Shown: positions 1 through 64,000 of the stretch, one piece after another
Position numbering within the stretch: the stretch's first letter is position 1
Layout: the number at the start of each line of letters is the position of its first letter
IMG/VR virus record: IMGVR_UViG_3300028888_000119
Location: 1 to 64,000 of that record
Reading direction: 5' to 3' (one strand)
Source: a virus
Lineage: Duplodnaviria; Caudoviricetes
DNA: 64,000 nucleotides
Position numbers and translations under genes: made by a program
The notes under the pieces: generated by a model
The model's input: only the letters and a program-made list of their open reading frames with translations
What the model was told of the DNA's origin: nothing
Databases searched by the model: none

Positions 1-3000
1 TAATTAAAAAGCGGCGCGATGTGTCTTTCATCCGCTCTACGATGCCGTAGTACTCTTCTTGCATTTTGTGGAGTTGCTCACCAGCATCATCTGCAACATC
101 AATACCAATAACGAGTTTCTTCTCGTCAGACTTGAAAATATCGCCAGAACGTATAATACTATCTACATACGAATCAAGTTCGCTAGGGGACAGTACATCA
201 CCATTTGGTAGAATGGGTGTAACCAAAAGATTATGCTTCCCCTCGGAATCTTCAAAATCATATGTTGATGTAAAAACGGTAGCAATGCCCTCTCCAGCCT
301 CCTTCCATCCGCGCTTGACAAGTTCTGCCGCATCAACCAATGGTCGAGCGAGAAGATCCGCATTGGACGAGGAGAATGTCTTTTTCATTTGTTCCCCAAT
401 TGCATCCAGGTTCAATTTGTCTGCTATTTCATCACCTTTTAGCAACTGTGGAAATGTATTCTTTATATCACTGCCAAGATCAGATAAATTCTCATTAAGC
501 AGACGCTCCTTTGCGGCTTTCGCCAAATTATATTCTGCGATGGCGGAATCTTTTTTCTTTTTTATTTGCTCATCATAGACATCATTTTGTTTTGTTAGTG
601 CATCAATTGTCGCATATGCATCTTTTATTGCTGTTTTATTTCGATCTTTTTCGGATTTCGCCATTTCCTCATTAATAACTCCTTGGGCTTTCCATATCTT
701 TTCTTTAACCCCTTCGCTCCACAATTCGTTATTAGTAAGATTGTTTGCTTGCCTATCTGCTTCTTTGATAGACTCGGCTGCGTTTTTCATTTTTTCGTCA
801 ATGGCCTTCCCGATGTCGGAAACGGATGACATATTTAACAGCTCTTGTTCCGTGAACAGGCCATCAAATTCTGAAGCAATAATACTCTTCATGCCTTGAG
901 GGACATTAACAGGATCAACCGTCGGGCGGATTTGTATGTTCATGTTATACTTTCCATTAAGCCTCTCGATCCACGCCTCCTTCAACCATTCATCCCATTG
1001 GTTTTCAGCGAAGATTTTGTCTATTGCCATCTTTATTGTTATCTCATCTTGACCCTTGAATGAGCCGACAGTCTTTTCGAATTCTCTTTGTACTTCATCA
1101 AGTTTATTCTCGAATTGTATTAGTTCGCTCGTCATCGGTTTAAAGCTCTTCATTGCGCCAGAAAGTATGAACTGGTCAGACTGAGCATATTGCCTAATTT
1201 TTTCGTAATTCTTGATTAATCGCATTTGATATTCATACTCGGACTCGTTGCGCCGTTTCCCCGCTATCGCTAATTTGGCGTCTTCCCCGATCGATTCGGA
1301 CAGAAGCGTATAAAACCTTTCGTATTCAATTTCTAGTTTATCGAGATAATCAGACATTGCACTAACATCTTGACGGAATGATTTATTGCTCGTCATTTTA
1401 ACGAATGCTGATGTCAGTTGTTTTATATCTGTCGATAAATTGTCCCCGGCAAAGTGGATTCCAAGTATACTCGCCTCCCAAGAATTTGCGACTTCTGCCA
1501 CATTTCGACCCCATTCTCTTGTCAATTCATTTGCCTTATTAAGTTGCTCAAGCCACGAATTGACGAAATCGTCTATATTCTCCGTATTCAGTAAAGAAAG
1601 GTCGAAATCACCGCCGAGACCAAATTTTTTGAGCATCTCAACTACCTTCTGAGCATATTCGAGTTTCTGACCAAAACTTGCAGCTTCCTTTGTCGCGCGC
1701 CTTTGCGAATCCTCAACATCATTAATTGCCTTTTGAATTCTTCGGTACGCATTTTCAATTGACATGAGCGACATTTCCTGCTCTTGATATGCTTTGTCTA
1801 CCTTCTGAATCGCCTCTACCTGTGATTTATGCGCGGATATAAGACCAGTGATTGCAGACACGGCAGCAGAGATTGCAGCAATCGGCCAAAAAGCGGCAAT
1901 AGCCGAACCAACAGAAGTGAAAAATGTTCTTATGGACGTTCCCCAAACTTTCATCCTAATCTGGAACGCGCTCATTTTTTTTATCGCGTTCATTTGGGTA
2001 TTTGTCAAAATGCCAGTCTGGCGTATCGCTTCTGTAATGGCTTTATTGTCCTTATTCCTCCAGAAGACCATCATGGCTTGAGACTGCGTCATCTTGTCCA
2101 TTGCAAAGATGCGCTTATAATCCTCAACATTCATTTTCCGAATCGTTGCGATTCTTCTTTGATCAGCCTTCGTCAATTGGTCGGTTCGAGATGCCAGTTT
2201 TATTTGTTCTATCTGCTGCTGCTTTTCAAGTTTTATTTGCCTGACGATTGCACTCTGCTGTAAATTATAGAAAGGAATCACCCCTTTTACTGCCGCCCTG
2301 TAAGCCAAATAAGAAAAGACAGCAACATTTACGACACTAGCAATCCGCTCCCAGTTTTTAACAAGAGTTGATATTAATCTAATCCAGTCGGTCATCGCCT
2401 CGTTTACAAGAGAAGTCCGTCCCATCTCGTCGTAAGCAATAGAGATGACATCCTTCAACTTCATCCATTGTCCCTTGAGGGTCTCCGACTGTTTTAACTG
2501 CATCTGGTAGAAGATGCCTCCAGCATTTGTCATATCCTCGAAGATTTCCTCAATCATCGCGAACGGGACAGCCCGTTCCGATATTAATTCGAAAACTTCT
2601 CCGGTCGAAACCAACTCCCCGCGAAGGGCGCTGAATTTTTTCGCCAAAAGATCCACCAAAGGAATTCCGGCCTCAGTAAACTGCCTCAGCTCTTGTCCTC
2701 GGAGCACAGATGCTGCACGAACTTGGCCGTATGCAAGAACAAGTCTCGACATATCTACGCCAAGACCTGCGGATACATCTGCCAGCCGCATCGTCACATC
2801 AAAAAGTTTGTCGGTCTCAATCCTATATGCCGACAACTGTTTCGTGAAAGACACAAGGTCTTTAATTTCGAATGGAGACTGCACTGCTGCCGCTTTTATT
2901 TCCGCGAATAATTGGTTCGCGCGCGTCATGTCTTGGATTATACCACCAAGAGCAACCCGCTGCATCTCAAACTCGGCAGTAGTCTCCCTCACATTCCTTA

Positions 3001-3541
3001 TTAATCGGATACCGGCCAAAGCAACAGTATACGCGGAAAAATAACCGACAAGACCCCTCATAATTCCGCCTTGGGCTCGCAGACCGGCGTTTGTCGTTGC
3101 TATGGCAGAATTCGCCTTCTGACCTGCGATTGTTGCCTCATTCCCGATTCTTGCAATACTTGCCGCTGTCCTATCGATAACGCTACCACCGCGCAACTTC
3201 GATTCAAGCGCCGAATATGCCGCAAGCAATTCCCGGGCCCCTTTCGTCAACCCCTTCGCTGGATTTAATTTTCCGGCCGCGTCCATAGATTCAAGTCGCC
3301 CACGGACATCTCCTAACGCAGTTCGTAATTCCTTTGCGGAAATCGTTGAACTTTTTAGTATGTCGGAAAGACTCCTAACAGCCGTCGTAACACCCTTTTT
3401 ATCTATCGCTGTAGTGATGTCCAAATTAAGAGTCTTTTTGCTAAGTCTTTGCTGAAGAGGCTTCATAACGACATCAACTCTCTGGGCCGCCTCTTTAAAC
3501 GCCTTATCTATATCGATAACTACAGGAATTTCTACTGCCAT
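1..3541 (-). CDS. Tail tape measure protein (partial, continues past left edge, >1180 aa)
   Basis: Absent from the ORF track because it has no stop in the window. ATG at 3541 gives MAVEIPVVIDID; spot checks at 2698 (GQELRQFTEAGIP) and 229 (LLVTPILPNG) are in the same frame. Tape-measure-type segment QSPFEIKDLVSFTKQLSAY...LAYGQVRAASVLRGQELRQ; follows tail chaperones. Confidence 0.9.
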   Translation of the reverse strand, partial: MAVEIPVVIDIDKAFKEAAQRVDVVMKPLQQRLSKKTLNLDITTAIDKKGVTTAVRSLSDILKSSTISAKELRTALGDVRGRLESMDAAGKLNPAKGLTKGARELLAAYSALESKLRGGSVIDRTAASIARIGNEATIAGQKANSAIATTNAGLRAQGGIMRGLVGYFSAYTVALAGIRLIRNVRETTAEFEMQRVALGGIIQDMTRANQLFAEIKAAAVQSPFEIKDLVSFTKQLSAYRIETDKLFDVTMRLADVSAGLGVDMSRLVLAYGQVRAASVLRGQELRQFTEAGIPLVDLLAKKFSALRGELVSTGEVFELISERAVPFAMIEEIFEDMTNAGGIFYQMQLKQSETLKGQWMKLKDVISIAYDEMGRTSLVNEAMTDWIRLISTLVKNWERIASVVNVAVFSYLAYRAAVKGVIPFYNLQQSAIVRQIKLEKQQQIEQIKLASRTDQLTKADQRRIATIRKMNVEDYKRIFAMDKMTQSQAMMVFWRNKDNKAITEAIRQTGILTNTQMNAIKKMSAFQIRMKVWGTSIRTFFTSVGSAIAAFWPIAAISAAVSAITGLISAHKSQVEAIQKVDKAYQEQEMSLMSIENAYRRIQKAINDVEDSQRRATKEAASFGQKLEYAQKVVEMLKKFGLGGDFDLSLLNTENIDDFVNSWLEQLNKANELTREWGRNVAEVANSWEASILGIHFAGDNLSTDIKQLTSAFVKMTSNKSFRQDVSAMSDYLDKLEIEYERFYTLLSESIGEDAKLAIAGKRRNESEYEYQMRLIKNYEKIRQYAQSDQFILSGAMKSFKPMTSELIQFENKLDEVQREFEKTVGSFKGQDEITIKMAIDKIFAENQWDEWLKEAWIERLNGKYNMNIQIRPTVDPVNVPQGMKSIIASEFDGLFTEQELLNMSSVSDIGKAIDEKMKNAAESIKEADRQANNLTNNELWSEGVKEKIWKAQGVINEEMAKSEKDRNKTAIKDAYATIDALTKQNDVYDEQIKKKKDSAIAEYNLAKAAKERLLNENLSDLGSDIKNTFPQLLKGDEIADKLNLDAIGEQMKKTFSSSNADLLARPLVDAAELVKRGWKEAGEGIATVFTSTYDFEDSEGKHNLLVTPILPNGDVLSPSELDSYVDSIIRSGDIFKSDEKKLVIGIDVADDAGEQLHKMQEEYYGIVERMKDTSRRFLI

Positions 3542-3543
3542 AA

Positions 3544-3864
3544 CTATATGTGTTTTAGAATGTGATCTTGTATTTCTTCCAATGACTCTGGTGCTTTTTT
3601 ACGACCTCCGAATCCGAATCCCTTGAGCATTTCGTCCAGTTCTTCTTGTGTCTTAACCGTATCCTCCCATCTTGCCTCTCTGGCAATTTGCTCGTAATCG
3701 TAGTCGAAGTAGCCCTTGTCAATCAGCATCATCTGGACTTGGTTCGCGGAGTCTATGTACCAATACTTTAGCCATGACCAGAAACCGTAGTTCCCATAGA
3801 TGTGCTTGATCTTCTCGTTGTCGGATGACGCTTCGAAGAACGAGCCTATTTGTCGTCCTCTTTT
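3544..3864 (-). CDS. Tail assembly chaperone frameshift extension (lambda gpT-like segment)
   Basis: -1 frame relative to 3846..4379, open from about 4030 to TAG at 3544, first ATG only at 3732; ...FFEASSDNEKIKHIYGNYGFWSWLKYWYIDSANQVQMMLIDKG...; sits between chaperone and TMP. Confidence 0.7.
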   Translation of the reverse strand, partial: KRGRQIGSFFEASSDNEKIKHIYGNYGFWSWLKYWYIDSANQVQMMLIDKGYFDYDYEQIAREARWEDTVKTQEELDEMLKGFGFGGRKKAPESLEEIQDHILKHI

Positions 3865-4379
3865 ATCCCGAAAGCGTCCTTCTCCAACATATTTGCCACG
3901 CTCTCCATTTTCTCTGCATATTGTTTGATGCCTTCGCCAACCAGCCTCGTAGAGAGAGCGAGTGCTTGCTTTGTAAGTTGCCAGTTGGCCAAGAAAAAAT
4001 CCACATCTTTGCTGACGACTCCCGCTTCGTTAATTCTATAGGTCACTTCGTTGTCTTTCAGATCAAGAAGATGCCATTTAATCCAGAACAGAAATGGAAC
4101 AAACAATGCCCAGTTCCCGAGAAGATAGTATGCAGCCGTCTTGCTGTGGAGCGTACGGATTTTTGTATCAATCTTCTTCGCCCGCTTCAGAGAAACGCCT
4201 TGTTTTCCCTCTTGCTCAAGGACATACGCCTCTTTCTCCAGAATGCTGATTCTCCTCCGGATTGTATTGCTGACCTGCTTAACGCGGTACATTTTCGTGC
4301 CAACAAAGATACTGCAAGGTGCCCTCAGTTCAACCTTGGCGTCACCTTGTAGCAGTTTTTCTACATTGCTTTCTGACAT
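3846..4379 (-). CDS. Tail assembly chaperone (gpG-like)
   Basis: 177 aa between major tail protein and TMP, overlapping -1 frame ORF. Confidence 0.7.
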   Translation of the reverse strand: MSESNVEKLLQGDAKVELRAPCSIFVGTKMYRVKQVSNTIRRRISILEKEAYVLEQEGKQGVSLKRAKKIDTKIRTLHSKTAAYYLLGNWALFVPFLFWIKWHLLDLKDNEVTYRINEAGVVSKDVDFFLANWQLTKQALALSTRLVGEGIKQYAEKMESVANMLEKDAFGIKEDDK

Positions 4380-4393
4380 ACGGTTTTGAATTT

Positions 4394-4421
4394 AAAAAGG
4401 GACGGGCGCAATGCCCGCCCC
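4394..4421 (-). terminator. Intrinsic terminator after major tail gene
   Basis: GGGGCGGGC-ATTGC-GCCCGTCCC then TTTTT on minus strand. Confidence 0.7.
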
Positions 4422-4446
4422 TCCGAGAGAATAGTTATATGAAGGT

Positions 4447-5028
4447 TTAAGCGGCCTTCTCGATGATCATACCGGTCGAGAGAACGGGCTTGTTCGTAGA
4501 CTCATCGCGAACATCTACCTGCTCTGCAAGAACCACGGCGTGGATGCGGTAAAGACCGTCGGACAGCGTGATGTTAGCGGTAATCTTAGCCTTCGGATAG
4601 ACCCAAGCACGACCCATTTCGTCGTTCAGGACGGCGATGGGGCGGGTGATAACCGGAAGAGACGTACCGAAGCCGACGCCGGCGACATTACCGTCAAACA
4701 GCGAGGCCATGGTGGTCCCAGTAAGGTCGTCACCGGCGAGGAATGTCTTCACCATCAGCAGAGAGGTGGAGGCAATATCGAATGAGAAACCGAGGGTACC
4801 TGCGGTCACACGGGCCGTGATAAGGTTACCCTGCTCGTCCAGAATCTGGTCGGTGTTCACATCTTCACCTTCCCAGGTAGTCGAGTCCTGCACGATCTGA
4901 CCGAGAGATTTCGGATTGGTCAGCGACGCCAAGGTCGCTTCGTCATAGTTGGTAATTGCGTCGAAAATCACCAAGTCCCCCTGTCCAGCAAACAGGGTTC
5001 CTGCGCTTTCAAGTTTAGAAATAGCCAT
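4447..5028 (-). CDS. Major tail tube protein
   Basis: 193 aa, beta-rich acidic, position after tail terminator, followed by terminator. Confidence 0.75.
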   Translation of the reverse strand: MAISKLESAGTLFAGQGDLVIFDAITNYDEATLASLTNPKSLGQIVQDSTTWEGEDVNTDQILDEQGNLITARVTAGTLGFSFDIASTSLLMVKTFLAGDDLTGTTMASLFDGNVAGVGFGTSLPVITRPIAVLNDEMGRAWVYPKAKITANITLSDGLYRIHAVVLAEQVDVRDESTNKPVLSTGMIIEKAA

Positions 5029-5030
5029 AG

Positions 5031-5483
5031 TTATTCAGTATTAAAATTGTTTGTCGTATGCCACCTCAAGTTCAAAGAGGTGACGGAATATCCCGAAGTT
5101 TGATTCGGTGTCGTGGGAGTTATAAAGCGTTCGGCGTCATACCTATAGTGGTAATGATCGGTTGTCTGATTCTCCAATAGTTCATCGAACTGTGCAAGAA
5201 CCCTTTTTACACGATTTTTCTTAACGGAGCCGTCGTCATTTAACCGACAGTAAAGATTCACCATCATATATCCCCTTGCGAAGTCGGCATCCATTCCAAC
5301 GCCCTCTATGTCGCCATTGATGTACACGACAATGAAATCGTCCTCGAGGCCGTTGGTCGGTCGCTCCCAGTCGGAGTAAACTTTGACGATGCGAGACCCG
5401 CCGCCAGACAATCCAACGCGGATCTTGCCCTGCAAAAAGTTCGCAAGGGCAACATCTGGCTGTATGGAGGAAGGAGTAATCAT
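5031..5483 (-). CDS. Tail terminator/completion protein (putative)
   Basis: 150 aa; synteny; DDFIVVYINGDI...MMVNLYCR beta pattern. Confidence 0.6.
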   Translation of the reverse strand: MITPSSIQPDVALANFLQGKIRVGLSGGGSRIVKVYSDWERPTNGLEDDFIVVYINGDIEGVGMDADFARGYMMVNLYCRLNDDGSVKKNRVKRVLAQFDELLENQTTDHYHYRYDAERFITPTTPNQTSGYSVTSLNLRWHTTNNFNTE

Positions 5484-6080
5484 TTACTTTCTAGGCTTGA
5501 ATATACGACTTCTGTTACGACCGGAGAATTCATCGCTATAAATAAATTCCTCTATTTTTGCGGCGAACTGGTTGTTCAATTCTTCCAGGAATCCTGTATG
5601 ACGAGACGACTCATTAACTTTCCTTGCGTACGGCACACCGACAATAAGTTGGGCTTGGAGACCTGGCAGAAAAACATGCTCAGCGTTTGCGATTTCTTGC
5701 CTTGCCCATTCTGCCCCAATAATTCTATTGTGAACAGAGCCATCGCCACGGCTGGTATGCTGGGGCGTAGACGATGCTTTTTCCGGCATATATCTAATAG
5801 ATATGGTTTTGTTTTTCTGTGCAATACGAGTGGCAATACTATCATGGAGGTGACCATAATACCAAGGATGCCACCGGTCTCCGCCAAACTTTGCACCGTT
5901 CTTTAAAGTGGTGCTGTGCGGCCATTCTGCGTCCGTCTCACGAAGCCAATTCTCGGACTCCTCTGTCATACGACGAGCGGCAAATGCCGTGATTTGCTCA
6001 CCGCAGTCCATCAAGGCATTCGAGAAAGCAGCGGAAAACTTTTTCCAACTCGCAAGATTCCCTTTCGCAGTAATTGCCAT
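5484..6080 (-). CDS. Neck/tail completion protein (putative)
   Basis: Start refined to MAITAKG (ATG 6080, 2 nt after upstream stop); HPWYYGHLHDSI and IVGVPYARKVN motifs typical of neck proteins. Confidence 0.6.
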   Translation of the reverse strand: MAITAKGNLASWKKFSAAFSNALMDCGEQITAFAARRMTEESENWLRETDAEWPHSTTLKNGAKFGGDRWHPWYYGHLHDSIATRIAQKNKTISIRYMPEKASSTPQHTSRGDGSVHNRIIGAEWARQEIANAEHVFLPGLQAQLIVGVPYARKVNESSRHTGFLEELNNQFAAKIEEFIYSDEFSGRNRSRIFKPRK

Positions 6081-6082
6081 AC

Positions 6083-6418
6083 CTAGTCCCCCTTCGCCTG
6101 TTTTAGTTCGATTCTTGTAACCTTGACGCCAGCACGCCACGGGAGATTAACATCTCGCACAATAGAAACTACCGACTCGATGGTCCTTCCGCTTTCCGTT
6201 TCGATGGTCACAAAGTCGTTAATTGCGATGAGTACATCGTTGTTCTCGATGAATACCGTTGGAGCACGGGTGATGATGGACCGCGAGTAACCAGAACCGC
6301 CTTCTTCGTAAAGGCAGGCCCCGTCGTAAATAACCTCGCGTTCCGGGTTGTCATAGTCGTCCTTGACACCAGTTTCGCGACTGATTACGCAATTGTCCCT
6401 GAACCCGATAAACTCCAT
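6083..6418 (-). CDS. Head closure / head-tail adaptor (putative)
   Basis: 111 aa, synteny, DDYDNP...YDGAC motif. Confidence 0.6.
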   Translation of the reverse strand: MEFIGFRDNCVISRETGVKDDYDNPEREVIYDGACLYEEGGSGYSRSIITRAPTVFIENNDVLIAINDFVTIETESGRTIESVVSIVRDVNLPWRAGVKVTRIELKQAKGD

Positions 6419-6819
6419 TATATTCTTCTTAAACTAGTAGCGTCATACATTTCGCTCGAAGAATCGTCATCTTCGACTTCGTATCCCCATTTAAGGCGGA
6501 GGGCGTCACCCATAGACTTGAAGCGAGCCCTATCCGCCATTGTTATAGTATATCCGCCCCTTGAGGCACGGACATCACCCACTTGTTCGGAATGACCACC
6601 TCCCGCAAAAACTCCCAACACCGAATAGTAGATTGTTGAAGAGGCGTAGTCTAGCCGTCTTTGGAAATCCTCGTCGTCGTCTTCATAGTCGTCGATATCA
6701 TCGTCGACCTCTAGACGCTCGAGGTGAGCCTCAATAGGGCTACGCGCTGCCCTGGCAATAACATTGTCCTGCAGGTCCAGTCCAGGAACGAGACTACGCA
6801 AATACTCTTCAACAGTCAT
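6418..6819 (-). CDS. Head-tail connector (putative)
   Basis: 133 aa directly after capsid gene; helical. Confidence 0.6.
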   Translation of the reverse strand: MTVEEYLRSLVPGLDLQDNVIARAARSPIEAHLERLEVDDDIDDYEDDDEDFQRRLDYASSTIYYSVLGVFAGGGHSEQVGDVRASRGGYTITMADRARFKSMGDALRLKWGYEVEDDDSSSEMYDATSLRRI

Positions 6820-6821
6820 AA

Positions 6822-8039
6822 CTACTTCGTTTTGAAAAGGAACATGTCACGAGGACGGGTAGGAACACACAGAACGGTGAGCTCGGAAACCCAATCCTGG
6901 TATTTGGTACGAGGGTCGTAGCGATACTCGATGATTCCGTGACCGCCAAAGATGGTCGTGCTGATTGCACTAGGATCCGGACGGAGCGGAACGACGTTCT
7001 TTTTCACACCAACCTTGCCGGAAGGACGGATGCAATAGACATCCTTATTGAAGGCCCAGAGTTTGTTGCGGACAAGTTTCTTGTTCGTATTATCCCAGAC
7101 CTCAACACCACAGCGGGTCTTGTTGAAGATGACCTCATCAGCACCAATAATAGCCTTAAAGGCGGCTTTGACGGCATCATCGGATGCGGTAGCCGCGATG
7201 GCCTTGGCAGTATTCGCGGCATCGGCGGTGACTCCGGCAGAGACAAGCAGAGAAGGAGTCAGCTGGTAGCCAATTGCGATCTGCCACTTGCTATGCTTCA
7301 TATCCTCAAAGAAAGAGGTTTCGTTTACCTCGACGGTCACCGAGTCATAGACCTCTTTCGCGTCGCGCACAGCCTTCTTCAGATCGTTGACCGGGTCAGA
7401 CGTGCTGCCTTCGGTGGTCTTGTCGGCGTTGGTGAACCAACGATTGTTTCCGGTAAGAGTGGTGATGTTTGCCTGGGGAATCTGAGCGCTGAAGGTGATA
7501 TTCTGGATACCGCGCGGGTTGTTGGTATTGGTGAGCGTAACCTCACCAGCGGACTTCATCTGGCCAACCTGGTAGGAGATGGAGCCGATATGGGCATCCT
7601 GGATCTCGGACAGACCGCCAAACAGAAGTTTCGCGAGATAATTGTTGATGCTTTCGGCGGGAGACTGGTTCATAAAGGTTGCAGCAACATTGAGGTTCTG
7701 CAGCGTGATCAGTTCCTTACGATAGTCGTTTTCGCCGAGTTCCCAGCGGGCTTTCTGGCGAGGGATGGAACCGCTAAGGGTATTGAATCCTTTCGTTCCA
7801 AGGGGAATAGGATCGGAGTTGAGGTCAACATAGGTAGCCATCACCTTGATCTGATCCTCGACCTCAAGCATCTTGTAGTCGAAATCAATCTGAGGGGTGT
7901 CCCACTCTTCAAAACCGATTTCATTGAGGTTCTGGTCTTCACGACGAGACAGAACCTGCAGGTAATACGCCATAAAGGCGTCGGACGAAGTGATGCCGTT
8001 CGAGGCCATCAGTGTGTCCAAGCCAAAGTACTGATTCAT
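6822..8039 (-). CDS. Major capsid protein
   Basis: 405 aa after scaffold and decoration genes; C-terminal QDWVSELTVLCVP resembles the end of lambda gpE-like capsid proteins. Confidence 0.85.
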   Translation of the reverse strand: MNQYFGLDTLMASNGITSSDAFMAYYLQVLSRREDQNLNEIGFEEWDTPQIDFDYKMLEVEDQIKVMATYVDLNSDPIPLGTKGFNTLSGSIPRQKARWELGENDYRKELITLQNLNVAATFMNQSPAESINNYLAKLLFGGLSEIQDAHIGSISYQVGQMKSAGEVTLTNTNNPRGIQNITFSAQIPQANITTLTGNNRWFTNADKTTEGSTSDPVNDLKKAVRDAKEVYDSVTVEVNETSFFEDMKHSKWQIAIGYQLTPSLLVSAGVTADAANTAKAIAATASDDAVKAAFKAIIGADEVIFNKTRCGVEVWDNTNKKLVRNKLWAFNKDVYCIRPSGKVGVKKNVVPLRPDPSAISTTIFGGHGIIEYRYDPRTKYQDWVSELTVLCVPTRPRDMFLFKTK

Positions 8040-8043
8040 AGTT

Positions 8044-8415
8044 CTACTCGTTTACAAAGGTGATACCAGGAAGAAGCGCCTTGACGGCGGCGGAAATGGA
8101 AGGGATGCGGTTAGCAAGAACCTGCCCCTTAGTAACGACAGTGCCAGTAGCACCGACATTGCCAATGTAGACATCCTCCAGAAGGAGACCAGTCACGCCA
8201 GTCTCGGGAGCAGCCGCGTCAGCAGCGAGGACAGTCGCCTCGCCTCCCATTTTCGCAACATACACGACAGAACCAGCCGGAATGGTTGTACCCTGAGTCT
8301 GATTGTTCAGAGTGCATCCGGCGGGATAAAACTCGTCCGTGTGAAGCCAAATGGGAACCTTTCCGGCAGCATAACTCTGTGAGTCTTTGTTGAAAGAGTT
8401 ACCGTAATTTTTCAT
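8044..8415 (-). CDS. Head decoration protein (putative)
   Basis: 123 aa Gly/Ala/Val-rich, TIPAGS...GLLLEDV...VVTKG, between scaffold and capsid genes. Confidence 0.7.
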   Translation of the reverse strand: MKNYGNSFNKDSQSYAAGKVPIWLHTDEFYPAGCTLNNQTQGTTIPAGSVVYVAKMGGEATVLAADAAAPETGVTGLLLEDVYIGNVGATGTVVTKGQVLANRIPSISAAVKALLPGITFVNE

Positions 8416-8437
8416 GGGTCACAACTTTAAGTTAAAC

Positions 8438-9130
8438 TTATTTCTTTTCTCCGGGGATGAGACCCTCCGATTCGAGATAAGCCGCTTGCTTGGAGAAATC
8501 AAAGTTTCCGTTTCCTCCATCTTCTGACTCGAACGGTTTTGTGGCATCTGCGCCCTTGCGCTGCACATACTTGTTAAAGAACTCCGTAGCCTTTCCGGCC
8601 AACTCATCGGCTGTCATCGTATCCCCCTTCGCTTCGTTCAGCTCGAAAGCGCGATCCCATGCGTCTTCTGCTTCGTCCTTGAACTTTTCAGTCCATTTGT
8701 TCTCGAAGAATTTCGATTTTGCAAGGGACTTCGCTTCTTTGGCTGATGTCTGCGATTTAAACGCCTCGAAAGCGTCCTGAACCGGCTTAACTGCAGCGGC
8801 GACTGCGTCAGCAATAATCTTGGCGATGTCCTGCTTCTGCGGGTCGGGGTCTTGGTTAGGATCCGGGTCTGGATCTTTTTCGGGATGTTTTGCCTTGTAG
8901 TCGTCGTGTTCGCGCTGCAGGTCGGTTCTCTTTTGAATCTCCCCGTCGCGCATCCTCTGCAACTCCTTGGCGATTAAGTCCATCGTTGCGACATCTGAAA
9001 TGCTCGCCTCAATGTCCTCCTCTTTGGTGACTGTCTCTTCTTTTGCTGAGGCGATCCGGTCCCAAGCCTCGTTGCTCAATCCAAAGTGTTTAAACTTCGT
9101 CTTGAGCGCTTCTGCAATTTTCTTTTTCAT
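8438..9130 (-). CDS. Capsid scaffolding protein (putative)
   Basis: 230 aa charged helical protein with DPDPDPNQDPDP linker, upstream of capsid genes. Confidence 0.65.
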   Translation of the reverse strand: MKKKIAEALKTKFKHFGLSNEAWDRIASAKEETVTKEEDIEASISDVATMDLIAKELQRMRDGEIQKRTDLQREHDDYKAKHPEKDPDPDPNQDPDPQKQDIAKIIADAVAAAVKPVQDAFEAFKSQTSAKEAKSLAKSKFFENKWTEKFKDEAEDAWDRAFELNEAKGDTMTADELAGKATEFFNKYVQRKGADATKPFESEDGGNGNFDFSKQAAYLESEGLIPGEKK

Positions 9131-9161
9131 ATATATATCGGTTAGAATTTAATTCTTGCCA

Positions 9162-9191
9162 CAAAAATAACAAAAAAGTTTTATTTACAAA
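9162..9191 (-). promoter_or_regulatory. Bacteroidota-type promoter for head operon
   Basis: TATTTTTG (-7, 9169-9162) and TTTG (9191-9188), 18-nt spacing. Confidence 0.55.
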
Positions 9192-9226
9192 AGGGCGGCA
9201 TAAAATTAGCAAATAATACAACCCAT

Positions 9227-10813
9227 TTATTTACCCAATGGCTGATTTTCTGCTTGGTTCGTTACATTTGGAATGTCCGGATTATTCTCTTCCTCCTTCT
9301 CCTTGTATTTTGCGTCAAGCGCTAGCTGCTCTTCCTTCTCCTTCATAATCTGCTCAGCATCGCCAATATGGCTGTTGCCGATATCGGACATCGTTGCCTT
9401 GCGAGATTTGACACCCGCGTAATACTGGTCAAGCTCCATCTTTATGCGTTCGGATTCGTTCTGTGGAATCCAGATATTCTGCCCGCAGGATATACGAAGG
9501 TCTCCGTACCTTGCTATGTCACCTTCCGCCTTCCCAACAAGCCTTTTAAATACCTCAACGAGCTGACGCACCGGCTTTGCATAGAATTTCCATCTATTTT
9601 TGCACCACTGAATATCCGGGGCAAACATGATCTTGATTGTAGTGCTACTATCTGCACCCTGGCGGATATCTACCGGTTCAACAAGGGCGGAGAGAGAGCC
9701 ACGGAGAATGTTGTTCCACAGCGTATCTAGATTTATCTTTGCAATGTTCGAAGAGTCCGGTGGCGCCAAGAACTTTGCGTCTGCATGTGCAATACTCTCT
9801 GTTGTACCCTTAACACCAATAGTTTTTCCGTTTACCGATGATGGGGGCAGGTTTACAATTTTCTCAGACTTCAAGAATAGAATCGGGAATGCGTCGTTTT
9901 TGACCTCTTCCGCAATAAAACTATGCGCCTTCTCAAACTTTTCTATGCAGTCCTGAACAGGGCCGGTGGCAATATCCGGTACGCGAAAATATATAATTTG
10001 GAGCATGTCGTTACCGATTTGAGATGCCTTCCTAGATATCCTCGTATAACCGTCCTCGCTCACCTCTCGCATTCCGGCACCACCTTTAATTATTCTGAAG
10101 ACACGGTCAATCCACGCACGACCATCGTCCTCTTCTGTGTCTACTTTAACCCATGTCTCCTTGTAATTTACCGTGAAGATATCCACGGCCGGTTTTCCGT
10201 TTAAAGTGTACGAACGATAAAGCACCGGATTCCCATTGTCATCGACGCCGGGATAGAGCGTGTCTCCCTTTTCGTATGCAAACACCTCATAATTGAGGCC
10301 GGTTCCATCATACCACCAGTATAGGGCTGAATCGCATTCTCTTTCGCAATATGACACGGCCTCGCACCACGCATCCCAAAAACCAGCATAATCCATCCAG
10401 GATTCAATTTTCTGGAAAGCCTCGTCGTCCTTTGATTCACTGGCAACCCAAAAGTTATCACCCGTAAGATGAGCGATCTTCTTCCCGACTATAAATTCTT
10501 GGATGGCGAGAGCGACAGTCTCCACATCGTCAAATCCGTCAAGCACCCATTTTTTCTTTCCGGTTTTCGGGTCGACCTCATCGGACTGCCTGTAAATCGG
10601 ACGCTGGCTTATGAATTTTGAATTAATCTCGTGCGCAGCAGAATTAATCTCGTTTAGGAACTGATCTTGTGTCAAATTGACATAACCAACGCCGAAACCT
10701 CCCGTCTTCGGCTGTCTGTATCCAATCGAACTCCCCGCTGGATACATCTTTGCGTTATCCGGTGTTACCCGTCTAACCCAATAATCTTTCTTTAAATGCT
10801 CACTAATGTTCAT
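9227..10813 (-). CDS. Portal protein
   Basis: 528 aa immediately after large terminase; C-terminal SRKATMSDIG...EQIMKEKEE pattern of SPP1-like portals. Confidence 0.85.
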   Translation of the reverse strand: MNISEHLKKDYWVRRVTPDNAKMYPAGSSIGYRQPKTGGFGVGYVNLTQDQFLNEINSAAHEINSKFISQRPIYRQSDEVDPKTGKKKWVLDGFDDVETVALAIQEFIVGKKIAHLTGDNFWVASESKDDEAFQKIESWMDYAGFWDAWCEAVSYCERECDSALYWWYDGTGLNYEVFAYEKGDTLYPGVDDNGNPVLYRSYTLNGKPAVDIFTVNYKETWVKVDTEEDDGRAWIDRVFRIIKGGAGMREVSEDGYTRISRKASQIGNDMLQIIYFRVPDIATGPVQDCIEKFEKAHSFIAEEVKNDAFPILFLKSEKIVNLPPSSVNGKTIGVKGTTESIAHADAKFLAPPDSSNIAKINLDTLWNNILRGSLSALVEPVDIRQGADSSTTIKIMFAPDIQWCKNRWKFYAKPVRQLVEVFKRLVGKAEGDIARYGDLRISCGQNIWIPQNESERIKMELDQYYAGVKSRKATMSDIGNSHIGDAEQIMKEKEEQLALDAKYKEKEEENNPDIPNVTNQAENQPLGK

Positions 10814-10835
10814 AGGTCAAATCGCGATTTTTATA

Positions 10836-12581
10836 TTATACCCAAACTACAGACCTAGCGCGTCCGCTACTGTAGTCATTATACAAATCATCATATGCGT
10901 CATCCTCAATATTTGGTGCCGCCTTTTTCTTCGGTCTAGCATCGAGATCCCAAATCATACGAAGATACATGGTGTCGATAATGTTGGGTGATGAGTGAAA
11001 CTTTGCCCGATACTCGTCCTTGCTTCTATAATAAATGCGCTTGTTCTTCTGCAAGGTACGAAATGTATTCGACTCGTCGTATAATACATCTATCAACTGC
11101 CGTGTCTCGCCCTTCTTCCCATATGGAATTCGCATATATAAATCAATCGTGGCAGATATTTTTCCGGTCTTCAAGGCAACCTCAAGTTTGCTCATTAATT
11201 GAGACCTAAGATTAAAATACTGCTCGAAAACAACTTGGTTTCCCTGTTCGTCGTACTCTTGCATCGCTGTTTTATTGGCCGTAACAGGCCACCCCGACGT
11301 ATATGCTTTAAGATAATTACCAAGGCCCGTAGCATCAAAAGCGAAATTTTCCTTCGGGATACCATATTTCCCAAGCATCTGCCATATCCAATCAACCAGC
11401 TGCTTCGGATCGCCGCGGAAAAACTCTATGCCGACGATTGTATGCCCCTTCCAAGCGATAAACGGGTTGTCGTCGGAATCAACATTACCACCGGAGACAT
11501 CCATCGTCCCATACATCGTCTCATCATCATCGTACGGATTTGTTGCGATGTCTCTAATCATCTGCTTTGTCACATTTACCTCTTCATTTTCTATCGGACC
11601 AAAATACGCCTCGGCCAAAACGGACCGTTGTTCGCCGCCCACATTATGAAGGTTTGCAATAGACTGTCCCTTGGTGGCGGCGACAAGTTTTCGGTTGCCA
11701 GCGGCAGTACCGGTTAGAAGGGTAAAGGATTTCACCATATCTTCCGCTGTCATCCCTGCCGCAATATCGTCCTTGTTGAGCTTGATGTTCGCAGATTTGA
11801 CGACCTCTTCTTTTGTGTCTCCCCATACGACGGATTGTGGAGTGTTACCTTGGATGTAGAAAAATCGTTCCCTTCCCTCCATTTCCTTTCGAATATACCA
11901 AGTCTCCGGGTCAATATAACCGCCGCATAAAAGAAACTCCGTCGTCCAATGTTCGTGGTCCGGGTTGAATGTGAGCAACATTTGCGGGGTAATACCAGAC
12001 GAGTCCCTATTACGAGAAAAGATGTAAGTAAACATCTTGAATTGCCTAATAGCCGTCGCCTCGTCGATGCCGATAAAACTCGCCTGCTGTTTTTTGATAT
12101 ATTCCACGAAGTCAGCCCATTCTCCCGGGTTATCCGCATTGAAGTTCGCATGTATCATCTGGATGGCATTATTCCATTTCGGCCAAGCAAATGTCGGCAA
12201 CTCCCCGGTAGTAACTTCACAATTTGAAAATTGGCCCCAAACCAAAGAGGCATCTCTGAACATGGATGTACCCTTCGCAGAATCCAGTTTCCTAACATTG
12301 ATTAGACGACCAGTATAATTAGGCACACCGATTCCTTGCAATCCCTGCAAAAAGATGCCAAAACTTTTTCCGCTCGTCGCCATGCCACATGCGAAAATCA
12401 AGTTTGACTCGCAGACACAAATCGCTTCCTGCATTCCCTCTTGTGGGATCAAGTCGATACCATCCCGTAGAACATAATCTCCAACCTTATCCCACCCTTT
12501 ATCCTTTATTGTGGGAAGCTTCCTCTCTACATGATCGTAGAGTGGTGGAAATTTTGCATCTTTATTGACGAGTCTAAACAT
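10836..12581 (-). CDS. terL: Terminase large subunit
   Basis: Walker A-like CGMATSGKS, Walker B IGIDEA, motif TFNPD, RNase H-like MDVSGG and FDATGLG; start refined to ATG 12581. Confidence 0.92.
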   Translation of the reverse strand: MFRLVNKDAKFPPLYDHVERKLPTIKDKGWDKVGDYVLRDGIDLIPQEGMQEAICVCESNLIFACGMATSGKSFGIFLQGLQGIGVPNYTGRLINVRKLDSAKGTSMFRDASLVWGQFSNCEVTTGELPTFAWPKWNNAIQMIHANFNADNPGEWADFVEYIKKQQASFIGIDEATAIRQFKMFTYIFSRNRDSSGITPQMLLTFNPDHEHWTTEFLLCGGYIDPETWYIRKEMEGRERFFYIQGNTPQSVVWGDTKEEVVKSANIKLNKDDIAAGMTAEDMVKSFTLLTGTAAGNRKLVAATKGQSIANLHNVGGEQRSVLAEAYFGPIENEEVNVTKQMIRDIATNPYDDDETMYGTMDVSGGNVDSDDNPFIAWKGHTIVGIEFFRGDPKQLVDWIWQMLGKYGIPKENFAFDATGLGNYLKAYTSGWPVTANKTAMQEYDEQGNQVVFEQYFNLRSQLMSKLEVALKTGKISATIDLYMRIPYGKKGETRQLIDVLYDESNTFRTLQKNKRIYYRSKDEYRAKFHSSPNIIDTMYLRMIWDLDARPKKKAAPNIEDDAYDDLYNDYSSGRARSVVWV

Positions 12582-12587
12582 ATGTCG

Positions 12588-12619
12588 CAAAGTTAAGAAA
12601 ACTTTGTAATTAATTCAAA
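12588..12619 (-). promoter_or_regulatory. Promoter of terL (probably leaderless)
   Basis: TAACTTTG (12595-12588) and TTTG (12619-12616), 20-nt spacing; ATG 7 nt downstream. Confidence 0.65.
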
Positions 12620-12620
12620 G

Positions 12621-12654
12621 AAAAATCGGGGCGCACCTCACGACGAGCCCCGAC
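12621..12654 (-). terminator. Intrinsic terminator
   Basis: TCGGGGC...GCCCCGA then TTTTT. Confidence 0.65.
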
Positions 12655-12713
12655 TGAACGTAACAACACACATGTTTACTAACCATACACCTCGCAAAGA
12701 TAATCAATTTTTA

Positions 12714-13007
12714 TCAAAATGGAGCATTAGTATTTTGAGATTGGTCAATATTCCAAGACCAGCAATTCAAATCCATATAATAATTTCCGCCGTTATCACG
12801 AACAGATCCGTCAAACTTAAAAGTTCCGAACTGTCCTACGCTCAAGCGACCAAAGTCTTCCGCTTTTTTCATGTTTGACATGAGCAACTGGTGTTTAAAT
12901 TCGCCTTCATTATATTCTACAACAATGAAAGTCTTTTTCCACGGTCCCCTCGAAGAGACACCGCTTTTTGCCATGGGGGTGGCAATGATTTTCCCGCGAA
13001 TTTCCAT
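12714..13007 (-). CDS. DUF3127-like OB-fold ssDNA-binding protein
   Basis: MEIRGKII...SGVSSRGPWKK...VVEY and C-terminal NAPF tail typical of SSB-like proteins. Confidence 0.75.
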   Translation of the reverse strand: MEIRGKIIATPMAKSGVSSRGPWKKTFIVVEYNEGEFKHQLLMSNMKKAEDFGRLSVGQFGTFKFDGSVRDNGGNYYMDLNCWSWNIDQSQNTNAPF

Positions 13008-13018
13008 ATTTCTAATAA

Positions 13019-13579
13019 TTATAAAGCGTCATTGTTACTATCAAGTTCCGTGCCATCATTTACTATTTCGCAGTTTTCCTCGACAAATTTTCTATATTCG
13101 CAGTTTCCACATCGGACGGGTAAATATCTCCGGGGCTGTTCTTCTGCTATTTCTTCCTGCTCCAACAAACCAACCTTATCTGCGATTTTCAAGACAGCTT
13201 CCGGGTCGTCAGCCTTATCGATATCCTCAGCTAACCGCATTGCAAATTCGGTTAATTTTGTCTTAGCCTTTGCCTTGCGCTCCTCGATGCTTACCGGACC
13301 GGATGTCTGCTTCGGCTGGGCTTGAGGGGTAAGAAGGTCTTCGATGGTCTTCTTATAAGCATCCAAATATTCCTTCACATCTTTCGTTGCAAAGAATTGA
13401 GCAACAGCAGCCTTTACTGCAGTTGCTGCCTTTGAACCGATAAAATCTGGACGAATAAATTTCAAGAATGCCACCTCTCGCTGGCATCCGGAAAGGACAT
13501 AATAAGACAAACCGTCCATCTCCTCTTGGAGGAGGTTAAATTTGCCGGATTTCGGCCTTTGTGGAATCAAAGCACCCAT
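13019..13579 (-). CDS. Terminase small subunit candidate
   Basis: 186 aa helical protein near terL with own promoter; C-terminal RRYLPVRCGNCEY. Assignment by position only. Confidence 0.45.
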   Translation of the reverse strand: MGALIPQRPKSGKFNLLQEEMDGLSYYVLSGCQREVAFLKFIRPDFIGSKAATAVKAAVAQFFATKDVKEYLDAYKKTIEDLLTPQAQPKQTSGPVSIEERKAKAKTKLTEFAMRLAEDIDKADDPEAVLKIADKVGLLEQEEIAEEQPRRYLPVRCGNCEYRKFVEENCEIVNDGTELDSNNDAL

Positions 13580-13583
13580 AACG

Positions 13584-13614
13584 CAAATATACTACTTTTT
13601 CTCGTGATTGCAAG
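13584..13614 (-). promoter_or_regulatory. Promoter (probably leaderless)
   Basis: TATATTTG (13591-13584), CTTG 19 nt upstream; ATG 5 nt downstream. Confidence 0.55.
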
Positions 13615-13660
13615 CAAGAACGTATTTTGATGACCCGCCTTTTGTTCTTCTATGGTTTAT

Positions 13661-14089
13661 CTAATCAGTCAAATATTCTTTAATGATGGTTTTGAATTGT
13701 TCTAAACTACGGCAGATCTCGTAGCGATAATTTTGTGCTTCGACAGCCGCTTGCCAAACCCTCTGCGCCGGCTTCTGTTGGCCGTGCTCATCCTTCATCT
13801 CGATGCAAAGTCCGTGGTATCCTCCGCGAGGGATAAGGCAGATTAGGTCGGCCACTCCCGGCCAGACTCCGAGACTCTTACGGATCGCACCCTGAATTGG
13901 ATTACTGTCCGCCCGGTCGTTTTCGTTCGGTACATGGAACAAAAGGCCACGATACTGCGGGAAAGAATTATGGAACCACTGGAAGCACTCTGCCTGTATC
14001 CTCCCCTCTGGAGAAGAGTGATGCCGTTTCTTTGGCTGTGGCGGAGTTTCAATGATCGGCATGGTCCTGCTCTCGTCTTGTTTCTTCAT
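13661..14089 (-). CDS. VRR-NUC (PD-(D/E)xK) nuclease
   Basis: EGRIQAEC...HVPNE...GVWPGVADL...CIEMK...QKPAQRVWQ. Confidence 0.88.
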   Translation of the reverse strand: MKKQDESRTMPIIETPPQPKKRHHSSPEGRIQAECFQWFHNSFPQYRGLLFHVPNENDRADSNPIQGAIRKSLGVWPGVADLICLIPRGGYHGLCIEMKDEHGQQKPAQRVWQAAVEAQNYRYEICRSLEQFKTIIKEYLTD

Positions 14090-14453
14090 TTAGGTACTTA
14101 TCAAGGACTTCGTAATCATGTATTCCGAGAACAATCCATTTGACAAGTTTTGCGACAAGGCCAGATGATTCAATGTCGCCACCGCCGAAATTGAAAGGAC
14201 CTATTCCGCAATCATTACAAATATCCCACAGCCTCGACAGAGACCAAGCGGGAATATCCTCAAAACTTGCGAGTGCTATATGCTCACCCTTGTATAAACT
14301 CAATATGCTATATTGCTGACCATCAAGAACCAATTTCCACCAATCGTGCTTTAGCGGCTGAATTATAGTCCACCACATATCCGCACTCCCGGGGTCAAGT
14401 CCTGCTTCCAGCAGGCGCTTGCTCTGCTCGATTGTTGTTGCTATCTGGCTCAT
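14049..14453 (-). CDS. Hypothetical protein
   Basis: 134 aa, ATTIEQSKRLL...SADM...PAWSLSRL motif common in gut phages. Confidence 0.7.
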   Translation of the reverse strand: MSQIATTIEQSKRLLEAGLDPGSADMWWTIIQPLKHDWWKLVLDGQQYSILSLYKGEHIALASFEDIPAWSLSRLWDICNDCGIGPFNFGGGDIESSGLVAKLVKWIVLGIHDYEVLDKYLNEETRREQDHADH

Positions 14454-14641
14454 TCTGCGTAATGGATATAATCACCTTCCTTAATAAGCTCCCTTATCCT
14501 TCTAGAGGGAGAATAATCCTGAAATTCCTCATATTCCACAAAATGTGGCGTTTGGATGTCGTGTGGGAAATCATACCCAATCCAGATGCCTCGCTCTGGA
14601 TCAAGTTTACTAAGTCGTTCAATAAGTTCCTTTACTTTCAT
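14450..14641 (-). CDS. Hypothetical protein
   Basis: 63 aa, MKVKELIERL start, coupled to neighbours. Confidence 0.65.
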   Translation of the reverse strand: MKVKELIERLSKLDPERGIWIGYDFPHDIQTPHFVEYEEFQDYSPSRRIRELIKEGDYIHYAE

Positions 14642-14644
14642 AAC

Positions 14645-14884
14645 CTATATCCTCTCAAAAAATACTGATTTGCCATCCTTTCGCTCGTTCTTCATACAGG
14701 CGAACCTTTCACACAAAGAGGGTTTATGCACAAAACGGCAAAAACGGCACTTAGAAAGACCCCTGCGTCTATTATAAACGAATATTGGCGCATCAAGATT
14801 CTCTCTGCCGGAAACAGCCGCCGTACATACGTTTACTCCATAAGTGCTTCCAACGTTAAGAAATTTTCTTTTTACGATTTCCAT
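14645..14884 (-). CDS. Hypothetical Cys-containing protein
   Basis: 79 aa, CRFCRF...C...C. Confidence 0.55.
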   Translation of the reverse strand: MEIVKRKFLNVGSTYGVNVCTAAVSGRENLDAPIFVYNRRRGLSKCRFCRFVHKPSLCERFACMKNERKDGKSVFFERI

Positions 14885-14999
14885 AAAATAAAGCTTTTTC
14901 TATCTTTTTTCGTATTTCATCCAACTCTTTAAGGTCATCCTTCTTGTTATAAATTCGCCGTTGCAAACGATTTATCCATTTCAAAAGTAACTTTCTCAT
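14856..14999 (-). CDS. Small basic hypothetical protein
   Basis: Manual translation MRKLLLKWINRLQRR...KKKIS, 47 aa, fills gap in operon. Confidence 0.4.
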   Translation of the reverse strand: MRKLLLKWINRLQRRIYNKKDDLKELDEIRKKIEKALFYGNRKKKIS

Positions 15000-15028
15000 A
15001 GCCGAACATCCCTTCAAATCCCGTGCCA

Positions 15029-16537
15029 CTAAAACAGTTTCGGCGAGGAGTCCACGCTCTTTTTGACCTTGACCTTGCTCAGGATTTCCTTCTTAAAGAA
15101 AAACCAATACTTTGAACTTATATTGGCGCCATGTTTCGTCCTAAGCACTTCAATGGCCCTCATGAATGCATCCTTCTGGTTGTCAGCATTTTTTATACAC
15201 ACATTGACAAGAATCCAGTTATTGCTTTTCCCTTCCAATTTCTTCCTAGCGACATAGGACTCCAGAGACTCCTCATCATCTTTGGCAACTATCTCCTGAA
15301 GTTCCGCGTTATAAACTTCTTGTTGTGTCGGCCAGTGGTATCCACAAAAAGCGCAATCTTTCCAGGAGACTGGCACAAGCTTATGGCATTGAGGGCACTC
15401 TTTAACAGGAGCGGGGCCGCCACCAGCACCCGTGTTGTGCCAAAGGCTGTATGTCCGGTCGTCCTCATATCGGCCTAAGCGCTCGTGATTCCTACCAAAA
15501 TCAAGACAAATAAACTCTCCGTTCTTACCTGGTGCGGGACGACTGCAGCGCCCTAAACTTTGTAAATACTTGACAACAGATGTCGTGGAGTACATAAGCA
15601 TTACAACCTTGATGCTCGGCACATCCAGCCCTGCGACTCCGATCCCGAGATTCACAAGAACATCAAACTCGCCATTCTCAAAATCTTTTAGCAACTGCTT
15701 CCTGTCGTCGCTTAACTCTGCATCTTCGTCGAAACTGTTTGACAAGAGGTATTTCGCTTTTATGCCGTGGTTGTTAAACTCTTGCGTAAGCCCGATGCAT
15801 TGCTCGGAACTGCAAGCGAAGACTATCGCCTTCTCGCCTGGGCATATCCGCTGGTAGTTCTCCACGGCTCCTACATACCTTGCTTTAGACTTGAATTTTT
15901 GCGACATTTGGGACAAGTTATAATCTCCTCGGCCATAATCCCATTCGACATCATCCATCGATGGGGCATCCAGCGAGTACAGCTTACACCGACAAAGATA
16001 GCCCATGTTGATGAGGTCCTTCACACTCGGACCAGTAACCATCGCATTGTACTCAAGGCCGGCCTGCTTCATACCTCCATACCTTGCCATTGTTGCCGTA
16101 TATCCAACAACATAGCACTTGTCGGATATGATGTCAAAGAGAAACCCATAATTACAGATATGCGCCTCATCAAGGATTAGCATCTGGACGGACTTGACAT
16201 AATCCAACCATTCCGGTTTCTCAATCCTTCTCTGGAGTGTTTGAACCATCCCGACGGCAACAAGTCCGGTCGGAACTTTCCGGTGCTTTGGCGATATGAT
16301 TTGAGGCTCTACGCCGCATTTTATACACTTTTCGGCATTCTGCTTCATGATTTCCTCGCGGTGCGCTAAAATCAGCGTTCTTGTGCCTTTCTGAGCCGCT
16401 AAAGCCGCAGTATATCCGAGCACTAGCGATTTCCCGGAGCCCGTCGGCATAATGCAGACAACTCGCCTATATCGGGCCAGCGCAGTCCTGATCTCCGAAA
16501 CGGCCTGTTCTTGGTATTTTCTTAACTCTAATGCCAT
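15029..16537 (-). CDS. Superfamily 2 (DEAD/DEAH-like) helicase with Zn finger
   Basis: MPTGSGKS, LDEAH, TAT, QSLGRCSR, CPQC...CAFC; start refined to MALELRKYQ (ATG 16537). Confidence 0.92.
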   Translation of the reverse strand: MALELRKYQEQAVSEIRTALARYRRVVCIMPTGSGKSLVLGYTAALAAQKGTRTLILAHREEIMKQNAEKCIKCGVEPQIISPKHRKVPTGLVAVGMVQTLQRRIEKPEWLDYVKSVQMLILDEAHICNYGFLFDIISDKCYVVGYTATMARYGGMKQAGLEYNAMVTGPSVKDLINMGYLCRCKLYSLDAPSMDDVEWDYGRGDYNLSQMSQKFKSKARYVGAVENYQRICPGEKAIVFACSSEQCIGLTQEFNNHGIKAKYLLSNSFDEDAELSDDRKQLLKDFENGEFDVLVNLGIGVAGLDVPSIKVVMLMYSTTSVVKYLQSLGRCSRPAPGKNGEFICLDFGRNHERLGRYEDDRTYSLWHNTGAGGGPAPVKECPQCHKLVPVSWKDCAFCGYHWPTQQEVYNAELQEIVAKDDEESLESYVARKKLEGKSNNWILVNVCIKNADNQKDAFMRAIEVLRTKHGANISSKYWFFFKKEILSKVKVKKSVDSSPKLF

Positions 16538-16541
16538 ATTG

Positions 16542-16657
16542 CGGACGGAGCAGGACTCGAACCTGCGACTTCGCCCGGCGCCATCTACCAGCATAGCAAT
16601 CAACCGCTGCATACTCCAGTAGTGCCTGCGACCTCTAACCAGCTGAGGTATCCATCC
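16542..16657 (-). ncRNA. tRNA-like RNA 1 with elongated anticodon arm
   Basis: Acceptor GGATGGA/TCCGTCC, D arm CCTC-AGCTGGTTA-GAGG, T arm GCAGG-TTCGAGT-CCTGC; about 64 nt between D and T arms instead of about 22; ends G-CAA. Confidence 0.7.
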
Positions 16658-16662
16658 GATAC

Positions 16663-16715
16663 GCCGCCGTTAGTGCACTCCTGGGCTCACGCGGCGGCAA
16701 TCCTACTACAGCCCA
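16663..16715 (-). ncRNA. Putative H-type pseudoknot 5' of tRNA-like RNA 1
   Basis: Interleaved helices TGGGCT/AGCCCA and GCCGCCG/CGGCGGC in an intergenic gap. Confidence 0.45.
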
Positions 16716-16724
16716 TTTTTCGGA

Positions 16725-17303
16725 TTACGGCACTGGCCTTTCTTCCTCTTGAGGTTTCAAGCGTTTGATATAGACCTTCACCCGATCTCCGACAGCCCAT
16801 CTCCCACCATCTCCGCGATAGCCTACGATGTCCTTCCTGTCTGTAAACACGAACTTCTTGAGGTGTTCCGGTCCGTCAATAGCATCAACAATTTCTCCGA
16901 TACCGATATTCTCGTATTCCTCTCCTATCGCTTCCGGAGACTTCTTGAGCGCTTCGATGAACTCGTCGGCATACTCTACGGACTTATCATAGTTATGCAC
17001 GCCTTCTTTAAAGAAATAGTGCTTAGCCAGCTCATACCGCCTCGCCTCCCACGGGTCAAAGGAGTTCAGTGTGCTTTCAAGCAAAGACGAACCAAAATCG
17101 CCGCCAAAGGGACTATCTACCTTGAAATCCCACTCAAGCGTCAGACGCTCCATGATGTGTTCGTTACCATGAGAGTCAATGTAAGACACCCAGTCATTCT
17201 CGTTGCGAGCGCCTTTCACGGTAGTCTCCCACGCGACAATTTCTACCGGCTCATCCGTCTTACGGAGGCGGTACTTCAAAGAAAATAATGAATTGGTTTC
17301 CAT
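16725..17303 (-). CDS. Hypothetical protein
   Basis: 192 aa, WEARRYELAK motif. Confidence 0.7.
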   Translation of the reverse strand: METNSLFSLKYRLRKTDEPVEIVAWETTVKGARNENDWVSYIDSHGNEHIMERLTLEWDFKVDSPFGGDFGSSLLESTLNSFDPWEARRYELAKHYFFKEGVHNYDKSVEYADEFIEALKKSPEAIGEEYENIGIGEIVDAIDGPEHLKKFVFTDRKDIVGYRGDGGRWAVGDRVKVYIKRLKPQEEERPVP

Positions 17304-17305
17304 AG

Positions 17306-17677
17306 TTATTCTACGATGATATATATTCCTTCTTTGCCATCATTAGACCGCAACTTAGCTGTTTTTATTTCCGCCCAACGGAATCCGAAAATAAAATCAG
17401 GGACGGCAATTTTTGTCTCATCCCCGAGGCCGGCGGCGGCCACGGCCTTCTTGAGGTTACCCCAAGTAGGCTCAATAGTGCCGTCATCGAATAGCGTCTT
17501 CGGCTCATGCCAAATCTCGTAGAAGCCATGTGTAAATTCGTCATCCATAGCCTTGTCGCCATCGTAGAGAGTCACTTTGACAGCGGTCGGAGTTATTGCT
17601 GTAACCTTAAATTGCCGGCCTGCAAATGGCCCTTCCTTCGGCGTCACGCCATACTTAAATAAATCTTCTGTTCTCAT
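17306..17677 (-). CDS. Hypothetical protein
   Basis: 123 aa in operon. Confidence 0.7.
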   Translation of the reverse strand: MRTEDLFKYGVTPKEGPFAGRQFKVTAITPTAVKVTLYDGDKAMDDEFTHGFYEIWHEPKTLFDDGTIEPTWGNLKKAVAAAGLGDETKIAVPDFIFGFRWAEIKTAKLRSNDGKEGIYIIVE

Positions 17678-17958
17678 ATTTTCGTTAGTTTAATTAAATG
17701 CCAAATTCCATCTATTTTCACACCGCGAGATATCCACAATGACTTGACTGCATCAAGTGGGCATCCCCATTCATTCTTACAATAGCCATCAAGTTCCTCA
17801 TTATAACTGCCGTCAGAGTTATTCCATGTGGATATGAACTGAATCGAACATTCGATCCCATCTGCGGTCATGTATTCTTCTGCGTATCCTCCAGAAAACA
17901 CCATTCTTGGAACGAGCGCTTTATCCGCGTACTTAATTGGAATCTGTACCATATACAA
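17674..17958 (-). CDS. Hypothetical protein
   Basis: 94 aa in operon. Confidence 0.6.
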   Translation of the reverse strand: MYMVQIPIKYADKALVPRMVFSGGYAEEYMTADGIECSIQFISTWNNSDGSYNEELDGYCKNEWGCPLDAVKSLWISRGVKIDGIWHLIKLTKI

Positions 17959-18286
17959 CCCATAAACATTCTTCGTCGCTCACAGCCCTCATTCCGTGCC
18001 CCTCCATCTTTGCGTTCGTCTTCCAACGCATCAGTGCACCCTTTATCGTTATTCCGTACCGCATCCGGCACAAAATATCAGCATCCGGTGAGCTGATTTT
18101 GATTTTTCTAACAGCATAAATAGGATATGCAGGCCCGTCAAAGAATACAAGCATATCACCCTTTTTCGCGGAAGCAACATCTTGGTTATATGCATAGCCA
18201 AGTGGGAGTAATACATAACCGAGGTTGAATTCTCCCGGCTCTGTATGATTAATCCTCAATCTCTTCACCCTCGTCGTCAGTTGCAT
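17933..18286 (-). CDS. Hypothetical protein
   Basis: Start uncertain (MQLTTRV at 18286). Confidence 0.6.
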   Translation of the reverse strand: MQLTTRVKRLRINHTEPGEFNLGYVLLPLGYAYNQDVASAKKGDMLVFFDGPAYPIYAVRKIKISSPDADILCRMRYGITIKGALMRWKTNAKMEGHGMRAVSDEECLWVVYGTDSN

Positions 18287-18860
18287 ATACAGGATATTTT
18301 TGGTTACACCGCCATAAGGCGCTCGCAAAATTGTTATATCGATGAGCCGGCAGGTCGTTCTCTATCGCCTTGTCAACCCGCTCGTAGACGAATTGCTGTA
18401 CTAGTGAAATGAAATCCGGTGTTGTAATTGTCACCAGGTGCTGCGGCATCGGCTTCCAATGAATCTTCTTCCTTTGCTTAAACAAGGCAATATTGTTTGG
18501 GTTCGGATATTCAAGCCATTCTTCGATCCCCATTAAATAAAAACGCATTGCAATCGGCAAAATCGCGAAAACAAAAGTGTTTCGAAACCTGTGAATCTTG
18601 TCAATATAAGTATCCGATATAGAGCCTAACCTTCCATAACGACAATAACGATATAGCGTAAACTGCCACCTCTTCCAATCAAAACCATCTGTCGGCTCAT
18701 TAAGCACACCATACCCTCCAGTTTCGAGCATGTGAGTTAGAAACTCTTTGGCAGAATAGTCGTCTTCCAACTCACATGCATCGATAACCCCCTGCTTGAA
18801 ACAATAATCAAACAGCCTTATTGCCTGCGGCCCAGTCGTTCTGTTTAACGGACTCCTCAT
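18249..18860 (-). CDS. Hypothetical protein
   Basis: 203 aa in operon. Confidence 0.7.
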   Translation of the reverse strand: MRSPLNRTTGPQAIRLFDYCFKQGVIDACELEDDYSAKEFLTHMLETGGYGVLNEPTDGFDWKRWQFTLYRYCRYGRLGSISDTYIDKIHRFRNTFVFAILPIAMRFYLMGIEEWLEYPNPNNIALFKQRKKIHWKPMPQHLVTITTPDFISLVQQFVYERVDKAIENDLPAHRYNNFASALWRCNQKYPVYATDDEGEEIED

Positions 18861-19045
18861 CTTGCGTCCACACCAAGATCATTCAAATAAGAAAGAATAT
18901 AAAAATACATACCAAGACCGCATGCTGGCTCTCGTACAACACGGACAATTCTGCCCTCCTCGTATAACGTGGCCAACGGAATTCCGCGCTCGTCCTTAAT
19001 TACGCACCCATTCAAATTCAGCAAGTCTATCGCGTCCCAGCTCAT
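18857..19045 (-). CDS. Hypothetical protein
   Basis: 62 aa with 4-nt overlaps on both sides. Confidence 0.6.
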   Translation of the reverse strand: MSWDAIDLLNLNGCVIKDERGIPLATLYEEGRIVRVVREPACGLGMYFYILSYLNDLGVDAR

Positions 19046-19770
19046 CTTTTATAAAGTTTTCCGTTTTCATCTAAAAGCCATTCACCCTTCTTAAAATTTG
19101 ACGGGTTTATGTCGGAGTCAATCATCGCGTCAAAGATTCGAATTCTATCTTTCATCACCGCAATGGACCCCTCGTAATCTTTTCTATCAAATGTAAACAC
19201 AATTCCCCTCCAAGTGGCAAGCGGAGAATCGGTATCCTCCATGATATCGTCATCTTGAAAAATGTACTTAATGAGCAAAATCTTCTCGACAAGCGGATTA
19301 GAAATAAACTGCCCAAGAAGCTGGTCGCCATGATCTTTAATAACAGCGAGACTTTTCTCTTCGTACGATGTGTAATCATCTCCAAAGAATTCTATTGCCG
19401 CGTTGCCGACGAGAGTCTTAAACTCAAGTACGGTTTTTTCATCCTTCGTAAACGCATCCGGAGAAGCCCCGAGCGGACAGTCCGGAGCAACCCAAAATGG
19501 AATTTCCGGCAAATCTTTGCTATACACGAGGTCATTTATTCCCAAATTCGCCTCGCTCCATTTCATTATCATCGGTTCTTGTTCGTTTCCGATGTCCATG
19601 GCATGCGCATATACCGGATGAGAGAATCCGTGCTTGCGCTCCCATCTTTTTGCCCGGATATAAGAAAGATTGCTGTCGATAATCTTTCCGGAAGCAGACG
19701 TGATCTGACCAAGTTCTGACGCGGTAATCATACCGAGCCGTTTTTTTAACCAAATGTTCTCTTTATTCAT
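19042..19770 (-). CDS. YqaJ / lambda-exonuclease family recombination nuclease
   Basis: WLKKRLGMITASEL...AMDIGNEQEP...GASPDA...LEFK; ATG 19770. Confidence 0.88.
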   Translation of the reverse strand: MNKENIWLKKRLGMITASELGQITSASGKIIDSNLSYIRAKRWERKHGFSHPVYAHAMDIGNEQEPMIMKWSEANLGINDLVYSKDLPEIPFWVAPDCPLGASPDAFTKDEKTVLEFKTLVGNAAIEFFGDDYTSYEEKSLAVIKDHGDQLLGQFISNPLVEKILLIKYIFQDDDIMEDTDSPLATWRGIVFTFDRKDYEGSIAVMKDRIRIFDAMIDSDINPSNFKKGEWLLDENGKLYKR

Positions 19771-19784
19771 AACCTTGTTCAATA

Positions 19785-20336
19785 CTATGCGGGAAGGTCG
19801 GACTGGTCAAGCGCAGAAACAATTGCGTTCTTAATTTTATCGGACCCAAAATCATACATTTTACCGATGTCGGAAATGGTCTTCCCGTTCTTTATGGCCC
19901 AATCAATCACGGATTGCACCTTGTCATCAGTAATGGTTTTCCTCGCCTTAATCTCTTGATCCGGTGCCGGGTCAAGTTTGCTAATCCGAAGACCCCAAGT
20001 CTCTCCTCCGTCTTGTACATCTCTGCACTTTTCTTTTGTCAGCCTAACAGCCACATTGCTCAGTCTGGCAAGATACCCGTCGCAGTCCGGGAATCGCTTA
20101 ACAAGTCTTTTCCGGTTCGTGCTGTTCAAAATAAAAGGCAAATTTGTGTACGGGTTCGGGGCAAAATGTGCAATCCATACGCCGTTCTCGGTCCGTCCGT
20201 TGATCATTTCGCTCTCCTTGTACTCAATACGAGCAATGATAATTCTCTCGATGTCTTTCCCCTCGGGAAGCATCTCAACCCCTGCATGGGTTAATTTCCC
20301 TCCAACTCTGTAGTGAATTGTTCTTTGGTCCTGCAT
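19785..20336 (-). CDS. Putative ssDNA-annealing / recombination partner of the exonuclease
   Basis: 183 aa immediately upstream of exonuclease; PFILNSTNRK motif; function inferred from synteny. Confidence 0.45.
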   Translation of the reverse strand: MQDQRTIHYRVGGKLTHAGVEMLPEGKDIERIIIARIEYKESEMINGRTENGVWIAHFAPNPYTNLPFILNSTNRKRLVKRFPDCDGYLARLSNVAVRLTKEKCRDVQDGGETWGLRISKLDPAPDQEIKARKTITDDKVQSVIDWAIKNGKTISDIGKMYDFGSDKIKNAIVSALDQSDLPA

Positions 20337-20358
20337 ATTATGATTTTTTTGCGTTTTA

Positions 20359-20799
20359 CTACAACTTCTGTGCCATCTTCTTTGTTAAACTTATCTTCCG
20401 CTTCGATTCCTCACTATGATGCTTATTATAGAAGGAATTCTTTTCTCCAAGTTTAACTTCTCTAAATTTTGCCCTTGTAATAGGATTATTTACATTATCT
20501 TTGTGTGAAACCCATCTTAAATTACTAGCCATATCGTTATCCCTCAACCCATCGATATGATCCACCTCAGGTAAATTATTAGGATTTGGCAGGAATGCAA
20601 TTGCCACCAGCCGGTAAACTTTCATGCATTTTCTTTTTCCTTCTCTATAAAGGCAAACATACCTGTAACCTTTTGAATTTTTTGCAGGTGAAAGATAACG
20701 ACCATAACAACGACGATATAATCCTTTCACTTTTCCAAAATTGCTGACTTGATAAAAACCCTCATACCCAGGGATATCCTTCCAAATTTCTTGCTCCAT
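20359..20799 (-). CDS. NUMOD4-HNH-NUMOD3 homing endonuclease
   Basis: EIWKDIPGYEGFYQVSNFGKV; YRLVAIAFLPNP...VDHIDG...NLRW; HHSEESKRKIS; AT-richer than neighbours. Confidence 0.9.
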   Translation of the reverse strand: MEQEIWKDIPGYEGFYQVSNFGKVKGLYRRCYGRYLSPAKNSKGYRYVCLYREGKRKCMKVYRLVAIAFLPNPNNLPEVDHIDGLRDNDMASNLRWVSHKDNVNNPITRAKFREVKLGEKNSFYNKHHSEESKRKISLTKKMAQKL

Positions 20800-20805
20800 A
20801 CTCTT

Positions 20806-20931
20806 AAAAAAGTGCCCGAACTTTCAGTGAATGGTACGAGCAAACACCTACTTATCCGGGCATCCTATATTTCTTCCGCTATCTCGTACATAGCAAGAGC
20901 AAAGATAGCAAATTATTCCGGCAAATACAAG
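20806..20931 (-). promoter_or_regulatory. Promoter and structured leader of HNH gene
   Basis: TATCTTTG (20907-20900), CTTG 20 nt upstream; leader helices GTACGAG/CTCGTAC and TGCCCGGA/TTCGGGCA, then T run. Confidence 0.5.
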
Positions 20932-20972
20932 TCTTCGAAACTAAGCATGTTGAATCTTCTGTTCGTATTCCA

Positions 20973-21446
20973 TCACTGTCTTTTATTAAGATCCTTAACG
21001 GCTTTTTTAATTTTTTTATCGGAAGCCTTACGAATCTTCTTTTGTTCACGCGGGGAAGCCTCTACATACTTCTGTATTTGCTTAACCTCTTCCATCGCCA
21101 CGTCCTCGCTTTCTTCCTCTCCATTATCTTCCAAACGGATACGTTTCTCGTAGTTCTTGATTGCCTTATCGATGTCGTTAACGAACTTCTGGTCGGTAGT
21201 AAGCAACGAACCGATCATATACATCCGCTCAGCGAATCCCTGGGTTTGGTCATCTTGTCCAGCACATAGATATCCATACGGGTGTTCACCAGCGATAAAC
21301 CTGGCTTTGAAATTTCCGCTCAGTGTGGATATATCCAGCCAAAAACGTCTGAAAGACCACTTGAAACCGCCGGCCTCTCCGGTGCGGAGCACCGGATTAT
21401 TGATGGAAAAAAGCCACCATTTTTGAATTTTTTTAAAAATATTCAT
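20973..21446 (-). CDS. Hypothetical protein
   Basis: 157 aa in operon. Confidence 0.7.
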   Translation of the reverse strand: MNIFKKIQKWWLFSINNPVLRTGEAGGFKWSFRRFWLDISTLSGNFKARFIAGEHPYGYLCAGQDDQTQGFAERMYMIGSLLTTDQKFVNDIDKAIKNYEKRIRLEDNGEEESEDVAMEEVKQIQKYVEASPREQKKIRKASDKKIKKAVKDLNKRQ

Positions 21447-21460
21447 AACCTTTTTAAAAT

Positions 21461-21808
21461 TTATTTTTTTCGTGTAACATATATGTCATCTAAGACACGA
21501 TGGACCTCAAAGACGGAGCCAAAATCGTGCTTGATCTTACTTGCAGCACTTCTGGCACTTTGCCAAGAACGAAGTGGAACGACAACATAATCGCCGACTT
21601 CCAGCATCCTCAGTGCTGGATAAACACGTCCGTTTCTCCGCTTGGCGGTCGGAATCTTGCAAGATGGGCAGAAATGCTGTCCCACAACGCTTGCCCAGCC
21701 ACGCCGGACAGCAGCGATACTGGCCTCTTCTGGCGTCTCAAAAGCGACACCCGCAGATTTGCCACAAATGTCGCAAATCGCATCAAATCTTTCAACTGTT
21801 TTAATCAT
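21461..21808 (-). CDS. Zn-ribbon hypothetical protein
   Basis: CDICG...HFCPSC plus small C-terminal domain. Confidence 0.7.
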   Translation of the reverse strand: MIKTVERFDAICDICGKSAGVAFETPEEASIAAVRRGWASVVGQHFCPSCKIPTAKRRNGRVYPALRMLEVGDYVVVPLRSWQSARSAASKIKHDFGSVFEVHRVLDDIYVTRKK

Positions 21809-22737
21809 ATAACTCCCGTTTTTTTGTATACAATCATGTCACCGATATCTGCATGGCTTGGAATCTGGTCCAGCGCACACCCCCATTTGTCCCACCATGG
21901 CCATACCTCTCCTTTTTCTTCCCATTCCGCCCTCGCGTCCATGTCTGGAACAAGCATCATATTGGGCTCTATTTCACGCAAATTTGACTTTCCTCCGGTC
22001 GCTAAGAATCTTCTTCCGCCATAGTACAATGATGCCAAAATTGCGGTCTTTTCCGACTCTACAATAAAAGCCTTCTTACCGTCATCAGGAATGCATGCTC
22101 CAAAATAGCACTTGCCGCAGAATCCATCTCCAACACGGAACTGACGCCCCGGGAAAAACGCCTTGTCTCTATGGCCGTCATCCTTATATGCGATCCTCTT
22201 GTCAAACAAAATTCGACCGTCTTGGTCCACATACCAATATACCGCATTCCCATGAGAATCTGTAGTTACATTATAACGATTCCAGACATCCCGGACATCT
22301 TCCTCTTTGAATATCTTGCACATCCAGCGGAACAGCGGGCAGCTTTCAAGAGGATATTCCCTTGCACCATCTAATACATCACTGCCAACATACCGAATAC
22401 CAGGTGATGATTTTTCTCGCAATGATCTGGTCCACTGAATGGCTTGGCTTTCTCCATTAATCATCTTCAATGCCTCGTGATAGTCAGCCGCACCGCCAAA
22501 CTCAATCAGCCACTGAGGAAGTGAAATACACCTTCCGCCCTCCTCGTTAACCCATACGGAACCACGGCTGATAAACACCTTCAGTTTGTCTTTCCGGAAA
22601 GCATGTCGGTCTCCATTCAAGTAATATCCGCCCTGGAATCCCCTACCATGCTCTTTCAAATCCATACACATCAACTTCGGTGCATTCCTTAACGCGACCA
22701 GTGGGTCATAAGAAAATCTGAATCCGTCTTTTCCCAT
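21805..22737 (-). CDS. Toprim/primase-like protein (DUF6371-like)
   Basis: VYWYVDQDG...KRIAY...CYFG...IVESEKTA...LATGG...VPDMD; start refined to MGKDGF (22737). Confidence 0.7.
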   Translation of the reverse strand: MGKDGFRFSYDPLVALRNAPKLMCMDLKEHGRGFQGGYYLNGDRHAFRKDKLKVFISRGSVWVNEEGGRCISLPQWLIEFGGAADYHEALKMINGESQAIQWTRSLREKSSPGIRYVGSDVLDGAREYPLESCPLFRWMCKIFKEEDVRDVWNRYNVTTDSHGNAVYWYVDQDGRILFDKRIAYKDDGHRDKAFFPGRQFRVGDGFCGKCYFGACIPDDGKKAFIVESEKTAILASLYYGGRRFLATGGKSNLREIEPNMMLVPDMDARAEWEEKGEVWPWWDKWGCALDQIPSHADIGDMIVYKKTGVI

Positions 22738-22738
22738 A

Positions 22739-24274
22739 TTAGAAAGGTAAATTAGAATCATCATTCGCAAGACCAAACGCACTCCGGTCTTCAACTGGCA
22801 GATCATCGTCGGCGCTCTCTTCCGGCTCCTGCTTTATACCTATGCAATACCATGTACCACTGCCGCGACGGCTACGCTCGAACCCGAGGTCATCAAATAT
22901 CTTTGCGACAGACTTTGCCGTCTTCGGGGCTTCACCGTAATCCTTGCAGTACTGCTGGTAAATCTGCATCCACTCCTTCAAAGACTTCCATCTTGGGTCT
23001 TTCATGCTGAAAGGCGTTACCGCGACATAGCCATACTCGCGAATCCACCTGCGGGCGGAATTAGAGTCAGCCTTCATGTCTGCCTTTAACTCCAAAACCG
23101 CATCGGACATGTCAATTTTGCAATCATTGGCGATTAATTCTTTATACCCTTCCAGCATCCAGTTGAATATGGCGGATCTTACCTTATTCTCCCTTAACTT
23201 CGCCTCCAGCTGTGGGTCTCTGTTCTCTTCAGACACCTTGTTCGGGCAGTTGATAATAAGAAATCGCCTGAAATATCCATCTGAATCATCCGTTGTCGGT
23301 GGAATCTTATTCGCACAGCACAACATGATCGGGACTTTCGTCACATAAGTCATCTCGCGACTGTATGGGCTCCTGCCGGTAAACTCTCCGCCGGACACGA
23401 AAGCCTTGAAATCACCACCGGAAAAATCCTTGTCGGAGACATCGTCGCAATAATTCATTATTTTCCCATTAACCTCCGCCATGTGATAATCCATTTGGTT
23501 GCTCTTGAACAATTGCTCCGGAGTAAATGTCGTCACACATTTTGTAACCTGCCTCCCATCCTCATCCTCGTTCTTAAAAACATTCACTAGAGCCTTGGCA
23601 ATAATACTCTTACCATTCTGCCCCTCACCGACCAAGAAACATATATACTCAAACTTGTGCTCCGACCGGTCTATAAGAAATGCGCCACAAAACTGCTGGT
23701 ATGCCTTCCTCATGCCGGGGTCCGGAACCGTCGTAGTAATAACCTTGTCCCACAATCCACTCTTTGCGTCTATGTCGTAACTGAAATTGAAGATAATGTC
23801 GGTGCAATACTTGAAATCATGCGGATATATCCTCAGTGTCTTCATGTCCAAAACGCAGTTCTCAAAGCAAACATAACGCCTATCCGGATTGAACTGGTGC
23901 CTCCCGTCTTCAACCAATGACGCAATGCAATACTTGGCAATCCGCTCAGCAGAATCCATCCGGTACACAATACCGACCTCTGTCCTGCGCATGACTTCAC
24001 GGATGATGCCCGTAAATACGACATCGTTCATCATCTCGAAATACTTACCATTGAATACGTGGAGCATTCCCATTGAGTCAACGCGGAAGTAATCGTTGCC
24101 AGAATCTCCGACAATTCCACATATATATCTGCGGAATGACTCGGCAATCCCGGCCTCGGTCCTCTTGTTTACCCGCTCATCATCTTGACCGGAACCTCCT
24201 ATCGATGCTCCTGCCGTATGACATAAATAGTCTATTATGTACTCGTATTTCACTGAAAACTTGCGGTTTTTCAA
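22739..24274 (-). CDS. D5-like / P4-family SF3 primase-associated helicase
   Basis: CFENCVLD, Walker A GEGQNGKS, Walker B YCDD, motif C CANKIP, GYFRRFLII; TTG start. Confidence 0.9.
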   Translation of the reverse strand: MKNRKFSVKYEYIIDYLCHTAGASIGGSGQDDERVNKRTEAGIAESFRRYICGIVGDSGNDYFRVDSMGMLHVFNGKYFEMMNDVVFTGIIREVMRRTEVGIVYRMDSAERIAKYCIASLVEDGRHQFNPDRRYVCFENCVLDMKTLRIYPHDFKYCTDIIFNFSYDIDAKSGLWDKVITTTVPDPGMRKAYQQFCGAFLIDRSEHKFEYICFLVGEGQNGKSIIAKALVNVFKNEDEDGRQVTKCVTTFTPEQLFKSNQMDYHMAEVNGKIMNYCDDVSDKDFSGGDFKAFVSGGEFTGRSPYSREMTYVTKVPIMLCCANKIPPTTDDSDGYFRRFLIINCPNKVSEENRDPQLEAKLRENKVRSAIFNWMLEGYKELIANDCKIDMSDAVLELKADMKADSNSARRWIREYGYVAVTPFSMKDPRWKSLKEWMQIYQQYCKDYGEAPKTAKSVAKIFDDLGFERSRRGSGTWYCIGIKQEPEESADDDLPVEDRSAFGLANDDSNLPF

Positions 24275-24408
24275 TAAAAAGCAAGAACAGACAGGGCCTC
24301 TTCGGAAAGAGGTGGGTACTCCCTATCTGCTCTTGCTGAATCTCTCTGTCGTGCGCCGTACCCCTAAGCGCGGATTGCAAAGATGCAAAAATTATTCCAT
24401 ATATCAAA
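24271..24408 (-). promoter_or_regulatory. Promoter and attenuator-like leader of SF3 helicase
   Basis: CATCTTTG (24385-24378) with TTTG 19 nt upstream; 17-bp stem 24337-24321/24296-24280 followed by T run and TTG start. Confidence 0.55.
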
Positions 24409-25129
24409 AAAGTTTCAACTCGCTCCCGACCTGTTCCTTACCAAGAATGAAATCACATATGAAATTCCTTGCATAATCCGGACTGATCATACTCCGCTCC
24501 TCATTGCACAAACCCGGCATGTGATTCGGCTCGATCTGGCAGATATTCTTCCCGGCCTTGCGCGGTTGCATAGTATTCCCGTGCGTAGGCTCGCAGTTCA
24601 CGAACCAGTATGCAGTCGGCTTCACATAATAATCCCCTCTCAACAGCCGGTTCTTGTCAATCACCGACGGATTCGTGATGAAGTTCTGCTTCAAGAATGT
24701 CTGCTCACTCCACGGATTCTCCATGATCATCCGCAAACCCCTATCATAACACACCGAATGCATCTTCACAGCAAGCGCGAAGAACCGCTCTCGCTTCGCA
24801 GACCGCTCTAAAATTGCTTCCGTTTTCTCCCGAACACCCAAATTCCTGTAATTCCTGTGCGTCCAGCTGATAAGCATCTGGCTCATGCACGAAAAGTATA
24901 TGCACGGAAAGAATGCCAGAACCAAATCATCCTTTTTGACACGGTCCCATACGCTCGATTCGCCATCATACGCCTTCTCTATCTCGGAAAACAAATCAAT
25001 TTGGAAGTCCGTCTCGCCGAAATTGTCTTGAATATCATAGTCAAAAGCAGGAATTCCCAACTTTAGAAACTCGCGCTTGAACGTCCCTGACTGCTCAAAA
25101 AAGCAGTGAACACTTCCATTGATCTCCAT
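24404..25129 (-). CDS. Small C5-cytosine methyltransferase-like protein
   Basis: Motif I variant CFFEQSGTF, catalytic FFPC, motif VI MENP; only 241 aa. Confidence 0.65.
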   Translation of the reverse strand: MEINGSVHCFFEQSGTFKREFLKLGIPAFDYDIQDNFGETDFQIDLFSEIEKAYDGESSVWDRVKKDDLVLAFFPCIYFSCMSQMLISWTHRNYRNLGVREKTEAILERSAKRERFFALAVKMHSVCYDRGLRMIMENPWSEQTFLKQNFITNPSVIDKNRLLRGDYYVKPTAYWFVNCEPTHGNTMQPRKAGKNICQIEPNHMPGLCNEERSMISPDYARNFICDFILGKEQVGSELKLF

Positions 25130-25130
25130 T

Positions 25131-25439
25131 CTATTTCAATGTATCAAAATCGCAGTATCTGAGCGCAATCAAGCGCAGCTCATCTCCCATCTTCCGTGCA
25201 TTCTCCAGCATCTGTTCCCGTGTCAGCCCGAGCCTGGACCAATAAACAAACGAACGGTCCAAAAGAACATCGCAGAAGATGGTCATTGCATCCTTTATCA
25301 CACAATCATCATAACACGGCAGATCACCAGGAAACGATTCCATCCGTTCCAAAATAGCATCGGAAATCTCGGATAAAACCGGCCCCATCTTATCGCCGAA
25401 TGTCGGCTCGCCTATAATATCTCTAAGTTTTTTTTCCAT
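25131..25439 (-). CDS. Hypothetical protein
   Basis: Start refined to MEKKLRD (25439), right after tRNA-like RNA 2. Confidence 0.65.
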   Translation of the reverse strand: MEKKLRDIIGEPTFGDKMGPVLSEISDAILERMESFPGDLPCYDDCVIKDAMTIFCDVLLDRSFVYWSRLGLTREQMLENARKMGDELRLIALRYCDFDTLK

Positions 25440-25440
25440 G

Positions 25441-25545
25441 TGGCTGGGAAGGGATTCGAACCCCTGTCTACCGCAGAGCGCTAACACGAAATAAACACTA
25501 AACTCAAAAAATCCCGGTCGCTGCTACCAATTGCACCACCCAGCC
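25441..25545 (-). ncRNA. tRNA-like RNA 2 with U-rich anticodon insertion
   Basis: Acceptor GGCTGGG/CCCAGCC-A, D loop AATTGGTA, T loop TTCGAAT in AGGGG/CCCTT; lower anticodon stem ACCG/CGGT encloses about 40 nt. Confidence 0.7.
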
Positions 25546-25618
25546 ATGTGTGCCGGGTTTCCCCGGCAAAAGCATGATATGTGTAAAAGATTATAATTAC
25601 GGCGCATCACTGCGACGT

Positions 25619-25707
25619 TGGTGGAGAGGGGCGGAGTCGAACCGCCTAATGAGTTTTGGGAATGGACAAAACCCTGCTCCCTATCCGATTAGAAGCCTAT
25701 CCTCTCC
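25619..25707 (-). ncRNA. tRNA-like RNA 3 with encoded CCA and atypical D/anticodon arms
   Basis: Acceptor GGAGAGG/CCTCTCC-A-CCA, T arm GGCGG-TTCGACT-CCGCC; 8-bp stem GGGTTTTG/CAAAACTC with 8-nt loop TCCATTCC. Confidence 0.7.
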
Positions 25708-25717
25708 AGCAATCCGG

Positions 25718-25993
25718 TCAACTGAAAAACTTCCGGTAATACTTCCGGCACTCTTCCTCGCTTCCGAACAGCACATCCGCATCCACGATCCCTTGATGCG
25801 AACACAGCTGGCACTGTTCCTTAACGATCATCTGACCGGCGTCCAGCTTCTCGCGGATACTCTTGCCGCTGTCCTGCTTCACGCCATCAAGCGCGACCGG
25901 AACATACAGCACGCCATACACATCGTCCTCCTCGACCTTGCAAGAAAGACTGTTGAAGAGATAAACTCTCTGTCCTACTGAAAATTTGCTCAT
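25718..25993 (-). CDS. Hypothetical protein
   Basis: Start refined to MSKFSVGQRVY (25993). Confidence 0.7.
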   Translation of the reverse strand: MSKFSVGQRVYLFNSLSCKVEEDDVYGVLYVPVALDGVKQDSGKSIREKLDAGQMIVKEQCQLCSHQGIVDADVLFGSEEECRKYYRKFFS

Positions 25994-25995
25994 GA

Positions 25996-26532
25996 CTATT
26001 CTAAAGTTATTAACTCCTTCGCAAAAGGAAGCGATTCGATCCACATGCAAAACTGATGCCACTCCTGCAAACGGTGACACTTCCTTTGGAAATAAATATT
26101 CCTCAAGCACTGATACGAAAAGCAATCAACCTTTGCCAGCTCCTTGCCCATTGGCATCTCCGCCTTGGCCCGCTGCAGCTCTTCACCGCTCAGTCCCTTG
26201 CAGTCGATATGCATCGTAGACGCACTCATCAGACGCTCGTGACCGGCACGGTAGGTCTCCTCCTCACACCACCAGTAGATCGGGGCCTCGATCCGAGCCC
26301 ACACAACCACTCCCCTCAACACCTTCGCATGCTCGTCACCGGCCCTTACAAGCCTTTGAAGCAACTCCATGTCCCTGCCGTCCAGCTTTGCCGTCCACTC
26401 AGCCTCCAGCGTTCCGTCATCGTGCATTCCGGCAGAACACCACAGCTCGCTCCTCTCATCCTTGCCATATGACAACCTGAGCGCCTTCAAGGCGCTTACG
26501 AAACCGGCAACCTCCAAGGTCTCTATCTTCAT
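25996..26532 (-). CDS. Divergent ThyX-like (flavin-dependent thymidylate synthase fold) protein
   Basis: HAKVLRGVVVWARIEAPIYWW...YR...SASTMH...YQCLRNIYFQRKCHRLQEW; next to dUTPase. Confidence 0.6.
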   Translation of the reverse strand: MKIETLEVAGFVSALKALRLSYGKDERSELWCSAGMHDDGTLEAEWTAKLDGRDMELLQRLVRAGDEHAKVLRGVVVWARIEAPIYWWCEEETYRAGHERLMSASTMHIDCKGLSGEELQRAKAEMPMGKELAKVDCFSYQCLRNIYFQRKCHRLQEWHQFCMWIESLPFAKELITLE

Positions 26533-26972
26533 TCCCCAGTGCTCCCATATCCGCCGGAACCACGGTCCGTCGCATCCAACTCATCAACCTCAACGAACTC
26601 CATCGGAACAGTGCTACCCAACTTGATCTGGCCGATCCGGTCACCGACCTTGTACCTGGGCATATCCGGCATCACGTGATAGAACACCGCAGAAATCTCG
26701 CCGGTGTACCCCTCGTCAACCGTACCAACGCAGTTCGACAGCACCATCCCGGTCTTCCAGACACTGCTCCTGGGACGAAAGTCAATCCCGTACAAAGTGG
26801 TGCCGTCCCAGTACTTGCGGTCAATCTGCAGCGCGAATCCAAGTCCGTACTTCCATACATTCGGAGCAATCTGCTCTTGGCTCACCGCGTACACATCATA
26901 GCAGAAATCCCTGCCGTGAGACTTCCGGGGAATCTGCGCCCCCGGATCCAGTTTCTTAATCTTCACTAACAT
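26529..26972 (-). CDS. dut: Trimeric dUTPase
   Basis: CYDV, RPRSS, GTVDEGYTGEI, GDRIGQ, RGSGGYGSTG motifs. Confidence 0.95.
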   Translation of the reverse strand: MLVKIKKLDPGAQIPRKSHGRDFCYDVYAVSQEQIAPNVWKYGLGFALQIDRKYWDGTTLYGIDFRPRSSVWKTGMVLSNCVGTVDEGYTGEISAVFYHVMPDMPRYKVGDRIGQIKLGSTVPMEFVEVDELDATDRGSGGYGSTGE

Positions 26973-27120
26973 ATTTCTCGAAATTTACTTCCTTGCTTGC
27001 CAAACCGATTCCCTTCCGCCGCTCGATCTCGGTCCGAATGGCCACCAGTTCGTCAGTCTTCCGCCTCGCCAGAACCTCAAGGTCCGCAAGGCTCATTACT
27101 TTCCATTCGCCATTATTCAT
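26956..27120 (-). CDS. Small hypothetical protein
   Basis: Manual translation MNNGEWKVMSLADLEVLARR..., 54 aa, TAATG-coupled. Confidence 0.5.
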   Translation of the reverse strand: MNNGEWKVMSLADLEVLARRKTDELVAIRTEIERRKGIGLASKEVNFEKYVSED

Positions 27121-27602
27121 TATTCATATCTCCAAATAAATCCCTTACTCTTCTTGCCAAGTCCGTCCGCGCACCGCTTGATCAAAGCCCGGGACACTCC
27201 GGTCCGCTCCGACGCCTCGTGAAGGCTCGCGAACCGCCCGACACAGATCCCGTCCAGCGTGTACTGCGCCACCCTCCTGCCTGACTCCACCGGCCTTCCG
27301 GCCCTTCCCCACTTGCGCTTCTCGCTCCACCGGAGGTTCTCCACCCGGTTGTTCTCCTTATTCCCGTCCTTGTGCACCACATACGGCCGCCCCTCGGCAT
27401 TCGCGAGGAACGCCCTCGCCACGAGGTACGCCACATCCACGCGGTCCATCCTTCCCTTCCAGCACAAATTCACGAACCGGCCCCTTATCAAGGACATCTC
27501 GAATCCGCCGCTGTACACCCTGCCGAGATCGCCAACCTCGTAGCGACCGCCATAGCCGGGCACCGGCTTGCGCCTTTCCTTTCTTTCCGCGACGAATATC
27601 AT
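27120..27602 (-). CDS. NUMOD4-HNH-NUMOD1 homing endonuclease
   Basis: PVPGYGGRYEVGDLGRV; VVHKDGNKENNRVENLRW; VAQYTLDG...FASLHEASERTG. Confidence 0.8.
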   Translation of the reverse strand: MIFVAERKERRKPVPGYGGRYEVGDLGRVYSGGFEMSLIRGRFVNLCWKGRMDRVDVAYLVARAFLANAEGRPYVVHKDGNKENNRVENLRWSEKRKWGRAGRPVESGRRVAQYTLDGICVGRFASLHEASERTGVSRALIKRCADGLGKKSKGFIWRYE

Positions 27603-27946
27603 CTCCTGTCCTCCGCGTCCCAGATTCCGGCGGTGACGTCCTTCACCCCGGCGGCGTACTGCTCGAGGACGAACCCGTCCCCGTTGACGCTCATGTACTT
27701 GTTCCCCGCCTGGTCATACCAGCACAGCCAGTACTTCCCGTCCCGGTCCTTCACGGCATAGAAGCGCTTCACGTACCCGAGCCGGTACCTGCCGGACATC
27801 AGCGATTCACGGCTGATCGCCTTCGACACCGTCTGGACGCTCATGCCCATGTCGCACGCGGCTCCGGAGCAGGACGCATACAGCCGGGCGGTCCCGGACA
27901 CGACGTCCCGGACGAGCACGGCCTTATTTCTCATGGATTCTCTCAT
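27599..27946 (-). CDS. NUMOD1-like HTH protein
   Basis: YASCSGAACDMGMSVQTVSKAI; first gene of leftward operon. Confidence 0.55.
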   Translation of the reverse strand: MRESMRNKAVLVRDVVSGTARLYASCSGAACDMGMSVQTVSKAISRESLMSGRYRLGYVKRFYAVKDRDGKYWLCWYDQAGNKYMSVNGDGFVLEQYAAGVKDVTAGIWDAEDRR

Positions 27947-27953
27947 TTCATGG

Positions 27954-27985
27954 CAAAAATAAGCCGTTTTTCCCGATTTTCCAAA
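27954..27985 (-). promoter_or_regulatory. Leftward promoter PL
   Basis: TATTTTTG (27961-27954) and TTTG (27985-27982), 20-nt spacing. Confidence 0.7.
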
Positions 27986-28039
27986 CTTTTGTCAACAAAA
28001 ATCGCAAATTCGCAGCATCACGGTGCCGATTCTGTCGAA

Positions 28040-28480
28040 TAGTGTAGAAAACGTGTAGGAAATGAATGTCTACATACACGATTTCCTACATTGCGTTCTG
28101 CGTGCCCGTGGTGCAGATTTTGGCCATTTTTGCCCGGTCTGCTGTCTAATATGAGTAAATTTTAGTGTAGGAAATTGTCTACAACCAAAATTTCCTTCAT
28201 CGCTTCTAGGCTTGTCGGAGGCCGATTTTTCGATTTTAGTGTAGGAAATTGTCTAATATGAATAAAAATCCTCGCGCGCGTAATATGTGCGCGCGTATAT
28301 GCGCGTACCTATATATATAGCAAACCTATCTTTTTCCTATTTTTATTTTTATTCTACACTAAATGCAATAAATACATTATAACTACTAATTAACATCAAA
28401 CCAGTAACTTACACAATGTAGATAATGCTACATATTGGTGCACAATGTAGATAATTTTTACGAACTCCTACATTGCACCA
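28040..28480. repeat. Iteron-like TGTAG(G/A)A repeats, putative replication origin
   Basis: Exact 22-bp repeat TTTTAGTGTAGGAAATTGTCTA at 28160 and 28234; CACAATGTAGATAAT at 28412 and 28441; inverted TCCTACATTGC copies near 28084 and 28467. Confidence 0.6.
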
Positions 28481-28745
28481 TGATAACTCATTGACACCAC
28501 GACAATTAACCAATGCAAAAAAATCACAAAACCAGAAAAGTACCTACTACCGAGACCCTCACGCGCGCGCGAACATCAAAATTTTGAAATAAAAAAAATT
28601 TCAAAAACCCACCCGGGCATCCCTTTCCGCGCCTTGATCTGACCCCTCGCACCCCTTTCAAAAAATCGGCCGGCATACGGCTTCCAGCCTCGTATGTTGT
28701 TGATTTTCAAGTAGTTACAAATTTTTGACGGTCGCAAAAGGTCTG

Positions 28746-28769
28746 AAATGTAACATTTTTGTTACATTT
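28746..28769. promoter_or_regulatory. Palindromic operator-like site
   Basis: AAATGTAAC-ATTTTT-GTTACATTT. Confidence 0.45.
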
Positions 28770-28786
28770 TAAAATTTTTTGGCAAC

Positions 28787-28807
28787 TGTGGTGTGGTGTG
28801 GTGTGGT
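28787..28807 (+). repeat. (TGTGG)4 tandem repeat
   Basis: TGTGGTGTGGTGTGGTGTGGT. Confidence 0.9.
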
Positions 28808-28816
28808 CCGGCGCCG

Positions 28817-28869
28817 TTTTTAAATTTTTTTAATAATGATCCCGTCACTTTTTAAATTTTTTTAATAAT
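28817..28869. repeat. AT-rich 21-bp direct repeat
   Basis: TTTTTAAATTTTTTTAATAAT at 28817 and 28849, with degenerate copies to about 29010. Confidence 0.8.
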
Positions 28870-29046
28870 CGTGTCCGGATCTGCCGGAACTTAGGTTTTT
28901 AAAATAATTTAATAAATCGTAATGTGATATTAAATTTTTTTAGATTTTGTGCCGGCTGGTTATATTTTAAAATTTTTTAAAAAGTGTGATTCGTTTATTA
29001 AAATATTTTATGTTCTTATATGCGTGCGCGCGCTATAAATAAGGTA

Positions 29047-29090
29047 TATTTTGTAACAAAATTGTCATAAAATTGTAATGAAAATGTAAC
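29047..29090 (+). repeat. Four phased 11-bp repeats upstream of PR
   Basis: TGTAAC/TGTCAT/TGTAAT/TGTAAC at 29052, 29063, 29074, 29085. Confidence 0.75.
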
Positions 29091-29098
29091 AAAAACAT

Positions 29099-29129
29099 TT
29101 TGATATTTGGAAAATAGTACCTACCTTTG
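29099..29129 (+). promoter_or_regulatory. Rightward early promoter PR
   Basis: TTTG (29099-29102) and TACCTTTG (29122-29129), 19-nt spacing. Confidence 0.7.
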
Positions 29130-29190
29130 TAATAGCAAAAGGGGAGAAATAAAGCCCTGGAAGATGTTAAATTTTTAAAATTTAGTTATT

Positions 29191-29589
29191 ATGAAAGCGA
29201 CAATTTACAAAGGTATCGAAAACATGACAAAAAAGGAAATCATTTGCGCCCGTGCCACGGAAAAGCGGAATGTTTCCGCGGAACTGGCAAATTTTGCCAA
29301 CTCGTTAGAGTTTGCCGGAAAACAATTAACTGCAGTAGGGAGTGCAGCAAGAAACGCGGCAAACGCAACAAAGGGAACTTTTAAAACGTGGCTGCAAGTC
29401 GTTTCGGCTTGTTACCCTTACCAAACGGAAAACGGGGAACTTTGCACGAAATCGAAAGGGGTGTATAAACTTCGCAAATTGTCCGGCCGTGGTGCAGCCG
29501 GGGCCGTGGTTGCTGCATCCGTTAAAAATTACATCGATTTCAAAACGGGTCGCGTTTCTGAGTTGGTTACTATCGTAGTGCCCGAATAA
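29191..29589 (+). CDS. Hypothetical basic protein, first early gene
   Basis: 132 aa, TAGTTATTATG start context. Confidence 0.75.
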   Translation: MKATIYKGIENMTKKEIICARATEKRNVSAELANFANSLEFAGKQLTAVGSAARNAANATKGTFKTWLQVVSACYPYQTENGELCTKSKGVYKLRKLSGRGAAGAVVAASVKNYIDFKTGRVSELVTIVVPE

Positions 29590-29596
29590 ATAAGTA

Positions 29597-30040
29597 TATG
29601 CCCGTGCACGGGTGAAACTTTGCACGGGTGCGAATAAATCCGGACTTTTTCGGACTGCAGAAACGCACAAAGGGACGGCCGAACGGCCCGAACGGACCTG
29701 CACAAAGCACGACGAAACAAGACGGCCCCGTTACCGCTATGATGGGGAGATAGGTAAATAGCGGACGGAACTATCGAGGAATGGCGAACTATACCTGAAC
29801 GGGTACAAGCGTCGGACTGAGACCGCACGAACGGGGCGAAAAAATCCCAATTAGTGCCATGACATTGTGTAGGTATGCCGGAGCGGTGGGTGACGCGACG
29901 AGGGCAGTAAATCCGAACAATGGATATAAATAGCCGAACAAGATTTGGAGCGGAGGGTATCGGGATGAAACGATACTATCCGCTTTTCTTATGGGTGTAA
30001 AAGGGCGAGACGCTGGCCGACCGAATCGGCCTGCACCCAC
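29597..30040 (+). ncRNA. Candidate large structured ncRNA
   Basis: No credible ORF; many helices (CCCGTGCA/TGCACGGG, TCCGGA/TTCGGA, TGCAG/CTGCA, CCGCTAT/ATAGCGG, AGCGGA/TCCGCT, TGGGTGTA/TGCACCCA). Confidence 0.5.
29949..29990 (+). terminator. Terminator-like hairpin inside the structured region
   Basis: AGCGGA-GG-GTATCG-loop-CGATAC-TA-TCCGCT then TTTCTT. Confidence 0.55.
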
Positions 30041-30091
30041 TATGATGTTTAACGAGAAGTTGCGCACGACACGAACGAAGTGCGGAAAGAT

Positions 30092-30253
30092 ATGGACGCG
30101 ATCGACTGGGTTTTTATTGGGCTGGTTGCCTTGATGGTGGCAGCGATGCTTGCGCCGTTTTTCGGTGCTCCGGTGTGGACGCTGTGGGCGGTTCCGGCAT
30201 TGCTGTTTGCGGTGTTGGAGGTAGGTTTTAACATGGACAAAATAACGGAATAA
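30092..30253 (+). CDS. Small membrane protein
   Basis: Manual translation MDAIDWVFIGLVALMVAAMLAPFFGAPVWTLWAVPALLFAVLE..., 53 aa, 2 hydrophobic segments. Confidence 0.65.
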   Translation: MDAIDWVFIGLVALMVAAMLAPFFGAPVWTLWAVPALLFAVLEVGFNMDKITE

Positions 30254-30254
30254 A

Positions 30255-30455
30255 ATGAAACTTTGGAAAGAACGAATTGCAGTAAGCGTGTTTTTCACGT
30301 TCTGCGTAGTATTGAGCATCACGATGGTGTGTTGGGGTTTTAATGTTGATAGTTATGCGTTTGCTTGCAAGGCGATTGGCTTTTGTGGGTGCATCGGTTT
30401 TCCGGTTTGCTGGCGGAATGCGTGGAACGATTTGAGCGAGGAGGAAGAGCGATGA
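30255..30455 (+). CDS. Small membrane protein
   Basis: 66 aa, 2 hydrophobic segments, Cys-rich. Confidence 0.65.
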   Translation: MKLWKERIAVSVFFTFCVVLSITMVCWGFNVDSYAFACKAIGFCGCIGFPVCWRNAWNDLSEEEER

Positions 30456-30652
30456 ATAGGGGCCAGGCTTGGATTGTGGCGCTCTTGGGCGTGATTGCGC
30501 TTGAGGGAGCGGTTACGGCCTACGAGGTCGTGCGCATTGCGCGGAACGGTTTTGAAGTAAGTTTAACCAAGGAGCAGGCCGACGAGATCGTGGAGGAAGT
30601 AGAGGAGGCGAAGGCTGCTGCAATGGAGGACATGAACAATGAGAGCAATTGA
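30452..30652 (+). CDS. Small single-TM protein
   Basis: Start refined to MNRGQAWIVALLGVIAL (30452); acidic tail. Confidence 0.6.
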   Translation: MNRGQAWIVALLGVIALEGAVTAYEVVRIARNGFEVSLTKEQADEIVEEVEEAKAAAMEDMNNESN

Positions 30653-30896
30653 ACGAAAAGCGTTGGCGGCATTCAATGAGTGCAGGCCATTCAAGGAGAG
30701 CAACACTGAGGTTGTTGTGACCAAAGAGTCCGTGTGTGTTTATTTGTTCGGGAACATGATTGTTTGGAAAGACCGGACGACGGGCGAGGTGAGCTACAGC
30801 CATTGCGGATGGCACACACCGACGACCGCGTCCAGGTTGAGGGCGTTCGGAGCAAATGCATACATTAGGAAAGGAACATTAATAATTGAGAAATAG
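30639..30896 (+). CDS. Hypothetical protein
   Basis: 85 aa, YLFGNMI...CGWHTPTTASRL motif common in phages. Confidence 0.7.
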   Translation: MRAIERKALAAFNECRPFKESNTEVVVTKESVCVYLFGNMIVWKDRTTGEVSYSHCGWHTPTTASRLRAFGANAYIRKGTLIIEK

Positions 30897-30898
30897 TT

Positions 30899-31216
30899 AT
30901 GAACGAAGTTAAGGTTGGCGACATTCTCGCCGGAACGTTGGGTTACTCGATGGTAATCCCTTGTTTTTACGTGGTAACGAAGGTGACCGCAAAGGGCATC
31001 AAGATGTACGAGGTAGAAAAGAACATCACCGGACAGCAGGGTTATGAGACTCCGGCCGAACCGATTCGACCGAGATATGGCGAATTAGTTCCCAATGAGG
31101 TCTTTGCAAAGCCTTGCAAGGACTGGGATGGTCACTGGAAGACTGGCGGTCGCTACGACCACCGGTATGTCTCGAAGTGGGACGGACAGCCTGTTTGGGC
31201 GGATTACATGGACTAA
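30899..31216 (+). CDS. Hypothetical protein
   Basis: 105 aa, VKVGDILAGTLGYSMVIPCFYVV. Confidence 0.75.
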   Translation: MNEVKVGDILAGTLGYSMVIPCFYVVTKVTAKGIKMYEVEKNITGQQGYETPAEPIRPRYGELVPNEVFAKPCKDWDGHWKTGGRYDHRYVSKWDGQPVWADYMD

Positions 31217-31273
31217 GCGATGTTCTGCGTGGACGGGAATTATTACTTTATGAGCAAATAGGAGGAACGAAAA

Positions 31274-31582
31274 ATGAAAACGATTGAACAAGTATTGAGC
31301 GTGTGTCCGAAGCAGGACAAGGCGTATGTGTTAATGAACGGAAGATGGCACAGAATTGCCGAGCATGAGGTGCGGGCTATTCAGGTATCCGTTTGTCTCG
31401 GCTGTTTAGAGCCGCCAAGGATAAAATGCAGCAACGGGGAGGAATTGAGATGGGACAAACAACGCCCAGGGCATTTTCTCGATATTAATACCAATCTATT
31501 CCGAGTGAGTACGGAACAAACTCGGAATTTGATGAGGGCGGAAATATTAAATGAGGAATTGGGGCGTAATGACAAGAAATAG
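31274..31582 (+). CDS. Hypothetical protein
   Basis: 102 aa in operon. Confidence 0.65.
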   Translation: MKTIEQVLSVCPKQDKAYVLMNGRWHRIAEHEVRAIQVSVCLGCLEPPRIKCSNGEELRWDKQRPGHFLDINTNLFRVSTEQTRNLMRAEILNEELGRNDKK

Positions 31583-31588
31583 ATAGTT

Positions 31589-31783
31589 ATGAAACTCAGA
31601 GAATTGAAGCAGGGCGATAAGTTCCAGTACGCCCAGTATCCGAGCGGAGCGCCCTATGTGAAGGGCAGCAAGATTCAAGGGAGCGTGGATTTGTACTACG
31701 TGCACTCAAAATTAATCGGCTATGTATATATGGCCGATGGTGGCGATGATGTTATCAAGATTGGAAATATTAACGAGGAATAG
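31589..31783 (+). CDS. Hypothetical protein
   Basis: 64 aa, MKLRELKQGDKF. Confidence 0.65.
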   Translation: MKLRELKQGDKFQYAQYPSGAPYVKGSKIQGSVDLYYVHSKLIGYVYMADGGDDVIKIGNINEE

Positions 31784-31785
31784 TT

Positions 31786-32082
31786 ATGGAAAAGTACAGC
31801 AACAACAAGAAATTGAACGGAGTCCTCAATGAAATCCGAGAAGACTTGTTAAGTATCCACGACACCGAGGACGAGAGCCGGAGGGAGATTGAGCACTACA
31901 AGCGCGAGTTCCCGAAGGAGATTGACTTCAATCTGGTTCAGTATGGCAACATGCTGATTTACTACGACGACGTGAGGGCCATGTACGCCAGGCACGGATA
32001 CAAGAGCATGGACCGCATGAGCGATGCCCAGGTATGGGAGACCTATAAGAGACAAGTAGGATATGTAGCAAGAACAATATAG
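31786..32082 (+). CDS. Hypothetical protein
   Basis: 98 aa in operon. Confidence 0.75.
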   Translation: MEKYSNNKKLNGVLNEIREDLLSIHDTEDESRREIEHYKREFPKEIDFNLVQYGNMLIYYDDVRAMYARHGYKSMDRMSDAQVWETYKRQVGYVARTI

Positions 32083-32084
32083 TT

Positions 32085-32336
32085 ATGAAAGCAACAATCA
32101 ACCACGGCAAGCGGGGGACAGACATCGACAAGCTGGTTAAGGAGTATGACTTTGACTGTCCGAGAGAATACTACGGATACATTGTTGATTCGTATGTGAA
32201 CGGTCATAACGATCAAGTTATCGAACTATTCAACCGGATGAAGGGAGATTTGCAAAAGAGTTTCCTCTTGAATATCGAATTCATGCAGCCGGTGTATGGA
32301 GAGAAGATTCATGATTTAATCATTAAGAGCTTATGA
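32085..32336 (+). CDS. Hypothetical protein
   Basis: 83 aa, YIVDSYVNG. Confidence 0.7.
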   Translation: MKATINHGKRGTDIDKLVKEYDFDCPREYYGYIVDSYVNGHNDQVIELFNRMKGDLQKSFLLNIEFMQPVYGEKIHDLIIKSL

Positions 32337-32566
32337 ACAAGAAAGAGATTGCCGCCTATGTGCGGAACAATGTGGAGGACTACGAGGAGCGCCTGCAGTT
32401 GGCGCTGAAGCGAATGGACCGGATGCGCTGCCCTTTGAGGATGGCGGACAACGGTTTGTATGACGAGATGTGCGATGCGGTGGAGGATTGGTGCTTTGAC
32501 AACGACGTGGATTTCTACGAGATTGATCTGGAGGAGTTGATTGATGAAATCATTTGGGAGGAATGA
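32333..32566 (+). CDS. Acidic hypothetical protein
   Basis: 77 aa, strongly acidic C-terminus. Confidence 0.7.
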   Translation: MNKKEIAAYVRNNVEDYEERLQLALKRMDRMRCPLRMADNGLYDEMCDAVEDWCFDNDVDFYEIDLEELIDEIIWEE

Positions 32567-32700
32567 TTACGGCATTTGGCAGACCGGTTCCTCAGTTTGT
32601 GATTGACGAGCTGGTAGCGGACGGTATTCCGCTTGAAGAAATAACCACTGAGTTTATTGAAACATCCTTCGAGTATGAGCGAAGGGATAACGAGGAATAA
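32563..32700 (+). CDS. Small acidic hypothetical protein
   Basis: Manual translation MITAFGRPVPQFVIDEL..., 45 aa. Confidence 0.5.
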   Translation: MITAFGRPVPQFVIDELVADGIPLEEITTEFIETSFEYERRDNEE

Positions 32701-32702
32701 AT

Positions 32703-32894
32703 ATGGCACAGCGAGTAACATTGCGCCAGGCTGTGGAATTGTTGAAGCAGCAGGGCATTGATGTCGAATGGAATGATTTGACGCTGGAGGACTTCTTCAT
32801 TTATTTCGACCATCATTACAAGGCTGACTGCGAGAACGGCACGTTCCCGAGGGTCAGTTTCTTTTTCACTGACATCTTAGAGATTTTTAGGTAA
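32703..32894 (+). CDS. Hypothetical protein
   Basis: 63 aa in operon. Confidence 0.6.
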   Translation: MAQRVTLRQAVELLKQQGIDVEWNDLTLEDFFIYFDHHYKADCENGTFPRVSFFFTDILEIFR

Positions 32895-33401
32895 ATGAGA
32901 CGAGTAAAAGTGGTATTGGTCTGCGACGAGGGATTCGTGGCGGACAGTCTGCGGGACTTTGCGACCGCATATGAGGACAACTTCGGCGACTGGCACGAGG
33001 TCGAGCATGGCAGTGGATTCCTTGAATTCATCGAGGAGCCGGATCCTGAGCCGAGCTTGGCGGAAGTGTTCGACAAGAAGAGGGAGTCTGTTATGGACGA
33101 GAGAGAGAGGCGACGCAGGGAATTAGAAAGGATGGATGAAGAGGAGAGGGCGTGGATTATGGAGATGGCCGAGAAACTCGCCTTCCTGCGGGAGCGTGGT
33201 TTTGAGGTCAAGACACATTTCGGAGGAATCGTGAACGGATGGCCGTACAACTACGTTCACATCGGTCGTGGACGCTGGGTGGATATTGAGGGGAGTTCTG
33301 TCCGCAGGAAAGACGGAACGCTTGACCAGTGTTCTCCGTACATCGAAAATTACAACAACCCGACGATGGAGGCTCTTCTCGAAGAGATTGCGACATGGTA
33401 G
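32895..33401 (+). CDS. Hypothetical protein
   Basis: 168 aa with charged coiled-coil middle. Confidence 0.7.
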   Translation: MRRVKVVLVCDEGFVADSLRDFATAYEDNFGDWHEVEHGSGFLEFIEEPDPEPSLAEVFDKKRESVMDERERRRRELERMDEEERAWIMEMAEKLAFLRERGFEVKTHFGGIVNGWPYNYVHIGRGRWVDIEGSSVRRKDGTLDQCSPYIENYNNPTMEALLEEIATW

Positions 33402-33640
33402 GCAACGCAATCTACCTGCTTTTCTGCAAGCATCTGAGCGACGGCCAGGGCGGTCACGAGATACTGCAGACACCGCACGCGACTTTTGACGGAGCGTACG
33501 AGCACATGCAAGCAATTAAGGAACACTTTGAAAGCAAGGATTTCGAAGTGAAGGAAGTACCGGACGGGTCGTTCTATGTGACCGGGCCGTTCGGGTTCAA
33601 GAGACTTTATTATGTAGTAACAAGTACAATAGAGAAATAA
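33395..33640 (+). CDS. Hypothetical protein
   Basis: Start refined to MVGNAIYLL (33395). Confidence 0.6.
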   Translation: MVGNAIYLLFCKHLSDGQGGHEILQTPHATFDGAYEHMQAIKEHFESKDFEVKEVPDGSFYVTGPFGFKRLYYVVTSTIEK

Positions 33641-33642
33641 TC

Positions 33643-34371
33643 ATGGCAAAGACAGAATTTAAGCACTCCTACAAGGAGTTTGGAGCGGAAGCAATCTGCA
33701 CGAGGGTCCAGCAGATGCTGGCATTCAGGGACGAAGTGGATGTGCCCGAGTCTCATGTAAAATTCAGCTACGACAATCGGAAGACTGGCGCGCTTGTTCC
33801 GTCGGTCAGTTTGATTCCGGTGGCCGACTGCGGGAACTGCGCGGTTTGCGCGAAGGGATGCTATGACGTGCGTAACGTCTGCTTCCAGAAGACAGTGCAG
33901 AAGAGCCGTGCCAACAACAGCGCGATTCTGCAGAATGACCCTGGCAAGTACTGGAGGGAGATTGAGCAGCGAATCAGCTGCCTGCGGTTCTTCCGATTCC
34001 ATGTGGGCGGAGACATCAAGGACTACAGTTACTTCGTTAACATGGTCGGTATTGCGATGAGGAATCCTCACTGCGAGATCCTGGCATTCACGAAGATGTA
34101 CGACATCGTCAATGAATTCATCAGCTACGCTGGTGGGGTTGATGCGATGCCGAAGAACTTGCACATCATCTTCTCGGATTGGCGCGGGGCCGAGTTTGAG
34201 AATCCGTACAACTTGCCGGTTAGCAGCCCGATTTGGCCGGACGGTACGAAGGGCCCGCACTGCACAGACAAGGTGTATATGTGTGAGGGTGACTGCAGTG
34301 CGTGTGCTGAGACGCGCAATGGTTGCTGGGCGGCGAAGAGAGGTGAAACAATTTTATTTGAAGCGCACTGA
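33643..34371 (+). CDS. GP88-like Fe-S / radical-SAM-like protein
   Basis: CGNCAVCAKGCY, FRFHVGGD, AFTK, C-terminal CEGDCSACAETRNGCW. Confidence 0.65.
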   Translation: MAKTEFKHSYKEFGAEAICTRVQQMLAFRDEVDVPESHVKFSYDNRKTGALVPSVSLIPVADCGNCAVCAKGCYDVRNVCFQKTVQKSRANNSAILQNDPGKYWREIEQRISCLRFFRFHVGGDIKDYSYFVNMVGIAMRNPHCEILAFTKMYDIVNEFISYAGGVDAMPKNLHIIFSDWRGAEFENPYNLPVSSPIWPDGTKGPHCTDKVYMCEGDCSACAETRNGCWAAKRGETILFEAH

Positions 34372-34403
34372 TATATGGCACAATTATTGTAGGCACGTAT
34401 ATT

Positions 34404-34700
34404 ATGGAAGCAATAGAAATTATAAAAGCGATGGCGTACGATAGTGCGCTCGCAGAGAACAGCAATGTGTGGTATTTCGATTCGTCTGACGCTCAGAAGA
34501 GGGTATCTTATGTGTTCGGCGATTTTGAAATCACCGACGGGCAGTTTGATTCCGGCTACTACTTGGCGGTATGGTCGGTAGATGCCGATAGCATTTGTCC
34601 GTTCCAAGAAGACAATAAACCGGATGTTACTCTAACAAGGGTCCACAAAGAGGACTATGACGAAGATGACAACCAAATTTATTTATGGAGGATAGATTAA
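34404..34700 (+). CDS. Acidic hypothetical protein
   Basis: 98 aa in operon. Confidence 0.65.
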   Translation: MEAIEIIKAMAYDSALAENSNVWYFDSSDAQKRVSYVFGDFEITDGQFDSGYYLAVWSVDADSICPFQEDNKPDVTLTRVHKEDYDEDDNQIYLWRID

Positions 34701-34701
34701 T

Positions 34702-34929
34702 ATGAATGCGAAACGAAAAAAGGAAATCGAGAAGGTTATAAGCCGTCTCGAAGAAATCAAGGAGGAACTCGAATACATCCTTGAAGAAGAGCAGGAGGCG
34801 TATGATAATACGCCGGAAAGCTTATGGGAAACAGATCGTTACACCGAGTCGGAGGAGGCTATCAGCGCAATGGAGGAAAGCGCAGATAACATCGGAGACG
34901 CGATTGATAATCTCAGCGACATATGTTAG
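34702..34929 (+). CDS. Highly acidic helical protein
   Basis: 75 aa, EEEQEAYDNTPESL. Confidence 0.8.
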   Translation: MNAKRKKEIEKVISRLEEIKEELEYILEEEQEAYDNTPESLWETDRYTESEEAISAMEESADNIGDAIDNLSDIC

Positions 34930-35096
34930 CATGTCTTACATACGAAGGCTACACGCTGTACGGGAGGGATCTTGGAGGGTACCGCTCGTATATTGATGGC
35001 GAGTCCGTCAACTTCGATACGGTATCACAGTGGGTTCAATTTATAAATTATTTGGAAAATGGCAAACGTAAGGAGACCGCTGATCGCGGTAAATGA
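34923..35096 (+). CDS. Small hypothetical protein
   Basis: Manual translation MLACLTYEGYTLYGRDLGG..., 57 aa. Confidence 0.45.
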   Translation: MLACLTYEGYTLYGRDLGGYRSYIDGESVNFDTVSQWVQFINYLENGKRKETADRGK

Positions 35097-35289
35097 GGAA
35101 ACCGGAGAGAGAGTACGGTTCGATAGGGTCGCGGACTGCACGGATTATTTTGGTGTAAAGCGGGCCTCAGTGCTACATGCCGTAGCGATGGGGTCGTACA
35201 TCAAGGGGTGGAGAATATATGACACCCCCGAAAAACTCAGAGAGAAGATCGAAGAAATAAAGAAAATCATTAAAAAGCTAGAAAAATGA
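35059..35289 (+). CDS. NUMOD1-like HTH protein
   Basis: RFDRVADCTDYFGVKRASVLHAV...KGWRI. Confidence 0.6.
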   Translation: MANVRRPLIAVNEETGERVRFDRVADCTDYFGVKRASVLHAVAMGSYIKGWRIYDTPEKLREKIEEIKKIIKKLEK

Positions 35290-35477
35290 GGGAAATAAAA
35301 AGCGCAGCTGAAATCTGCAAGAGTAGCGGGTATGAAACCGAGTACGAATATGCATATGCTTGCGGAACATTACGCAGTATGTTAGAGTGCATCATTACTT
35401 GGATGTACGATTATGAGGATCCGAAAATGATCCGTAACATGATTGAGAGCGTAGTCTCAAATGTAGTAGTTAAATAA
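35286..35477 (+). CDS. Hypothetical protein
   Basis: 63 aa in operon. Confidence 0.6.
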   Translation: MREIKSAAEICKSSGYETEYEYAYACGTLRSMLECIITWMYDYEDPKMIRNMIESVVSNVVVK

Positions 35478-35496
35478 TTTATAAAAACACACACAC

Positions 35497-35799
35497 ATGA
35501 AAACAAAAGAAAACCTCGTAAAACTCGGTCTCACGGAGATGCAGGCCGATGACGTGATGCTCCTGGAGAGCAAGATGCTTGAGACCGCAGTGCGGTTCCA
35601 GTTCAAGAAGAAGGACGGGTCGCTGAGAGAAGCGGTCGGAACGCTCCGCAGGGAGAAGATGGTGCAGGAGGACGGAAGCGTATGGGAGCCGGTTGGTGTA
35701 GAGAAGCCGGAGGTGCCCACATTGGTTAAGTACTGGGATCTTACGGTCCAGGGCTGGCGGTGCTTCAATGTGTTCAACCTTGTGGCGGTGGAGGGGTAG
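35497..35799 (+). CDS. WYL_2-like SH3 beta-barrel protein
   Basis: VRFQFKKKDGSLREAVGTL...YWDLTVQGWRCF. Confidence 0.75.
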   Translation: MKTKENLVKLGLTEMQADDVMLLESKMLETAVRFQFKKKDGSLREAVGTLRREKMVQEDGSVWEPVGVEKPEVPTLVKYWDLTVQGWRCFNVFNLVAVEG

Positions 35800-35821
35800 G
35801 AAATCGAAAACAAATAAAGAT

Positions 35822-36025
35822 ATGACACAGAAAGAATTAGACAAGTGGTTCAACAGTCTGGACTCCTTTGAGATCGCTGAAATCTTCCCCAGCCTTTATG
35901 AAGAGGTGATGGCATCCGCTGATCCCACAGTCAACATCAACACCTTTGTCAAGGAGGCAAAGTCTGACTGGAAGGGAATGACCAAGGAACAGAAGGAAGA
36001 ATATTACCATCTGGTGGAGGGCTAA
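35822..36025 (+). CDS. Hypothetical protein
   Basis: Start refined to MTQKELDKW. Confidence 0.65.
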   Translation: MTQKELDKWFNSLDSFEIAEIFPSLYEEVMASADPTVNINTFVKEAKSDWKGMTKEQKEEYYHLVEG

Positions 36026-36028
36026 GTT

Positions 36029-36415
36029 ATGGCACTCAATGTAAGTTATGTAAACCGCATCGGTTACTACACGAAGACCGAGAAATGGCCGGATGAGCCG
36101 GACAGGAAATTTAAGAACTGGATGTGTCACGCCAATGTAGACTTGTGGGCTGACATGTACTTCTACAAGGTATCTGAGGACCACGAGGAGTTCGGGAAGA
36201 AGCTCAAGAAAGGCGAAAAGCGTGTGCAGCTCATCGGGTTCTGGTGCGACCTTGGTCATCTCAAGCGCGCCATGAAGGATGACTGCTACCGTGGATCTGA
36301 TGACTTCCACTTCTTCGCAGACCAAATGGACGCGGACATCTGGAAGGCTGTCAAGGTCCTGGTGGAGGCTGGCAAGAAGGTAACGATAGTTAAATCACAA
36401 AAGAAAGCGAAATGA
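36029..36415 (+). CDS. Hypothetical protein
   Basis: 128 aa in operon. Confidence 0.7.
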   Translation: MALNVSYVNRIGYYTKTEKWPDEPDRKFKNWMCHANVDLWADMYFYKVSEDHEEFGKKLKKGEKRVQLIGFWCDLGHLKRAMKDDCYRGSDDFHFFADQMDADIWKAVKVLVEAGKKVTIVKSQKKAK

Positions 36416-36639
36416 AAATCTACGTAGGAAGATGGGACTTGCTCCCAGAAGATATTGAAGGATACAATAGACTTTCCGAAATGGACCATTGGGATGCTTC
36501 CGAGGAGGTTGCCCGCGAGAAACGACACTCGGACGACACGTTCATCGGTGAGTATTCTGGTGAAGAATTCGAAGATACTTTCAACCAGAGTTTCACTCAT
36601 TTTATCGATTCGAAAGATTACTGGATTAAAATTTTCTAG
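36412..36639 (+). CDS. Acidic hypothetical protein
   Basis: 75 aa in operon. Confidence 0.7.
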   Translation: MKIYVGRWDLLPEDIEGYNRLSEMDHWDASEEVAREKRHSDDTFIGEYSGEEFEDTFNQSFTHFIDSKDYWIKIF

Positions 36640-36641
36640 AC

Positions 36642-37025
36642 ATGGGACAGACTTATGATGTCAACCTCCGCGTGAGGTTCAAGGATGAGAAGGGCGCAAA
36701 GAATGCCCTTCTCGCAAAGATTGGTCGCGCCCAAGAAGAGCGCGTACTATACGACATGCAGGGCCTCCGCATGAAAGGCTTCGACTTTGATAATATTTTG
36801 GACTTGATGTCCGTTTTCTTCTGCGGATGGGGACAAAGGCTGAAGGTGGCAGACAAGAGCTGGCTATACTCCTGCTTCGATGCGAGTTACGGATGGGAGA
36901 ACGTCATGATGGACGCGTTCGATAAGATTGCGCCATTCTTGGAAGATGACTCCGAGATTAAGATTTATCCCGATTCCGGTCGGGATTATGGTTATGTTGA
37001 AAACGGACAAGTAATTTGGCAGTAA
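36642..37025 (+). CDS. Hypothetical protein
   Basis: 127 aa, FDASYGWENVM. Confidence 0.7.
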   Translation: MGQTYDVNLRVRFKDEKGAKNALLAKIGRAQEERVLYDMQGLRMKGFDFDNILDLMSVFFCGWGQRLKVADKSWLYSCFDASYGWENVMMDAFDKIAPFLEDDSEIKIYPDSGRDYGYVENGQVIWQ

Positions 37026-37026
37026 T

Positions 37027-37230
37027 ATGGCACAAAGAGTATTATTTAGGACAAAGGCTGATGCTTACGCTGCAGCGAAGAGATCCGGCGAGCCTTTCTA
37101 CACATCGAAATGTGTCTGCGATAGGCTTTCCCAAATCGCAGACGCAAAACTGGCAAGCGAGGGATGTACCGGTGAGACCGGCTGCTTTCGTGGGCCGAAT
37201 GGTGCAATCTATGCATGGTGGGAGGAATAA
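37027..37230 (+). CDS. Hypothetical protein
   Basis: 67 aa in operon. Confidence 0.6.
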   Translation: MAQRVLFRTKADAYAAAKRSGEPFYTSKCVCDRLSQIADAKLASEGCTGETGCFRGPNGAIYAWWEE

Positions 37231-37232
37231 TT

Positions 37233-37661
37233 ATGAGAATCGACGAAGACAAACTTGAGGTCTTGCTGGAGCACATTTTCAGCCTGCACGAAGCAGAAGC
37301 CATCCTTGAGATGCTTGACGAGGACTGCGAAGAGTTTTCCGGAGAAGACATTTGCCAGTACATCGAATGGTGTCACAAGCGCTACGAGTCCGGAGAGGAT
37401 ACGGAGTTCGACTCTTGGCTTGAAGACCGGAAGCATCGTGTTCACATTGAAATTTTCGCCACCGAATGCGGATGCCTAATCCACGAGAAACTCGAATTCC
37501 CCAAGCGCGGTGAGGATATGGACCACGGCACTGAGTATGAGTGGTACTACTCCCTTCGCGAAGTTACCGATGAAATCCTAGCTCTTCCGATCGGTGGGTC
37601 TATGAACTTTAAAATCCGTGACGACGTAAATAGCCACGGAGTAATTGTTAGAACCGCATAA
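37233..37661 (+). CDS. Acidic hypothetical protein
   Basis: Start refined to MRIDEDK. Confidence 0.7.
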   Translation: MRIDEDKLEVLLEHIFSLHEAEAILEMLDEDCEEFSGEDICQYIEWCHKRYESGEDTEFDSWLEDRKHRVHIEIFATECGCLIHEKLEFPKRGEDMDHGTEYEWYYSLREVTDEILALPIGGSMNFKIRDDVNSHGVIVRTA

Positions 37662-37676
37662 GCAAAATTAATTTAT

Positions 37677-37907
37677 ATGACACACATTCACCAGGTGGCC
37701 GTGAAGCAGGTCACACAGCAACTAATCAACATGCTTCAAAATAACATTATCGAGGACAATGGAACAGAGTCTTTTGAGTCTTGGTGCGAAAGTGGTGCGG
37801 TATTTGCAGAGCACCCGTCCTATGAAGCTGAGTGCATCGATCTAATGGAGAAGGTCGCACCGCTCATCGATGAATTAACTTTTACATATCTTAACTTCGG
37901 ATACTAA
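37677..37907 (+). CDS. Acidic hypothetical protein
   Basis: 76 aa in operon. Confidence 0.65.
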   Translation: MTHIHQVAVKQVTQQLINMLQNNIIEDNGTESFESWCESGAVFAEHPSYEAECIDLMEKVAPLIDELTFTYLNFGY

Positions 37908-38045
37908 TGTTTATTCTAATATATTTGCTCTGCGGATTGGCATTCATTCCGGAGTTGTTTAACGAAAAACGGTAGCGCACAGAGTATGTTTTTCATGATA
38001 ATGCTGCTGGCTTATTTAGATGATTTGCTAGCAAGGAGGTAGCCT

Positions 38046-38816
38046 ATGGCAAAGAAGAAACAAGAGATAAAGGTCATTCAAGAGGCCCGTCCATACGTCT
38101 TGTGGCGACGCGTATCGACAACCAGCCAAGGTTCAGATGGTTTGGGTATCGCAGCACAACTTACTATAGCCACAATGTTTATGGGAAAAGACCCTGTTGA
38201 GGTTTTTACGGATGTGTATTCTGGAACGAAACTAAAGCAGTGTGTTGGATTATGGCAGGCCATTGATTATTGTAAGCAGAACGGAGCCGTTCTCGTAGTG
38301 GCAAAGGTGGATAGATTCCGTAATGTGAATGAGGCCCTTGACGTATTGGATTGCATCGGTGAAAGAAACATCATTTTTTGCGATTGCCCAAGTTCAGACC
38401 GCTTCGTCCTCACGGTATTGTTTGCTATGAATGAGCGCACTGCTATCATAGGTAGAATTAATACTAAGATCGCACTTGCAGAGCGCAAGAGACAAATCAA
38501 GGAAGACGGTTGCTTCATCTCTAAATCCGGACGGATGTGCGACCATCTCGGTAGGCAGAAGGGCGACAAGAATCCCAATGGTGTTGCTGCCATGAATGAA
38601 GCCGTTACAGCTAGCGCACAAGATTGGCGTAGGACATCCGGTTTGTATACCTGGGTAACGATTCAAGTCTTGCGTGGAAGACCAAGAAAAGACATATTGG
38701 CTGAGGCGGAGCAAATGTACGAGGACAATCCGAGCGTATACTGCACCCGTGAAGGGAAACCGCTGGTCCCTGGCACCTTGTCAAGATGGTCAAGGGAAAT
38801 ATTGAAGAAGGGTTAA
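38046..38816 (+). CDS. Small serine recombinase (resolvase/invertase family)
   Basis: WRRVSTTSQ (catalytic Ser), FTDVYSG, VVAKVDRFRN, ERTAIIGRINTKIALAERK. Confidence 0.88.
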   Translation: MAKKKQEIKVIQEARPYVLWRRVSTTSQGSDGLGIAAQLTIATMFMGKDPVEVFTDVYSGTKLKQCVGLWQAIDYCKQNGAVLVVAKVDRFRNVNEALDVLDCIGERNIIFCDCPSSDRFVLTVLFAMNERTAIIGRINTKIALAERKRQIKEDGCFISKSGRMCDHLGRQKGDKNPNGVAAMNEAVTASAQDWRRTSGLYTWVTIQVLRGRPRKDILAEAEQMYEDNPSVYCTREGKPLVPGTLSRWSREILKKG

Positions 38817-38833
38817 TTTGGTATAAAATTTGC

Positions 38834-39031
38834 ATGAAAATGAACAAGAAAACGATTCTTAGTATAGTATGCATCGTCTTAATATTATTCGGTCTATACG
38901 TAATATGCACCGACGCTATCTATCGGTGGTTCTCTGCCGGTCAGTATGCGTTTAATATTTGTTATTTTGCCATGTTACCGATCCTTATTGCAGGATCTGG
39001 CTGGGTGGAATTTACTGAAAAATTGAGATAG
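38834..39031 (+). CDS. Small membrane protein
   Basis: Two hydrophobic segments. Confidence 0.6.
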   Translation: MKMNKKTILSIVCIVLILFGLYVICTDAIYRWFSAGQYAFNICYFAMLPILIAGSGWVEFTEKLR

Positions 39032-39032
39032 T

Positions 39033-39335
39033 ATGAATTATTATCGTGTTAGGGCAAATTTGTCCGGATATTATTCTTGTGAGGCTCCCAATCTCTATTA
39101 CGGTATGGGGTCTGGAATAGATGATTATGAGGTTCCTACAAATTGTGACGCTGACTGTCGCGTTTCTGCAAAATCTGAGGTAGCCGCGAAGAGACTTGTA
39201 GAAAGATACCATTTTAAATCCATTGATTTTTGTCTTGAGTGCATTCAGATAATCGGAGTCGAGAAGATTGGAGAGGATGCTGATGATGATATTAATGAAG
39301 AGGTTTACGATATTAGTTACGATGGCAGGGCGTAA
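39033..39335 (+). CDS. Acidic hypothetical protein
   Basis: 100 aa, last gene before terminator. Confidence 0.65.
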   Translation: MNYYRVRANLSGYYSCEAPNLYYGMGSGIDDYEVPTNCDADCRVSAKSEVAAKRLVERYHFKSIDFCLECIQIIGVEKIGEDADDDINEEVYDISYDGRA

Positions 39336-39358
39336 GTCATAGCGGGTAGGTTAGTCAT

Positions 39359-39383
39359 GGGCGGTTCCTGTCGCCGCCCTTTT
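39359..39383 (+). terminator. Intrinsic terminator
   Basis: GGGCGG-TTCCTGTCG-CCGCCC-TTTT. Confidence 0.65.
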
Positions 39384-39468
39384 GAATTACACCCCCGGGA
39401 AACAAAAGACAAAATAGAAATTTGACTTCCAAAAATCCACCTCCGGGGGTTTATTTAAACAATTCACT

Positions 39469-39753
39469 ATGACATTTGAAGAAAAGGTAGAACAAACAAT
39501 TTGTTTTGCTTTGAAAGACTCAAAGCAGCTGTATTGCGGCAAGATCGGATTTGTTGCCAAAGATCTAATGAACGGGTATGTCGTCAAGGTGTGGTATCGC
39601 ACCATCGGAGACGAGAACACCCTCGTAAAGAAAGAAGTAATTTCAGATGAGCAATACGACTGGGAGAAAGCCGGTTGTTCCAATGCGGAAGAATATCGGG
39701 TGTATCTCAACCGGCAGATGTGGGCTGAATTCTCCGCCGGTTACTGTCTTTAA
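39469..39753 (+). CDS. Hypothetical protein
   Basis: 94 aa. Confidence 0.7.
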   Translation: MTFEEKVEQTICFALKDSKQLYCGKIGFVAKDLMNGYVVKVWYRTIGDENTLVKKEVISDEQYDWEKAGCSNAEEYRVYLNRQMWAEFSAGYCL

Positions 39754-39767
39754 AATTTGATTTAGAT

Positions 39768-40079
39768 ATGATATCTTTAATTTTAACAATGGGCTGTATT
39801 CTTTTTCTCCTTATAGGAATTGCAATTGCTTCTTGGGGAGGAATTGATATACAGTGTGAGGGTCCAGACATCAAGAACATAATAATGTTTTTGGTCGGAA
39901 TAGGAATGATTGCTTTTGGCCTTTTCTCTGTAGTTAAAGCAAGTGAGTATTATCATGAAAAGGAAAGGCCCGAAACAGAGATTATAGTTTCTGTTCCTGC
40001 ACAAATTGATACTATTATTACTATAAAAAATAGTATACCAGATACTTCTTACGTATACAAATTTAACAGTAAAGAATAA
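39768..40079 (+). CDS. Membrane protein
   Basis: 103 aa, two N-terminal hydrophobic segments. Confidence 0.65.
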   Translation: MISLILTMGCILFLLIGIAIASWGGIDIQCEGPDIKNIIMFLVGIGMIAFGLFSVVKASEYYHEKERPETEIIVSVPAQIDTIITIKNSIPDTSYVYKFNSKE

Positions 40080-40081
40080 AT

Positions 40082-40783
40082 ATGAACACAGAAGAAAAGG
40101 CCCGAGCCTACGATGAGGCTTTAGAGAGAGCAAAACAAGTGTTAAGTAATAACTGCACAGAAGTAGAAAAACTCTGCCTTGAATGTGTATTTCCGCAACT
40201 TTCTGAGAGCGAGGACGAGAGAATAAGGAAGTGGCTCATAGAAATGGTTGAAGTATTTAGAAAAGCAAATCCAACCAACGCAGAACATAATGGGGATTGT
40301 AGTGAAGCTATTGCCTACCTTGAAAGACAAAAAGAACCGGCTCCTGTTCCAGACAAATTTAGTGGACTTAAGTCGCTAATGTTACAATATCTCCAATCTG
40401 CTGCAAATCGTAAAGACGACGCGGAGATTGAAGATGATACAGATTTATATGGTCGAAAGATTCTTGACTATGTATGGAAGTATGATGAAAAGCAGAAAGA
40501 GCAGAAGCCCGCAGAGTGGAGCGAAGAGGATAACAATGCCCTTAAATATATCCACGAACTCATCAGTTTTGGTTATACAGAGAATTTCTTTGATGCGCAA
40601 ACCGCCGCTGATATGAGGACGTGGTTAAATAGCCATTTTATTCATTGGAAACCCAGCGAGGAGCAGATGTGGGTGTTCTTAAAGGCGAATCCCGTAAATC
40701 TAATGCCTGAAGAATTATCCATATATAAATCGCTTTGTAATGACCTTCAAAAGCAGAGTGGAGAGATGAAAAGTAAACACTAA
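40082..40783 (+). CDS. Mosaic hypothetical protein
   Basis: MNTEEKARAYDEALERAK, SEDERIRK, QKPAEWSEED, WKPSEEQM modules. Confidence 0.8.
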   Translation: MNTEEKARAYDEALERAKQVLSNNCTEVEKLCLECVFPQLSESEDERIRKWLIEMVEVFRKANPTNAEHNGDCSEAIAYLERQKEPAPVPDKFSGLKSLMLQYLQSAANRKDDAEIEDDTDLYGRKILDYVWKYDEKQKEQKPAEWSEEDNNALKYIHELISFGYTENFFDAQTAADMRTWLNSHFIHWKPSEEQMWVFLKANPVNLMPEELSIYKSLCNDLQKQSGEMKSKH

Positions 40784-40807
40784 TAGGTATGGTAGCACTG
40801 TAGTATT

Positions 40808-41020
40808 ATGAAAAGTTTTTGGTATTGGGAAATTCACTTTGAGCATCACAAATTCGATATAGTAGTCAAGAAGCCGCACAAGATTCTGCTTGTAAAGGAT
40901 GAGAATGACATCCTAAAGTATAAGTTTGACTTGACTAATATGGGCGTCGAGGAATGTGATACCTATGAAAAGTTACAAGAATTATTACCTCCCCCGTATT
41001 ATGAATATAATAATGTATAG
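40808..41020 (+). CDS. Hypothetical protein
   Basis: 70 aa. Confidence 0.6.
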   Translation: MKSFWYWEIHFEHHKFDIVVKKPHKILLVKDENDILKYKFDLTNMGVEECDTYEKLQELLPPPYYEYNNV

Positions 41021-41024
41021 CCTT

Positions 41025-41270
41025 ATGAAAGCCCCAAATAAAATATATTTACACGGCTATCCAGATAAGCCATTTCTTTGTCAAGATTGGGATGTTGCTC
41101 CTACAAAGAGAGTTGTTAGAGGGCAACAAGCGGAGAATATTGCCTACATTCGCAAGGATATGGTTGTTGATGCAATTAAACTTGCTTATGGAAAAGTAAG
41201 TATGAATCCGTTTGACTGTTCCGAGGCATTTGAAGAACTATTAAACAAGGTTGGATATGAAATACATTGA
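41025..41270 (+). CDS. Hypothetical protein
   Basis: Start refined to MKAPNKIYL; ENIAYIRKD module. Confidence 0.65.
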   Translation: MKAPNKIYLHGYPDKPFLCQDWDVAPTKRVVRGQQAENIAYIRKDMVVDAIKLAYGKVSMNPFDCSEAFEELLNKVGYEIH

Positions 41271-41421
41271 CGATGACGCAGAATATGCGCAGGAGCAGCA
41301 GGAAGGACATACGAGGATAGAGGAACAAAAGGGTGGATGTTTCTACTGCGTTTACTTTCAAGGGTGCCATACAGCAGTATGGCGCAACGGGCAGACTTGT
41401 GACTTGTTTGAAGGAAAATAA
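41257..41421 (+). CDS. Small Cys-containing protein
   Basis: Manual translation MKYIDDDAEY...CFYCVYFQGC...CDLF, 54 aa. Confidence 0.5.
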   Translation: MKYIDDDAEYAQEQQEGHTRIEEQKGGCFYCVYFQGCHTAVWRNGQTCDLFEGK

Positions 41422-41433
41422 TAGATAGGCATT

Positions 41434-41997
41434 ATGAAATACATTGACGCAGAAAAACTGAAAATATCGCTTTCTGACTTAGCGGAGCATCATAAATACT
41501 ATAATGGAAATTTCCACGATGGAGTTGTGTTTGCAGTTGATGAAATGATAGAAGATATTACTTCTCTCCAGCAGGAGCAGCCGGTTCTACCAGGTATTGA
41601 AGAATCAGGCATTCCCGGCAAAGACTTTATCCCTGTTGAATGGGTAGATGCTTGCGAGCAGTACGGAAAGTGGAAAATTGTGCAGCAGGAGCAGCAGGAG
41701 AAATCCAAAAAGGACTGTAATAATTGTCCTCATTGTGTTGACAGAAAAGATCAATATGGCTGGCATTTCAAAGGATGTTTTGGTGGCCCATATAAAGGGA
41801 AGTTCATCGCTGAAATAGACAAGTGTCCATTAGAGCAGGAACAGCCGGAGGTGGATTTGGAGAAAGAGATTGATGCAGTTTGGAATCCTCGTTTCAATCT
41901 TGGTTGGGACGAAAAGTCACTATTATCAATCAACCATAGTGCATTTGAAACCATTGCCCGCCACTTCTACAACATTGGACTTAACGCAAGAAAGTAG
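41434..41997 (+). CDS. Mosaic hypothetical protein
   Basis: MKYIDAEKL, repeated QQEQP linkers, CNNCPHC module, EVDLEKEI module. Confidence 0.8.
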   Translation: MKYIDAEKLKISLSDLAEHHKYYNGNFHDGVVFAVDEMIEDITSLQQEQPVLPGIEESGIPGKDFIPVEWVDACEQYGKWKIVQQEQQEKSKKDCNNCPHCVDRKDQYGWHFKGCFGGPYKGKFIAEIDKCPLEQEQPEVDLEKEIDAVWNPRFNLGWDEKSLLSINHSAFETIARHFYNIGLNARK

Positions 41998-42032
41998 GAA
42001 TACATGTAAATAGAAACACAGGAGGACTGATT

Positions 42033-42362
42033 ATGGATATTACGGTTAATTCAAAATGGACATGGGATTGTTGCGGAAAACAAGACCTTGATTTCCCCAT
42101 TATTGATGCAAATACAAGGTATTGGCCCGATTTCTCTGCCGCGTGTGAGATAGAATTTTTGAGTAACTTTTGTGCATCCGCACCAAGTGGCGAAAAATAT
42201 GTGGAATCTGATTTTAGGCCGATTGTCCTTGAAAAAAGTGAAATCTTTTTTGGAGAAAGCGAAGAAGATGTAAAACAAAAGGTAAAAGAATGGTATAATG
42301 CACATATAGTTGGCGCTATTGAAAAAGCATTAAAACTCATTCACGATAAACATGAGAATTGA
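42033..42362 (+). CDS. Hypothetical protein
   Basis: 109 aa. Confidence 0.65.
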   Translation: MDITVNSKWTWDCCGKQDLDFPIIDANTRYWPDFSAACEIEFLSNFCASAPSGEKYVESDFRPIVLEKSEIFFGESEEDVKQKVKEWYNAHIVGAIEKALKLIHDKHEN

Positions 42363-42403
42363 GCCAGCCATCTCTACGAACTTAGTCTTAAAGCAAGAAA
42401 GGT

Positions 42404-42664
42404 ATGATAGTGTTATACATCATAATATCTTTAGTCAATGTATTTCTGCATATCGTAAGAAGCATATTGGTCATAAAGTCAAGCAAGGCAATAGCATCTC
42501 TTGCTAATTGTATTTGCTATACATTCTCTGCTATCGTAATCAAGTTTATCGCCGAGACTGATTTATGGATTGCAATAACAGTTCAAGCATTAACCAATTT
42601 TATTGGCTGCTACTTAGCGATGTGGTTTTGCGAGTGGTGGCTTAACACAAGAAAGGAGGAATAG
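42404..42664 (+). CDS. Small multi-pass membrane protein
   Basis: 86 aa, three hydrophobic helices. Confidence 0.7.
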   Translation: MIVLYIIISLVNVFLHIVRSILVIKSSKAIASLANCICYTFSAIVIKFIAETDLWIAITVQALTNFIGCYLAMWFCEWWLNTRKEE

Positions 42665-42666
42665 GT

Positions 42667-42957
42667 ATGGAACTTACAGAAGGTATCTATGCAATAGCCG
42701 AAGGTTATAAAGCATTTACAATTGACAAGGGGACTAAAGTGCAGATAGTAAAACGCAAAACAAAGCCATACCAAGGCAACCGTTGTCGTGATTGTATCTA
42801 TTGTGTAAGGGGCAAACATTTATTTAGTCCGAATCAATGGTGGGAAAGCGAATGTTGCAAGAAGAAGCCAAAGACTGTTGGTGGTCAATCAAAATATTTT
42901 TACAGCACAGATACCAATAAGCCAGCTTGCGAAATGTTTAAGGGAAAGGAGGAATAA
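42667..42957 (+). CDS. Cys-rich hypothetical protein
   Basis: CRDCIYC...CC...ACEMF. Confidence 0.7.
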   Translation: MELTEGIYAIAEGYKAFTIDKGTKVQIVKRKTKPYQGNRCRDCIYCVRGKHLFSPNQWWESECCKKKPKTVGGQSKYFYSTDTNKPACEMFKGKEE

Positions 42958-42962
42958 AGTAA

Positions 42963-43148
42963 ATGAAACGCAACAGACAATTTGATGAACTATTAGCAAG
43001 AATCCCTGAAGAAACAAAACAAAGAGTGGCCAAACAAATGTCTTGTAAGTGGTATCGTGGTGGAGATTGTGGCAAAGGATTGCCTGATACTCCTTGCATC
43101 CTTAAAGGCTGTGTTGCTTGGGAAGAATATAAGGAGGAAAGCAAATGA
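42963..43148 (+). CDS. Cys-rich hypothetical protein
   Basis: 61 aa. Confidence 0.6.
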   Translation: MKRNRQFDELLARIPEETKQRVAKQMSCKWYRGGDCGKGLPDTPCILKGCVAWEEYKEESK

Positions 43149-43381
43149 AAGTACCAGATAAACTATTCTTACATCCAAACTATAGGGGCGAGGTCGGCGC
43201 AAGTTGGCTTACCTTTCCTTTGACCGAAAAAGATGAGTGCTACATCCGCAAGGACACCCTGCTGGAGTGGGCGAAAGATGTAAAGGCTACACTCGAAAAT
43301 CAGAACGTCATAAAAGGTGATATTCGTAAAGGTGCAGTATGGGAACTTAAAGAAATAATTGCAAAAATTGAATCGCTATGA
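43145..43381 (+). CDS. Hypothetical protein
   Basis: MKVPDKLFL...YIRKDTLLEWAK. Confidence 0.7.
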   Translation: MKVPDKLFLHPNYRGEVGASWLTFPLTEKDECYIRKDTLLEWAKDVKATLENQNVIKGDIRKGAVWELKEIIAKIESL

Positions 43382-43860
43382 CAAAGGAAGAAATCATTTC
43401 TGCATTTAAGTTCATTGAGAGTAAATGCGATAAAATCATCAATAACAAAAACTATGTTGCCGACGATTTTGTTCAGGATACAGTCGAAGATATCAGCGAG
43501 ATGTGCAACAGGATTCTTGACGGACAGTTTGGTGAAATCTTGGAAACCAAACCAGATATATCTTCCAATCTTGACGAAGCAGCGATAAAGTATGGGCACG
43601 AGGAACCAATTCTCCCAGAGGGTTATAATGATGGAGATATTCCACTTTACGAAAGATGGACAGCAGATGCCTTCAAAGCCGGAGCAGAATGGATGGCGGG
43701 ACAGGGAGCATCGTTCAAAGTAAATGTTGAAGAGGTGCCACAGGATCATTGGTATGCTGGTCTTCATCTTGGTAGCTGTGCAGAGGAAGAAGAGAGTGCT
43801 TTGAAAAGTATTAGTGCAAAAGATGGAGAAGAAGTAATAGTTCAAATTAGGAAAAAATAG
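43378..43860 (+). CDS. Mosaic hypothetical protein
   Basis: SSNLDEAA...AFKAGAEW modules. Confidence 0.75.
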   Translation: MTKEEIISAFKFIESKCDKIINNKNYVADDFVQDTVEDISEMCNRILDGQFGEILETKPDISSNLDEAAIKYGHEEPILPEGYNDGDIPLYERWTADAFKAGAEWMAGQGASFKVNVEEVPQDHWYAGLHLGSCAEEEESALKSISAKDGEEVIVQIRKK

Positions 43861-43862
43861 TT

Positions 43863-44015
43863 ATGAAGCAAGAAGAAAAAGATCGTAAAAAAGCCGACAT
43901 TATAATGGAGCATACTGGTATTGATGATGTTTACAAGCCAGTAATGAATATAACAGTACTTGAACTTTATGACTTGATAAAATTGGCTGTTAACAGGAAA
44001 CAACAGGATTACTAA
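43863..44015 (+). CDS. Small hypothetical protein
   Basis: Manual translation MKQEEKDRKKADII..., 50 aa. Confidence 0.5.
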   Translation: MKQEEKDRKKADIIMEHTGIDDVYKPVMNITVLELYDLIKLAVNRKQQDY

Positions 44016-44017
44016 TT

Positions 44018-44398
44018 ATGACACAAGAAGAAAAGCAACTGTTACTTAAAGACCTTAGTACAAGATTACCATATGAAGTTAAACTTGATAATGGTCTTAA
44101 ATTACGTTCCATAGATGCACTTACACAAATTGTTAGCTGTTCTGGTTCAGATAGAAAAGTTGATTATGTTAAACCATATCTCCGTCCAATGTCAAGTATG
44201 ACTGAGGAGGAAAAGGAAGAACTTAGGCAACAGTTCTGTTATGAATGGGAAGAAAACATTACAGAACTAATGTACTATTCCATTGAAATAGGAGATGCTG
44301 ATTGTTTTATTGATTGGCTTAATGCTCATTACTTTGACTATCGTGGTTTGATAGAGAAAGGTCTTGCTCTTGAAGCACCGAAGGACATGTATAAATAA
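44018..44398 (+). CDS. Hypothetical protein
   Basis: MTQEEKQLLLKDL...KPYLRPMSSMTEEE...DYRGLIEKGLA. Confidence 0.8.
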   Translation: MTQEEKQLLLKDLSTRLPYEVKLDNGLKLRSIDALTQIVSCSGSDRKVDYVKPYLRPMSSMTEEEKEELRQQFCYEWEENITELMYYSIEIGDADCFIDWLNAHYFDYRGLIEKGLALEAPKDMYK

Positions 44399-44399
44399 A

Positions 44400-44666
44400 A
44401 TGATTATGGATAAAGAAAAGGCAAAAGAATTCATATTTTTTGAACCTCTCGAAGAGATAATTTACATTTCAAAGGATGTCTATAAATTGATTGAACTCAA
44501 TGAGGGCTCTCTTGCAAACATTTATGCAGTTGTAGATACTGAAAGTGGTGAAAAAATGTTTGAAATGGATTTTGCCTATTCAGGAGAACCAATCATTATG
44601 AGGGTGTTCTTACATAAGGAATTTTTTATGAAGCATTACTGGAACCGAAAGAAGATTGAATTATGA
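44400..44666 (+). CDS. Hypothetical protein
   Basis: Start refined to 44400. Confidence 0.6.
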   Translation: MIMDKEKAKEFIFFEPLEEIIYISKDVYKLIELNEGSLANIYAVVDTESGEKMFEMDFAYSGEPIIMRVFLHKEFFMKHYWNRKKIEL

Positions 44667-45049
44667 TTGCCGAAGACTACGTATCATTTGAAACGGCTAA
44701 ACTCCTTAAAGAAAAGGGGTTTGATTGGGAAGTGCATAGAAGCTATCTTGTAAATGACAATGTGTTTATTCCAGGAGACATTAACGATGTTCCATTGAGA
44801 AAAGATGCAATTCGAATTCCAACACTCCAAATGGCAATGAAATGGTTGAGAGAAAACTTTAATATGAACCCGGTTCCTTATGCTCTATCCATTGGATGGG
44901 CGTTCGATGTCTTCGATTTGTCGGACAGAGATATTACCGGCTGCAAGAAGCTCTATTCTATGGATTTTCCTACAAAGAACGCTTGCTTTGAAACTTATGA
45001 ACAAGCCTGTGAATCGGCCATTAAGTATTGTTTAGAAAATTTAATTTAG
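44663..45049 (+). CDS. Hypothetical protein
   Basis: EDYVSFETAKLLKEKGF...PTLQMAMKWLRE...TYEQACE. Confidence 0.8.
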   Translation: MIAEDYVSFETAKLLKEKGFDWEVHRSYLVNDNVFIPGDINDVPLRKDAIRIPTLQMAMKWLRENFNMNPVPYALSIGWAFDVFDLSDRDITGCKKLYSMDFPTKNACFETYEQACESAIKYCLENLI

Positions 45050-45051
45050 AT

Positions 45052-45486
45052 ATGAAAAAGTACATCCTCGAACTAACTGAGAAGCAAGCAAGGGTTCTTT
45101 CATGGGCTTTAGACACTTTCCCAAGGCTGATTCAAGGACAATCTTTCGCGTATCAAGACCTCTTTGAAACTGCTTGGGAAAAGAGATGTAAGAAAGCCAC
45201 CGGAAATATGATGGATGAGGAGTTTGAAGGTGGCTGGTGGAAAATGCGAGAAGATGCAGAGGCTTTATGCAAGGAAATCAAGAGAAGATTCTGGAAACTG
45301 CCATATATTTCAGAAAACGGTCTGCACTACGATGATACCGCAGATATTCTGTGGGACATTCATCAGGTAATTCGCCATGAGCTTTGGAAAAACAATCCAG
45401 AACATACACCACTTACAGTAGATGCTTCCCCAGCTATGCAGGTAGGAAGTGAGCCATTGGCGAAGATACACACAAAGGAGGATTGA
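45052..45486 (+). CDS. Hypothetical protein
   Basis: Start refined to MKKYILEL. Confidence 0.7.
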   Translation: MKKYILELTEKQARVLSWALDTFPRLIQGQSFAYQDLFETAWEKRCKKATGNMMDEEFEGGWWKMREDAEALCKEIKRRFWKLPYISENGLHYDDTADILWDIHQVIRHELWKNNPEHTPLTVDASPAMQVGSEPLAKIHTKED

Positions 45487-45488
45487 CT

Positions 45489-45647
45489 ATGAATACAAAA
45501 CAGGCTATTGCAATACTTAAACAGCAAAGGGACTTCTGGTCTTATGATCTTCCAGATGGTATTGACAAACAAACACCCGCAGTTCTTCGGAGAGACCTTG
45601 TTGACGCAATGGATTTAGCAATTAGCATTATGAAAAAGGAGGGCTGA
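45489..45647 (+). CDS. Small hypothetical protein
   Basis: Manual translation MNTKQAIAILKQ..., 52 aa. Confidence 0.5.
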   Translation: MNTKQAIAILKQQRDFWSYDLPDGIDKQTPAVLRRDLVDAMDLAISIMKKEG

Positions 45648-45649
45648 TA

Positions 45650-45904
45650 ATGTATTGCTATTTGAAAAGCGGTGTCCGAAATGTACCTCACATGGTAGAG
45701 ATACCGGACGGGACAAAGGAGATTGCCGGGGTAATCATCTCCGGAGATGAAATCCTTGTCTACCCTTGTTTTTGCGATCCGGAATATGTAAACAGGATAT
45801 ATGATTTCTTTGATGGGGCATTTTGTCGGGTGTGGAAGAACGGTGAGTGGGTTGACAAGGATGACTACATGGAAATAGGAACAATGGAGGCTGATGATGA
45901 GTAA
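45650..45904 (+). CDS. Hypothetical protein
   Basis: 84 aa. Confidence 0.65.
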   Translation: MYCYLKSGVRNVPHMVEIPDGTKEIAGVIISGDEILVYPCFCDPEYVNRIYDFFDGAFCRVWKNGEWVDKDDYMEIGTMEADDE

Positions 45905-46049
45905 TCTTCAAAATTATCCCAACGAATCAGCAGCAGAAGCCCTAATGCATGAAAAGCATACTCTGAGGGAATGGATGATACTGTGTCTGCAACATCCAGA
46001 ATTAATGGAGGAATTTGATAAACTTGTAAAACCAGAACCTATTAAATAA
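45894..46049 (+). CDS. Small hypothetical protein
   Basis: Manual translation MMSNLQNYPNE..., 51 aa. Confidence 0.4.
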   Translation: MMSNLQNYPNESAAEALMHEKHTLREWMILCLQHPELMEEFDKLVKPEPIK

Positions 46050-46345
46050 TGAAACGTGCAGAGCAAAAATCCATTGAATGGCAAATAGCACATCACCCGA
46101 TGGCTATTGGTGGAGATGATTTCACTGATTTAGTTGAATACGTCAATATCAACCCAGCCTATGTTGCTGGCTATGAACAGGCTGAAAAAGATCTCGCACT
46201 GACCTGGGAGGATATCGCAAAGATAGATTCGCTTATCCTCGAAACGAATAATGAATTTGCGGTCGATTATCAAAAAGAAATCTCCAGACGGCAGTTCTAC
46301 GAAGCTGTGCTACAGAAGTATCTTCATCTAAACAACAGGGTTTAA
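46049..46345 (+). CDS. Hypothetical protein
   Basis: GYEQAEKDLALTWEDI module. Confidence 0.7.
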   Translation: MKRAEQKSIEWQIAHHPMAIGGDDFTDLVEYVNINPAYVAGYEQAEKDLALTWEDIAKIDSLILETNNEFAVDYQKEISRRQFYEAVLQKYLHLNNRV

Positions 46346-46382
46346 TTCGGCCATTAGTGGGATTAAGATAAATACAAATAAT

Positions 46383-46805
46383 ATGGAGAACAAGCAAGAA
46401 GACAAGTTTTTAAGGCAAGCGGATGTTGAAACGAGCACATTGTATATAATGTCGATTGCAATGGATCTAATTATGCGTGATTGTGCATGGCGTATGTCAC
46501 AAAAAAACGCATCTTGGAAACATGAAAAAAAGCAGAAATTTTCAAGGTATATTGAATCGGTGCGCCGTGCCTGCCAAATCAACGATGAAATCACCCAAGA
46601 CATATACGATTCGGATAAAAAGAATAATTACAAAAACGTGGATTTGTGGTTGAAGGACGGCAATGAATTGGCGAGACTAATTCTTTTATTCGCAGACAGA
46701 TCAACTAATACTGGTGTCGTTCGAAATGTGTTTTTGGGGTTGGAGTCGTCAAATGGGGAAGGTATCATAGATGATGAACTATTGAAAAAATTCTATCTTA
46801 AATAA
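46383..46805 (+). CDS. Hypothetical helical protein
   Basis: 140 aa, last plus-strand gene. Confidence 0.75.
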   Translation: MENKQEDKFLRQADVETSTLYIMSIAMDLIMRDCAWRMSQKNASWKHEKKQKFSRYIESVRRACQINDEITQDIYDSDKKNNYKNVDLWLKDGNELARLILLFADRSTNTGVVRNVFLGLESSNGEGIIDDELLKKFYLK

Positions 46806-46843
46806 AAAGGTCCGACGGGAACCGCAAAACCCATCGGACCTTA
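46804..46843. terminator. Terminator between convergent operons
   Basis: AAAAAGGTCCGA-CGGG...CCCA-TCGGACCTT. Confidence 0.65.
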
Positions 46844-46863
46844 CCGACCGAAAGAAACTTGCC

Positions 46864-47268
46864 TCAATCGTGTCGGCAATGCGGACAAGACAGCTCGCAC
46901 ACAATATCCGAAATCGTACTGGTGATGTCACCAGTTAAATATGCAAATTTTTCCGACAACGGGTCAATCCCATCCTCTCCGGCGACATGCTGTGCAATAT
47001 GTGTAATTTCGTGCGCGGTACTGTTCAAGAACTCCGGCCCAGTGCTTGTCATTCCTACTCCAACCACGCTCCGCCTGAGAGAGGGGTTGCTAAAGCAGAA
47101 CCCCTCGTTCAAGCGACCGGCTTGGACATTCCGTTCCACTTGGGAAATGATAGAATTCGGAGCGTCGGCCCAGACAAGGGCTTCGTGGATCCGCTCCATA
47201 TCGTACTGATCGAAAGAGAACAGGAACAGAATGGTCCAATACCGAATATGTACTTTTCGGATGAGCAT
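46864..47268 (-). CDS. HExxH putative zinc metallopeptidase
   Basis: EFLNSTAHEITH...E; start refined to MLIRKV (TAATG overlap). Confidence 0.65.
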   Translation of the reverse strand: MLIRKVHIRYWTILFLFSFDQYDMERIHEALVWADAPNSIISQVERNVQAGRLNEGFCFSNPSLRRSVVGVGMTSTGPEFLNSTAHEITHIAQHVAGEDGIDPLSEKFAYLTGDITSTISDIVCELSCPHCRHD

Positions 47269-47672
47269 TACATGAGGTCTTCCCAAATCAAAGGGATGTC
47301 CAGCGCGAGAGTCTTTGCATAAAGCTCGTCAAACGCCCTCGTCTTGCTTCCGTCCTTATCGTCGCAATAGTCCATGACAAACTTGGCCAGGTGAGCCTCG
47401 TCCGTGATGGATGAGCCCATGTAGTCGGCCATACCCATTGCCCAGACATATGGCACATCGTAAGCCTTGTCGTTTTTAACCGTAACGCCGTTCGCTTTCA
47501 GTTTCTCCAGGACGGCATCTTTTTCCATTGTCTTTACCTTTCCGCCATCCCTGGTCTCCATCATGCCGACAGCAAGCTCATAGAGCGGCTTGCTGATATG
47601 CCGGCCATAATAAGACATATATTCCCTCATGCCGCGAGGGACCACCTCGTATGCGTCGATTCTTTCTGCCAT
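47268..47672 (-). CDS. Conserved-looking helical hypothetical protein (module gene 5)
   Basis: 134 aa, MREYMSYYGRH...YDVPYVWAMGMADY. Confidence 0.75.
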   Translation of the reverse strand: MAERIDAYEVVPRGMREYMSYYGRHISKPLYELAVGMMETRDGGKVKTMEKDAVLEKLKANGVTVKNDKAYDVPYVWAMGMADYMGSSITDEAHLAKFVMDYCDDKDGSKTRAFDELYAKTLALDIPLIWEDLM

Positions 47673-47724
47673 TTCTTTACTTTTTTGTGGAAAATTATTT
47701 CATTTTTACGGCCCAAAATATGTA

Positions 47725-47744
47725 GGGGCGAGTTTCCCCGCCCC
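47725..47744 (-). terminator. GNRA-capped hairpin, possible weak terminator/processing site
   Basis: GGGGCGGG-GAAA-CTCGCCCC. Confidence 0.4.
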
Positions 47745-47753
47745 GGAATGATT

Positions 47754-48074
47754 TTACATGAAACGTCCGCGAGAGTCCCGACGACGGCGCTCGCCCATCA
47801 TCATATCATCGTAGTCCATTTCTTCGCGTTCTCCGTAGCCACCTCGTCCGCCATAGCCGCCGCGCATTCCGTAGCCGCCTCGACTGCCATAACTGGGCCA
47901 GCTCCCGTAAGAACCGCCACGACGTTCACCATACAGGTCCGCCATCTCTTCTGCGAGTTCACAAATGCGCTCCATGCCCTCTTTGGCCATGTCCATTGCG
48001 TCCTCGAATTCTCGCATATCGGAAGACTTCCTGCCGTAGCTACCGCCTCTAAGGTTGTATACTGCGTATCCCAT
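47754..48074 (-). CDS. Low-complexity RGG/YG-rich protein (module gene 4)
   Basis: GGSYGSWPSYGSRGGYGMRGGYGGRGGYG; C-terminal RRRRDSRGRFM. Confidence 0.8.
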   Translation of the reverse strand: MGYAVYNLRGGSYGRKSSDMREFEDAMDMAKEGMERICELAEEMADLYGERRGGSYGSWPSYGSRGGYGMRGGYGGRGGYGEREEMDYDDMMMGERRRRDSRGRFM

Positions 48075-48076
48075 TT

Positions 48077-48586
48077 TTATTCCTCCTTTTTCTTGCCCAG
48101 CGACTTAGAGAGCATTCCCGTTAGTGCTGCGATCTGCTCGCTCATGCCTGAAAGTTGCTCCTTTAGATTGGCTATCTCCTGCGCCTGCTCCTGCTCCTTT
48201 TTAAGTTGTGGATTTAGGTCGAAGAGAAGTTTATCGCAGGATGCAATCACATTTTTGTGCATATCTACTTGCTGGAGCGCCGTAACGCTCGCGCTTTTGA
48301 TCGCATTAACTTCGTTGATAATCCCGTCTCTCGTCTCGCTGATGAGCACACCCTTGTCGGGAAACTCTGCTATCGATGAATTGAGAGGAATTCTTTCATA
48401 GGTCTCAATCTTTCCGTCTACTTCGATTGCGATGTTTACGGCTAAATTGTTCCCTGGTACCAGCGGTTGCTGATATCCGAGGTTTGGATATTGGTTGCTC
48501 ACTTGAGAAACCTTTGCGACCGCGAATCGCGGTTCGTTCTTGTAAAGAACATAAACGGGCGTTCCGGCCCTAAGTGCACTGAGCAT
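48077..48586 (-). CDS. Beta-domain plus coiled-coil protein (module gene 3)
   Basis: 169 aa; EQEQAQEIANLKEQLSGMSEQIAAL heptads. Confidence 0.8.
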   Translation of the reverse strand: MLSALRAGTPVYVLYKNEPRFAVAKVSQVSNQYPNLGYQQPLVPGNNLAVNIAIEVDGKIETYERIPLNSSIAEFPDKGVLISETRDGIINEVNAIKSASVTALQQVDMHKNVIASCDKLLFDLNPQLKKEQEQAQEIANLKEQLSGMSEQIAALTGMLSKSLGKKKEE

Positions 48587-48612
48587 AATTTGTAATTTTG
48601 AATAATTCTAAT

Positions 48613-48945
48613 TTAGACGATTGGTGAAGTCGCCTGCAAAATTCCGTTATACCAGTCATAGAAGACTGTGATAATGCCGGTACCGGTAAGGTCTGCGGCA
48701 GTGACGGCTACGCCTCCGAATGTGGTCAGTGCCCTTGTTTGTCCGTTGAGTGTAAGCCGGACTGGCAAAGTACCTGTTGTTCCAGTAGGGATTGCGTCAG
48801 CAATGTTGATCGTCAAGTACCCGACGGGTGGAATTCTCCGGAAACCGAGAGAAAAATCCACGGACTCAGTACCGACCGTAACACTGTTTGTGCGTAGGTA
48901 AGGAATCCCAGAGGCGTTTGTAGTAATATTAACGCATCCGAACAT
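48613..48945 (-). CDS. Small beta-rich protein (module gene 2)
   Basis: 110 aa Thr/Gly/Val-rich. Confidence 0.8.
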   Translation of the reverse strand: MFGCVNITTNASGIPYLRTNSVTVGTESVDFSLGFRRIPPVGYLTINIADAIPTGTTGTLPVRLTLNGQTRALTTFGGVAVTAADLTGTGIITVFYDWYNGILQATSPIV

Positions 48946-48957
48946 AACCTTGCCCTC

Positions 48958-49893
48958 CTAGAATACTACACCGTTACCGAATCCGCCCCAGCCCGGGCCA
49001 TAGTAACCGCCGCCGAAGCCGCCCTGGTAATAACCGCCGCTCACATATGGAGTAGCATTCACCGCGACAAGATTCGGGTACTGTACAGTTGCCGTAGAAG
49101 GGAGTTTGCATTTGATGTCGTCAACCTCACGTGCAAGAGGAGCGATCATGCCGGCGATTGCGTTGGTCTGGCGAGCGTTGTCAGCCTCGTTACGCAGCTG
49201 GGTAATAATGTCGCCCTGGCGGGTGATAGTCTGCTGCATGTCGCGTTTCTCGGCGGCACAGAACTGGTCAATCATCGTGGACTTGAGGTCTGCGATGGCA
49301 CCGGCAAGAGTCTCGGTCTGACGGAGGGTTGCGAGCTGGTTCTCGTAGCCCTGGGAGGTGACGAGCTGCTTCATTTCGCAACAGCACGAACATAAGTTTG
49401 CAGCGAGGCTAGCGTCACCGGCCTGGATTGCGTTGATGATCTGCTGTGCGGAGAGGCCGGTCTGGCCAGTCAAAGCAGTGAGTCCGTTCTGCAGGGTTGC
49501 GAGGTTGGTCTTCACGGTATTGACATCGCTGTTGAGGGTTGTGGCCAGGAGGCGCACGTCGCTGTCAGTTCCGTCGATAGCGCGAAGGATAGTGTCGGTG
49601 TTGCCGATTGCTGTTGCCTGAGCGCCAAGGGAAGCCGCAGCAGCGCCGCCGCCATTACCCCAGCTATTCATGCCCCAGTTTCCGAATCCGACGCCGTTCC
49701 AGATGAGCCCTCCGAGGAGACCACCAAGGATACCGGCTCCAAAGCCAGATCCGCCGAAAAGACCACCGCCGTAAGGGTAGCCATTATTCCAGCCAAGGCC
49801 ATTTCCGTTCAGAGCCAGGGCCAGAGGAATCCCACTGTTCCAACCACTCGACTGGTTGTCCGGCAGGATTATCGTTTTACTTTCATCAGCCAT
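48958..49893 (-). CDS. Gly-rich / coiled-coil / CSCCC protein (module gene 1)
   Basis: N-terminal Gly-zipper hydrophobic segment, long heptad region, LCSCCC, Gly/Tyr-rich C-terminus. Confidence 0.85.
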   Translation of the reverse strand: MADESKTIILPDNQSSGWNSGIPLALALNGNGLGWNNGYPYGGGLFGGSGFGAGILGGLLGGLIWNGVGFGNWGMNSWGNGGGAAAASLGAQATAIGNTDTILRAIDGTDSDVRLLATTLNSDVNTVKTNLATLQNGLTALTGQTGLSAQQIINAIQAGDASLAANLCSCCCEMKQLVTSQGYENQLATLRQTETLAGAIADLKSTMIDQFCAAEKRDMQQTITRQGDIITQLRNEADNARQTNAIAGMIAPLAREVDDIKCKLPSTATVQYPNLVAVNATPYVSGGYYQGGFGGGYYGPGWGGFGNGVVF

Positions 49894-49925
49894 GATAAAT
49901 AACTTTAAGGTTAAACTTATAGGTT

Positions 49926-49956
49926 CGATAAGCGCTTTATCGTTACCGCAAAGTTA
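49926..49956 (-). promoter_or_regulatory. Promoter -7 box and palindrome upstream of module
   Basis: TAACTTTG (49956-49949); CGATAA-N5-TTATCG at 49926-49942 just after predicted start site; no clear -33 box. Confidence 0.55.
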
Positions 49957-50037
49957 ATTAAAGCAAACCCGCACCGGCAGTCTGCTACAACCTTTAGTTA
50001 TTTATCTGATTTTAAGGTGATTAGGTTTAACTGGAAA

Positions 50038-50328
50038 TTATTTTTGACCTTTCTTCCTCCACTTGTCCGGAATAATTTTCGCGAAACGATGGAATGGATA
50101 TAGTACTTTCCTTTGCGGCTTTGCAATAAGCTTCCTGCAAATAGTCGCCCTTACATTTGATTCTGAGACATCATAGAACTTAGCAAAGTCGTCTATCGTG
50201 CCATGCACTTCCATGTTATTTTCCAAAGCCTTTAGAGCATCATTCATTTCGCTCATCTCGCAAAGATTGTTGTCTACCTTGTACTTGTAGTATCCGAGGA
50301 TTTCGGACAGTAATTTATTTCCTTCCAT
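50038..50328 (-). CDS. Putative HTH DNA-binding protein
   Basis: TIDDFAKFYDVSESNVRATICRK. Confidence 0.6.
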   Translation of the reverse strand: MEGNKLLSEILGYYKYKVDNNLCEMSEMNDALKALENNMEVHGTIDDFAKFYDVSESNVRATICRKLIAKPQRKVLYPFHRFAKIIPDKWRKKGQK

Positions 50329-50731
50329 TTGAGAAAAATACCTTGTAAGCTGAGAATAAAAGAAGAACGGACATTATAACTGTCAAGGAATTCGTGATAT
50401 AAGCTTCTGTTTGTGACAGCTCAATAATATAATAATCAAAAAGAGATACAATAAGAGGGAATAATGGCAAAACACAAGCCATACGATGCCATTTACATAA
50501 GTGAAGGATCTTGGAATATACCAGATGCGTCACGACTATTATCGGAGAAATATAGAATAACGTGTCGCATACTTTCATACATGACTCAGACATCGCAGAA
50601 TACATGGCGAAATCCAAGATGTACAATGAGGCATAAACGAACGGAACAATTTGTACCGATAGCGTTATAGACCTAAGCGTCTTTATTAAGCGCTTGATTC
50701 TACCGATATCTAATTCTTGGCCTTCCACCAC
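50315..50731 (-). CDS. Multi-pass membrane protein
   Basis: 138 aa, about four hydrophobic segments; GTG start. Confidence 0.7.
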   Translation of the reverse strand: MVEGQELDIGRIKRLIKTLRSITLSVQIVPFVYASLYILDFAMYSAMSESCMKVCDTLFYISPIIVVTHLVYSKILHLCKWHRMACVLPLFPLIVSLFDYYIIELSQTEAYITNSLTVIMSVLLLFSAYKVFFSNGRK

Positions 50732-50888
50732 TTGTCATTTTTACATTTACAAGCACTTGTGCCTTGGTTTGGTACATCCGTTCACCACTAGGATGCTGTG
50801 TGCGCACAACTGCAACCGGCACTCTTGCAATAAGTGTACCGGAATTACCGGATTTTTTCGGTTTAACAGTGACTTTTATTTTTCCCAT
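50700..50888 (-). CDS. Small basic protein
   Basis: 62 aa, in operon. Confidence 0.5.
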   Translation of the reverse strand: MGKIKVTVKPKKSGNSGTLIARVPVAVVRTQHPSGERMYQTKAQVLVNVKMTSGGRPRIRYR

Positions 50889-51280
50889 TTCCTTTTTACT
50901 CGTCCAAGTTTATCCGCCCACCTTTCCCACGGCTGGGTGTAATACCACCTGCACGATTTCTCATACGGCCAGTGCTTGTGGGCTATGGAGTCATAGATGT
51001 TGCCGCAAAGAGAGGGAAGTCCGATGACAAATAGGTATAACGGCCCGAGATACCTGGACTGTATCGTATGGCCGTATTCGTGGCGCATTCCGTCCTCTTT
51101 GTCTTCACGATGCATGATGATGTAGTCGCCGAGCGAGATTCCGCTACGCATCTCGCTAGTGTAGTAGAAGGTTCTCCCATTAAGTCGATGATACTCCTTC
51201 TCCCTCTTGTAAATTAGAAGGAGAAGGAGACCAAGGAGATTTTGCGGCAACTGCCATATGTAGAGTAGAACACGGAGCAT
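50876..51280 (-). CDS. Membrane-associated HExxH protein
   Basis: YIWQLPQNLLGLLLLL...GISLG...RHEYGHTIQSRYLGPLYL...WERWADKLG. Confidence 0.75.
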   Translation of the reverse strand: MLRVLLYIWQLPQNLLGLLLLLIYKREKEYHRLNGRTFYYTSEMRSGISLGDYIIMHREDKEDGMRHEYGHTIQSRYLGPLYLFVIGLPSLCGNIYDSIAHKHWPYEKSCRWYYTQPWERWADKLGRVKRKWEK

Positions 51281-54200
51281 TAGGCGGTAGGGATTGTTCC
51301 GTCAGGGTTTAGTTCATAAATGATAGATGCATATGGAGAAAACCTTGTTTTATACGCATTTAGTATCGTTTGATCCGATGAATACGGAACATATATTTTA
51401 AAGCCAGCCGCGACACGAGCGAATGTGTTTACATTAATAACCCCACTTGCTGGAGGGGTTTGTCCCATGAATACGGCTGTTTTTAGAGAAGAACAATCAA
51501 GGCATACTCCGCCATGGAAATAAGTCAACTCGCCCTCGAAAACGATTTTTGTAATTTTTGAACATCCTTCAAATGTTGCATTAAACGACGTAACACCATA
51601 TGGTAATATAATCGTTCCAATTAATCCGCTGCACCCGCGAAATGCATAAGCTCCAATCGACGTGAGAGAAGACGGTAATGTCACGGACGCCAATGATGTA
51701 CAATATTGAAATGCATTCTCTCCGATCGACGTGACAGAGGAAGGAATAGTAACAGAAGTCAAAGCGGAGCACCCCTGGAATGCAGAATTACCGATTGATG
51801 TCACGCTATTAGGGATGGTGACTGATTTCAAGGTATTATTCCTATAAAATGCATTAACATTAACTGCAGTAACCCCGCTCGGAATTACAAGATTTTCAAT
51901 CAATGTTCCGTTCAAATACAGCCCCCTTGTTTCGGCGGTTGAATAATGGAACGGATTAGAACTTGCTGCAAACGATATCCCGCAATAGGCCGCAATGTCT
52001 GTTATGTTAATCTTCTTTATCGCAGTACATCTCTGAAACGCATTTATCTGGACGCTTGTTAACGTAGAAGGAAGTGCCACTTCTTCAAGGGAGGCACAAT
52101 CGAGGAATGGACCAGATCCATTCGTACTGCTTATTGTTGTTATGCTTCCAAGAGACAATACCCGCTTAATTGCCGTATTTGCAAACACCCGTTGCTGCAA
52201 AGTGCCGGTGAGGCTCGGCAAGTTGATGTCTGATGCGAGAGAAGTACAGTTTTGGAACGCAGCAATACCGACGGAGGTCAACCCATCCATGCCTACAACA
52301 GAGTTTAGACTGCTGCATTTGGAGAACGCTTCTTGACCAATGCTTATAACAGATGAGTGAACCGCGACAGAGGTAATCGTGTTGTTTTTATAAAAAGCAA
52401 ATGTTCCAATACTTGTAATACTCTGCGGAATCACAACATCCGTCAAAAGAGAGCCGTTTATATAATACCCTCTTTGGGGAGCATCTGTATCTGTAGAATA
52501 GTAGAATGGGTGCGAAACCCCGCTCGACGAAAAAACCACTCGTAAGATACCTTCTAAACTCGATGCATGAACTTCGGCAACCTTTGTGCAATTACCGCAC
52601 AAATAATTTGTTGACGTAAGATTCTCAAAACCACTAATACGTACAAGATCTGTACAATTATTGAAGACACTTCCCTGGTAAAATCCCGTCAATGTGGCTG
52701 GAAAAGTAATTTCTTTTAAGCTGCTGCAACCATCAAAAGCCCTACCAAGCGTGGTTATCCCAAAATACTTGAGCTCATTAAATGTCTCAATCACGGTATT
52801 ATTATTAAACCAGCTATTGTTAAAACTTGTAACCCCTGCTGCATCGCTCATCGTAATACCACTACCATCACCGATGCCATTGGCAAGGAGTACCCGAAGG
52901 ACCTCGTCATCAGCGAACCGTATATAGACTCTTGCAGGGTCATAGATGACGTAGAGCGTGCCGAAGACCGAGCAGAGTGCGCGCTTGAGCCCTTCTCCGT
53001 AATCTTCCGTCCTGGTTACACCCAAGGTATCCAGCTCATCCGTATAAATACCGCCGGTCATTTGCATCGTGCCCTCAATGACCGGATTCCCTTCGATATT
53101 GCCTTGGGCATTGATTCCGCGGTAGTTGATTTCCGTTTCGTCGTCCTTCTTCAGACCCTGTGCGATGTTCGACAGCATATGAACATCATCCGTGGTTGCC
53201 GGTGCGATATCATTCCAGATGAGACGGATGTACTGCAGAATTGCATCATCAGAGTTGTAGCACTCAGACAGCATGTCGAATGCATCTTGATTGACGCAGT
53301 TCTCGACTTGCAATGTTCTGATTCCAGCCATGTCGGAAGGCATCACAAGATCGGTGAGGAACTTAAGGTTCTTTAGCTGGATGTTGTTCGTGTTTTCTGA
53401 CAAGTGTAGCGACTCAATCTTAGAGCCATTGGGCAGCACGACTTGGGTGATGCCCGTTCCTTCGAAGTACGCCCTTAGAAGCCTCGTACATACAGACAAG
53501 TCGATAGAGCTGGTAAGGGAAGATGCATTTCTTGCGTCTATTTCTTCCAAGCACTTCGTGTTGTTGAAGGACAGTGAAGGAACGTTCGTTGTCACGTTTG
53601 CTGCGGTCTCATCACCAATCTTGAAAGTGCGGAGTTTTTCTCCGACGATATCAATGTTATCTGTGTACTGTGCAGCGAGGACAAGGTTCTTCCAGTCTCC
53701 GAGGCTCTGCAGGTAGTTCGTCGCTTGGATATATAGGTTCGTCTGACCAAGATTACCGAACGGTCCGGTGAACGTATAGGACTGCCCTGCCTGTGTTCTT
53801 GCCGTGGTTTCCGGGGACCCCTGGCCCTGCTCGATGGCAGGATACATCCACATCATAGGTGTCACGGTGAGCGAAGCGAGGCTCTGCGGACGGAAGGTGA
53901 TCTGCCCAAGAGATGTATCGGAATACTGTGCAAACGGACCGACCTTGAACAGTGACATCACGTAGATCGCCCGACGGGTGCACCAGAGTTTCTCCGCCTC
54001 GAAGTGATTACCGAGCGACTGCGAGAGAGGATCGACAGCCTGCCCGTTGGTCAGCCATGCGGTCTCGTATTTCCACGATGAATCCACGTTGTACGCGGAC
54101 GGTGGAAAGTAGTTCTGGGCATTGTCCCAGAAGTATTTCTTGAAGAAGTTCACAACCCCTGCAAACGGGTTCGCACCGCCACCAAGAGAAGCCATTGCCC

Positions 54201-57200
54201 TGACGGTATCCTGCCCGATAGACTCGATGCCCTTGGACGTGCCGTAGTCATTGTAGAAGGTCTCGAAGAGCAGGTTCCAGAACACCGAGGTCGAACCGGC
54301 GAAGGTGACCGAGCCGTTCTCTGCATCGGTAAACTCAATATAATACGGCTTACTATCGGCACCACGGTTGTCCGTATCGAAGATGGAGTCCAAGTCGTCT
54401 TGTCTCCATTTGAATCGTCCGCCATTGGCAAGCGTCTTCATCTTGTACGGGTACGAGTTCTTGGCGAAGTTGTCCGTAGCGCCCGTAGTGACACAGTAGA
54501 CAAGGTGGAAGGCACAGTCTTGGATGTCCCAGTAGTTCGGTGCCAGCGAGAGGAATCTCGCCCTACGCTGGGTCTTAAACCACTCGTTCTTCTCGTCCAG
54601 TGTACTGCCGGAAGGGGAGCCGTTCTGTGTGACGAGGTTGATCCCAGCCTCGTACTGTCCGGTCACAAGGTCATAGTGGTAGAGCACGTACTCCCCTTCA
54701 ATCCAGAACTCCATGTCTGCCCGTCCGAACCTGGTGTTGTATGCTTGAGAGCGGAAGTTCGTAACATCCGCGTTGATGTTCGCCAGCACTGCAGCCGCGT
54801 TCGCTCCGCCGTAGGTAGCATCGCTCAGAGCGACCGGGAAGATGAGCGTGGAGTTATTCCATGCCACGTCATAGGCTGGCTTGAACTCCGCCTCAAGAAC
54901 GGACTGAATCGCCGCTTGGTCCGAGGCTTCGTCCGTGGACAGCCCGTGGCAGTTGCTGACCTCCCATGCGTTGTCGAAGTTGTTGTTGCTGATGACGATA
55001 TTCAGACACTCGTTGGACGCTCTGTATTCTACCTCATTGTTCCACGGATACTGGAACTGTGCGAGCCTGCGGGAGTGGTCGGTGCCTTCAAGAGTAAGGA
55101 GCGAGCCCTTGATGTCATCAGAGATATTGTAACCAAATGTCGGTTTATCTCCCTTATCAGGACCGATGGTGAACAGACCTATGAATTCGTAGGTCGCAAC
55201 ACCCTGCTGCGAGACTGTGCGGGAGAAGCCAAATGCGGGATACTGATACACGGCCACCGTTGGGATAGGCTTTCCCGTTTCTTCAGCATATGCTTGCGCT
55301 TCGTTATATCCCACGACCGCATCATGCAGGTCGTTAAATGCCCGCGTTGCTCCAATCTTGTGGGACTGCATGGAGGATGCCATGTTAATCTTCGCCGTAA
55401 TCCTCATTACTGCTGGGTGGTTCTGGGCAGAGCCGTTTGCGCCACCATCGAAGTACACCGTCTTGGAATTTGACGACGGCAGGATGTTGAATATCTTTTT
55501 GCCATCGAGACCGGTTGTCGGGGAATCGTAGTATGCTACCGGAATCTGCTTGGAAGAATTTGTCTTATCAATCCTCCAGCGAATGTTCCACCGATAGTAG
55601 TCCATCGAGGTAGTACCTTGACCGGAGGTCTCAACGCCGAATAGCTTGAAGTCCCACTCGGGATGCGCTCCATAGTGCATCTCGAAGTCTGAATATCCCT
55701 TCGTGTTCTTGTCCCAATTGTTTGCTCTTGAAGGTACGGTCGCTCCATCCTTCATCTCCACAACGAAGAAGTTGTAGTTGTATGGGGAGTTCACCACTTG
55801 GTCGTAGAGCAGCTCGTGCGTATTACTGTTCAGCACGGAGTTGAACCAGGCGTATGCAGTCTCACGGTCGGTCAAAGTGCGGAGGGAGTTAATGTAGTTC
55901 TGCTCTGCGGCCTTGACGCCAAGAACTTTTCGATAAACCCTGCACATGTAAATGTAAACGTCTGCGGAAGAAGATCCGATGACCAGGTCTCCATCATTCT
56001 CCCAGGCAGTACCATTTGCATAGGAGAACTGCAGATTCTTGCAACCATTGACGTATGCAGTCACGAGGTTCTTACCGGTGTTTCCGCCAAAGGAATTCTG
56101 AATCGTAAAGAGCAAGTGCACCGTCTGCTCGTCACTGAAGGACTTCCCTCTTGCCGTATCGTTGGACGCGCTTGTGTCCGCGCCCGAATGAATGGTAAAA
56201 TTTGTTGGCTTAATGCGAATGCCTTGGAATCCGGCGGCAAGCGGATTCTCGGACACTGTGATTATATTCTCGGAGTAATCCGATACGTTGGAAACTCGGA
56301 AGCACAACTCAAAGGTCATGTTTTCTCCCTGCATTGCCTTGTATGGAATTGTACAAAAAGACCCTGCTGGAATGAGCAGCGCCCTTCTGCCATCCGGATC
56401 AGTCGTCCATCCATCGATGCCGTCCACCCATGCCATCCGAGTCCATGTGGCTGGAATCTCCGTTGCCGGTGTCGCCGCTTCATTGAGGATGCTGGTCTTG
56501 TTCGTGTCGTTGTTTGAGCGGGATGATGCGTTAAGGTAGAATTCTGCGCCAGACTCTGCAGGATAAATTGCGGAGTTGTCAATCGGGATGGACTGCACCT
56601 GCTGGGATGTCCCCATTGTAATCTCGAAGTAGGCATACAGGCTGATGGTCTCCTCGGTCAGCCACTCAATGGTGTATTCCAGCGTATGTGCTTCGCCAGT
56701 CGTCGTTCCGGCATAGTCCGAGTCGACCTTCGTGGTCGGTGTCGTTCCGGACCACAACTGAATCTTGATGTGCGGGTCGCCGGTCGAGAAGCCGGCGTTG
56801 TAGATGGCATAATCGCAAAGAGCTGCCGTGGAGTAGTTGTACACCTTTTGGGCGACATTGTTAACGCACACCAACTTTGCAGAGGTCTTGTCGGCTGACG
56901 CGATGTGCATAAAGTTATAGGACACCGGGATTGATGTCAGTGAGCCGGAAACAAGGTACGCTTTGCAGATGTACACGCCGGTCGGAAGAGTGGATAGGTC
57001 GAGTCCCTCTGTGTCCGTGAAGTTGTATGGCGTATCCACATAGGACGAAATACCAATCAGTTTCTCGAAGTGCAGCAGCATAGAACTGCCTTGATAAATC
57101 TCGATGTGGAGAGTTTTCGACAGCGAGCCTACGATACGGAACCCGCCGAGTTTATAATTAGTTGCTTCCCCTTCTACGATGGCATTGTACCATGTGTTAG

Positions 57201-57837
57201 AGAGCATCTCAATATACATTTCTGACAAGGTTACCGAGTAAACAACGCTTCCAGTTACAGACTCGTCGTCCTCCGATTCAAATGTAACTTTGATTCGGTT
57301 AGCTCCCACGGACAGCAGTTCTCTCACGTCCAGTTGATACGTTGCCCCGGCGACAAGCATTTGTGTGGAATTGGGAATGAGCGTGTAAGATCCTTGTGCG
57401 CCAGCATCGATGTACGCCTTGGCGATGGCACCCGAGCCCGTGGATGTCCATGTCGTATCCGAGATGGTCTTTGTCTGCACATCGAATCCAAGTGAAAGGA
57501 CAAGCGCGGTCTGGTTCGTCGCCACCTGGATATCATACGACGGTAGGTTGTTCGTAATGAAAACCCTGAACATGTCTGACGATAGATTCAAAGGAGTCGT
57601 GGAGAGAATCAAGTCTGTCCTCGTCGGGTCTTCAACATATGCGTCCCTATCCTCTACCGTATGGAAGAAGTACAACGTATAGTTGGATTGATTGAAGTAT
57701 GCTGCGCCTGCGGACTGGTTTATTCCGCTTTTGATATAGTTTTGAATCGCACTTCCAGGATACGGAAGATTATTTCTTGTGTCTATCGTCCAGTCATCAG
57801 ATGGACGTATCGCGTTGGGACTAAACTGTTTTGCCAT
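51280..57837 (-). CDS. Giant tail adhesin: LamG-like lectin + CotH-kinase-like + BspA-type LRR
   Basis: 2185 aa; LamG-like FELCFRVSNV...YVNG...LVIGS...YMCRVY; CotH-like GATDNFAKNSY...DDLDSIFDTDNRG; many SVTIPxSVTSIGxxAFxxC repeats. Confidence 0.8.
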   Translation of the reverse strand: MAKQFSPNAIRPSDDWTIDTRNNLPYPGSAIQNYIKSGINQSAGAAYFNQSNYTLYFFHTVEDRDAYVEDPTRTDLILSTTPLNLSSDMFRVFITNNLPSYDIQVATNQTALVLSLGFDVQTKTISDTTWTSTGSGAIAKAYIDAGAQGSYTLIPNSTQMLVAGATYQLDVRELLSVGANRIKVTFESEDDESVTGSVVYSVTLSEMYIEMLSNTWYNAIVEGEATNYKLGGFRIVGSLSKTLHIEIYQGSSMLLHFEKLIGISSYVDTPYNFTDTEGLDLSTLPTGVYICKAYLVSGSLTSIPVSYNFMHIASADKTSAKLVCVNNVAQKVYNYSTAALCDYAIYNAGFSTGDPHIKIQLWSGTTPTTKVDSDYAGTTTGEAHTLEYTIEWLTEETISLYAYFEITMGTSQQVQSIPIDNSAIYPAESGAEFYLNASSRSNNDTNKTSILNEAATPATEIPATWTRMAWVDGIDGWTTDPDGRRALLIPAGSFCTIPYKAMQGENMTFELCFRVSNVSDYSENIITVSENPLAAGFQGIRIKPTNFTIHSGADTSASNDTARGKSFSDEQTVHLLFTIQNSFGGNTGKNLVTAYVNGCKNLQFSYANGTAWENDGDLVIGSSSADVYIYMCRVYRKVLGVKAAEQNYINSLRTLTDRETAYAWFNSVLNSNTHELLYDQVVNSPYNYNFFVVEMKDGATVPSRANNWDKNTKGYSDFEMHYGAHPEWDFKLFGVETSGQGTTSMDYYRWNIRWRIDKTNSSKQIPVAYYDSPTTGLDGKKIFNILPSSNSKTVYFDGGANGSAQNHPAVMRITAKINMASSMQSHKIGATRAFNDLHDAVVGYNEAQAYAEETGKPIPTVAVYQYPAFGFSRTVSQQGVATYEFIGLFTIGPDKGDKPTFGYNISDDIKGSLLTLEGTDHSRRLAQFQYPWNNEVEYRASNECLNIVISNNNFDNAWEVSNCHGLSTDEASDQAAIQSVLEAEFKPAYDVAWNNSTLIFPVALSDATYGGANAAAVLANINADVTNFRSQAYNTRFGRADMEFWIEGEYVLYHYDLVTGQYEAGINLVTQNGSPSGSTLDEKNEWFKTQRRARFLSLAPNYWDIQDCAFHLVYCVTTGATDNFAKNSYPYKMKTLANGGRFKWRQDDLDSIFDTDNRGADSKPYYIEFTDAENGSVTFAGSTSVFWNLLFETFYNDYGTSKGIESIGQDTVRAMASLGGGANPFAGVVNFFKKYFWDNAQNYFPPSAYNVDSSWKYETAWLTNGQAVDPLSQSLGNHFEAEKLWCTRRAIYVMSLFKVGPFAQYSDTSLGQITFRPQSLASLTVTPMMWMYPAIEQGQGSPETTARTQAGQSYTFTGPFGNLGQTNLYIQATNYLQSLGDWKNLVLAAQYTDNIDIVGEKLRTFKIGDETAANVTTNVPSLSFNNTKCLEEIDARNASSLTSSIDLSVCTRLLRAYFEGTGITQVVLPNGSKIESLHLSENTNNIQLKNLKFLTDLVMPSDMAGIRTLQVENCVNQDAFDMLSECYNSDDAILQYIRLIWNDIAPATTDDVHMLSNIAQGLKKDDETEINYRGINAQGNIEGNPVIEGTMQMTGGIYTDELDTLGVTRTEDYGEGLKRALCSVFGTLYVIYDPARVYIRFADDEVLRVLLANGIGDGSGITMSDAAGVTSFNNSWFNNNTVIETFNELKYFGITTLGRAFDGCSSLKEITFPATLTGFYQGSVFNNCTDLVRISGFENLTSTNYLCGNCTKVAEVHASSLEGILRVVFSSSGVSHPFYYSTDTDAPQRGYYINGSLLTDVVIPQSITSIGTFAFYKNNTITSVAVHSSVISIGQEAFSKCSSLNSVVGMDGLTSVGIAAFQNCTSLASDINLPSLTGTLQQRVFANTAIKRVLSLGSITTISSTNGSGPFLDCASLEEVALPSTLTSVQINAFQRCTAIKKINITDIAAYCGISFAASSNPFHYSTAETRGLYLNGTLIENLVIPSGVTAVNVNAFYRNNTLKSVTIPNSVTSIGNSAFQGCSALTSVTIPSSVTSIGENAFQYCTSLASVTLPSSLTSIGAYAFRGCSGLIGTIILPYGVTSFNATFEGCSKITKIVFEGELTYFHGGVCLDCSSLKTAVFMGQTPPASGVINVNTFARVAAGFKIYVPYSSDQTILNAYKTRFSPYASIIYELNPDGTIPTA

Positions 57838-57839
57838 AT

Positions 57840-58013
57840 CTAATTATTTTTCCATGCTTCTTCGTTGATCCACGGTTTTTCATTTATCCATTGACCGCTG
57901 CCGAAACAAGATCGGATTGCCTGCCACACAAGTTGTGTTCCCTTGTAGATGGCCGCTATTGCTCTCGTGCCGAGACTGACCGCAGTGATCTCTTTTCCGT
58001 TCTTGTAAATCAT
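57840..58013 (-). CDS. Small tail-associated protein
   Basis: Manual translation MIYKNGKEITAV...SCFGSGQWINEKPWINEEAWKNN, 57 aa, TAATG-coupled. Confidence 0.7.
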   Translation of the reverse strand: MIYKNGKEITAVSLGTRAIAAIYKGTQLVWQAIRSCFGSGQWINEKPWINEEAWKNN

Positions 58014-59143
58014 TATTCGTAGATGTAATAATACTTGTCCGGGTCTTTCGTAGCGAGCGCCTCGTAATCCTCTTCTGACAGTGCAGTGTGCAGGGACTCC
58101 AATTCCTCAACCTGCTGACGGTAACTCTCTATCGTGTTTGCCAGAAGCGTCGCGAGATCGAGTGTCACGACGTCTCCGCTCGTGAAGGTCATGGTGAGGA
58201 TTCCGTTCTGGTATGATGCCGAGGTCAACACCCCGGAGATAGAGAAGTCGTCCGTGCTCAACGATGAGAGCGTCGTGCTCCCGCGCTTGAGCAGGATGGT
58301 GTTCGTGTTGGAGTTGAACGTAAGCGAGAGGCTGTCGGAATAGGTCTTTATGCCGCCACTTGTCACGGGATTCACACTCCCTGCGGTCGGCTCCAAGTCG
58401 AATGTCAACTGTGTTTGAAGGGCCATCATGGATGAGGACCATTCATCTGTAATATCCAATGTAAGGGTATACACACTATTTCCATCGGTCCTCGAAAACC
58501 TGAATGTATCATCACCGAGCTCTGAAGTTTGCTTAAGAATGTACAAGTATCCGCCAGAGTCAAATGCGATTACATTCTTTCCAGCACTATATGCGTCGTC
58601 AACCTCTTGATAAGTCGTTGTTCCATACTCTGCATAAAAAGTTCCTCCGGCATTTTGTATTGCATCATATACGGCTTTTGCTGAAGGATACTGCGCGTTT
58701 GTCGAAGCAGCGGAAATTGAGTTAACCTTATGGTCGAGGCTTTCTACATCTTTATACACTGGTCCTGACCATACATCTTGGTCTGACACTCTTACCTCTG
58801 CGTGAGAGATGCTTTGGTCGGCGTTTGAATACAGCGCGGAAAATGTATGGTAACCATTCTCATACGAGTCGGACGACAGCGTGAAAACAAGATCTTCGGT
58901 ATCATTGTCATACTTCAGAAGGACAACCTTCCCGCTTGCGTTGGCTTGGGAGATCTCGGAATACGTCGTGGTCCCATATGTCGCTACGAACACATCGTCT
59001 CCTGCCTTCTTGTCGACAGTACCGCTGGAATTACCAACATAGATTCCGCCGTCTGTGGCGAAGTAAATCTTCCCTTCGGATGCGGTCGTAAGGGCTTCGA
59101 GTTCGGCACGAGTATAGTGCCTGTTGAAATTCACGTAACTCAT
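58013..59143 (-). CDS. Tail fibre-like protein
   Basis: 376 aa; duplicated YGTTTYxE domain; KVNSISAASTNAQYPSAKAVYD; NPVTSGGI; C-terminal DPDKYYYI. Confidence 0.7.
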   Translation of the reverse strand: MSYVNFNRHYTRAELEALTTASEGKIYFATDGGIYVGNSSGTVDKKAGDDVFVATYGTTTYSEISQANASGKVVLLKYDNDTEDLVFTLSSDSYENGYHTFSALYSNADQSISHAEVRVSDQDVWSGPVYKDVESLDHKVNSISAASTNAQYPSAKAVYDAIQNAGGTFYAEYGTTTYQEVDDAYSAGKNVIAFDSGGYLYILKQTSELGDDTFRFSRTDGNSVYTLTLDITDEWSSSMMALQTQLTFDLEPTAGSVNPVTSGGIKTYSDSLSLTFNSNTNTILLKRGSTTLSSLSTDDFSISGVLTSASYQNGILTMTFTSGDVVTLDLATLLANTIESYRQQVEELESLHTALSEEDYEALATKDPDKYYYIYE

Positions 59144-59191
59144 AATGTACCTAAAGTATAGAGCGCAGCTCTGTTATGAGTCCAGTAATGC

Positions 59192-60595
59192 TTAGTCTTC
59201 CCAAGTGAGGCAACTCACCGCGACGGAGAGGTTGTTGGCTTGAGTGGACGTCATATAGCCATCGTTGCTTGCAGTTGCTGCAGGGATGGTCTTTGTGTTG
59301 CCGCTCAGAGACACCGCATTGGTGCCACCAGCAAGACTTGCATCATGGACTACCGTCTTCCATGCATCTGCCGCAGAACTCGAGGAACCCACACTTCCGC
59401 TACCACCAACGGCGATGCTGACATTCTTCTTGGTCACGGAAATCACACCTGCCGTGTTTTGGGATATCGTGGCGATAAACTGCGAGGCGTCGCCACTTGC
59501 GGTCGGGTCGGTTACGGCGGACTGGACGGCCTTGAAGTGGAGTTTCTTGCGGGTGACGGAGATCTTCCCATCACTTCCCTGAGTGACAGACTCGACATAT
59601 GCACCATCGGTAGCGCCGTTAGATGAGGCTGTCGGAGCACTCACAGTCATGTTCACCGCCTTGGTCTTCCCGTCTGTGCCGTCAGCAACCAGGGCATAGT
59701 CGTTCGTGAAGGTGTTAGTACCCTTGTACAATGCTCCCGTCACATCCGTAGTGCCGAACTTCTCCCACTTGGTTGCATCTGCCGTAGAGCCGATGTCATC
59801 GGTGGCCACCCACTCGCCGTGGTCTGCAGTGACCACATACACATCGCCTTTCTTTACGTTAGTAAGGGCCTTCAGCGCTGTTTCTGTTGCAACTGTCCCC
59901 TCGAAGTGCATGATGCTACCGAGGTCGGAAATGGCATCCGAAATTGCGGAATCCACATCAGCAGGAGACGCGGCGTCGATGTTGGAGCGAATCTGAGTCT
60001 TTTCCGCCGCACTGAGAGACTGGGCAGAGGTGTCCAGCATGGTATAGGAATGAGTGCCGTCTTCCCGCTGGACAGGGTCACTACTCTTGATAACCGTAGG
60101 GATGCTCTCATCACCGACTTCCACACAATCATCACCGCCGGTGTAATGGCCAATGAGGTTCACGGGAGAGCCGCCAGAACCCGCCACGTCGGAAGTGATG
60201 TAAGTGTCGTCGGTCATCACGATACCGCCCGTCATCTTCCCGCCGGATTTCTTCAAGTATGTGGCATCAATCTGGTCTCCATTTACATCATTAGTGGCTT
60301 TATCAGCAGATTCCACACTGAGAATCTTTGTTAAAGGAGACGCCCCACTGGTAAGGTAGTCGTTAATAAGGTCTGTAATGTCCTTGCCGCTTAAGGTATT
60401 CCCGTTGACTTGACCTACCAGTTTAAGGATTGCCGTGCTTCCACCTTCCGTCGAGCCAACATACACAGCAGTCGCACCAGAGGCTGCAACATACCAAGTA
60501 CCATCAATTACTGCGGTTCCGTTAATGGATGCAGTACCCACCGCAGCAGTCAGCTGGGCCTGTGTAAAATGTCTATTAAATGCTACTTTTGCCAT
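59192..60595 (-). CDS. Tail fibre-like protein
   Basis: 467 aa Ala/Thr/Gly/Ser-rich; YLKKSGGKMTG; LSAAEKTQIRSNI; KKGDVY; ATASNDGYMTS. Confidence 0.75.
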   Translation of the reverse strand: MAKVAFNRHFTQAQLTAAVGTASINGTAVIDGTWYVAASGATAVYVGSTEGGSTAILKLVGQVNGNTLSGKDITDLINDYLTSGASPLTKILSVESADKATNDVNGDQIDATYLKKSGGKMTGGIVMTDDTYITSDVAGSGGSPVNLIGHYTGGDDCVEVGDESIPTVIKSSDPVQREDGTHSYTMLDTSAQSLSAAEKTQIRSNIDAASPADVDSAISDAISDLGSIMHFEGTVATETALKALTNVKKGDVYVVTADHGEWVATDDIGSTADATKWEKFGTTDVTGALYKGTNTFTNDYALVADGTDGKTKAVNMTVSAPTASSNGATDGAYVESVTQGSDGKISVTRKKLHFKAVQSAVTDPTASGDASQFIATISQNTAGVISVTKKNVSIAVGGSGSVGSSSSAADAWKTVVHDASLAGGTNAVSLSGNTKTIPAATASNDGYMTSTQANNLSVAVSCLTWED

Positions 60596-60614
60596 AGTAT
60601 CCTATTGTTATTTG

Positions 60615-61361
60615 TTATTCATGCCACTTTAATTGCTTATCAACATATTCTTTCGTCGCCGCATCGAAGTCTTGCACGGGAGATGCCAAGTTAAAAATTC
60701 GGTTATTGTGCATATCTACATCTCCGAGAAAATCAGCGCCGGCATCGAACGTAACATTCCCGGTAAATTCACCATTGTCTTTTGAAACGAAATGATCCTC
60801 TACGAATCCCTTGTTTACGGCGTCGTATTCGTCGGTCGGGTCGCCAAGATTACGTACTTTATTATAGTGCATGTCGGCTTGTCCGCCTTCTACACGGAAT
60901 CCGGAATCAAATGTGACATTCCCGGAGAATTCTCCTCCGGATTTTGGCATATACGGCGATTCAGTGATAATCCACTGGCTACTGGCGGTTACGCTGACAA
61001 CCCACTCTTTCTCGCTTTTGTATCCTCCGACGAAATACACTATGTTTGTCGCGTAATTGTTCTCGTAGAAATATTCACCGCCCTTGTTTACAACAACTCT
61101 TTTACCGGCGCGATGCCTACTGATTATTTCTGAGTAAGGTGTCTCACCAAATGTTGCAACAAATATATCTGCGACATCGACATAGATATCTCCGGGACCC
61201 AAAATAGGGACCCCGTTTACGGTCTTTATGTTTTCGCCGCTTACTAGAGTGTCTTGTTTCTTCGACAGACCCTCATCGACATACGTTTTTTCGGCGAGGA
61301 TTGCGGACCGATCTAATATTTCTTGGACTTCTTGTCCGGTTTGAGTCAGTTTGGTTGCCAT
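60615..61361 (-). CDS. Tail fibre-like protein
   Basis: KQDTLVSGENIKTVNG; two GxFxGNVTF...NLxxP...DAxxKxxVD repeats. Confidence 0.75.
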   Translation of the reverse strand: MATKLTQTGQEVQEILDRSAILAEKTYVDEGLSKKQDTLVSGENIKTVNGVPILGPGDIYVDVADIFVATFGETPYSEIISRHRAGKRVVVNKGGEYFYENNYATNIVYFVGGYKSEKEWVVSVTASSQWIITESPYMPKSGGEFSGNVTFDSGFRVEGGQADMHYNKVRNLGDPTDEYDAVNKGFVEDHFVSKDNGEFTGNVTFDAGADFLGDVDMHNNRIFNLASPVQDFDAATKEYVDKQLKWHE

Positions 61362-61364
61362 CGG

Positions 61365-61649
61365 CTACCTCCTCTTTTTTACCATTATTTTTCCACCGTC
61401 AACCGTAAGAAGTATTCCATCACACGCATATAGGAAATCATATTCTCCTATGCTATTCACGCAGACCATCGCAAACGTCGCCCGCATATGATTTACCGGA
61501 GTAAATGATGACGACAAATCGCGTATTGGGGTAAAACTCGAACTAATATCTGTTTGCGGCACGAACTCTGCTTTAACATCGTTTAGTGGTGACGCCTGCA
61601 ATTCGGTATCACCACCGACCGGGGTAAAGAGAATCGTTAAGCAGCTCAT
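61365..61649 (-). CDS. Hypothetical tail-associated protein
   Basis: 94 aa, short internal repeat FTP. Confidence 0.6.
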   Translation of the reverse strand: MSCLTILFTPVGGDTELQASPLNDVKAEFVPQTDISSSFTPIRDLSSSFTPVNHMRATFAMVCVNSIGEYDFLYACDGILLTVDGGKIMVKKRR

Positions 61650-61650
61650 A

Positions 61651-61968
61651 TTAGACTTTCTTTATTCTCCCCATTATCTGTTTATCAACCTCGTCCCTGG
61701 ATCCATCATCAAAATCCGCATCCGGGATAGAGGCATAGGCAATGAGAGATAAATCGCCGTTTCGCAAGTAACTTTTGTCGATGCAAACGTACCAATTACC
61801 ATCGTCGCCCTTTATGCACTCTTCCTTTGGGTATGTCTTTACGATTTTGGTTCCAACTTCTACGCCAACGCTCCATTCATCGGAGTCCATATCGAACCCT
61901 GATGCTTGAATGTCGACGAGGAACTTTAAGTCACTCCCGTCCCACCATGAATAGTTTTGTTCTGCCAT
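61651..61968 (-). CDS. Small beta-sandwich baseplate-upper-like protein (putative)
   Basis: 105 aa, IPDADFDDGSRDEV. Confidence 0.55.
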   Translation of the reverse strand: MAEQNYSWWDGSDLKFLVDIQASGFDMDSDEWSVGVEVGTKIVKTYPKEECIKGDDGNWYVCIDKSYLRNGDLSLIAYASIPDADFDDGSRDEVDKQIMGRIKKV

Positions 61969-61996
61969 AGTTTTTCGGTTTTGACAAAGTTAGAAA

Positions 61997-62287
61997 TTAT
62001 TTTATAAATAGCCAAAACAGATTTCCGCATAAAGCATATCCAATTTTGGCATACCATTTCTGCGGATAATTCAAATCGACATCTTTCGTCTTGTCGCGTA
62101 GTATCCCCATAGCGTACAGACCATTGTGCGTGGCCCACTCCATCCGCATTGAACGTGGACTGCGCTTCCAAATGTCACTGTTAGAATGGATGGCCTTAAT
62201 AGAGTTTAGCCTTCCCTGAAAATTTTTCTTCCGGACGAGATATGAATCAAAAATCCGAAGATTGTCTTTGGTTATTGTGTACTTCAT
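61997..62287 (-). CDS. Hypothetical protein
   Basis: 96 aa, AT-richer. Confidence 0.6.
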   Translation of the reverse strand: MKYTITKDNLRIFDSYLVRKKNFQGRLNSIKAIHSNSDIWKRSPRSMRMEWATHNGLYAMGILRDKTKDVDLNYPQKWYAKIGYALCGNLFWLFIK

Positions 62288-62310
62288 AATCGTTATATAT
62301 TTGGTTGGAT

Positions 62311-62937
62311 TTATTTTTCAATGGTTATGAAGTTCGCCCCAAGAACTTTCGTGTGCGGGTTCTTTGAGACGACATCCATCGTTCGGTTTTTGATTCTCTT
62401 CGTCTTCCAAAGGAATCCAAGGAATCTTTTGTATTCGATACTCTCGGCAATTACAATGCTGTCACGGCTTTCCATCTTTCCGGTAAATGACGTCTTTGTA
62501 ATAACCCCATCGAAATCATACCAAGCGTCTCCGCAGTGGACTGCACGGGCCTCCTCTTTAATTTCATTACCGACAGTGTCTTTGTATACAATAACGGTGT
62601 CCACCGGTACGCTATGAAGTTGATAAATGGTTTGATTTTGAGACTTAACGACCCTATCTAAGTCCTTTACTTTCGTCTTAAGTGACGCTATCAGTTTCGC
62701 ATCTTCCGCCATAAATTTCTTATACTCCGACATCTTCAGCTCCAGACCTTGAACCCTGGCGGCATTTAAGGAGTCCTTTGTCTTGTAAGTGTCAATCTCC
62801 GAGAGAAGAGCATCGGAGTTTCTGTGATAGCGGTCTCGTTCTTTGCGGGCATCTTTTAGAGAGAGTCCCATCCAAATTATGGCTCCCACCAAGGCCACTG
62901 CGACGGCTGCAGCTGCGATATAGAGATACTTTTTCAT
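62311..62937 (-). CDS. Spanin-like / DUF6549-like lysis accessory
   Basis: N-terminal TM, coiled coil, DAWY, KRFLGFLWKTK...SKNPHT; adjacent to endolysin. Confidence 0.6.
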   Translation of the reverse strand: MKKYLYIAAAAVAVALVGAIIWMGLSLKDARKERDRYHRNSDALLSEIDTYKTKDSLNAARVQGLELKMSEYKKFMAEDAKLIASLKTKVKDLDRVVKSQNQTIYQLHSVPVDTVIVYKDTVGNEIKEEARAVHCGDAWYDFDGVITKTSFTGKMESRDSIVIAESIEYKRFLGFLWKTKRIKNRTMDVVSKNPHTKVLGANFITIEK

Positions 62938-63602
62938 ATGTTTGTTTTTTTCTTTAAGTAATCCATCGTTCCAGTTACAAGCACCTCCGCGACGTCGTAG
63001 TGGAAGCCGGGTGAGTTGATGTAGTCATAGTCCTGCTTGTTATCCATAAAAAAGTTTTCACAAAGGATAGCAGGGCAGTTAGTGTTTCTGAGGATGTAGA
63101 AGTCGCTTTCGTAGTCGTGGTCCCCGTCGGATGTGTCCGATATGGTCTTCAATCCATCCGTACCGTTGTGCCATTTCTCGTTTGCCCTCTGCCATACGCA
63201 CTCCGCCCACTTATCCGATTCTGTCACGCCGCGGGTCGTCCAGACGCTCCATCCCCTTGCCTTCATCCATTGCCCGTTGCCCGCCGCATTGAGATGGCAG
63301 GAAAGCATAAGCACATGGTCTTTACCGAGGACGGAGCACTGGGCATTCACCCTACGGCAACGCTCACCGAGAGAGATGTCCACTGTCTCAGGTACGAGCA
63401 ACTCGGCATCCATACCGATTCCCCTAAACAACGTCACCACCGCCTCGGCAACATCACGGTTAACGTGCCACTCCTTGATGACCATATCAGGAGAGTGCTT
63501 GCCAGCGGTGTTATAGCCATGACCGTTGTCCACAAGTATGCGGACGCGCCCCAACTTGCTAAGGACCAAACTGGAAAGAGTTTTCAAGTAATTTAGATCC
63601 AT
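62934..63602 (-). CDS. Endolysin, N-acetylmuramoyl-L-alanine amidase (Amidase_3)
   Basis: ILVDNGHG, KEW, SCHLNA, FYILRNTNCPAILCENFFMDN. Confidence 0.92.
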   Translation of the reverse strand: MDLNYLKTLSSLVLSKLGRVRILVDNGHGYNTAGKHSPDMVIKEWHVNRDVAEAVVTLFRGIGMDAELLVPETVDISLGERCRRVNAQCSVLGKDHVLMLSCHLNAAGNGQWMKARGWSVWTTRGVTESDKWAECVWQRANEKWHNGTDGLKTISDTSDGDHDYESDFYILRNTNCPAILCENFFMDNKQDYDYINSPGFHYDVAEVLVTGTMDYLKKKTNI

Positions 63603-63607
63603 ATTTT

Positions 63608-64000
63608 TTAAGTGCTAGGTTCAAGGGGAACCATTATCCACATCCCAACATTGCTATCGTACACAAAATAGTCAATTCCAGCGAAAGAACTGTGAGTTTG
63701 CGAAGAGGATGTCGTAGGTGAGTTCCCTTTTATTCTATAAATTTGTTTCCCGTTCCCATTGATAGTAACAGCGTAATATCTAGGGACGATTATCATAAGT
63801 GTTTGCCCTTCTTGCGGATTGGATGGAAGGTTTATGGTTGATGCGGAATTAACGATTACATTATAATCGTATTTGTCCAAATTGACCGTACCGGATATGA
63901 GCCTTGTTTTCGGCCTCAATCCGGAAATCATTCCATTAGGTACATAAATCGCGCTGTTCGTCCTATTGGCGCCAGTAACGCTGATATACGCACCTATGTT
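63608..64000 (-). CDS. C-terminal end of a tail protein (partial, begins beyond right edge)
   Basis: Frame stays open upstream of 63931 to the edge (NIGAYISVTGANRTNSAIYVPNGMISGLRP...); INLPSNPQEGQTLMI fibre-tip motif. Confidence 0.7.
   Translation of the reverse strand, partial: NIGAYISVTGANRTNSAIYVPNGMISGLRPKTRLISGTVNLDKYDYNVIVNSASTINLPSNPQEGQTLMIIVPRYYAVTINGNGKQIYRIKGNSPTTSSSQTHSSFAGIDYFVYDSNVGMWIMVPLEPST

Follow-up and report, generated by a model that had tools for sequence, protein, structure and literature searches.

tRNA-shaped elements devoid of an anticodon arm in a predicted replication operon of a putative rumen Bacteroidales phage

What is the role of a gene that keeps the shape of a tRNA but lacks the part that decodes? 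This question is raised by three elements, here named W1, W2 and W3, in a 64,000-nucleotide stretch of phage DNA (referred to below as the window). All of them lie on the minus strand, as do their flanking genes, and each combines a 7-bp acceptor stem with a GG in the D loop and a TTCGA T arm, as the initial annotation had proposed and as Rfam searches, folds and a pattern scanner now bear out. Also in agreement with that annotation, none of the three has the anticodon arm of a canonical tRNA, in which a stem of 5 bp closes a 7-nt loop with U33; the test applied here also required a purine at position 37. The elements and their surroundings are as follows:

27954..27985, minus strand: Bacteroidota-type promoter TTTG-N-TAnnTTTG, predicted to head the minus-strand replication operon holding W3, W2 and W1
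25619..25707, minus strand: W3, degenerate tRNA-shaped RNA of 86 nt plus an encoded CCA (25621-25619)
25707-25701 / 25629-25623, minus strand: W3 acceptor stem, 7 bp
25696-25676, minus strand: W3 D-like stem, atypical, 6 bp with a 9-nt GG loop; 4-nt connector
25674-25651, minus strand: W3 8-bp stem and 8-nt loop replacing the anticodon arm
25646-25630, minus strand: W3 T arm, GGCGG/TTCGACT/CCGCC
25603..25614, minus strand: hairpin CGCA-GUGA-UGCG (GNRA loop), 4 nt past the W3 CCA
25552..25567, minus strand: hairpin GCCGGG-GAAA-CCCGGC, read from the sequence, 6 nt upstream of the W2 5' end
25441..25545, minus strand: W2, tRNA-shaped RNA of 105 nt
25545-25539 / 25448-25442, minus strand: W2 acceptor stem
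about 25536-25520, minus strand: W2 D arm
25518-25470, minus strand: W2 closing stem of 4 bp, ACCG/CGGU, around a U/G-rich insert of 41 nt
25465-25449, minus strand: W2 T arm
25441, minus strand: W2 discriminator A
25437..25439, minus strand: ATG of a putative 102-codon ORF (25131-25439), 1 nt past the W2 discriminator (spacer C)
16662..16714, minus strand: structured non-coding element immediately 5' of W1, conserved in relatives
16542..16657, minus strand: W1, tRNA-shaped RNA of 116 nt
16657-16651 / 16549-16543, minus strand: W1 acceptor stem
16648-16632, minus strand: W1 D arm
16631-16571, minus strand: W1 61-nt irregular hairpin in place of the anticodon arm
16566-16550, minus strand: W1 T arm
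16542, minus strand: W1 discriminator G
16535..16537, minus strand: ATG of the helicase gene (15029-16537), 4 nt past the W1 discriminator (CAAT spacer)

Searches with ARAGORN and Rfam, which the initial annotation had proposed, recover the tRNA likeness only in part. ARAGORN in its default mode reports no tRNA in the 64 kb. The Rfam tRNA model RF00005 (gathering threshold of 29 bits) matches W1 and W2 with 39.6 and 39.3 bits, provided that 55 and 41 nt, respectively, are skipped in the anticodon arm; W3 stays below reporting, and model R1 does not match it either. The pattern scanner, which looks for a T arm and a perfect 7-bp acceptor stem, finds exactly W1, W2 and W3 in the window and nothing in 20 shuffles; its stricter version, with the D arm added, finds W1 and W2, and one match in 20 shuffles. 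The minimum free energy fold of W1 is a cloverleaf with one long arm. W3, whose D stem departs from the canonical one, also folds as a cloverleaf (z = -3.1, with 1 of 200 shuffles equally good), ends in an encoded ACCA and begins 10 nt past the stop of a conserved ORF (ORF X), the site occupied in relatives by the first of their tRNA-like elements. Its D region is atypical, and W3 may be a poorer processing substrate.

An oversized anticodon region could represent an intron, spliced out to leave a working tRNA, as proposed for the tRNAs with "enigmatic introns" of the Lak megaphages of Prevotella (10.1101/356790). In those phages, however, an anticodon and an isotype can be assigned and the inserts are read as introns by the authors of that study, whereas here excision restores no arm: no single excision from W1 or W2 gives the canonical arm of 5 bp and 7 nt with U33 and R37. 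ARAGORN with the -i option and relaxed settings does propose introns, and in one element of a relative (L003, 1456-1557) the removal of 30 nt at 37/38 leaves a perfect tRNA(GAG) loop, but a single excision restores the arm in only 1 of 15 long-insert elements, against 0.9% of shuffles, and the 3-4-nt loops found at syntenic sites in relatives are beyond repair by splicing. In addition, an intron-containing tRNA requires a group I core or a splicing endonuclease, whereas the inserts of 41-55 nt in W1 and W2 are far below the size of a group I intron, Rfam finds no intron or ribozyme family, the host is bacterial and RtcB is absent from the phage. We consider splicing extremely improbable.

Other known identities fit no better. 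As for tmRNA, ARAGORN -m finds none, the models reach 10-15 bits where 47 are needed, and the G3-U70 pair is missing, pairs 3-70 being A-U, C-G and A-U. YrlA (RF02553; PMC4201824), the Y RNA of bacteria and phages that partners with Ro60/Rsr, resembles W1-W3 in placing a non-decoding mimic of the tRNA elbow beside a long helix, but its topology is permuted, with the ends placed in the long helix and the acceptor mimic closed. Genes for Ro60 and RtcB occur in the likely host group; the phage itself carries no TROVE gene, and the elements give no match to RF02553.

A different account would be that the elements are functionless pseudogenes, decaying remnants of an ancestral tRNA cluster. The loop of W3, which resembles that of tRNA-Gln (UUUUGUC) in a broken stem, fits this idea, as does the fact that arrays of elements occupy the usual site of phage tRNA clusters, where some relatives keep normal Met, Thr, Ser and Gln tRNAs. 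Decay, however, should strike all arms alike. Among 42 distinct elements from related phages of ~70 kb, pairing in the acceptor, D and T helices reaches 95%, 15 of the 16 pairs show compensatory changes and the processing flanks are kept; the covariation score of 0.76 compares with 0.21 in shuffles (none of 500 as high) and with 0.11-0.18 when the registers are slid. The strict anticodon-arm test is passed by 3 of these 42 elements, plus a fourth under the looser test of the scanner, against 59 of 88 in unrelated phage tRNA loci. Moreover, the odd arms are themselves conserved between phages, such as the identical 10-nt loop of L005 and L021, which persists despite different acceptor and T stems. 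The initial annotation had considered random decay a poor explanation and had pointed to covariation across related phages as a check; the covariation is there, and the pattern that it would have taken as a sign of pseudogenes (normal tRNAs in relatives, no compensatory changes) gives way to relatives that are also anticodon-less and do show such changes. We regard decay as very unlikely, and the comparison indicates that the decoding arm has been specifically lost while the acceptor/D/T frame appears to be kept under selection.

The structures that replace the decoding arm are diverse, ranging at syntenic sites in relatives from 3-4-nt and 8-10-nt loops to hairpins of 30-70 nt. The W1-type arm is kept in four relatives (L092, L073, L097 and L099) with five compensatory pairs, and another four (L005, L006, L039 and L031) share an orthologous W2 frame, whose acceptor, closing and T stems show compensatory changes and whose inserts differ. 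Two insert types are confined to the tRNA frame in the IMG/VR viral-contig collection. Together with the compensatory pairs of the W1-type arm, this restriction suggests that the arms are lineage-specific and constrained. A search for a target of the arms, as complementarity to the phage's own genome, stayed at chance level.

The elements are also accompanied by further structures. The one at 16662-16714 may form a pseudoknot, with a GGGCU/AGCCC helix interleaved with GCCGCCG/CGGCGGC, and represents the minimal form of an element of 90-175 nt in relatives, where two extra hairpins show compensatory changes. Its DNA identity to them is 91-96%, while the adjoining protein is 52-77% identical there; Rfam has no match for it. 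GAAA-type hairpins similar to the one preceding W2 precede elements in L003, L005 and L032, and the hairpin behind W3 recurs behind tRNA-like elements in L003, L036, L087 and L079.

How would such elements be expressed and processed? Six full matches to the promoter motif were found where 1.8 are expected, four of them just upstream of the gene blocks checked. The motifs nearest upstream of the elements are those at 27954 and 19188, and no TAnnTTTG occurs on the minus strand between 27954 and 23868 or between 19188 and 15993, so that W1-W3 are predicted to lie inside an early/replication operon of ~15 kb without promoters of their own. The promoter type and the nearest cultured phages, which infect Parabacteroides and Bacteroides, point to a Bacteroidota host. 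The elements retain the 12-bp (7+5) acceptor/T stack, the D/T elbow, a U at position -1, a purine discriminator and C74. Their flanks show U(-1) in 31 of 43 cases and C74 in 40 of 43, followed by A or G; in the tRNA genes of one sampled Bacteroidales genome (a MAG), the corresponding numbers are 20 of 30 for U(-1) and 30 of 30 for C74, with an encoded CCA in 9 of 30. On this evidence, the flanks appear to copy the tRNA-gene signature of that sampled genome, with U at -1, C74 and a CCA that is mostly unencoded.

The position of the elements relative to genes is equally distinctive. The initial annotation had noted that two of them end at a downstream ATG, and this holds for W1 (CAAT, then the helicase ATG) and for W2 (C, then ATG). 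An ATG lies within 7 nt past the discriminator, with a frame open for at least 20 codons, in 14 of 43 elements, where a rough estimate of chance gives about 2. The gene behind W1 matches a DNA helicase of PHROG (E 5.5e-70), its homologues align from residue 1-3, and no Shine-Dalgarno sequence is present between W1 and its ATG. A CAAT-ATG or similar spacing follows the elements before the helicase in L073, L011 and L028, and those before a small upstream ORF in L006 and L092. The ORF behind W2 runs into the methyltransferase and primase genes; it belongs to no Pfam family, has no homologue among the fetched loci, and its packing and length suggest a coding gene. A 12-bp stack folded so near an AUG would be expected to impede 30S binding as long as it stays in place.

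The reading that we favour, and in which we place about even confidence, is that W1-W3 are non-decoding, tRNA-framed small RNAs that host RNase P and 3'-end enzymes excise, which would both free an RNA and cut the mRNA. It builds on the shape, conservation, host-type flanks, operon position and start adjacency of the elements. The three would be transcribed within the ~15-kb operon from the promoter near 27985, RNase P of the host would cut the 5' end of each, and the 3' end would be trimmed by the host pathway, through an endonuclease or exonucleases, followed by the CCA-adding enzyme. Stable RNAs of about 90-120 nt might thereby be freed, the former anticodon arm being a lineage-specific structured hairpin and perhaps their working part. 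The polycistronic mRNA would at the same time be cut, leaving an upstream piece that ends in a stable hairpin (the cut at W1 would turn the 16662-16714 element into such a 3' end) and a downstream cistron, either the helicase or the ORF that runs into the methyltransferase and primase genes, that starts 1-4 nt before its AUG. The arm is not a universal working part, because relatives with arms capped by 3-4 nt carry no cargo.

Those minimal arms fit pure punctuation of the mRNA, where the cut would be the only selected function, as in mitochondria. The tRNA body would then serve as the signal for a cleavage that parts the cistrons and determines how stable they are or how well they are translated, and the excised RNA would be waste. 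The adjacency to start codons, the upstream hairpins, the host-type flanks and the lack of an own promoter in the window speak for it as well. Even so, the same junction occurs with or without an element among close relatives, and since many relatives express the helicase through a simple stop/start overlap with no element at all, the cut would be dispensable. Punctuation alone also leaves aside the long arms, which are conserved with compensatory changes, the runs of several elements in relatives, the elements followed by a promoter instead of a gene, and a distant relative in which three such elements stand behind their own TAACTTTG promoter. The proposal of the initial annotation that the elements are processing signals is therefore supported by the tRNA stack and elbow, the flanks, the operon site and the ATG adjacency, but it does not hold as the whole story, and we consider it unlikely in that exclusive form. 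The element-free junctions, the conserved lineage-specific arms and the promoter of the distant relative suggest that the excised RNA itself has a job.

That job could be that of a decoy or sponge, as the initial annotation had also suggested, in which the freed and perhaps CCA-tailed tRNA body soaks up a host factor that reads the tRNA shape, such as a nuclease or nucleotidyltransferase of a tRNA-targeting defence, a tRNA-modifying enzyme, or Ro60/Rsr together with RtcB; an RNA free of an anticodon loop cannot be inactivated as a translator. Rapid turnover and presence or absence among relatives are typical of counter-defence loci, the conserved parts are only those common to all tRNAs, Bacteroides thetaiotaomicron encodes TROVE/Ro60 and RtcB, and tRNA-cleaving defences are well documented (PMC13056530). 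On the other hand, anticodon nucleases need the very loop that is missing here, the window has no strong promoter for a high copy number, and no tRNA-targeting defence or counter-defence genes were found adjoining the elements. The documented counter-measures of phages, among them those in the reference list of PMC13056530, are functional tRNAs with altered loops; anticodon-less decoys are not known to be among them. Taken as the specific role, a decoy seems to us quite improbable.

A broader version of the favoured reading, which we put forward tentatively and with some doubt, would be a natural tRNA-scaffold system in Bacteroidales phages. The constant frame would hijack host RNase P, 3'-end processing and CCA addition, and interchangeable, cassette-like structured RNAs would be freed to act on host factors, for instance to counter immunity that targets tRNA or RNA, or on Ro60/RtcB RNA repair. 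The same cut would yield near-leaderless replication mRNAs, coupling small-RNA release to expression. In the engineered tRNA scaffold (e.g., PMC3753655), which is a laboratory tool, the design is the same: an RNA of interest takes the place of the anticodon arm, and the resulting chimera is matured and protected by the tRNA enzymes of the cell. The papers searched describe no phage equivalent that occurs naturally and carries lineage-specific inserts.

The closest published cases are the stable RNAs of T4 and the Lak introns. The T4 species rnaC (species 1, 139 nt) and rnaD (species 2, 119 nt) are likewise small, anticodon-less phage RNAs among tRNA genes, matured from the tRNA precursor, and rnaC finishes with a CCGGG/UUCGAAU/CCCGG T arm, its two ends paired around large hairpins. 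Unlike W1-W3, rnaC has no D arm, and the T4 RNAs belong to a dedicated tRNA cluster, whereas W1-W3 are in the replication operon, with W1 and W2 against protein start codons. Model R1 recognises all eight T4 tRNAs yet misses both rnaC and rnaD, and there is no sequence similarity, so that the resemblance is one of kind and not of descent. Lak and LoVEphage, a cultured Bacteroides phage, share with our case the Bacteroidales host and oversized tRNA genes with an insert in the anticodon region. The "tRNA-Undet" of LoVEphage (MW660583.1, 29237-29439), annotated in two pieces between small ORFs, folds into a tRNA frame with an arm of ~90 nt, although this frame is class II (with a Leu/Tyr-like D arm) and those of W1 and W2 are class I.

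Outside bacterial viruses, RNase P and RNase Z cuts at tRNA or tRNA-like units define the ends of neighbouring RNAs in the tRNA punctuation of animal mitochondria and in nuclear MALAT1, whose by-product mascRNA is a non-decoding tRNA-like RNA. W1 and W2 are likewise tRNA-shaped units that abut the next start in a polycistronic transcript. Those systems are organellar or eukaryotic, with demonstrated cleavage; the phage elements have a bacterial host, are optional among relatives, and their cleavage is inferred.

The tRNA-like stable RNAs of T4 have been known for about fifty years with no function assigned, and phage annotation routinely sets aside oversized tRNAs labelled "intron-bearing" or "undetermined". 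In the clade described here, such genes appear to be under selection, and the part that is kept is what tRNA-maturation enzymes read, including the flank signature, while the decoding arm has been swapped for conserved lineage-specific structures and the elements adjoin the starts of replication genes. If the cleavage is true, these elements would be the equivalent, in a bacterial virus, of mitochondrial tRNA punctuation; they would also give the engineered tRNA scaffold a natural precedent and open up a new class of phage small RNAs. The comparable element in the cultured LoVEphage makes this question accessible to experiment.

The phage record (72.7 kb, rated complete by CheckV, with the window as its first 64 kb) encodes in the window terminase, portal, primase, helicase, DNA methyltransferase, dUTPase, YqaJ exonuclease and VRR-NUC nuclease genes, plus two HNH/NUMOD endonucleases. 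Megablast of the element region against 50,697 phage records gave no match. The closest cultured phages have Parabacteroides, Bacteroides and Phocaeicola as hosts. The three tRNA-shaped elements W1, W2 and W3 are encoded on the minus strand, as are the genes surrounding them. The Bacteroidota promoter type TTTG-N17-23-TAnnTTTG occurs six times in the window, against 1.8 expected, and four of the six motifs stand directly upstream of gene blocks, among the blocks checked. The features concerned are as follows:

16542-16657, minus strand, element W1
25441-25545, minus strand, element W2
25619-25707, minus strand, element W3
20359-20799, minus strand, HNH/NUMOD homing-endonuclease gene within the replication operon
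27120-27602, minus strand, HNH/NUMOD homing-endonuclease gene within the replication operon
27954-27985, minus strand, promoter motif upstream of a gene block
29099, plus strand, promoter motif upstream of a gene block
12588, minus strand, promoter motif upstream of a gene block
9162, minus strand, promoter motif upstream of a gene block

Since no minus-strand TAnnTTTG is present in 27954-23868 or in 19188-15993, W3, W2 and W1 lie within a long polycistronic unit, without a promoter of their own. The bin of a Candidatus Cryptobacteroides genome (G011) includes a 75-kb phage-like contig whose helicase is 42% identical. Three anticodon-less tRNA-like elements lie on this distant relative (contig C95, 49314-49756; locus L152), the first of them about 10 nt 3' of a TAACTTTG promoter motif, so that here the elements have their own promoter.

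The Rfam tRNA model matches W1 (39.6 bits) and W2 (39.3 bits) at the same coordinates as in the initial annotation, but only by skipping 55 nt and 41 nt, respectively, at the position of the anticodon stem-loop. Even though W3 has no Rfam tRNA match, its predicted fold is a cloverleaf (z = -3.1) whose acceptor stem has 7 bp and whose T arm is canonical, with GG in the D-like loop and an encoded CCA end. A scanner for acceptor and T arms returned W1, W2, W3 and nothing else in the window, and no hits in 20 shuffles. ARAGORN in its default mode reported no tRNA in the window. Together these results bear out the initial description of three tRNA-like elements lacking a canonical anticodon arm. 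In W1, an 8-nt direct repeat, GUCGCAGG, lies on either side of the arm (16624-16631 and 16561-16568, minus strand), and the 5' strand of the T stem is therefore present twice. This repeat, which threw W1 out of register in the covariance model, is probably lineage-specific, because it is missing in the related loci L097 and L099.

Searches with the primase and helicase yielded around 50 related contigs, the majority of them recovered from metagenomes of the rumen type. A MAFFT alignment of all elements scrambled the D arm, and a covariance-model alignment was used instead; the model of the tRNA frame gave 58 matches, 42 of them distinct. Across these 42, the acceptor, D and T helices show 95% pairing, with both-sided changes at 15 of 16 helix pairs and a covariation score of 0.76, compared with 0.21 in shuffled alignments (none of 500 as high) and 0.11-0.18 in slid registers. 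Differences between the ancestral tRNAs, as opposed to substitutions in place, account for part of the covariation. Within a single orthologous group, however, acceptor pair 4-69 appears as U-G, U-A and C-G, and family B, also one orthologous group, shows compensation at all seven acceptor pairs. By a strict test, a canonical anticodon arm is present in only three of the 42 elements (Met CAU, Thr UGU and Ser UGA), against 59 of 88 in a control set of mostly ordinary tRNAs of unrelated phages, collected by a variable-loop and T-arm motif search of viral contigs; a Gln UUG element passes only the scanner's looser test. Syntenic relatives carry stems with cap loops of 3-4 nt, loops of 8-10 nt, or hairpins of 30-70 nt, and the same odd 10-nt loop is found in two relatives (L005 and L021) despite differing acceptor and T stems. 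The paired helices, the covariation and this common loop uphold the earlier view that random decay is an improbable origin; judged from these alignments, the anticodon-less state is not random decay. Outside the clade, tRNA clusters of three unrelated IMG/VR phages (L046, L047 and L052) also hold tRNA-like genes whose loops lack U33 or that carry long inserts, and odd phage tRNAs therefore seem common there.

The W1 arm is common to four relatives (L092, L073, L097 and L099), with its apical motif kept and both-sided changes at five pairs. A second insert type, found in loci L013, L014, L028 and L100-L105, is almost invariant. In the IMG/VR viral-contig collection, both types are confined to the tRNA frame, and the W2 frame reappears in relatives with other inserts. 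The W1 arm holds CUAC...GUAGAU, which resembles a Cas12a repeat; this lead was dropped, as L097 and L099 do not keep the motif. In a search of the phage's own genome for antisense targets of the three arms, no complement exceeded 10 nt, a length that shuffles match or surpass on average.

That the inserts are introns is very unlikely. ARAGORN proposed Ile(GAU) with a 22-nt intron and a long variable arm in intron mode, and Ala(AGC) with a 28-nt intron under the relaxed -ps setting only; both are forced, non-credible solutions that an excision test rules out. In this test, every single excision inside the arm was tried in 15 long-insert elements, the target being a 5-bp stem and 7-nt loop with U33 and R37. 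W1 and W2 had no such solution, and one of the 15 was solved, against 0.9% of shuffles: removing 30 nt at position 37/38 from L003 1456-1557 leaves a perfect CUUUA/UUGAGGA/UAAAG arm with anticodon GAG in a class I frame. Among the relatives, a true intron is conceivable only here. The inserts matched no Rfam family, ARAGORN's tmRNA mode found nothing, and genes for TROVE/Ro60 and RtcB are both absent from the phage. In Rfam E-value searches, the hits to tmRNA, the Tymovirus tRNA-like element, the preQ1 riboswitch and the plastid UTR were all far sub-threshold or antisense images of the T arm.

The flanks of the elements resemble those of the tRNA genes in one Bacteroidales genome. The base 5' of the element is U(-1) in 31/43, the base 3' of the discriminator is C74 in 40/43, and A or G stands at position 75 in 36/43, each base making up about 23-28% of the background. 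Among 30 tRNA genes sampled from G011, U(-1) occurs in 20 and C74 in all 30; nine encode CCA, nine CAA, and CGA is also common at the 3' end. These ends hint at a 3'-end pathway that depends on C74 and is conserved. As the same U(-1)/C74 pattern is present in both sets, the phage elements bear the flank signature of G011 tRNA genes, which, with one genome compared, is the strongest indirect evidence for a tRNA-like maturation. Many elements also have a stable hairpin 0-13 nt upstream, such as GCCGGG-GAAA-CCCGGC before W2. A further hairpin with a GNRA loop, CGCA-GUGA-UGCG (25603-25614, minus strand), recurs 3-10 nt 3' of elements in L003, L036, L087 and L079.

Fourteen of 43 elements have, no more than 7 nt from the discriminator, an ATG with an open frame of 20 codons or more; by a rough estimate, chance would give about two. 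After W1 come CAAT and the helicase ATG, and after W2 a single C and an ATG. With only 1-6 nt between it and the AUG, a folded acceptor/T stack would be expected to hinder initiation as long as it stays in place. Because element-less relatives start the helicase at a stop/start overlap (ATGA, TGATATG), the element at this junction is an optional alternative. Our favoured reading, to which we give about an even chance, is that RNase P of the host and its 3'-end pathway cut the elements out of the transcript; this would free stable tRNA-framed RNAs and define the ends of the adjoining mRNAs. Optional presence, fast arm turnover, arrays of several elements and the promoter in L152 speak for a role of the RNA itself beyond that of the cut. 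Relatives with capped arms indicate that the frame alone can suffice; that this frame acts as a decoy we consider unlikely.

Between the stop of the upstream ORF and W1 lies a strongly conserved non-coding element (16662-16714, minus strand), pseudoknot-capable in the window. Its identity in relatives is 91-96% where that of the neighbouring protein is 52-77%. Copies in relatives lie at:

L069, 9814-9904
L085, 2262-2354
L100, 4861-4957
L027, 2555-2667

Relatives hold an extra variable hairpin and a GGCGUAAUUGCC hairpin, with compensatory changes in both. The element has no Rfam match and is a candidate for a new RNA motif that might protect a 3' end or act as an attenuator. The idea of a -1 frameshift or of readthrough at this place was dropped, the true stop being TAA at 16725-16727.

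Phage T4 produces rnaC and rnaD, stable RNAs of its tRNA cluster without known function. Even though rnaC resembles the present elements in its T arm and paired ends, neither T4 RNA is homologous to them. The literature searched contained no report of phage tRNA-frame RNAs that lack an anticodon, or of tRNA punctuation in phages; the present case unites such a frame, of class I, with abutting start codons. Lak megaphages of Prevotella are reported to have tRNAs with 'enigmatic introns' (10.1101/356790). In LoVEphage, a cultured Bacteroides phage, a 'tRNA-His/tRNA-Undet' is annotated in two pieces (MW660583.1, 29237-29439; our locus L116, 1501-1663), an element of 163-203 nt with a class II tRNA frame, an arm of about 90 nt and small ORFs on both sides. 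The two-piece tRNA-Undet is not discussed in the LoVEphage paper (PMC8525569), and this element offers a tractable system for testing such RNAs.

Follow-up and report, generated by a model that had tools for sequence, protein, structure and literature searches.

A conserved structured RNA behind the first early gene of an uncultured Bacteroidota-type phage, with alternating elements at its 3′ end

To our knowledge, few large structured RNAs of phages are known, and none of them has an assigned function. Closest in kind to the RNA considered here are GOLLD and ROOL (PMC5737381; bioRxiv 10.1101/2024.12.08.627333), phage-borne RNAs that extend over hundreds of nucleotides, contain many covarying helices and pseudoknots, adjoin tRNA-like elements, and have no known function. 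Ribozymes flanking genes in prophages imply the processing of long transcripts (Perreault et al. 2011, PMC3088659). In plant mitochondria, t-elements are reported to help to form the 5′ and 3′ ends of mRNAs (PMC1920247).

The RNA analyzed here resembles GOLLD and ROOL in all the features listed above, but it is smaller (with a core of ~350 nt), has no sequence or model similarity to either, is linked to a single orphan gene and a putative cutting element, and has a narrow distribution of about 20 contigs. With the ribozyme-punctuated prophage operons (PMC3088659), the locus of relatives shares a ribozyme, predicted to be self-cleaving, at a gene boundary within a polycistronic phage transcript. 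In contrast to those operons, the cutter here would bound a large conserved non-coding RNA and not genes only, and a tRNA-like element can take its place at the same site.

Genomic setting and family of the element

The window (i.e. the whole stretch of 64,000 nt that was analyzed) belongs to a 72.7-kb IMG/VR virus record of an uncultured Bacteroidota-type phage. Leftward genes, which extend up to ~28 kb, encode an HNH endonuclease, a D5-like primase-helicase, and an SF2 helicase; the GC skew switches sign at ~28-29 kb, and a rightward gene block begins at 29191. Sequence reading and a pattern scan located the −7 element TACCTTTG at 29122-29129 (+), with TTTG ~19 nt upstream. By the Bacteroides promoter consensus, we take it to be a Bacteroidota-type promoter element, and it probably acts as the early promoter. 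It is the single occurrence of TAnnTTTG on the + strand from 29122 to 37920. Since no further + strand TAnnTTTG follows until 37920, transcription must pass through the RNA region (29600-30040).

The first early gene (29191-29589, +) encodes an orphan protein of 132 aa (gp132) with 23 homologues of 61-90% identity and with synteny in relatives. No sequence match was found for it in Pfam, PHROGs, or PDB. An AF2 model was confident (pLDDT 86), and its fold had no match in Foldseek searches of PDB and BFVD, a VIA wide search (best Z 3.3), or the ESM Atlas. The next small early ORF (30094-30253, +), which was taken from the ORF list and the sequence, encodes a hydrophobic protein of 53 aa from ATG and is the first gene 3′ of the putative cutting signal.

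The gap between these two genes (29590-30040) is non-coding, as the sequence-only reading had proposed. Stops interrupt each sense frame 4-7 times in the window and 3-15 times in 16 relatives. An indel-length test against coding gave the same pattern for a control gene as for the element. Compared with shuffled sequences, the whole region folds better on both strands (z = −3.27 on + and −2.77 on −). With 137 G, 130 A, 103 C, and 74 T, the element is purine-rich on the + strand.

The family was assembled from contigs carrying homologues of the 132-aa protein and extended with contigs retrieved by DNA patterns from conserved blocks. It comprises nine IMG/VR contigs (including the window), with the remainder from Logan, ENA, and JGI metagenome assemblies. 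About 20 distinct related phage contigs keep an element of 450-700 nt directly 3′ of the 132-aa homologue, and the homologue lies directly 5′ of the RNA in every family member with upstream sequence (L002-L030, L135-L144). In all of these members the stretch is free of sense-strand gene calls, and three have an antisense call only. Among 50,697 deposited phage genomes, blastn and tblastn found no family member. The DNA patterns TCNGGACTTTTTNGNACTG and CCGAACNNNNGNTATAAAT, whose matches were not inspected singly, gave no recognisable member save L117, which is the same contig as L003. Four candidates (L134, L142, L143, and L147) were discarded as chance matches of later patterns. In the alignments, conserved blocks alternate with helices of variable length. 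As the family is small and narrow, part of the covariation reported below may descend from few events.

The interval 29590-30040 matched no Rfam family at the gathering or a permissive threshold (E up to 10), in agreement with the earlier failure to place it by eye. Specifically, there was no match in this interval to GOLLD, ROOL, OLE, raiA, HEARO, RNase P RNA, tmRNA, group I or II introns, or T-box; ARAGORN found no tmRNA either. When 11 relatives were compared with Rfam (E up to 1), twister alone was matched, and nothing was matched in the core. The core RNA thus matches nothing in Rfam 15. Elsewhere in the window, the Rfam tRNA model matched 16542-16657 (−; 116 nt) and 25441-25545 (−; 105 nt) at 39 bits; ARAGORN called neither of them.

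Structure of the core RNA

The window carries conserved, strand-specific RNA structure at 29590-30040. The sequence-only reading had proposed a single large structured RNA of a family not known. Its conservation, its covariation, and its lack of an Rfam match were upheld, but the 444 nt do not form a single RNA, because the last 48 nt form an independent mini-helix that is also found between genes elsewhere. The region is a composite of a core of ~350 nt (29600-29945), a hairpin (29947-29986), and the mini-helix (29993-30040). The core, which contains many single-stranded CGAAC sites, represents a new RNA family.

At its 5′ boundary lies the predicted hairpin CCCGTGCA/TGCACGGG (29600-29629, +; −18.9 kcal/mol). 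A hairpin follows the stop codon at the same position in 16 of 17 homologues, with energies of −18 to −28 kcal/mol and in at least seven different, unrelated sequences. In L018, L135, and L138, it takes the shape of an acceptor stem plus T-arm, and its loops in homologues are T-loop-like (UUCGAAU, AUCGAUA, UUGAAUG).

The hairpin is followed by a conserved single-stranded block, AAAUC(C)GGACUUUUU (29636-29650, +), which is near-invariant in the alignments and whose flanks are unable to pair in most relatives. A TCCGGA/TTCGGA helix noted earlier in this part had to be abandoned: relatives have AUCGGACUUUUUGCAAC, which cannot form it, so that what is conserved is sequence and not a helix. A long-range pairing of UCGGACUU (29640s) with AAGUCCGA (29910s) was also rejected. 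It is perfect in four relatives, yet a one-sided G-to-A change is uncompensated, and the 5′ block is kept in relatives that have no 3′ partner.

Further downstream, the hairpin GGCC-GAAC-GGCC (29677-29688, +) is placed in a junction between GGGAC and CGAACGGAC. Compensatory changes support it, as the stem becomes ACCU/AGGU, UGCA/UGCA, GACU/AGUC, or GGC/GCC in relatives. The enclosing TGCAG/CTGCA helix was found in the window's subgroup only; in other relatives its register is shifted.

Covariation also supports an H-type pseudoknot (29726-29764, +), with stem 1 at 29726-32/29741-47, stem 2 at 29734-40/29758-64, and AGAUAGGUAA as loop 3. Across the family it follows the pattern CCCCGUU-A-(7 nt)-GAUGGGG-nnAUAGGUAA-(7-nt complement). 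Among 17 distinct sequences, 99.2% of cells are paired, vs 36-49% with slid partners. Both stems covary. Changes on both sides were counted in 9 of 14 pairs, including all seven of stem 2, the CCGCTAT/ATAGCGG helix proposed earlier; in stem 1, C-G alternates with U-A, and U-A with A-U. Stem 1 also holds two invariant G-U pairs; as these would turn into C-A on the opposite strand, the RNA is read from the + strand. CM R1 scored 61 bits for the pseudoknot. Two other elements of the earlier proposal did not hold: the CCGT/ACGG extension of the CCGCTAT helix is unsupported, and a GATAG/CTATC pseudoknot fails for lack of conservation of CTATC. Instead, CCCCGUU and GAUGGGG, which flank the 5′ strand of the CCGCUAU helix, pair to make the true pseudoknot.

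A central domain (29825-29922, +) was delineated by covariation and by the MFE fold of the window. Its five helices are (i) GCAC/GUGC (29825-28 with 29854-57); (ii) an inner hairpin (29833-36 with 29845-48); (iii) the long-range CAUUG/CAAUG (29863-67 with 29918-22); (iv) UGCC/GGCA (29876-79 with 29903-06); and (v) GCG/CGC (29883-85 with 29894-96), all on the + strand. RNAalifold on a MAFFT alignment of this domain recovered one helix; the others were set by hand and then counted. Pairing reached 91.4% vs 20-44% for slid partners, with both-sided changes in 10 of 21 pairs, and the window's own MFE fold returned the same helices.

Three loops in the core are near-invariant, i.e. AUAGGUAA, GUAGGUA, and GACGCGA. 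The motif UA(G/A)GUA occurs in three copies across the family, two of which are present in the window (29750-29756 and 29870-29875). It recurs as AUAGGUAA in the pseudoknot's loop 3, as GUAGGUA at the head of the central domain, and as AUAAGUA in a domain inserted in relatives, around GGGAUAAGUACGCC.

The recurrence of CGAAC, which had been noticed by eye, proved to be far above expectation. Six copies are present in the 444 nt; dinucleotide shuffles had a mean of 1.4, and six were reached in one of 500. Its density is 0.4 per kb in the rest of the + strand block. Over 17 homologues, CGAAC occurs 10.3 times per kb in the element vs 1.9 in the flanks (about five-fold), and its complement GTTCG is nearly absent from the element. 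Enrichment of the one and near-absence of the other mark the + strand. In the window, the CGAAC sites are located in loops and in stretches between helices.

Alternating elements at the 3′ end

In most relatives, the 3′ end of the element is built like a twister ribozyme of type P5. The complete layout, GAA-AACA-GAUGGG-(P1 hairpin)-U-UAA-UGUU-ACC-(P3)-GAGUG-UCCAAAGU-CAC, is present in at least nine relatives, among them L024 (2830-2922), with all stems kept; P2, the U-AA site, and P4 with its GUCCCAAG-type loop are found 3′ of P1. In eight aligned relatives, 99.5% of cells are paired over P1, P2, P4, and both pseudoknot contacts, and P2 covaries (AACA/UGUU to AGCA/UGCU in L018). The likeness to Twister-P5 (RF02684, clan CL00120) comprises the permuted order of P2′ AACA, GAUGGG, the closed P1 hairpin, and the U-AA site, followed by P2 UGUU, an optional P3, and a P4 loop UCCAAAGU that can form both pseudoknot contacts. 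At conserved positions, the relatives differ in having ACC for GCC and the loop UCCAAAGU for UCCCAAGC; relative to the Rfam consensus, one pseudoknot contact is changed from GC:GC to AC:GU, with compensation. Scores stayed below the cut-offs. Twister-P5 gave 28.2 bits on L024 (cut-off 37.6, E = 2e-4, 161-nt search) and the twister-P1 model 32.1 bits on L017 (cut-off 67.2); neither the window nor the relatives (28-32 bits) reached the Rfam gathering cut-off for twister. From this architecture, the elements of the relatives would be expected to cleave themselves 3′ of P1. In L144 (4334-4440), an insertion of ~100 nt lies within the P1 stem, and all core twister elements are kept.

The window is without a ribozyme, and only P1 and a decayed 5′ strand remain. 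The relic (29935-29992, +) consists of the degenerate 5′ strand CGAACAAGAUUUGG (in relatives, GAAAACAGAUGGG), the hairpin at 29947-29986 (−22 kcal/mol, z = −6.4), and the U-rich tract UUUUCUUAU. The sequence-only reading had called a terminator-like hairpin at 29949-29990. The hairpin is real; its identity is a different one. By position it is homologous to P1 of the relatives, in which the twister is intact, and on this basis we identify it as the surviving P1 stem of a type-P5 twister. No twister was matched in the window by Rfam at E up to 10. Downstream of P1, UUUUCUUAU leads directly into the mini-helix, and neither UGUU, ACC, P4, nor a GUCCCAAG-type loop was found there. In the window and five relatives (L002, L015, L030, L136, and L138), a U-rich tract and the mini-helix take the place of all sequence 3′ of P1. 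Two of these contigs (L015 and L138) retain an intact twister 5′ strand, GAAAACA(A/G)AUGGG, which makes the swap look recent.

The mini-helix (29993-30040, +; 48 nt) consists of a 7-bp acceptor-like stem, GGGUGUA/UGCACCC, followed within it by AAAA, the mini hairpin GGC-GAGAC-GCU, the T-arm-like hairpin GGCCG-ACCGAAU-CGGCC, and, after the stem closes, A-C. Its helices, reported earlier as a three-way junction of TGGGTGTA/TGCACCCA with GGCCGA/TCGGCC, gained covariation support in relatives. Among eight sequences, 97.7% of cells are paired and 8 of 16 pairs show both-sided changes (six of seven in the acceptor, two of six in the T stem). The 7-bp acceptor stem is stacked on a T stem of 5-6 bp, in agreement with the MFE fold of the window copy. 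The loop reads ACCGAAU or AUCGAAU and the 3′ side A-C-U, so that neither the T-loop consensus nor a 3′ NCCA is present, and the Rfam tRNA model has no match at this position. CM R2, built for the mini-helix, scored 69 bits and found a single copy in the window.

Further copies lie outside this site. In L025 (3379-3425, +; GGGCCGUA ... UACGGCCC, 42.6 bits), a second copy separates a 55-aa early ORF, whose stop codon it directly follows, from the gene after it; this indicates that the mini-helix moves between gene boundaries within the phage family. Copies were also found between small ORFs in unrelated high-GC phage contigs (L145, 5716-5763, and L146, 4763-4810, both on the − strand), with a near-identical mini hairpin, GGCG(A/C)GAUGCC, and the T-arm GGGGGAUCGAAUCCCCC. 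Judged from sequence, the mini-helix is a widespread, uncatalogued, and independent intergenic module with the shape of the acceptor/T-arm half of a tRNA. An identity as an HDV-like, hammerhead, or pistol ribozyme was dismissed, as there is no conserved downstream partner strand and there are no core motifs. A small ORF was likewise dismissed, the ATG being ACG in two copies and the frame being shifted in L138.

The acceptor/T-arm half of a tRNA is a minimal substrate of RNase P. Shape and position make the edges of the stem candidate sites for cleavage by RNase P and RNase Z. The mini-helix is like RNase P mini-helix substrates and plant mitochondrial t-elements (PMC1920247) in its 7-bp acceptor-like stem stacked on a T-arm-like hairpin, in its G-C start after U, and in its intergenic position on the coding strand, at which cleavage would set the ends of mRNAs. 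In contrast to them, it has no CCA, has the loop ACCGAAU and not UUCRANY, belongs to no Rfam family, and carries a conserved 3-bp mini hairpin, GGC-GNGAY-GCY, in place of the D and anticodon arms.

In L003 (3880-4040), L016 (880-1000), and L026, other 3′ modules replace the twister or mini-helix; those of L003 and L016, searched alone, matched no Rfam family. All three could be further cutting devices. In several twister-type relatives and L003, a hairpin with the loop GAAGGAGG lies just 5′ of the first downstream start codon (L003, 4040-4056; L021; L023; L027; L144, 4495-4512), in the form CCGCC-GAAGGAGG-GCGG or GGCC-GAAGGAGG-GCC. The loop resembles a displayed Shine-Dalgarno sequence, which is unusual for Bacteroidota-type phages.

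Possible roles of the core RNA

Taken together, these observations make it fairly probable that the uncatalogued core RNA (29600-29945) is cut away from the early mRNA that follows it and remains as a stable RNA. Its transcription starts from the single early promoter, the 132-aa gene lies immediately 5′ of it, and it would be delimited by processing signals, i.e. a mini-helix-like hairpin at its 5′ end and a stable hairpin followed by a cutter at its 3′ end. In most relatives, a type-P5 twister that uses the hairpin as P1 would cleave just 3′ of P1. In the window, a U-rich leader and the mini-helix stand in for the 3′ half of the twister, and host RNase P would be expected to cut at the 5′ edge of the mini-helix, before G29993. 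Either cutter would separate a hairpin-capped, folded RNA from the downstream early mRNA, and the released core RNA would probably persist. As two unrelated devices occupy one site 3′ of the same hairpin, an RNA cut from the early mRNA is the simplest reading. Twister leaves a 2′,3′-cyclic phosphate and RNase P a 3′-OH. Since the end chemistry of the two cutters differs, the separation itself, and not a particular end, seems to be selected, and their mutual replacement at one site may be taken as natural evidence for such selection.

As for function, our guess is protein binding, with gp132 or a host factor recognizing the repeated single-stranded CGAAC and GGAC. This is favored by the CGAAC/GGAC repeats, the copies of UA(G/A)GUA, and the strict linkage to one orphan gene; the link between gp132 and the RNA is adjacency alone. 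Only tentatively do we extend this to a new ornate class of phage RNA, freed by interchangeable cutters and acting in trans early in infection, either as an RNP with gp132 or as a decoy for a host protein. Such a decoy would use its repeated CGAAC and GGAC sites to sequester an RNA-binding or defence protein of the host. With its strong covariation, fixed protein-gene partner, and defined boundaries, the ~350-nt core offers a tractable system for structural work and for testing roles of early phage RNAs, and the mini-helix adds a compact, widely scattered candidate for an operon punctuation mark.

The main rival reading dispenses with a role in trans. As a structured 3′ UTR or intercistronic insulator, the element would shield the 132-aa mRNA from exonucleases by its body and end hairpins, and the cutter would make the first gene independent, in stability and translation, of the small genes downstream. 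Such a role would suit an element that is always located directly 3′ of the same gene and a mini-helix that, on its own, punctuates other gene boundaries, and phage operons commonly have cutters where one gene adjoins the next (PMC3088659). However, a protective 3′ end requires one hairpin and not 350 nt, and the conserved pseudoknot, the near-invariant loops, and the covarying long-range helices exceed this need, so that we regard a purely insulating element as rather unlikely. Even less can be said for a cis-acting RNA of processive antitermination, similar to HK022 put, that would modify RNA polymerase for the long early operon, as the sequence-only reading had considered. RNAs of the put type act while tethered to the elongating polymerase. 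The twister of most relatives would sever the RNA just downstream from the nascent transcript it must ride, and every family member whose 3′ module was typed has a cutter immediately 3′ of the element. The element is located near the start of a long single-promoter operon and is followed in the window by a terminator-like hairpin with a U tract, yet this tract is absent from twister-type relatives (GCUUUAAUG) and the element exceeds put five-fold in size; antitermination is a poor fit and unlikely.

We give similarly little credence to a role as pre-primer or origin RNA, in which the transcript would form an R-loop and prime replication as ColE1 RNA II does. The sign change of the GC skew at ~28-29 kb adjoins the region, a divergent replication module (HNH, D5-like primase-helicase) lies alongside, and the transcript is purine-rich; against priming, the different end chemistry of the two cutters means that a primer 3′ end is not the conserved product, and no conserved repeats were seen at the DNA level. 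Least credible of all is that the region codes for protein on the minus strand, as in some public gene calls (e.g. 29789-30322). Long antisense frames are indeed open in the window and most relatives, but two to three of them are open simultaneously in most relatives, the signature of a sense strand that is purine-rich by composition. Three antisense ORFs over or adjoining the region gave nothing above the Pfam cut-offs. Moreover, helices are kept by compensatory changes, the invariant G-U pairs would be C-A on the other strand, and relatives are distinguished by insertions of whole helices.

Public gene predictions lay antisense ORFs of 140-214 aa across the RNA in three relatives (L015, 2380-3024; L017, 2538-3044; L022, 2566-2994; all on the − strand), and the corresponding call in the window (29789-30322, −) has 177 aa. 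These calls are probably artefacts of the purine-rich sense strand.

Follow-up and report, generated by a model that had tools for sequence, protein, structure and literature searches.

Do the six small, tightly packed genes that follow the tail-fibre genes of a rumen Bacteroidales phage form a self-contained, separately regulated unit, and if so, what might their products do? The window analysed here is a 64,000-nucleotide stretch (positions 1 to 64,000 of the IMG/VR record IMGVR_UViG_3300028888_000119). A preliminary description, made from the sequence alone, noted a six-gene module with its own promoter and terminator, preceded by a helix-turn-helix (HTH) gene and a four-segment membrane protein gene. 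We found this observation to be correct: all eight open reading frames, the promoter box, the palindrome and the terminator are present at the positions given. The block is a genuine operon, kept in the same gene order in many unrelated gut phages. The interpretation offered with the observation, as detailed below, was supported only in part. The genes are named T, H and A to F, in the order of transcription, and all lie on the minus strand.

Features of the operon and its upstream genes, in window coordinates
Feature	Coordinates	Strand	Length	Description
T	50315..50731	-	138 aa	Four hydrophobic segments; possible holin or membrane partner
H	50038..50328	-	96 aa	HTH protein; likely regulator (repressor) of the operon, inferred
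Promoter box	49949..49956	-		Bacteroidota-type -7 box, TAACTTTG
Palindrome	49926..49942	-		Putative operator over the transcript start, CGATAAAGCGCTTATCG
A	48958..49893	-	311 aa	Residues 1-84 Gly/Asn/Trp-rich and nearly uncharged, with a short hydrophobic Gly-zipper segment; predicted helices over 85-157, then one helix over 161-263 with the CSCCC motif; tail (264-311) Gly/Tyr/Phe-rich
B	48613..48945	-	110 aa	Predicted beta-sandwich; most conserved protein of the set
C	48077..48586	-	169 aa	By sequence, N-terminal beta-rich part, then C-terminal coiled coil and basic end
D	47754..48074	-	106 aa	Arg/Gly/Tyr/Met-rich low-complexity protein with an acidic helix and a conserved RRxRDSRGR[YF] end
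D-E hairpin	47725..47744	-		GC-rich, terminator-like; possibly an attenuator
E	47268..47672	-	134 aa	DUF7841 protein
F	46864..47286	-	140 aa	Predicted small zincin-type metallopeptidase; HExxH (HEITH), Glu 16 residues after the second His, CPxC at the end
Terminator	46798..46842	-		Intrinsic terminator closing the operon

To examine whether the genes travel together, we compared the order of their homologues across IMG/VR. The order A-B-C-D-E-F, on the same strand, recurs in about 62-72 of 74 loci on contigs of 4.5-141 kb, and also occurs in the cultured Bacteroides phage C3_41T2LP and in the crAss-like phages cr4_1 and cr116_1. In contrast, HMMs for A, B, C, E and F found nothing in ΦcrAss001, although cr116_1 belongs to the same subfamily, so the block is accessory. 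HMM homologues of T lie upstream of H/A in 27 loci, including cr116_1. Conservation of this order in dozens of unrelated phage contigs is more than would be expected by chance. The preliminary description also placed similar proteins in phages of Bacillota, for which we found no evidence: the hits that carry a host label are Bacteroides or Bacteroidales.

We next asked whether the block carries its own control elements. A host-type -7 box, TAnnTTTG, lies 50-86 nt upstream of the start of A in 31 of 63 distinct loci, compared with 7 of 936 other genes (0.75%) in the same loci, an enrichment of about 65-fold. H-type relatives carry nAACTTTG at the same place, and in several of them a GC-rich inverted repeat followed by a T-run, read by eye as a terminator, sits just before the box. 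Several loci carry a palindrome just after the box, and at the same offset other loci carry a palindrome different from that of the window. H itself has only a weak match to HTH_71 (E 0.077), but its positional counterparts in other loci hit HTH_17, and in nearly every locus a 75-105-aa HTH gene, of at least three unrelated types, sits 80-170 bp upstream of A. At the other end of the block, the terminator consists of a 13-bp hairpin followed by a U-run, with a free energy of -24.8 kcal/mol and a z of -2.9.

Assembled contigs from RNA libraries tile positions 46880-49934, at a k-mer depth of 17-28. Four contigs from four libraries (SRR7633495, SRR10838682, and JGI 3300024337 and 3300037037) are 100% identical to the window and start at 49929-49934, inside the palindrome, and the two JGI contigs end at 46863 and 46872. 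These ends match a single mRNA of about 3.07 kb (49934 to 46863). RNA contigs read through the hairpin between D and E, as illustrated by the contig 46907-48121. It should be kept in mind that this evidence rests on assembled contigs, that the two runs known to be RNA, which are rumen metatranscriptomes, come from one sample, and that the library type of the two JGI samples is unverified. Exact-protein look-ups found B and C in those libraries, whereas the capsid protein, a 123-aa head protein, a 193-aa tail protein and H were found only in long or mixed contigs of other samples, which is a weak hint on relative abundance.

The individual proteins were then compared with known families and structures. 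A has more than 3356 homologues, falling into 432 clusters at 50% identity, but no Pfam match, and its PHROG family, phrog_16490, has unknown function. The helical layout of A comes from an AF2 model. In the family alignment C172 is invariant and C170 and C171 are nearly invariant, and the N-terminal motif is conserved while the C-terminal tail varies. Residues 1-84 are 31% Gly with almost no charge, and the tail is 27% Gly, 12% Tyr and 6% Phe. The hydrophobic segment of A is short: no 19-mer reaches the Kyte-Doolittle threshold of 1.6, which is met by four 19-mers in T, and no flanking basic residues set its topology. Many homologues, however, have a truly hydrophobic Leu/Ile/Phe/Trp segment, and one homologue, P0191, carries a DnaJ-like J domain plus a Gly/Phe region in place of the N-terminus. 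B is modelled by AF2 with high confidence (pLDDT 91), and its mean column identity is 52%. Its best solved match is bead III of the tail fibre gp47 of Pseudomonas phage Pa193 (PDB 9b45; PMC11456595), with Z 5.7, rmsd 3.1 and 88 residues aligned, which stands clear of the next match (Z 3.0) but is below the level considered safe for the method. Matches of B in BFVD are to tail-fibre and receptor-binding proteins, with E of 1e-4 to 1e-2.

C belongs to phrog_28898 and gave only coiled-coil-type matches in PDB. Counterparts of D with the same make-up and the same C-terminal motif occur in most loci, and D-type proteins keep Arg/Tyr/Gly repeats across lineages. E matches DUF7841 (PF25223) with 47.4 bits against a curated cut-off of 25.2 (E 2.7e-12), and phrog_38431. 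In F, H92, E93, H96 and E112 are invariant in 49 sequences, as expected for a zincin in which the Glu provides the third zinc ligand on the next helix. Searches of F against Pfam and NCBIfam gave no hit, and in PDB myroilysin reached only E 0.7. T has no Pfam, PHROG or PADLOC hit, and no holin family match; in the window it lies 12 kb from the amidase, whereas in cr116_1 it follows the endolysin. By eye, no signal peptide or lipobox was seen in A-F, and none of B-F has a hydrophobic 19-mer reaching the threshold. None of the nine proteins searched matched a PADLOC profile at E up to 0.1. No lysis, defence or solved-structure family matched the set.

Natural fusions tie the proteins together. 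We identified two B-C fusions (P0272 and P0273) and a possible A-B fusion (P0271), a fusion of E to a B-like domain in the BFVD entry A0A8S5LXP6, and a D-like tail fused to an E-like domain in cr4_1 gp15.

Returning to the preliminary interpretation, our results support a dedicated, co-conserved and separately regulated unit that is not part of the core virion, lysis or replication sets, and the picture of a fibre with a hydrophobic anchor plus a peptidase fits the models and motifs. None of the functions proposed there (pore, exclusion, competition or lysogenic conversion) was shown. Classical lysogenic conversion is doubtful here because this phage has no tyrosine integrase.

Our best reading, which we hold only tentatively, is that the block is an insulated, horizontally mobile accessory operon of Bacteroidales phages, built like a moron, whose six proteins build one membrane-linked, fibre-like assembly for which no role has been described. 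In this view, unmodified host RNA polymerase would make the complex in large amounts outside the late virion programme, with H most likely acting as the repressor of the promoter. A would be a long helical stalk that tethers the complex to the cytoplasmic face of the membrane, B a bead-like domain, C a beta-rich part plus a coiled coil, D a sticky disordered protein with a conserved C-terminal peptide, E the hub that links B and D, and F a small zinc peptidase that presumably trims one of the partners. The complex would not be a part of the particle, and would serve the phage while it occupies the cell, most likely by shutting out other phages or changing the envelope. Gene order, promoter, terminator, transcript ends, fusions, the modelled fold of B and the catalytic motif of F are established by the analysis, whereas the repressor role of H, which is deduced from where the operator lies, the membrane topology, the timing of expression and the biological role, including any exclusion or defence function, are inferred. 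Several observations weigh against this reading. In TAG-recoded cr4_1, A and C carry in-frame TAG codons, which in such phages usually mark late genes; the fold of B and the coiled coils look like virion fibre parts; the block sits in or beside the late structural and lysis region; the hydrophobic segment of A is short; and without a tyrosine integrase, expression from a prophage is unlikely in this phage.

An accessory virion appendage is the leading alternative, although we consider it less likely. A, B and C would form a trimeric fibre or a head or tail decoration, with a coiled-coil shaft, a bead domain and a Gly-rich tip, while D, E and F would be assembly helpers and a maturation peptidase, and such a module could be swapped between phages as tail-fibre modules are. 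In addition to the resemblance of B to fibre domains and the TAG recoding in cr4_1, homologues of A have been labelled 'viral fiber' or 'spike' by others, the block follows the tail-fibre genes in the late strand block of the window, the N-terminal motif of A is conserved while its C-terminal tail varies, as in fibres, and ΦcrAss001 encodes a head-fibre protein (gp29, PF25641) inside its lysis block, so accessory virion genes do sit in such places. However, the block has its own host-type promoter, operator and terminator and is not read through from the late operon; it occurs in both long-tailed siphovirus-type and crAss-like phages, which would need different docking sites; B is far more conserved than fibre tips usually are; A has a hydrophobic, uncharged Gly-rich head; an Arg/Gly/Tyr disordered protein is not a usual fibre helper; and there is a hint that complete head and tail genes are not assembled in the libraries that hold the operon transcript. 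We found no proteome of a cassette-bearing phage, and nothing shows that the proteins are in particles.

Two further possibilities appear unlikely. The proteins might be late helpers of lysis or release, accumulating in the cytoplasm, passing through holin lesions as endolysins do, and attacking the outer membrane or capsule through the fusion-peptide-like ends of A and the Arg-rich end of D. Upstream neighbours are indeed rich in endolysins and holins: among 119 ORFs taken from the three genes upstream of A, we counted 8 DUF5675 (the endolysin family of ΦcrAss001 gp30), 8 DUF6808, 4 Phage_holin_4_1, 2 Amidase_3, 2 Tlde1 and 1 GH108. Moreover, the membrane protein T travels with the block, and in cr4_1 and cr116_1 the block follows the holin or the endolysin. 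On the other hand, the phage of the window already has an amidase and an Rz-like DUF6549 protein 12 kb away, C3_41T2LP has the block among recombination genes, there is no lipoprotein partner, an operator over the start site and a canonical host promoter do not fit a purely late gene set, and D is, by our count, a net-neutral polyampholyte rather than a cationic peptide. Alternatively, the Gly/aromatic ends of A and the Arg/Gly/Tyr tract of D could act as sticky low-complexity regions of an intracellular scaffold or condensate, with the coiled coils and a B trimer giving multivalency, to form a gel-like body or membrane-attached platform for phage replication or assembly. The k-mer depth of the transcript would suit a product needed in bulk, and the J domain of P0191 is in line with this idea, but the proposal rests on composition only, the hydrophobic segment of many A homologues looks more like a membrane anchor than a low-complexity region, and no RNA- or DNA-binding domain was detected. 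A bacteriocin-like competition device released at lysis, with a colicin-like layout of a Gly-rich head, a long coiled coil and a membrane-active segment, is very unlikely: its only support is a resemblance in layout and in regulation by a repressible strong promoter, and no toxin domain, immunity-type gene or anything similar was found in any library searched.

Among described systems, phage morons such as lambda bor and lom share with the block an independent host-type promoter and terminator, a position at the edge of the late region, presence or absence between close relatives, and movement between unrelated phages. The block differs in having six co-conserved genes rather than one or two, a dedicated HTH regulator and operator, and an occurrence in virulent crAss-like phages; for expression while the rest of the phage is silent, the only support is the contig-level RNA data described above. 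Trimeric tail fibres such as Pa193 gp47 resemble the set in the predicted beta-sandwich of B, the long coiled coils of A and C and the Gly/aromatic-rich tail of A, but B is a free-standing protein and A carries a hydrophobic Gly-zipper head. By analogy only, the PhiX174 DNA pilot protein H and class I fusion proteins or spanins share a Gly-rich hydrophobic N-terminal segment followed by a very long helix, with the Cys cluster in the helical part. No sequence similarity to them appeared among the hits of a protein-level tblastn of a phage collection assumed to include microviruses, and the set has no C-terminal anchor, no lipoprotein partner and no export signals in B-F. Judged by hydropathy and by inspection by eye for a lipobox or signal peptide, the operon products do not fulfil the criteria for a spanin, an inner-membrane anchor with a periplasmic coiled coil plus an outer-membrane lipoprotein part with a lipobox. 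Separately, the phage has a protein with a membrane anchor and a coiled coil (DUF6549) next to its amidase. Finally, zincin-like metallopeptidase domains of polyvalent proteins (Iyer et al. 2017, PMC5512222) differ from F in being domains of giant injected proteins, whereas F is a stand-alone protein of about 135 aa without a profile match; F shares with them HExxH plus a downstream Glu on what should be the next helix, and its homologue in C3_41T2LP is annotated as a PolyVal metallopeptidase.

The 72.7-kb virus record, of which the window forms most, is estimated to be complete and lacks end repeats. The phage is of siphovirus type, with terminase, portal and tape-measure genes on the minus strand. 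The tape-measure ORF runs off the start of the record, and the tail genes seem to continue from the other end, down to a 2185-aa fibre protein. This fibre gene is followed, all on the minus strand, by Z (134 aa, with one hydrophobic segment and the motif HEYGH), T (138 aa, with four hydrophobic segments), H (96 aa, HTH-like), a 144-bp gap, the six tightly packed genes A to F, and a strong hairpin followed by a U-run. The early genes of the plus strand converge on this terminator. The gene block, the -7 box and the 17-bp palindrome were found as reported in the preliminary description, whose observation is thus correct. Its interpretation as a dedicated, regulated system is partly supported by the data presented below, in that the block is a conserved and separately transcribed unit, while the functions proposed there stay inferences.

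Coordinates of the features discussed in the text
Feature	Record	Position	Strand
2185-aa fibre protein	window	57837-51280	-
Z, 134-aa protein	window	50876-51280	-
-7 box, TAACTTTG	window	49956-49949	
17-bp palindrome	window	49942-49926	
GC-rich hairpin and T-rich run in the 81-nt gap between D and E	window	47725-47744	-
Predicted lysis pair (both genes)	window	62311-63602	-
Amidase_3 gene	window	63602-62934	-
DUF6549 gene	window	62937-62311	-
gp29, matching Head_fiber_dimeric	ΦcrAss001	26039-26407	
115-aa protein with HECLH motif	cr116_1	6234-6581	

To examine whether the block is conserved, we searched its proteins against family and metagenome collections. Pfam recognizes only E, as DUF7841, and PHROGs places A, B, C, E and F in five families of unknown function. 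Protein A alone has more than 3356 relatives among clusters at 90% identity, none of them named, and 432 among representatives at 50% identity. In 74 IMG/VR loci found through A, tblastn and then HMM searches detected B in 72-73, C in 68-71, E in 69-71 and F in 62-70, and the genes always lie in the order A-B-C-(D)-E-F on one strand, in host contigs that range from 4.5 to 141 kb. D escapes BLAST because it is of low complexity, but a small Arg/Gly/Tyr-rich ORF ending in RRxRDSRGR[YF], or a close variant, fills the gap between C and E in most loci. The cultured Bacteroides phage C3_41T2LP carries the whole set, as do Crassvirales of two families, cr4_1 (Suoliviridae) and cr116_1 (Steigviridae). 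In contrast, ΦcrAss001, which belongs to the same subfamily as cr116_1, has no homolog of A, B, C, E or F, indicating that the block is accessory and not part of the conserved crass particle. HNH/NUMOD4 homing endonuclease genes are inserted on the opposite strand at three different intergenic sites of the cassette (A/B, B/C and E/F) in about 18 loci (among them those numbered L003-L008, L016, L022, L026, L040, L051, L056, L060, L066, L067 and L070 in our set). Labeled hosts are Bacteroides or Bacteroidales, and one copy lies on a 243-kb Bacteroidales contig and so is probably a prophage. We found nothing to support the occurrence in Bacillota phages mentioned in the preliminary description.

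Several lines of evidence indicate that the block is a separate transcription unit. The motif TAnnTTTG lies 50-86 nt upstream of the A start codon in 31 of 63 distinct loci, whereas only 7 of 936 other same-strand genes in those loci have it at that position. Close relatives with an H-type regulator carry nAACTTTG at the same place. In several of them a GC-rich inverted repeat plus a T-run, read by eye as a terminator, sits just before the box, and in most of them a palindrome follows it, with a sequence that differs from locus to locus. We considered a shared GATA..TATC operator for H-type regulators, but this was not borne out, since it was present in 3 of 15 H-type loci against 3 of 49 others. 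The gene directly upstream of A almost always encodes a 75-105-aa HTH protein, and at least three unrelated types, including HTH_17, fill this position. An exception is cr116_1, in which the gene just before A encodes a 115-aa protein with an HECLH motif and the HTH_17 gene lies one step further upstream. A palindrome over the start site suggests a repressor, although this step is an inference.

Two sheep-rumen metatranscriptome runs from one sample hold contigs that tile 46880-49934. Exact-protein look-ups then recovered four contigs from four libraries (SRR7633495, SRR10838682, JGI 3300024337 and JGI 3300037037), all 100% identical to the window and starting at 49934, 49932, 49929 and 49934, which is 15-20 nt beyond the -7 box and inside the palindrome. 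The two JGI contigs are 3072 and 3061 nt long and end at 46863 and 46872, at the stop codon of F. Shared ends at the predicted promoter and just before the terminator are what one polycistronic mRNA would give. RNA contigs read through the GC-rich hairpin between D and E, which may tune the ratio of A-D to E-F. We suspected that other homologs on contigs of about 3 kb were transcripts as well, but P0014 and P0025 turned out to be ordinary DNA contigs with neighboring genes and homing endonucleases. A weaker hint concerns abundance. Complete copies of the capsid protein, a 123-aa head protein, a 193-aa tail protein and H turn up only in longer or mixed contigs of other samples and not in those four libraries. 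Similarly, the flanks of the operon (early genes at 44500-46400, the H/T/Z genes and the tail-fibre gene) carry almost no contigs in the RNA libraries, while the DNA run covers them evenly, but an uncovered part is not in itself evidence and serves here only as a hint. No capsid-gene contigs were found for the two JGI samples that hold the operon-length contigs, in a search that may leave out records identical to the window. An excess of the transcript over virion genes is therefore suggested rather than shown.

Natural fusions link the six proteins. B is fused to C in the homologs P0272 and P0273, A to B in P0271, which may be a frameshift artifact, DUF7841 to a B-like domain in a crAss-like virus, and an E-like domain to a D-like Arg/Gly tail in cr4_1 gp15. 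By eye, none of B-F has a signal peptide or lipobox, so they share a compartment with the helical part of A. The AF2 model of A is confident only for the helices at residues 85-157 and for one helix at 161-263, about 100 residues long with pLDDT above 90 in its second half, and both Gly-rich ends are unmodeled. In the family, Cys172 is invariant and Cys170 and Cys171 are nearly so. The first 84 residues are 31% Gly with almost no charge, and hold a hydrophobic core of 12-15 residues, with a median Kyte-Doolittle score of 1.7 over 15 residues and values up to 2.7. One member of the A family, P0191, begins instead with a DnaJ-type J domain and a Gly/Phe-rich region, which could be a real chimera or an assembly artifact. 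B is predicted with pLDDT 91 to fold into a beta-sandwich, and its best solved match is bead III of the trimeric tail fibre gp47 of phage Pa193 (Z 5.7, rmsd 3.1, 88 residues aligned; PMC11456595), a score that stands clear of the next row at Z 3.0 but lies below the level considered safe for this method. BFVD returned the orthologs of B and then many tail-fibre and receptor-binding proteins. B is about twice as conserved as its neighbors, with a mean column identity of 52% against 32-41% for C, E and F. F keeps H92, E93, H96 and E112 in all 49 sequences aligned, which is the zincin arrangement described for polyvalent-protein peptidases (PMC5512222).

Other searches gave no assignment. A Foldseek search of the A model against PDB returned nothing below E 1, and PDB profile searches with B, C, E and F returned only chance-level or coiled-coil rows. 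PADLOC defence profiles and NCBIfam profiles gave nothing meaningful, and a match of D to a His-Xaa-Ser repeat protein reflects low complexity. Searches of the ESM Atlas with B and C found only the unnamed viral clusters of B itself and no usable hit for C, with no structural model for either, and blastn of the block against phage records found no match. The phage has no tyrosine integrase. The cassette is also not the lysis set of the phage, which consists elsewhere of an Amidase_3 endolysin and an Rz-like DUF6549 protein with an N-terminal membrane anchor and a coiled coil. ΦcrAss001 gp27, annotated as a lysis regulatory protein, matches DUF6549 weakly (E 0.0017). No holin lies beside the pair, so T, 12 kb away, may be the holin.

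Lysis genes are enriched upstream of the cassette, namely DUF5675 (the family of the ΦcrAss001 gp30 endolysin), DUF6808, holins and amidases, and T travels with the block in 27 loci, which points to a link with the envelope or with the end of infection. This adjacency is ambiguous, however, because ΦcrAss001 gp29, annotated as hypothetical and lying between the holin and the endolysin, matches Pfam Head_fiber_dimeric (E 3.6e-33), so that a virion accessory gene sits inside a lysis block. A virion fibre is favored by the predicted fold of B, the coiled coils, the position next to the tail fibres, and the TAG recoding of A and C in cr4_1, where the in-frame TAG codons in many late genes (gp13, gp16 and gp18-gp20), including the A and C homologs, fit such recoding. 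Speaking against a virion fibre, and likewise against a purely late lysis helper, are the canonical host promoter, which is rare at this position among other genes of these phages, the operator over the start site, the insulation by terminators, the portability across particle types, the hydrophobic and uncharged head of A, the unusual disordered protein D, and the hint that the transcript far exceeds the virion genes in RNA libraries.

We therefore tentatively place first a moron-type accessory operon, whose abundant product would be a membrane-tethered complex acting while the phage occupies the cell. An accessory virion fibre appears less likely, an intracellular scaffold or condensate and a lysis helper are more doubtful still and nearly equal to each other, and a bacteriocin-like device is very unlikely, with some weight left to none of these. 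Gene order, promoter, terminator, transcript ends, fusions, the modeled fold of B and the catalytic motif of F are supported directly by the analysis, whereas the repressor role of H, the membrane topology, the timing of expression, peptidase activity and the biological role are inferred. A further possibility, likewise tentative, is that the cassette encodes a so far undescribed kind of phage-made cell structure, an abundant assembly tethered to the membrane by the Gly-zipper of A, built from coiled-coil stalks, a fibre-bead trimer and sticky Gly/Tyr/Arg low-complexity tails, trimmed by its own zinc peptidase and switched by a dedicated repressor. It would act either as a new type of superinfection-exclusion or envelope-remodeling machine or as an organelle-like scaffold, shared across siphovirus-type and crAss-like phages of Bacteroidales.

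The regulatory layout is of a known type, the moron, but the six-protein content and whatever it builds match no described system. The families are catalogued only as unknowns (PHROGs and one DUF), and none of the six proteins has a described function. Literature searches on C3_41T2LP, on DUF7841 and on crAss with glycine zipper returned no papers, and those on Bacteroides spanins and on B. uniformis phages returned nothing on this cassette. Yet the cassette is common in gut and rumen Bacteroidales phages, including crAss-like phages, the most abundant human gut viruses, is kept in strict order, carries its own switch, and appears as a discrete mRNA, judged from contig ends, in rumen RNA libraries. 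Because a cultured carrier exists, phage C3_41T2LP on B. uniformis, the question of its role is directly testable. An exclusion device or a new intracellular structure would add a new element to how gut phages hold and use their hosts, while a virion fibre would be a portable host-range module, and in either case the six unknown families would receive a function.

The genes preceding the cassette in the window were also examined. An HMM built from Z, whose single hydrophobic segment is N-terminal, hits ΦcrAss001 gp4, which is annotated as DUF4157, so a second small putative metallopeptidase sits next to the cassette, just after the giant fibre gene. The Pfam hits of the 2185-aa fibre protein are Laminin_G_3 and BspA-type LRR_5, and a CotH-like kinase domain is not among them.
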